DNA of 64,000 nt from Euprymna scolopes (GCA_053919585.1 CM132786.1), one strand, 5' to 3'; positions 1 through 64,000 are shown, numbered from the stretch's first letter. Notes: generated by a model not told the origin, from the letters alone. Program-made: numbers and translations.

Positions 1-456
1 TTTATTATGCATTTTTTCTAAGAATGTGAATAGTTTCCATCCAAATTTGTATTTATTAAATATTTTAACAGAATCACCAATTTACTGGACATTCCATTTA
101 TAACCTATTGTTCTTTAAAACTTATCTACAGGGTTCGATTCCCGTTTTATCTGATTTTATTTTCATTTAACTAATTTTCTTTATTTTTATTTACATGAAA
201 AGGGGACAAGCTTTTTCATGTAACAAGAATGTGTCAGGCAAACATACCGTCGCATTAATACCTACTTTGGCTATAAGTAAATTGCTACTTCCCCTTATTT
301 GTAACTTTGGTTGAGTAATTAATTATAATTTTTACAAACATAGTTACGTTTTTGTAGGTAATTAGTTCATATATATTTTATTTAAACCTGCGGAATTAAC
401 TGGATTTTCTCGCTGTATCTATTCTTTCCGACTTTCTCTCCTTATCTTTCTCTCTC

Positions 457-488
<32 letters not shown>

Positions 489-1589
489 GCTTCGAAGGCA
501 AAACAACAAGCATTAATTTCCTCTCGCTTTATTGCTCGCTCACCTAACAATTTACGATTTTCGTTAGCAAATTTTTAAGCTTTTCTAAAATCAAAAATAC
601 AAAACTTCTCTTGGGCAAAAATAAATATATAAATAAATAAATATGGAAAAAATCTTTAAAAAAATTAAAACTGTACTTAGATCCTAGGATTTACGGATAA
701 AAATAAAACCTTCATGTTTTCTTGAAAAAAAATGTTGATAAAAACTTTGAAAAAATATTGATAAAAATAAACAAAACATTTATATGCAGTTATTATATGG
801 TAGGCTTTTCTTATTTTTATTTAGTGTATTTCCATTTTTCAGTGTATTTGTTTGTTTTGAAATTAGTTTGCGGGTGTTTCTGAGTTCGGTTAAATCTGAT
901 AATTGCCGTTCGCGTCCGATCAATGATTGCCAAATTGTCACGAGAATTCGGGACACATTCTGTAAATTAAACTGTAAATATTTTTCATTTTTGTTTCCGT
1001 AACTCAAGCGACAGACATTCACGCATGTTTGAAAGTATGGGTCTGGTTTCAGTCACAATTACCGATTTTACACCGAATATCTACGCAACGGTTTTAACGT
1101 AAATTTCATTGCACATATAATTGCATTCGTTGGATTATTTTATTTAAATTTCTTTTCCGGTCTGGTCATCGAGATTGCGCACACGTTAAGCTTTTTCGTG
1201 AGGCGAAAATTTAAACATTAGTTTCACTTCCACAAATTCCTTTAGAAGGACTACTTTTAAAAGTTTGCGACTATGCTGATAAAGATAATCTAATTCAAAT
1301 TTTGCGGTACTTGTAGAGATATCAAGGCCTGCATTATGTATTATAATTCATTGGTTGCTAGGTTTGTACGCAAGCGTTATAAACAAATCTAGTTCTCTTT
1401 TACCGACACTCCCACCCATAATTTTTCTGAAGCTTTTTCGGGTGAGTATGCTGAAAACTATTATCACGGTTAAGTTTGGGGCAATTACTTTCCCATATTC
1501 TCCCCCCCAAAAGGTGGTTTAGGGTCGTGCTAGTATATAAAAATGTTAAACCTTAAAACATGGTTGTAAAAACAATGCCTACCATATCC

Positions 1590-2100
1590 CCAACACAACT
1601 AGAATGAACCAACGCCATCAATAAATTCAAATGCCAGCTGGGAAGATAAGACTATCATAACGAAAAAAGTAACTACGCTGGTTACATCGGTTAAACAAAG
1701 ACTACTAGATTCCGTCGCCTTACCATGCATAATGTAAAATCTAGTGTAGTATCACAACATTTATTGAAGTTAAAGACATTTTAATCAGCAATCACACAAA
1801 TAATAAACAATAAAACCAACGTTCAAAACTGAACAAATTTGGCCATAAGCCAGACCTAAATATGGTTACATTCTAATCTAGCCTAAACATTTGAAAATGG
1901 CTATCTTCGCTGGCCCTAGCCTCACGTAAAAATCGAACACTTCCTCCCTCCCGACTGGGTGAAGATAGCCTCGCACGTATCCACCTTCCTACTACTACAA
2001 CAACAATCCGCCTGTCAGCACAACCACCATTATAATTTCTCCTGATGATGTTTGGACGGAAGACGTAAAGCCCCCCCCCAAAAAAAACGCGAGATTATTC
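1590..2100 (+). mobile_element. Decayed 3' fragment of a Penelope-like element (GIY-YIG remnant plus degenerate hammerhead)
   Basis: About 1608-1643 translates as TNAINKFKCQLG. 1671-1730 translates as NYAGYIG*TKTTRFRRLTMH, matching the PLE GIY-YIG pattern YIG.T..T..RRL.MH. CTGATGA lies at 2042-2048, with flanking tctc/gaga. Confidence 0.65.
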
Positions 2101-2312
2101 GAAATTAAAACGCTAATTATGGGGCATTTATTAATACTAATAATAAAATAAAAGGACATCAGCAATAGATTAAATAAAAGGTATAATTAAACAAAAGATC
2201 TCTGTTGAAATAAAGTAATATATTATATATATGTCTGTGTGTGTGTATTAATATACAATAAACTTTAAAATCCTGAAGAATATGAAAACACACACAAATA
2301 CCCGAACACATG

Positions 2313-2369
<57 letters not shown>

Positions 2370-3044
2370 ACATATATACATATATATACGTGTGTGTGCG
2401 GCGTTTCTGTGTGTATGTGTCTAATGTAAGAGTTATTGAAGGTGAATAATATTTTATGTCGAATATATATATATATATATATATATAGTCGATAATATAT
2501 ATATATGTATATATATATATATATGTATCTATGAACGTTAGAAGTCATGAAGAGTGTATGAAGCATAAAACCATGTTGTTTTTATAGATATTTTATTTTA
2601 CACACACAGACATATATATGTGTGCGTGTGTGTGTGTTTGTGTGTGTGCATTGAGAGTATATGTAGATAAGAGGGTGGCAAGATGCAAACCATGTAAAAT
2701 TCTACGACAAATGTGTTATGTGCACGCAGAAGCAAATGTAAAAAATGTTAAAAGAAGGTAAAAAGAAATATCCGAGATAAATGGAGGTCAGAGAATCTTA
2801 AAATTGCGATCACACCTCAGATTAGGGTTTACGTGTGTGGCTATTTGTGTTGCTGTAAGAGTTTAAAATAAAATAACAGAAGTACGTAATTTAAGTCGTT
2901 AAAACGGAATTTTCGGCATTTTCCATAAAATACGATGTTAAAATCTTTTTCGGTCACTTGAGTTTTAACAAGCCTTTTAATCTCGGTATACTGATTTGTG
3001 CTATGAAATAAAGAAGTTATATTCAGCCGATTATTACCACATAA

Positions 3045-3790
3045 TTGTGATGGATGGCTCTCGTCTGGGTGAGGCTCCGTGTTTTGACAAGCTTCTGGGT
3101 TTGACCTTTACTCCTGATCTGAAATGGAACACGTACATCAAGTCTGTTGCCAAGGTCGCTGGAAAGATGGTGGGATCCTTCTACCGCTCCAGAAGATATA
3201 TCACTACTGATGCAATTCTCTATCTATATAAAAGCCAAGTACGTCCAAGGATGGAATACTGTTGCCATATCTGGGCAGGAGCTGCTAAAAACAGTCTATC
3301 CTGCCTTGACAGAGTACAAAATAGACTTCGTGGCTTAGTGGGGGATGCCCTTTTCTCTACCCTGCAACCTCTCTCCCACAGAAGAGACGTTGCGAGCCTT
3401 TCCTTGTTTTATCGTTATTTCCATGGCAGATGCTCGTCTGAACTCCAATCTCTGGTCCCCCCCTCGCCAATCTTTCACGAAAAACACCCGTCTAGCTGAA
3501 TCCACTGTGAAAAATTTCCCCCACTCTATATCTGTGCCTAAATCAAAACGCGGATTCCATGAACAAAGCTTCTTTCTTAGAACTGCATGCCTGTGGCACT
3601 CTGTTCCGTCTGCCTGCTTTGAATGTCTTCAAGTCCAATGTTAACAAATTCCTAATGAACCGCCCCCTTAAGTAAAAACTTCAGCAAATCTCCTCACTAA
3701 CGTAATGTACTTGCAATAATCCTTATCCCTGAGTGGCTTCCGGGCCTTGATAAGTGGTGATCACTGTGTAAAAAAAAAATAAATAAATAA
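3045..3790 (+). mobile_element. 5'-truncated CR1/L2-group LINE (RT C-terminal region, frameshifted) with A-rich tail
   Basis: ORFs 2996-3499 and 3345-3644 contain KLLGLTFT..L.WN, LYLYKSQVRPRMEYCCHIWAG and LQPLSHRR, homologous to the 19465 ORF. A-rich tail at about 3770-3792. Confidence 0.9.
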
Positions 3791-3992
3791 AATGTTGTAC
3801 TAAAACTAATCAGTACACTATGACTTGTATAAGTATTTTGTGAATCAACTATTTTAATGCAGGTTTACTAGAGAATTAGTGCAGGGATTATTTAAGAATA
3901 TCCATGAGCTGCTCCTTATTCATATCATGTAGACATATTATAGGAAATTCTTCGGTCATATTTCTTCATATTTATTTTCATATAATATCTTA

Positions 3993-4033
<41 letters not shown>

Positions 4034-4809
4034 ATCCACATACAGTACTGTTTCGCTGTTTCACGAGCATATGTGCATATATATATGTATATATACACAC
4101 ACATATATATATACATATATATATGTATATATATATATATTGATACATATGCTCGTGTTACCTTAAACATAAAAAATTAAAGACCTCTGATATCTGATTT
4201 GCTCGTTAAGTTGCTTAAATAAAATTGTATAAACAGAAAAATTAAAGCTGTTAAATAACGCATATACTCGGTTTCCTGGTGCTTTTAGACCATGTAGAAT
4301 AAATCAAAGAAGATGAATAGAAAATATCTAGGGCCACATGCGTTATCTATGATATATATAAAAATGTACATATCTGAGCAATACATATAGGACGATGTGT
4401 AGAAATGTGTAGAAAAATGTGTAGAAAAATCTTATATGTTTAATTAACTAATAATCATAGGGATGGTAAGAGTAAATAAGAGTGCAGATATATAACAAAA
4501 TATTTCAAAATACCCGAAAGAGTGGTCAACAACTTATGATCATTTAAGAACAGCGGTACTATTGTGTATTTATGTACGTAAATCTAATAAGCGATTCGGG
4601 GGACTTATTGAAAAAAATGTACCAACGAAGAACATTTTTTATATGTGCGTGTGAATGTGTATTAAACTAACGAATGAAATAACCACACTAACTTTTTACT
4701 TAGAAATAAACTTGTAATTTCCCTTAAAGTATATTAGTATGTTTCCTGAAATTCCGTGATATTGTTTATTGCATTTTTTTGGTTTTTTACAAGTTCGCTG
4801 ACAAACAAG

Positions 4810-4847
<38 letters not shown>

Positions 4848-6110
4848 TTCCATTATATTTACGTTGTATTTATAATACCGAGCAACACTTTATCAAGGAA
4901 CTATGTATTATATTATACCTATATTTATATTATTCTTAAATATATATATGAATACTTAATGGCTAAATTGTGGTGGTAATAGTTTTTGGATGCTATTGGA
5001 TATTTTGTCAAAAAAAATAAAAGAAAAAGGAACACGTTTTAGCAACTAGTGCATAAAGAAATGGAAAACTAGAATCAACGTCTTTGTAAACCGTAAACTT
5101 CAGGACCAGCTGAATGTTCTAAAGAGGCGAAAAAGGCGTTCGTGTTCGGTTGGTTGTCAAAAACAAAATCCAATGTAATGTAAGTACAGTTCAGTAGTAG
5201 TAGACTTTCTTCGTGGAAACAGACAAAAGATTTCACCGAAAATTTCCTTATACATCCCTTCACTATCTATTTGTTTACACATGGTGTCATATATATATAT
5301 TTTACTTTTTTTTTTACTTTTGCATATAGTAAACCTACGTTTACTGGTGTTTATAGTCACCGAGACTAATTTTGTCCCCCAAACCCAACAATAATCTAAT
5401 TAACACCCCTATATATTCTAGTAATCTTTTAATATCGATGATGAAATTTAATTTATTAAAAGGAACATCTGATTCAATGGCCGTCTCATAGATACAGTAG
5501 AATTATCAATAAAAAAAACGTTTCTAATTGTTACAGAAACGACACGAGACAGACTCCCTATTAACCTTCGTCTATCTTAACTATGTAATATAAGCAACTG
5601 ATTTACTAAGCAAATATCACTGGCAGCTCGACAGTATTAGTTTGCATCCAATTCTTGTGTTGTATTTTCTACTAAATCTATGCTATTCTCAGTCCAAAAA
5701 TACGTCTTTCACCCAGCCATAACTTGGTTTTCTAAACGTTGCGCGGATGTCATAGACATTAAATCGTCACGATAAAAAATGAATTGCAGGTATGATTCGC
5801 CAGCATATTTTTCAACGTCAGATTTTTTGGATAATTCATACGGCGCGGCCATCCGTGAACACCAAATAAATAGTCCTGTGTATACTTCCAGATTCATTGT
5901 TGACTTGTTTTATATTTTAGTAAGTCACCCTCGTTATTAAATTCATAAATTCTAGAAGTTATTTATATTAAGCACTTTAAACTTTTTCTTTGTAAGTAAA
6001 AACAGAATGACAACATCAATATATTACCTATGAATAAGCGCCCTGCTAGTATATATATATATATATATATATATAAATATATACATTAAATTTATTTATA
6101 CAAACATTAA

Positions 6111-6174
6111 TGGCTACATATGTGCATACATGTTTCTGTAATCACCCGCGTTGGGGGATTACGTCTTCAGGCCA
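6111..6174 (-). ncRNA. Type I hammerhead ribozyme (inverted repeat copy)
   Basis: Minus strand reads tggc-CTGAAGA-c-gtaatc(ccccaacgcgggt)gattac-a-GAAA-catgtatgcacatatg-TA-gcca. Confidence 0.8.
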
Positions 6175-6374
6175 AGAATTACCGTCGAAAACTGATATTT
6201 CAATCAAAAAACATTTTCCTATTTCGTTTATAAAGTTAGAATGTAACCTAGGTGGGAGTAATAACTCGGTGAGAAGACAAGTGAGGTCTTTGAAGATAAT
6301 AAACATCTTCTATTTTAATTCCCTTTCTCTCTATCCATCCCATCTTTTGGTTTTTATGGCATAAGGTACTTGAG

Positions 6375-8278
6375 CTATTCGAAAAAAATTCCACAAAACT
6401 AAAAATCAATTCCAAAAAAAACTCGACAACATTGTAAGGGAAATCAACAAATCACAGCATATCCTTCTTAAGGCGGATAAGACCAGAAACTTTTATAAAT
6501 TGGACAAGAAGAAATATAATGACCTAGTTCAGAGGAATTTGAAAAAAGACTATCACAAGGTAAAAAATAGCAATATAATTGATTTTATAAATAAGGACAG
6601 TAAAAAAATCACGGATGAATTACAAATCAGTGATAGAGTAAATAAGCTTAGAGAAAACGAAGCGTATATCCTTTTAAAGGATCATAAACCTAGCTTCAAC
6701 ACAAAACCAACAACAAGATTGATCAACCCAACCAGACCCGAAATTGGAAAAATTAATAAAAGAATATTAGAGAAAATCAATCTAGAATTAAAACGGCAAT
6801 TCAACCTGAACCTATGGATAAATACGGCAGATCCTGTAAAATGGTTTCTTAATATTGCCAACAAGAAAAAATGTGCCTTCGTGCAATTTGAAATAATGAA
6901 TTACTACCCGTCAATCACAAAGGATCTCTTTAGAAAAGCAATTGAATTTGCTAAGACCTATACCAATGTCTCCGATGAGGATTTTGATATCATTACGAAA
7001 TGCCGCACAACTGTCCTTGTCTATAACGGAAAACAATGGGCAAAAAATAGGCAAAACGACTTTTTCGGGATATCAATGGGATCGCTGGACTCTGCAGAGG
7101 CAACAGATCTCGTTGGACTTTATATCATTTATAATTTAACAAAAGATAATATTATTGATAGAAGGGATATGGGCTTATATCGTGATGATGGGCTGATAAT
7201 AGTGAGGAATGCTACAAATGTGATCAGATTAGGAGAGCAATCCATAGCGACATGGAAGAATTTGGCCTAAAAGTAGAAGTTAATGCTAGCTTAAAACAGG
7301 TTAATTTCCTTGACGCTACTTTAGATCTTGATTCAAATACTTATAAACCATATATGAAGGATAACGCTAATCCTATTTATATGCACCCACAGTCTAACCA
7401 TCCACCATCCATTATTAAACATATACCGTTATCTATTGAAAGTAGAATAAGTAACAATTCATCTGATGAAGTAACTTTCAATGATTGCAAAGCTATTTAT
7501 AATACAGCACTAAAAATAGTGGGTATAAAGACATAGAAATAAAATATAAAGTAACTAACGCTAGCACAAATGGATCTAGAAATCGTAGTAGGAAAATTAT
7601 TTGGTTCACCCCCTCCCCCTTTAATATTATGTTGAAAACAAAACTTGGTACAAAATTTTTACAACTTATTAACAAGCATTTCCCACCAAATAATATATTA
7701 CATAAAATTTTTAATAAAAATACATTAAAATTAAGTTATAGCTGTAGTGATAACTTGGAAAGGATTATAAAAAAGCATAATAGAAGAATCTTAAGGATGA
7801 CTAATAGAGAAGGTGTAAATACTAGTGCAAACACGGCTGTGAATAAATGTAACTGCCAAAAGCCTGGAGATTGCCCAATAAAAATGAATGTCTGACCTCA
7901 TCAGTAGCATACCAAGCTAGGATAATCCCGGTAGGGAACCCAAGGGACGAAAGATTCTACATAGGGAGTACCCAAATGACTTTCAAAAGTAGATTCTATG
8001 GACATACACGCTCGATGAGTAATCAAACATATGAAAAGGACACTTCCTTATCGTTATATTACTGGAAATTAGTTAGGGAAAATAAAACACCTAGTATAGA
8101 ATTGAAGATTATTAGAAGGGCCAATACTTGCCACTCATTGAACTCACCATGTCCATTATGCTTATCAGAAAAACTTGAGATAACTAGGTTTAAAGATAGG
8201 GATTCATTATTAAATATTAAACAAGAAACTGCTATATCCTGCAAACATTTCAGAATACACGCACTTAAAGAACTCTAA
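6375..8278 (+). pseudogene. PLE reverse transcriptase + GIY-YIG endonuclease, broken into at least four frames
   Basis: Motifs LKADKTRNFY, LKDHKPSF, RLINP, MGSLDSAE, GLYRDDGL, VNFLD, SNHPP, KLSYSC, KCNC..P..CP, FYIGST..FKSRFYGH, CPLCLSEK and SCKH across ORFs 6500-7270, 7252-7536, 7629-7895 and 7871-8278. Confidence 0.93.
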
Positions 8279-9056
8279 ATTAGTAGACCAGAACAACTAT
8301 GAGTACAACTAACCCCCATCAAATAACACCCTCCAAAGAAGATAAGTGAGGTCGCAACTATGATCCTACCCGTATGAATTGCATAAGTCGCTTTATATTC
8401 TACTTCATCAAGCAGTTATAATATTAGTAACCTAAATAAATACCTGTATGAATTTATATTTGAACCAAACGAGTAATAGATTGTTTTGGGTAAACCTCGT
8501 AGTAATGTATGCATGTATGGATATATGATCTTTATATACCTGGGTAGGAAGATTAATTTAATATATAAAAAGAATAAATGAATAAATAGATGAAAGAAAG
8601 TAAGGAATGAAAGGTGAATGAAGGAAAAGGGAATAAAGAAATAAGGGTTAATGAATAAAGATGAAGGTAATTACTACAACATATAAAATTCTATACTCAG
8701 TTTGTATAACCTAAATACTCTGATTTCTGTCATAATACTCTGATTTCTGTGTATATGTATATGTGTATATATGTATTTGTACTTATATANNNNNNNNNNN
8801 NNNNNNNNNNNNNNNNNNNNNNNNNNNNNNNNNNNNNNNNNNNNNNNNNNNNNNNNNNNNNNNNNNNNNNNNNNNNNNNNNNNNNNNNNNNNNNNNNNNN
8901 NNNNNNNNNNNNNNNNNNNNNNNNNNNNNNNNNNNNNNNTATATCCAGTTGGGGTCCACGGGTTTTAGAATATTACTATTAGGATATTACTACGTATGTA
9001 GGTATGGATGTAAACATGTCATAACTGTATATGACCATTATATGTCTATGTATGTC

Positions 9057-9099
<43 letters not shown>

Positions 9100-9138
9100 A
9101 TACGCTGGTGTAGCAGGGTGTAGCCGTTTATAAGTATA

Positions 9139-9179
<41 letters not shown>

Positions 9180-9738
9180 GTACATGTGGAGTTTAGATAA
9201 CATTCGAGGCTTTATGTTTATTCTTATTCTGTTTATTTGTTTTTATTTTTATCTTTTATTAGTATTTTTATTTTTTATTTTTTATTTATTTGTTTTATTT
9301 ACCTTATTTTAATTTTAATTTTATTCTTGCGTAGTTATAGTTATTGCCTAGTTTTAGTGCATGTGCGTGAGTAAAATAAAACGAGCAGCTTCTGAATTTC
9401 TGTATTAACGTGTGTGTGTGTGTTGTGTGTGTGCCTGTATGTGTGTGGATGGCTGTTGATTGAAAAAAAAACGGTCAGTACTCAGTGACCATAGCAAGTG
9501 TTTTTAATTTACAGACTGTAAGACAAAAATACTAAATTCTCAAGTACCTTATGCCATAAAAACCAAAAGATGGGATGGATAGAGAGAAAGGGAATTAAAA
9601 TAGAAGATGTTTATTATCTTCAAAGACCTCACTTGTCTTCTCGCCGAGTTATGACTCCCGCTCAGGTTACATTCTAACTTTATAAACGAAATAGGAAAAT
9701 GTTTTTCGATTGAAATATCAGTTTTCGACGGTAATTCT

Positions 9739-9802
9739 TGGCCTGAAGACGTAATCCCTTAACGCGGGTGATTACAGAAACATGTATGCACATATGTAGC
9801 CA
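9739..9802 (+). ncRNA. Type I hammerhead ribozyme in the PLE 3' terminal repeat
   Basis: Stem I tggc/gcca; CTGAAGA 9743-9749; stem II gtaatc/gattac; GAAA 9777-9780; cleavage triplet GTA 9796-9798; AATAAA at 9817. Confidence 0.82.
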
Positions 9803-9915
9803 TTAATGTTTGTATAAATAAATGTAATATACCTGCTCTGTTTACTCATTGAGCATTCGTTGGAAGACACATGTTGTTTCATTGCATGTACTTCTAGGAA
9901 ACTAAACTCTACTGG

Positions 9916-9965
<50 letters not shown>

Positions 9966-9972
<7 letters not shown>

Positions 9973-10283
9973 GGAAAAATTAAAAGCCAAGAACAATGCG
10001 AGATTTTTTTTTATAGAGTAAAATTAAATGAAAACAAAAGAAATAAATTTATTTTTGTTGTTGTTGTTTGTTTTTTCTTTTTCACACAAATTTTAACTCT
10101 AAACAACAGTAATTTTTTTTCTGTTGTATTCAATGGTGTTATAATCTCAATATATTTCAGACTTATTAGTCCTTTTTCAAACAACAACAAAAAAAAGAAA
10201 TTTCTTTCTTTTGTTTTCATTTAATTTTACTCTATAAAAAAAAAATCTCGCATTGTTCTTGGCTTTTAATTTTTCCTTATAAT
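9966..10283 (-). repeat. Fold-back (about 100-bp inverted arms) enclosing a decayed hammerhead; probable PLE-end remnant
   Basis: About 9966-10067 is the reverse complement of about 10179-10283. Minus strand 10147-10180 reads TTGAAAA-aggact-aata-agtct-GAAA-TATA-TT. Flanked by (TA)n. Confidence 0.65.
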
Positions 10284-10318
10284 TTTCTTCAACAATGCTT
10301 CAAGCAAACTACAACCTA

Positions 10319-10362
<44 letters not shown>

Positions 10363-10875
10363 CGAGACAGAATAAAAGACATATACACAGAAAATACACA
10401 TCATTCTAATAAATATAATTCTTTTAATACTTCGTACTCTGTCAGTAAAATATAAAATAGCAATGTTCATAATATTTTAGTTTTATTTCTTTTATTTTTG
10501 CAAATAAAAATAAATATAACTGGATCCATATATCATTTCGATAAAAATCAAACATCGTTCGGATACGTTAACGTTTACCTCGCAACGTTCCCGATTTATT
10601 GCAGGAATTATTCTAATTACTTGTGATTACGATTATGTGTAATTTAAGGATAACTTTTCTTTCGCAAGGAAAATAGATTCTAAACTACATAATACTATCT
10701 AACAAGGTTTGTATACTAACTATAATGCTTTTAAACTCTAACCATTAAATGAATCTTACAGATTAATTTTTAGAATCATATATTGTATAACCCTATTCCA
10801 TTAAATCTGTTAGGCCAAAATACACTATTTATTTTATTCGCTTCAACTTTAATAGCTAAAATATTCCCTCTTTAT

Positions 10876-11551
10876 GTGACCCAACCAGCTACGGTAAGAG
10901 TTTACTCCAGAGGAGGCGGTTCGCAGAGCTTAATTAAGCTATAGTTGAAGATCGCCTCAAAAGGGGACCGACCAAAGAGAAAAGAGACTTTTTTTTTTAT
11001 TTATTTTACTTGCTGATCCGGAGAACAACATTATTTTAGCAGATGTTTAGTGTCGAACTTGACCCCGGGGGTCAGACGAGGTCCTTGGGTGCGTGAGACG
11101 ATTATCGATGAGAGAATCATTGTTCGTGGAATATTATATGATCTGGATGTGGGAGAAAAGTAGCTGATTAGCGATTAGGACGAACCAAGGTGCGATACAC
11201 TGGACAATTATTGGTAAGCTGGAACAACCAGGCGTGTTCCTACCCGGCATACATAAGCCAGTACAGAGCAGGAAAATGTAAATTTCTGCAGAGTTTGCAG
11301 AGAGTGTTTGCAGAGAGTCTGGAGTGAGTTGACTCGGGGAAACTGTCAACAGTTCACTACGCCGTCATTTGATAAGCACTCATCTTTTGACATATTGAAA
11401 CAAGAAAACGCTTATTGAGAAAACCGACTAAGACCATGGTCGTTGACTGTTTCAACAGACCAGAAGAAAAAATTCTCCTGTGAAACACTGTACGTACTTA
11501 ATGATTTTATTCTTTCGTTTTGTGAATAATTAATTTTATACGATAACTACA
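10876..11551 (+). mobile_element. Possible solo LTR
   Basis: GC-richer block starting TGTGAC and ending AACTACA, with internal cagag(a)gt repeats. No target-site duplication found. Confidence 0.3.
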
Positions 11552-11561
11552 AGCAGACTCG

Positions 11562-11590
11562 ATTATTATTATTATTATTATTAATATTAA

Positions 11591-11645
<55 letters not shown>
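11562..11645. repeat. (ATT)n microsatellite
   Basis: Read directly from the sequence. Confidence 0.95.
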
Positions 11646-11869
11646 GTGCTTACTTACACGTGAACTTAAAAGAAAGAAACAACCAATTGAATGAGCTTTC
11701 TTTTCAGCACAGGAAAAATGATAGAATGGATAATTCACTACCGCACGTAACATAATATAAACACCATCTTCGTGAAAGCGACAGGAGCTGATTCAGAGAA
11801 GTTTGTGGGGTTCTTACCAACCTTGAAGTACACATCATAGGTGTTCTCGCCAACTGTTGGTCGAGAATG

Positions 11870-11934
<65 letters not shown>

Positions 11935-13413
11935 GATGCTTCTGTAGTTCCAACGAGAGAAAAAAATGTATATTTAAAAGAGTGTAGCCATCAACAATTG
12001 TGGGTTTTTTAAAGGTTTTCATCATATTTTTATTTTAAAATATTTTTATAACGCGTACTGACATTAGGGTGTGCTCTCTTCAGATGTTTTCGTAATAAGT
12101 TTTTCTTTAAAATGGGAGTTTGGAAAGTTATTTTTACCTCCGCTGATACTAAATGTGTTTTTCAGAGTTATGTGTGGTCTCAGACATTATGTCTCCAACC
12201 GTAAGTGTTCAAAGTTTCCGGTCAAAGTTAGATTCAAAGAGGGCGCTTTTCGTCCATTTGGTGAAGGTTTTTATGTTTTTTTAGGGTTTTTTAAGGACTT
12301 TCTTTCCCCATGTACAGCACACACTCACACACAATCACACACGCTTACATATGTATACATGTACATGTACACATGCACACGCATGTAGGCACACACACAT
12401 ACACACACGCATATACATAGAAATATATGCAGGAGCATACATATATACATACCCACCTACACACTCACACTCACACATCCACCACTAACATGTCAGGCAC
12501 AAATTGTTAATTATTTTTATTTATTTATTTTTATTTTATTTTTTATATTTTTATTTTTTTTATTTTATTTTTCCCCAACCAAAACTCGCATGTATATATG
12601 CGCTTAATCATTCAGACATAAGTACACGCACACACACACACACACAAGTAAGATGGAGAACAGGTAGGAGGAGATACATATACACATTCATACGTACATA
12701 CACATATATATACACATACATTTATGTGCATACACACTCACAAATATCCACATGCTATGTAGGCACATGCACATACACACACACATGCACACACATAGAG
12801 AGATATATGCAGGGGCTCACACATACGCATATATCCATATCCACACGAACACATTTACCCACTTATACATATGCATACATATGTATATACATACACACAC
12901 ATACAGATGCGTATACATTCATCCACTCATATATATATATGGACACATGCACCCACAATCACACATGCACATACATATTCATGCATCGCACCTTATGTAT
13001 ATATTTGTTGAAGTGTTATTTCTTTTCTAATCCAAGCACATATGCATACATGTGTTCGGTCACCCAAACATAAGTGCACATACACACACAAACAAGATGG
13101 ATCATAGATAACAGATGATATATATATACACACACACGCATACACAATCATATGTATACACTCACATACACACACATACATACATGCACACATGTGCGAA
13201 CATGTGCGAACATACATTTCTAATTGTTTGTTTAGAGAAATGGTACTGTACCGGGTATGGACGCGCGCACCCGTGAAAGTGTGCGCGTGCTTTATTGTGC
13301 TTCTTTTGTTTCGTGTGTGAGGGTGCACATTTACCCCAGTATGCATGCATGTAAGTGTATTCTGTGTTCTGCCTATTTATGTGTATAATTATGGAGAGAT
13401 GTTTAAGGCGGGG

Positions 13414-54810: not shown

Positions 54811-56208
54811 CAGGGGGATGCAAAAGTAGGTATACAGTGGTCACAAAAAGAAAAAACGTATAAAGTCTAAGACATTTGTTATACAGACAAACAAATGTTG
54901 CATAAACAAGTAATAATTAGCACGTATAATAAGAAACACATGTAATAGGAAGCCCTATTTCCGCAGGTATTCAGATTGCTTGCCGTCAGCGTTAACACAT
55001 TTCTCTAATCGAGAACGAACACTCATGCACATTCTAGAACAAAGATCTTTATCAGCATCAATTTCCTGACAAGCTTCCAAAATGAACTGAATCATGTTTT
55101 CGACAGTGCGAGGCTTGCATGCAAAAACCTTATCTTTTACTGTGCCGCCAGAAAAGAAATCCATAGGAGTTAAATCTGGCGAGCGTGGTGGCCAGTCGAT
55201 GGCGCCACGGCGTCCAATCCATCTGCTGGGAAATTTTAAGTCAAGTAGTGCTCGCACAGTGAGTGCAAAATGAGGTAGGGCCCCGTCTTGTTGAAAATAA
55301 AAGTCATAATTTTGGTATTGTTCACGTACTTGGGGTATTATTGTATCCTGCAACATGTTTAAGTACACAGTTTGATCAATGCTTGTGTGAAGAAAAATGG
55401 GGCCAACAACACCTTTGCAAGAAAGCCCGGCCCATACTGTTACCCCGGGTTGATTGAGTTGTTTTTCAATAGTGATGCGAGGGTTTTCGGTTGCATAATA
55501 AACGCAATTGTGTCGATTAACGGCACCTGATAATTTAAAGTTTGCTTCGTCAGACCATACAATTTTATTTAGAATACCGTTACCTTCAAGTTCCTCACTC
55601 AGGATGTTTTCAGAAAATTGTAAACGACGAGCCGAGCCATCTTCCAATAAACCATGTATCAATCGAGGCGTGTACATCTTTAGACCGGCACGATTCATCA
55701 GGCGCCCCAATGATCTACGCTCAATACCAAGATCAGATGAGGCTCTGTATTTCGATTTTGTGGGCTCTGAGTGAATGCCTGAGCAACTTTGAATTCATTT
55801 TCTTGTGTGCTCACAGTAATTGGTCGACCACTTCTCGGTGCATTGTGGATACTCCCTGTCTGTTCAAATTTGTCACGCAGTCGATAAACCATGAGCCTTG
55901 TTGGGGGAGGTGTTGCAAAGGTTTTGATCCACTGTTCTCTTATGTGTTCACTATTTTCTGTCTTCCAGTATTGTTTTAATATCCATTTTCGCTGTTCGTC
56001 AGTAAAATTACCGGCCATGGTTAAATTGCCAATTTAACTGAAAAAATAAAAAGAAATAAGTCAAAGTGCATGCATTTTAATCGAAAGGAAATTTAATCAA
56101 TAAAAACAAAAGACTAAAAGTATATGCATTTTTACTTTAAGGTATGTAGCTTTCAGTTCAATAAAATGTCAATAATTTCAATACTGTATACCTACTTTTG
56201 CATCACCC

Positions 56209-56210
<2 letters not shown>
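54811..56210 (-). mobile_element. Full-length Tc1/mariner DNA transposon, DD41D (rosa/Visitor) type, 1400 bp
   Basis: 28-bp terminal inverted repeats cagggggatgcaaaagtaggtatacagt / actgtatacctacttttgcatcaccctg (one mismatch), TA on both sides within (TA)n. Confidence 0.95.
54955..56018 (-). pseudogene. DD41D transposase with a frameshift near 55758
   Basis: N-terminal HTH region with RSGRP (55698-56018). Catalytic WSDE, QQDG and WPPRSPDLTPMDF, with 41 residues between the second and third Asp. Confidence 0.93.
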
Positions 56211-56296
<86 letters not shown>

Positions 56297-57929
56297 TTAC
56301 GCAGTTCCCTTGGGTTTTACTTGTGCGAATGGAAATTTAACTAACTTTCTTGGATTCTGCATCTTTGGATTTTACCGTCATTGGATATTTTGCCCTTCGT
56401 CAGACTATCCATTCACGTGAAATTACTTTTTGATGCACCCTATTCCCTTTGCTTCACTTTTTATCAAGTAAGATCTTTGACTTACTTGTAGCTTCATTTA
56501 ATATATTTGCAAGCAAAATCCGATCCCACGTTTTGCTAAACCCTACCCTCTGATAAGAAGGAAAGTATTTCTTCGAAACTCCGCGGATTAAGGACTATCC
56601 ATTTATTTAGAGTTTTCTTTTTTTTAAATTAAATGTTTTAACTCTTTTTCAAAGTGTTTTTATGACACGTTTNNNNNNNNNNNNNNNNNNNNNNNNNNNN
56701 NNNNNNNNNNNNNNNNNNNNNNNNNNNNNNNNNNNNNNNNNNNNNNNNNNNNNNNNNNNNNNNNNNNNNNNNNNNNNNNNNNNNNNNNNNNNNNNNNNNN
56801 NNNNNNNNNNNNNNNNNNNNNNNNNNNNTTTTTTTCTTTTATAACCCCTATCAAATTTTTGTATTTGTTTCGTAGGGATCTGGTATATAGCACTATTCAC
56901 TAGTCGTTTAATATTGCCTTTTGTGAGTTGTGTATAATTGTTATTAAATAACGCATGATATTGCCATGCGTTTGTTTTGACTAGTATTAAAATAATAGTG
57001 GTGATGCTGTTGCCGATGCTGGAGAGGCTATCAGTGCGGAAGACGTTTTTTGTTCGGGCGAGATATTATTTGAGAGTGAGTGGTGAATAATTAAACGTTT
57101 TATTTCAGGTGTATTACAACAAAATTTACCTATTTCCTAACACGCACCAAGTAGAGGAGAGAGAATCGAATAAATTCTAGCCATTACTTATTTTTGTGGT
57201 GTTACCACAAATGGTAATATCTTCTGCATATATGTCGACAAAATATTTCAGAATGTAATTTACCAGACAATTGATGAAGTTACGTATAGGCTTTTGGCCT
57301 AGGATTGATCCCTGATATAAGCCATCGTTTATAAAGTTAGTTTCTGATTTTAACCGACTACATTAAAAAAAACTAGTAGAGAGATAGAGGTTAGTACATT
57401 TGCAGCAATACCGTAGATGGAAATGAGTTTACGTAGATCCTTTTGCAAACTCCTGTCAAATGCCAAGAGATATGTCAAATATCATTGTCAATAGATGCAC
57501 TGGTCCTGCATGATACTGTGTGTTGTTCTCTACGAATCAAAAAAATATTGCAATTAGATGGTAGTATTTTGTTGGGGTAGTTATCAACTTCTCTCTCTAA
57601 ATATACTGTTCTAACACCTCTATATCGATAGATAATATGGATTGGTCTGGCTTGTATTATACTAAGCATTTCTACCTTCAAGCAGAGAACACACTCGTAT
57701 TTTCAGGTTGAATTCGTTTGTTACGCTGAATTAATTGTTATATTCCTTGTTATTTTACCCTCCTTTTTTACTATTGATTATTGGTTTTTCTATAGTTGAA
57801 CTTTTTTCCATTGTGCTTTTAATCCAAAAGTTTTTATTGGGCTGGAATATTTCTTACGTCTCTCAGCTGTACGACGTTGGAGAGTCCATTTCGGAAGTAA
57901 AAAATTAAGAATAATTCTAAACCATCTAA

Positions 57930-59700
57930 TGAAAAGTCAGATCGGACAAAGCCACCTACAATCAACATTAATTTTAAAGATTTTTTTTAAAGGCTCGTGT
58001 ATGCCTGGAATTAATCACAGACATATGGTATTAGACTCGAACAAACCAGATCGAGTGTTTATTCTAAAAAGAAAATTTTATTCTTTTGTTATTGATCTCA
58101 AGAATTAAAGCCTCATCAGAGTTCTAAACACCAACTCACGAAATTTATAGCAATAGTAGGCATGAGAATAGTAAGAATAACAAAGAGTAAATGGTACAAT
58201 ACCTCAAGTTTCCTTAGGAAAACAACCGAAGAATGCATTATTCTTTCGAAAAAGTAGATGCTTACCAAGTATTATGTACTAAGAAAGGTATACATGGAAC
58301 AGTGGAGGAACATTGTTGCAGTTTTCAAAGTCCTTGGAGAATAGGTTTGCACATTTCTGTTGCAATATGGGATATTACTGGAGTACATGAAGATAAGTAT
58401 AATGGAGTTTTGTCCTTTGATATACTACTAAACAAGAGCACGTTTTGAAAAATACCTTAATATCTAGAAGATGACGGAGAGAAAAAAAAACTGCCAATCG
58501 TAGAAGCTAGTAGAAGATAGGCATATTGGATTTGTGAGAAGTGGGCCACTTTACTTTCACTAAACCATAAAAATAGGTTTCTTGAGCACTTAAAACCACA
58601 AATAGGAGAACTGATCAGAGACGACCCCCAAAGCACAACACACAACCCGGTAAAGGTGATACCACCAGAGGAAATTGAAAAATATTTTAATCTAATAAAC
58701 AAGTCGTCTCAAAAAGAAGTCTGGAATCAAATTCAGACAAAAAAAAACCCAAAAAACTTCCTTGATTAGAACATACACAAAATCCCTCACAGACCACGAA
58801 AAAATATAAATCATTTCCAGTAAAGACACGAGGGGAGGTTACAAATTTAAAGAGCATTCGAACTATAAAAAGAAACTAGAACATGAAAGTCATAATGGGG
58901 GAACATTAAAAGAAAAAAACACAATTTTCTGATTATTTGTTCCCAGAATTTTGTAAAACTAGTAATCCCATCCCCCCACACGAAAAACGCTCCATGCCCA
59001 TAATTTACTAGCGCGCATTTAATGTTCCTTACGTGCACTAGATAATATCACCTCTTTAAGTTCACCAACTCAAACAAAACAAAGATTACTCAAACCTTCC
59101 CCGTTTACTACCAACTGCAACACATGCAAAAATTACCCCCCACCCAATAAAAACTGGCATGCCTACGGCAACACTACAGCTCCATGTCTATAGTACAGAC
59201 AAGAAAGGACAAAGGTGCCCATCTAAGGATGTAAAAACTCAAAAAAGAAATCGTTTTTTATATACGGGTATAGACTTATGCAAAATAACGCCGGAGAAAA
59301 GGGATGCTGAAAACTCATTACAATTTCGAATATACAATATTCATTTAATTTAAATCAGTGGACAAAAAATATATTACAAACCCAGATAACTTCCATAAAG
59401 CCAAGAGACTCTTGACTGTGGTGATGAATATGGACGAGCGAATTATGTTTGGACTATGATAAGGAAACAAATTATTTTTAGACGTACTTCTTTTCCGGCT
59501 TTCGTTAAGGGTAACGACCCTGTAAAACTTCATAAAAACTCATAGTGTAGGGAGGCGCCCATTAAATAACTACCCTTGTATAGGGCAATAAAATTTTTAA
59601 AAACTTCTCCCTTAGACATCGGCGGTCTGCCCCTTGACCGTGACATCACGTATAAGATAACCTATGAATACATCGCGACAGCTGTCGGTATCATTACGTG
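57930..59700 (+). mobile_element. Probable heavily decayed Penelope-like element
   Basis: Faint RSDK (about 57941), VLSFDI (about 58408) and YTG (about 59261). Ends in a hammerhead-like remnant acc...ACAGCTGTC-ggt (59660-59689), then (TA)n. Confidence 0.4.
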
Positions 59701-59705
59701 TATAT

Positions 59706-59765
<60 letters not shown>

Positions 59766-59946
59766 TGTGTGTAAGTAAAATTCAATGTGTATGCACTATA
59801 TCATAAACCTTTATAGGATCTACATAAAATCTAAAAGTATATTATCATGAAAAATTTAAGTAATAAATATATACGGGAAGTGTTTCGGAAAAAAATACTG
59901 TAATTTCAATTATATCATGCTAGAAATCTTTTGTCGGTATCATTAC

Positions 59947-60007
<61 letters not shown>

Positions 60008-60549
60008 AAAATCCTTTATTAAAATTGATGTGTTTGCGAGTGTTCTTAAAATAACCATGACTGAATGTGTGACAATATGCTTTTGACAAATATAACATCG
60101 TTATACTACTTAACATCACAAGATTGAAAAACGGCTTATAATATCAAAAGTAGGTTCTTTTGGAGACAGGAATTGTTTCAGTAGAAGCATTTTAGTTTAG
60201 AGCACAAAGTAAGCAAGATACTTGACTATAACAGTTAAAACTTGAATTAAAAACATTATTAGTTGATTGGCAAGGCCATAAGGGAGAAAAGCGAATAAAA
60301 AACTATAAGAAAATTCTTCCCAAAGCAGCAAAACTTAAGCTGGCCTGCCAAGACACAATATATAGAAATGTAAGCAAATTTGGACAAATTATATTGGCCC
60401 GATAATGTAGGTTCTTGTTTAAATAATTCTCATAAAAATTAAGCAATACAATATTTTTAAAATCTTTAAAAAACCCTGCAAATTTGCATGTACATACAAC
60501 AAAATATATGAGCATTTCAATACTCAATTTGTATACCATATTGCTATAG

Positions 60550-60612
<63 letters not shown>

Positions 60613-60619
<7 letters not shown>

Positions 60620-60989
60620 CTGATTATTTTAACCGATATTAAGGTTAACGCCTCCGCCTCGAAGATCCGGTGTTCTTCTTAGAAAGTCACCCATTTTTTT
60701 ATTTGACACATTTTTTTTATTTATTCATATATTATTTGTAAAAAATTATTATTTTTAAAAACAATAATCTACGGACCCGCGTGCTTCGGAGCCCTACTCC
60801 TCTTCGGCGTAGCTTGACTGTTGTTGGGTGTCGAACACCGAAGCTTATGTATTTCAGTTCAGTGTCCTAACCCATGAAGCTATGATGTCATAGACAATTT
60901 ACTGTTTAGTTTTTTTTTTATATCGTTCATCTTTTTGCGTAGTTTTTGTTGTTGATTTTTTAAAAACGATAGCAAGGTTAACGTCTACG

Positions 60990-60992
<3 letters not shown>
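60613..60992 (-). mobile_element. tRNA-headed, hammerhead-containing short element (monomer about 332 bp plus 47-bp terminal direct repeat) in (TA)n
   Basis: 60613-60659 resembles 60945-60992. tRNA-like segment 60815-60889 with A and B boxes. Hammerhead at 60769-60812. Confidence 0.78.
60769..60812 (-). ncRNA. Type I hammerhead, two core substitutions
   Basis: ctacg-CCGAAGA-GGAG-taggg-CTCC-GAAG-cacgcggg-TC-cgtag: perfect stems I and II and a GUC triplet. Confidence 0.75.
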
Positions 60993-61026
<34 letters not shown>

Positions 61027-61259
61027 TTATTTATGCATATATATATATATATATATGCGCCACCTTTTTTGGCAATTTTATTAGCTCCACTTCACAGCAA
61101 CAATTGATCAGAATTTAATAAATGAATGCTGGTTGGAAAGGTATTGATCTGAATTGTATATTGTGCTAAGTTACATTTGCCCAAATGTCGACCAATAAGA
61201 GGATCATCTATCATCCAAATATTTCAATCCTAGTCACTTGGATTCCAGAGTCTTGCATA

Positions 61260-61630
61260 TGAAATACAAAATAACGTATATTTCCCTTAAACCTCTCACC
61301 TTGAAAAAGGGGAGACTAAATCTTTCAGCTATTGTTTCAAATAATCAGAAATAACAGCAAGAAGAAACTTGATTCCAAATATTCTTCTTATGTTATATCT
61401 CCAAACTTTGGTATTCATACATAAAGAAAATTGTATAGTGTATAAGGAGTATTTAATACTAAATATATTTCTAATCGTACTGTATATTAAAAAAATATAG
61501 AACTTTTTTGAATCAAGTCTTCTGTTGGTGTTATTTCGGATAATAAGAACCTACAGCAGTAAATTTTACTTTCCCCTCCATCAAGGCCAGATGATTTTGG
61601 GAAATATAAAAACAGATATGTATTTTGAAC
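61260..61630. mobile_element. Old foldback element; a related fragment lies at about 47235-47331
   Basis: ccttga...gaaataacagcaa...aacttgattc pairs with gaatcaagt...tgttatttc...cccctccatcaagg. The same arm sequence recurs near 47257-47331. Confidence 0.6.
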
Positions 61631-61805
61631 TAAATTAATGCGAAATTTCGCATCGTGTTCCTCAGTGTGTGTCCTAGTAGGGAAAGCGATCTATCGAAAT
61701 GATGGTGGAAAGTAACATTTTGCTGATTTCAATAGGTATCATAGTATTGGAAGTCTAGAATATTAGTTGAGTATCAATCAATTCAGAGAAACACTAGACC
61801 TCCTT

Positions 61806-61840
<35 letters not shown>

Positions 61841-61842
<2 letters not shown>

Positions 61843-61896
61843 TCTATGTCAACAGAACGATCACTGTACTCCATAGTATATAGATCATAGAATTAT

Positions 61897-61957
<61 letters not shown>

Positions 61958-62018
61958 TTGATATAATTCTATTATCTATAAACTATGGAGTACAGTGACT
62001 GTTTTGTTGACATAGATT
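61841..62018. repeat. 60-bp inverted repeat whose spacer is a (TA)n tract
   Basis: 61841-61900 is the reverse complement of 61959-62018. Confidence 0.85.
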
Positions 62019-62140
62019 TTACTCAACTTGGACATGTCACGTTCGTGAAGAAAGAGCTTGTACAGATACGTTATTATTTCTTTATCGTTTATGCATACAT
62101 GTATGTGTATATACAAATATATATATATATTTGTAGAGAT

Positions 62141-62271
62141 CTACATACACTCCTGTTTCGTTCTATCACAACTCATCAGTGCCGCTAGACTAGCACTTCT
62201 CCCAAGCCGAGGACTGAACCTAGAACCATCGCGTTGACAATCATTAGTTCTACTGATCGACCCAAGGGAGC
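62141..62271 (-). mobile_element. tRNA-like head followed by a type I hammerhead (second family)
   Basis: Minus strand: gctcccttgggtcgatcagtaga...ggttcagtcc...gggaga, then cggca-CTGATGA-GTT-gtgatag-AAC-GAAA-caggagtg-TA-tgtag. Confidence 0.75.
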
Positions 62272-62521
62272 GGCGCCCGTAAATTATCTCGCCAAATATC
62301 TATTTAAACAAACATCCGTCCACCAATTTTACAGTGCTCTAACCGCTTGTTTATATACAAGGAGCGAGCGTCGCATTTTTCAACCAATAAAGTAGCGGGT
62401 GAGATTACTTACGACAGTGCTCTACCCAAAGAGGGGGTTACAATATCTGTAGTCATTTTTCGGGGGGTACAGACTTTAATAATGAATAAATACAAACCAA
62501 AAAACATTTTAAAAAATTAAA

Positions 62522-63317
62522 TAAAGGTTAGCTAACCAGGTTTCGTTCCTCGCTCAACTGAGTTAAATCGAGGAAAATACGATTAAGAAAAAAAATCATG
62601 AGTATGGGGGGCACAAAAAAACGAAAAATAAACGGGGGAGAAATTACATAGACTAAATTATGTCCTAAAATATTTTCTTTTTGCTTGCAAAGACATAGTC
62701 TCAAAGACTAAATAAAATAGTTTCTAGAATTTTAAATTATAGGGAGAGTGCGACTTACTCAAGATCATAAACATGTCAGCACGTAAATTCGTGATTTATA
62801 AGGTGGTCGCAACTCGCAGAACCATACATATTATTCAGAACATCCGAGGATGAAAAATTTACATAACGAATCTTTGATGATACATGTTGTTTCAAACGGA
62901 AATGTAATCTTTGCGATGTCCGCTCAACATAGTGCGCACTGAAACTACATTTAAATAAATAAATAATAGAATTATTATGGTGGCAGAGATAATCCTATGG
63001 TTCTGCGATTTGCGACCACCTTATAAATAACCATGCGTGTACCACGAATTTCAGTGCTGACCTGTTTACGATCTTCAGTAAGTCGCACTCTCCATATCAT
63101 TTAAAAATTCTAGAGACTATTTATTAAGTCTTTGAGATCTTCTCTTTGCAAGCAAAAAGAAAATCTATTAGGACTTAATTTAGTCTCTATGTAATTTTTC
63201 CCCCGTTTATTTTTGTCCCCCCCCCCGCCATATTCATGACTTTTTTTCTTTCGTAATCGTATTTTCCTCGATTTAGCTCTGTATAGCGAGGGACGAACCC
63301 TGGTTAGCTAACCTTTA
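62522..63317. mobile_element. Foldback/MITE with terminal inverted repeats of about 305-320 bp
   Basis: About 62522-62826 is the reverse complement of about 62996-63317. Termini taaaggttagctaaccagg / cctggttagctaaccttta. Confidence 0.9.
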
Positions 63318-63383
63318 TTGTAATGTTATATTTTTTATCAATATATTGATTGGTCTGTATTTAGCTAACACACACACACACAT

Positions 63384-63438
<55 letters not shown>

Positions 63439-64000
63439 TATATATATACGCGTGACCAGTTGGGTCAGTATGGTATATTAACTATGGAATTAATGTATGT
63501 GCGTGATACTTGTGATGTAAAGTAAATAGTTTTTTGTGACATAATAGAAACATTTCTATGAAAGTATATTAAAATGAAAAAGAATATTGATAGATTTCTA
63601 TGAGTCGTTCTGTTTATAATTGTTTATTTTTGAAAAAAAAACTGATAGCCATTGAATTATAAGTGGTTAGCCATACTTATAGGTAAATGTGCACTGAACA
63701 GATACCATAATACTTAAAGTTAGATTCAAATTTTAATATACTTTTCATTTAAACGCGAAAAAAAAACAAACAATTGGGACGTTGAAAACGGACACAGTAA
63801 AACAATACGTTTTATTGTCGCGTTGATTATGTATTTGTAACGCAAATTACAAAAATAATATATAATCGTGGTTATGTACTAGAAAATGTATGAGTGTTTA
63901 TTTTAGAAAGTTGTATTTAAAAATGGATACAAAAATAAAAAATAAGGCAAGGCGGTGGGTAATTCACCGTTGTAAAATGCTGTTATGGTTGTCAACGGGT

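What the first reader, a model, noticed from the sequence alone, without database searches (positions are those of the whole stretch)
60613..60992. tRNA head + hammerhead + terminal direct repeat: candidate Pol III-driven retrozyme
Seen: on the minus strand a tRNA-like segment of about 75 nt (A-box-like TAGCTTCATGG, B-box-like GTTCGACACC, ends GAC.../...GTCA) is followed within a few nt by a type I hammerhead with perfect stem I (ctacg/cgtag), perfect stem II (GGAG/CTCC), near-palindromic stem III and a GUC site. The unit is about a 1.14-mer of a 332-bp monomer and both ends abut (TA)n. The duplicated 47 bp is neither at the tRNA 5' end nor at the cleavage site. Established: ordinary SINEs start at the tRNA head and end in a LINE-like tail, whereas metazoan non-LTR retrozymes are short hammerhead-bearing tandem units thought to form circular RNAs and use PLE enzymes; the Schistosoma SM-alpha repeat is the nearest analogue I know. 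Inference: this is a non-coding mobile RNA with its own Pol III promoter, copied from a circular or concatemeric template by PLE reverse transcriptase. This copy has two core substitutions and is probably inactive.
Basis: partly seen in the sequence, partly recalled or inferred. Interest (0 to 1): 0.88.

Follow-up and report, generated by a model that had tools for sequence, protein, structure and literature searches.

The report
Dead tRNA-headed hammerhead retroelement copy
This is an old, inactive copy of a short non-coding jumping element present in a few thousand copies in a large mollusc genome; it joins a tRNA-gene-like head to a self-cutting hammerhead RNA motif and was inserted the way Penelope-like retrotransposons insert, a kind already known from blood flukes and mussels.

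Summary
On the minus strand of 60613-60992 lie a tRNA-derived head, a type I hammerhead with two core substitutions, a 48-nt terminal repeat and (TA)n on both sides.

The unit is one decayed member of a dispersed family of about 3,000 first-look candidates. In most sampled copies the hammerhead core is canonical. The canonical 44-nt ribozyme occurs 770 times with up to 2 mismatches, and 0 times in the reversed control.

Copies have a fixed 3' end at one of two AU-rich sites abutting (TA)n. Their 5' ends are variable and they span 0.25-2.7 units. Some sit next to inverted partial copies. These are the known insertion scars of Penelope-like elements, which are abundant in this genome.

So [quoted passage not shown] is supported. 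"Pol III-driven" is not shown. The A and B boxes are present with canonical spacing, but a conserved T5 run follows the ribozyme directly, and copies do not start at the tRNA 5' end. PolyA RNA reads showed only sparse, two-stranded, read-through-like signal.

No partner Penelope element was found. The closest known are schistosome SM-alpha and metazoan non-LTR retrozymes. This scan had already noted similar elements elsewhere in this genome.

The parts
60992..61055 (.). (TA)15 + ATAAATAAATAAAT-like stretch + (TA)9: microsatellite on the 5' side of the element
60945..60992 (-). 5'-truncated remnant of an upstream unit (last 48 nt of the 3' domain), which is terminal repeat copy 1
   Evidence: 39/48 identical to 60613-60660
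60890..60944 (-). Leader between the family's 3' terminus and the tRNA-like head; it continues seamlessly from the upstream remnant
60815..60889 (-). tRNA-derived head. Degraded A box at 60872-60882 and degraded B box at 60827-60837. It does not fold as a cloverleaf.
60760..60822 (-). Type I hammerhead with extended helix I (distal AACAGT/ATTGTT). Core at 60769-60812, with the cleavage site 3' of C17 at 60774. Inactive because of U4>C and A15.1>G, plus U16.3>G in helix III.
60757..60761 (-). T5 run directly after the ribozyme (a would-be Pol III terminator). Its preceding TT is part of distal helix I. This copy has a second run, T6, at 60740-60745.
60693..60756 (-). A/T-rich spacer. In other copies this is the site of the second, alternative 3' end.
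60613..60692 (-). 3' domain ending at the family's fixed 3' terminus. Its last 48 nt (60613-60660) are terminal repeat copy 2.
60553..60612 (.). (TA)30 abutting the 3' terminus, as in most family members

Best explanation
What it is: window 60613-60992 (minus strand) is an old, dead insertion of a non-coding retroelement family of a few thousand copies. The unit is 300-332 nt. In order it holds a leader, a tRNA-derived head with A and B boxes, a canonical type I hammerhead, a T5 run, an A/T-rich spacer and a 3' domain with a fixed terminus. The hammerhead has an extended helix I with an internal loop, a 4-5 bp helix II and a short palindromic helix III.

Shown:
- New copies have a fixed 3' end at one of two AU-rich sites joined to (TA)n.
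- Their 5' ends are variable.
- They run seamlessly over more than one unit.
- Some lie beside inverted partial copies.

Inferred:
- They are made by target-primed reverse transcription by a Penelope-like element's reverse transcriptase and GIY-YIG endonuclease, at (TA)n microsatellites.
- The template is a multimeric or circular RNA.
- The hammerhead cuts multimeric transcripts to unit length, and these units could then be ligated into circles.

Unresolved:
- What transcribes the template. The tRNA-type promoter may do so only if the T5 run is read through. Otherwise Pol II or read-through transcription supplies the RNA, and the head is either a relic of the element's origin or makes a separate RNA of about 140 nt.
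For: Family size:
- 3166 and 2994 first-look candidates for the two subfamilies.
- 770 matches to the canonical 44-nt ribozyme with up to 2 mismatches, against 0 for the reversed control.

Ribozyme:
- The core is intact in 16 of 33 units not selected on the ribozyme, and in 16 of 17 units of the younger subfamily.
- All conserved core positions are present. There is a full-length Rfam Hammerhead_1 alignment, though sub-threshold.
- 92% of cells are paired, against 28-48% in slid controls. There are 9 double-change cells against 3.0 +/- 1.6 in shuffles. A subfamily carries GGGG/CCCC in helix II and a GUA site.
- Sister families in RNA reads share helices I and III but have another helix II.

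Insertion pattern (69 arrays):
- 44 arrays end at the 3' terminus and 17 at the spacer site, nearly all on (TA)n.
- 5' phases are spread over the whole unit.
- Lengths run from 73 to 826 nt.
- 15 of 29 arrays picked only by an exact ribozyme exceed one unit.
- Inverted head-to-head copies occur at L032 and L045.

Penelope-like elements:
- They are abundant here: 15395 first-look GIY-YIG candidates, with ORFs up to 806-870 aa.
- Partial tandems, inverted 5'-truncated copies and a (TA)n bias are published traits of these elements (PMC8557442).
- Animal retrozymes have been proposed to be their non-autonomous derivatives (bioRxiv 10.64898/2026.07.22.740005).

Distribution:
- 31-mers of the unit occur in DNA runs of at least 5 other organism codes.
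Against: - No Penelope-like element sharing the 3' domain or the ribozyme was found. Only two such families were sampled.
- Target-site duplications cannot be read in (TA)n. Only one clear 12-bp duplication was seen (L037).
- No RNA evidence for unit-length or circular RNA. Two polyA RNA-seq runs gave 91 and 74 reads. These lay on both strands, 85-87% ran on into unlike sequence, and no ends piled up at the GUC site.
- Go-back joints appeared mostly in contigs, which may be DNA.
- Within-family covariation is modest. Part of it (CG>TG/CA in helix I) can be CpG decay.
- Rfam does not reach its gathering score.
- The samples of copies were chosen by similarity searches, so the phase statistics are not from an unbiased census.
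Confidence: 0.78

Rival explanations
1. The element's own tRNA-type Pol III promoter transcribes tandem source copies into multimers. The hammerhead cuts them, a ligase closes a circle of about 300-330 nt, and a Penelope-like reverse transcriptase copies the circle by rolling-circle synthesis.
For: - A box and B box with the canonical 45-nt spacing. The A box is perfect in subfamily B and the B box is the majority state in both subfamilies.
- No T>=4 run inside the head plus ribozyme in 50 of 50 units.
- The sense strand has 1.27 T>=4 runs per 300 nt against 7.2 A>=4 runs.
- Arrays longer than one unit have seamless junctions.
- One copy starts about 9 nt before the tRNA-like +1 and reads through the T5 run to the 3' terminus (L037).
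- The cleavage-to-cleavage unit folds somewhat better than shuffles (z -2.05).
Against: - A conserved T5 run (T4-T9 in 47 of 50 units) lies directly after the ribozyme. Every unit-length RNA must be transcribed through it.
- 5' ends do not cluster at the tRNA start: 2 of 69 arrays, about the chance level.
- No tRNA call by ARAGORN or Rfam.
- No circle or cleavage ends were seen in the RNA reads, though these were polyA libraries only.
Confidence: 0.3
2. Not an independent family. The units are solo terminal repeats (pLTR pieces) or severely 5'-truncated copies of an autonomous Penelope-like element whose terminal region carries the tRNA-like head and hammerhead.
For: - An earlier scan note (s1-295599) reports a GIY-YIG remnant followed directly by a tRNA-type promoter and a hammerhead elsewhere in this genome.
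- Hammerheads sit in the pLTRs of Penelope-like elements (PMC4209133).
Against: - In the 69 arrays analysed, sequence upstream of a complete unit is another unit joined 3'-terminus-to-leader, an inverted copy, or flank. It is never coding sequence.
- tblastn with Penelope ORFs found no element-adjacent match in the retrozyme loci.
- The two Penelope families sampled have unrelated 3' regions.
Confidence: 0.1
3. An ordinary tRNA-derived SINE mobilised by a LINE, with the hammerhead resemblance incidental.
For: - tRNA-derived head with A and B boxes.
- LINE-type reverse transcriptase genes are present, for example in the window at 19465-21438.
Against: - Copies do not start at the tRNA 5' end.
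- There is no poly(A) or LINE-derived tail. There are partial tandems and inverted copies.
- The ribozyme core is conserved across subfamilies better than its surroundings: 0.93 against about 0.80 between subfamilies.
- It is unrelated to the Ceph-SINE body motifs (PMC5786205).
Confidence: 0.03
4. A minisatellite or satellite spread by recombination, not by retrotransposition.
For: Tandem arrangement. SM-alpha was first described as a satellite.
Against: - Arrays are short, at most 2.7 units, and are dispersed across the chromosome-scale contigs.
- Each has the same 3' terminus and an individual 5' truncation.
Confidence: 0.02

Closest known systems
Schistosoma SM-alpha / Sj-alpha SINE-like elements (Ferbeyre et al. 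1998; Laha et al. 2000; cited in PMC8490949)
   Same: - Non-coding unit of about 330 bp (335 bp in PMC8490949).
- Type I hammerhead inside a SINE-like retroelement with Pol III-type boxes. The boxes are from my own knowledge of Ferbeyre 1998, which I could not read here.
- High copy number, both tandem and dispersed.
   Different: - A different phylum: a mollusc by the run labels, against a flatworm.
- No sequence relation was tested, because no SM-alpha sequence was available.
- Here helix III is short and palindromic.
- Here the 3' end is anchored on (TA)n, and a T5 run follows the ribozyme.
Metazoan non-LTR retrozymes (Cervera and de la Pena 2020, PMC7229834; PMC7761336)
   Same: - Short non-coding units with a type I hammerhead, found in tandem.
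- Known in molluscs (mussel).
- Proposed to be copied from circular RNA and to depend on Penelope-like elements.
   Different: - Those papers report no tRNA-like head or Pol III motif: 0 occurrences of 'Pol III' or 'SINE' in PMC7229834.
- Their circles were shown by northern blot and RNase R. Here no RNA circle is shown.
Hammerheads of Penelope-like element pLTRs (Cervera and de la Pena 2014, PMC4209133; Lunse et al. 2017)
   Same: - Short palindromic helix III that could pair between two copies.
- Association with partial-tandem and inverted insertion structures and with microsatellite targets (PMC8557442).
   Different: - No reverse transcriptase or endonuclease ORF.
- Helices I and II are full-sized, with an internal loop in helix I, so it is not a minimal hammerhead.
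tRNA-derived SINEs of cephalopods (Ceph-SINEs; PMC5786205)
   Same: tRNA-derived head with A and B boxes in a short non-coding retroelement.
   Different: - No CORE/Ceph domain or RTE-derived body or tail.
- Copies do not begin at the tRNA start.
- It carries a ribozyme.

Membership tests
Hammerhead ribozyme, type I | Conserved core C3 U4 G5 A6 N7 G8 A9 ... G12 A13 A14 A15.1 ... U16.1 H17 | tested here: met
   Met by the family's majority state and by 770 genomic matches. Not met by the window copy itself, which has U4>C and A15.1>G.
Hammerhead ribozyme, type I | Three helices around the core, with helix I open (5' and 3' ends in helix I) | tested here: met
   Helix I 5+6 bp, helix II 4-5 bp, helix III 3 bp. 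92% of cells are paired against 28-48% when slid. The Rfam alignment spans model positions 1-45.
Hammerhead ribozyme, type I | Reaches the Rfam Hammerhead_1 gathering score | tested here: not met
   17.4 bits against 34 on a canonical copy. No hit at the gathering threshold in the window or in 20 loci.
Hammerhead ribozyme, type I | Self-cleavage at H17 | not testable with these tools
   No pile-up of read ends at the site in polyA RNA, which is uninformative at 91 and 74 reads.
Metazoan non-LTR retrozyme | Non-coding tandem units, each with a type I hammerhead | tested here: met
   Dimers and trimers have a ribozyme in each unit, for example a 2.7-unit array. The window copy is 1.14 units with one dead ribozyme.
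Metazoan non-LTR retrozyme | Expressed as a unit-length circular RNA | tested here: inconclusive
   Only polyA RNA-seq could be laid. The reads were sparse, two-stranded and read-through-like. Go-back joints were mostly in contigs that may be DNA.
Metazoan non-LTR retrozyme | Co-occurs with Penelope-like elements | tested here: met
   15395 first-look GIY-YIG candidates, with ORFs up to 806-870 aa carrying the GIY...YIG endonuclease motifs of these elements.
Penelope-dependent non-autonomous element | Insertion scars: 5'-truncated partial tandems, adjacent inverted partial copies, microsatellite targets | tested here: met
   compared with the description in PMC8557442.
Penelope-dependent non-autonomous element | Shares its 3' end with an autonomous Penelope-like element of the same genome | tested here: not met
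   No similarity to the 3' regions of the two Penelope families sampled.
tRNA-derived SINE | Internal Pol III promoter: A box and B box at tRNA-like spacing | tested here: met
   A box (one relaxed position) in 36 of 50 units, strict B box in 27 of 50, spacing of 45 nt in 14 of 19 units with both. Both boxes are degraded in the window copy.
tRNA-derived SINE | Copies begin at the tRNA 5' end (the Pol III start) | tested here: not met
   5' phases are spread over the whole unit. Only 2 of 69 are near the tRNA start.
tRNA-derived SINE | 3' tail derived from a partner LINE, or a poly(A) or simple-repeat tail recognised by a LINE | tested here: inconclusive
   The tail is (TA)n. No LINE with a matching 3' end was looked for genome-wide. 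The body lacks the Ceph-SINE motifs (PMC5786205).
tRNA gene or pseudogene | Cloverleaf recognised by tRNA finders | tested here: not met
   ARAGORN finds 0 genes in the window and in 29 loci. There is no Rfam tRNA hit at E up to 10, even in a 156-nt search. The D arm can pair but the acceptor stem cannot, as read directly from the sequence.

The most novel reading that the evidence does not exclude
The tRNA-type head really is a working Pol III promoter. If so, decapod-like mollusc genomes would harbour a whole guild of Pol III-promoted, hammerhead-processed, Penelope-mobilised 'SINE-retrozymes' that cycle through small circular RNAs. These genomes are annotated as almost SINE-free (PMC13218726). 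The exact framing of promoter, ribozyme and T5 run would then mean one of two things: regulated terminator read-through, or a separate tRNA-like ribozyme RNA of about 140 nt that acts in trans through the palindromic helix III.
Probability: 0.25. Interest if true: 0.7.

Novelty: new member of a known kind. Interest (0 to 1): 0.42.

Why it matters
The family gives a clean genomic record of how hammerhead-bearing non-coding elements are copied. The 3' ends are fixed at AU-rich sites on (TA)n, the 5' ends are variable, and copies run for more than one unit. That argues for internal priming on a multimeric or circular template by Penelope-type machinery.

It also shows that large cephalopod-like genomes described as nearly SINE-free contain thousands of tRNA-headed short retroelements. 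Standard repeat classifiers leave these as 'unknown'.

The conflict between a well-kept Pol III promoter and a terminator-like T5 run right after the ribozyme is a concrete, testable question: which polymerase feeds retrozymes?

The window copy itself is a fossil and has no likely function.

Tried and rejected
- **ARAGORN** on the window and 29 loci found no tRNA.
- **Rfam at the gathering score** gave only 5S-like hits.
- **Rfam at E up to 10** on the window copy and on four loci gave only microsatellite-driven miRNA noise. A 156-nt search was needed to see the sub-threshold Hammerhead_1 alignment.
- **A strict hammerhead descriptor of my own** found nothing in the window. This copy is mutated, and the second element at 62150-62195 has a weak helix I.
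- **Thermodynamic folding of the 63-nt ribozyme** is not better than shuffles (z -0.64). I rejected this as a criterion.
- **Partner search.** The GIY-YIG Pfam search gave two Penelope families whose 3' regions are unrelated to the element. L031, where the ribozyme is followed by foreign sequence, turned out to be another repeat inserted there. tblastn with Penelope ORFs against all retrozyme loci gave no adjacent match.
- **An excess of 5' ends just after the cleavage site.** 14 of 68 fall in the 40-59 phase bin, and about 5 lie within -2 to +5 nt of the site. I looked at these copy by copy. Most sit in the A/T-rich spacer next to (TA)n or at inverted-copy junctions, so I do not claim a cleavage footprint.
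- **Ceph-SINE identity** was rejected on body motifs.
- **RNA reads** gave no support for circles or cleavage ends. This was polyA RNA only and is not evidence against them.

Full report
**1. Observation**

- A 75-nt tRNA-like stretch lies at 60815-60889, with A-box-like TAGCTTCATGG and B-box-like TGTTCGACACC.
- Six nucleotides later a type I hammerhead begins (core 60769-60812).
- Helix I is CTACG/CGTAG and helix II is GGAG/CTCC. Helix III is short and nearly palindromic, and there is a GUC site.
- The unit is 380 nt, which is 1.14 x 332. The two 48-nt ends are 39/48 identical.
- (TA)30 lies on one side, and (TA)15 and (TA)9 on the other.
- The core carries U4>C and A15.1>G, plus U16.3>G in helix III, so this copy cannot be an active ribozyme.
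- ARAGORN and Rfam call nothing here.

**2. It is one member of a large family**

The genome is 5.9 Gb in 925 contigs. Run labels point to a mollusc. The size and the 46 or more chromosome-scale contigs fit a decapod cephalopod, but that is my inference only.
- The unit gave 3166 first-look candidates, with scored copies 77-86% identical.
- A younger subfamily B has a 300-nt unit. It gave 2994 candidates, with copies 90-94% alike.
- The window copy belongs to the older subfamily A. Among the copies aligned it is the most diverged from the others in that subfamily.
- There is only one copy in the 64-kb window.

**3. The hammerhead is real at family level**

- The majority state reads CUGAAGA ... 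GAAA, with A15.1-U16.1 and a GUC site.
- The canonical 44-nt ribozyme occurs 770 times in the genome with up to 2 mismatches. The reversed control occurs 0 times.
- The core is intact in 16 of 33 units not selected on the ribozyme, and in 16 of 17 subfamily B units.
- Helix I continues beyond an internal loop (CAAG/AUU) into a 6-bp distal stem, AACAGU/ACUGUU. This explains why the flanks of the core are conserved.
- On 66 distinct copies, 92% of cells pair, against 28-48% when partners are slid. There are 9 double-change cells against 3.0 +/- 1.6 in shuffles (1 of 500).
- The A-U to G-C change in helix II marks a subfamily that also has a GUA site. The C-G to U-A changes in helix I could be CpG decay, so I give them little weight.
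- Loose ends of RNA reads reveal sister ribozymes with the same helices I and III but a quite different helix II.
- In a 156-nt search, Rfam Hammerhead_1 aligns a canonical copy over the whole model, but at 17.4 bits against a gathering score of 34.
- Helix III (ACA-CGCG-UGU) is part of a perfect 10-nt palindrome. This is the feature that lets the hammerheads of Penelope-like elements act as dimers (PMC4209133; Lunse 2017 as cited in PMC8490949).

**4. The head is tRNA-derived but is not a tRNA**

- Subfamily B has a perfect A box (TRGCNNAGTGG). A perfect B box (GGTTCGANTCC) is the majority state of both subfamilies. The start-to-start spacing is 45 nt.
- A D arm can be drawn, but the acceptor stem cannot. 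Its 3' side has been replaced by distal helix I.
- No tRNA finder accepts any copy.
- The anticodon-loop-like CUGAAAU resembles a Phe(GAA) tRNA. That comparison is from memory and was not tested.

**5. How copies are laid down (69 arrays)**

- 44 arrays end at one terminus, ...AAAAC(C/T)AC(T/G), followed by TA.
- 17 end in the A/T-rich spacer 35-45 nt after the cleavage site.
- Almost all of both classes abut (TA)n. The rest of the unit is not found beyond the (TA)n, so these are true alternative 3' ends.
- 5' ends fall anywhere in the unit.
- Lengths are 73-826 nt. 15 of 29 arrays picked only by an exact ribozyme exceed one unit.
- Junctions between units are seamless, joining 3' terminus to leader with no (TA)n in between.
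- Head-to-head inverted partial copies occur, for example at L032 and L045.
- These are the published hallmarks of insertions by Penelope-like elements: pLTR-like partial tandems, inverted 5'-truncated copies, and a microsatellite bias that includes (TA)n (PMC8557442).
- Such elements are very abundant here. There are 15395 first-look GIY-YIG candidates, with ORFs of 806-870 aa.
- The window copy fits the pattern exactly. It is a full unit preceded by the last 48 nt of an upstream unit, sitting inside a (TA)n tract.

**6. What this says about the template**

- Most arrays run upstream through the would-be Pol III start and the leader into the previous unit.
- The template therefore cannot have been a transcript that began at that unit's own promoter.
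- It was either a multimer or a circle, primed internally at AU-rich sites by the (TA)n target.
- Sequence alone cannot separate the two, because ribozyme cleavage followed by ligation leaves no scar.
- About 5 of 68 5' ends lie within a few nucleotides of the cleavage site, but the surrounding A/T-rich sequence makes this unreliable.

**7. Pol III drive is not shown**

In favour:
- The boxes are present at canonical spacing.
- The sense strand has 1.27 T>=4 runs per 300 nt against 7.2 A>=4 runs.
- There is no T>=4 run inside the head plus ribozyme in 50 of 50 units.
- One copy starts about 9 nt before the tRNA-like +1, has a 12-bp target-site duplication, and reads through to the 3' terminus (L037).

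Against:
- The one conserved T run (T5; T4-T9 in 47 of 50 units) lies directly after the ribozyme. A Pol III transcript would therefore be about 140 nt, and every unit-length RNA must be read through this run.
- 5' ends do not cluster at the tRNA start.

Between subfamilies, the ribozyme and the T5A5 stretch are the best conserved segments (0.93 against about 0.80). However, the subfamily B sample was partly chosen for an exact ribozyme.

**8. RNA**

- Two polyA RNA-seq runs of the same organism code gave only 91 and 74 reads at 85% likeness or better.
- The reads lay on both strands, and 85-87% ran on into unlike sequence. No pile-up of ends was seen.
- Go-back joints were found mostly in contigs of uncertain kind, with one seen in 3 raw reads.
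- This looks like passive read-through. It says nothing about RNAs that are not polyadenylated.
- The cleavage-to-cleavage unit folds moderately better than shuffles (z -2.05).

**9. Distribution**

- 31-mers of the unit are held by DNA runs of at least five other organism codes, at shares of 0.24-0.42.
- Together with 6-14% pairwise divergence between copies, this points to an old family shared by related species.

**10. Comparison with what is known**

- The nearest described things are the schistosome SM-alpha and Sj-alpha SINE-like elements with a type I hammerhead (PMC8490949), and metazoan non-LTR retrozymes (PMC7229834, PMC7761336).
- Retrozymes are now argued to be non-autonomous derivatives of Penelope-like elements (bioRxiv 10.64898/2026.07.22.740005).
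- The retrozyme papers I could read mention no tRNA head.
- The only held paper containing both 'retrozyme' and 'cephalopod' is the Penelope paper PMC8557442.
- The element is not a Ceph-SINE.
- A recent cuttlefish genome paper reports almost no SINEs and many unclassified repeats (PMC13218726). Families like this one would sit among the latter.
- Earlier notes of this scan describe several similar tRNA-head plus hammerhead families in this same genome. My window holds a second, unrelated one at about 62150-62195 on the minus strand.
- Those notes agree with my reading, but they are not independent evidence.

**11. Verdict**

- The feature is real, and the hammerhead-retroelement reading is right.
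- The Penelope-type mechanism is well supported by the insertion scars, but the partner element is unidentified.
- Pol III drive and RNA circles are unproven.
- This copy is dead.
- It is a new member of a known kind.

Noticed in passing
window 30534-30648 (+); L005:2529-2645 (-); L020:1136-1251 (-): 5S rRNA-like sequences scoring 70.5, 46.9 and 42.8 bits. They are probably 5S-derived repeats or pseudogenes, as reported in tens of thousands for a squid genome (PMC6962438).
   Followed up: no
window 19465-21438 (+): Intact 657-aa ORF with an RVT_1 reverse transcriptase domain (E 2.8e-36) and no GIY-YIG motif. It is a LINE-type element, not a Penelope-like one.
   Followed up: partly
window about 13400-15282 (-): Decayed remnant of a Penelope-like reverse transcriptase and endonuclease. 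It is 26% identical over 304 aa to the abundant Penelope ORF, with a YIG-like frame further downstream. It is followed by degenerate GT/CA-rich, microsatellite-like sequence.
   Followed up: partly
window 62131-62310 (-), ribozyme about 62150-62195: A second, unrelated element with the same order of parts: a B-box-like GGTTCAGTCC, then a hammerhead-like CTGATGA...GAAA with a GUA site. Rfam gives Hammerhead_3 at 17 bits, E 0.41. Helix I is weak.
   Followed up: partly
L073 (genome contig C553:29970-33197): The best GIY-YIG hit of the genome is a UvrC-like, bacterial-looking ORF on a small contig. This may be a non-host (symbiont or contaminant) contig in the assembly.
   Followed up: no
L031:1552-1800 (= L085): Another repeat family, with at least 1118 first-look candidates and copies that fold back on themselves as inverted halves. 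It interrupts a retrozyme copy immediately after its ribozyme.
   Followed up: partly
L074-L084 (12 loci around GIY-YIG hits): A dominant and apparently young Penelope-like family. It gave 15395 first-look candidates, many with identical scores. ORFs reach 806-870 aa and copies often lie in inverted pairs. No CTGANGA...GAAA motif occurs within 1.5 kb of the endonuclease. A second family (L077) ends directly in (TA)n.
   Followed up: partly
L037:1374-1630 (-): A family copy that starts about 9 nt before the tRNA-like +1 and ends at the 3' terminus without (TA)n. It is flanked by a 12-bp target-site duplication, AATAGAAATCTA. It has the shape expected of a cDNA of a Pol III-initiated transcript that read through the T5 run.
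   Followed up: partly
RNA reads laid on L058:1378-1677 (loose ends before 1525-1526): Sister hammerhead families sharing helices I and III with this one but with a different helix II (for example CTGATGAGAGGTAATGACCTT before CGAAAC). Several ribozyme lineages therefore coexist in this genome.
   Followed up: no
run list for L058:1378-1677: A 'microbial mat metagenome' DNA run holds 27% of the unit's sampled 31-mers. This is odd for a mollusc repeat and may reflect animal DNA in that sample.
   Followed up: no
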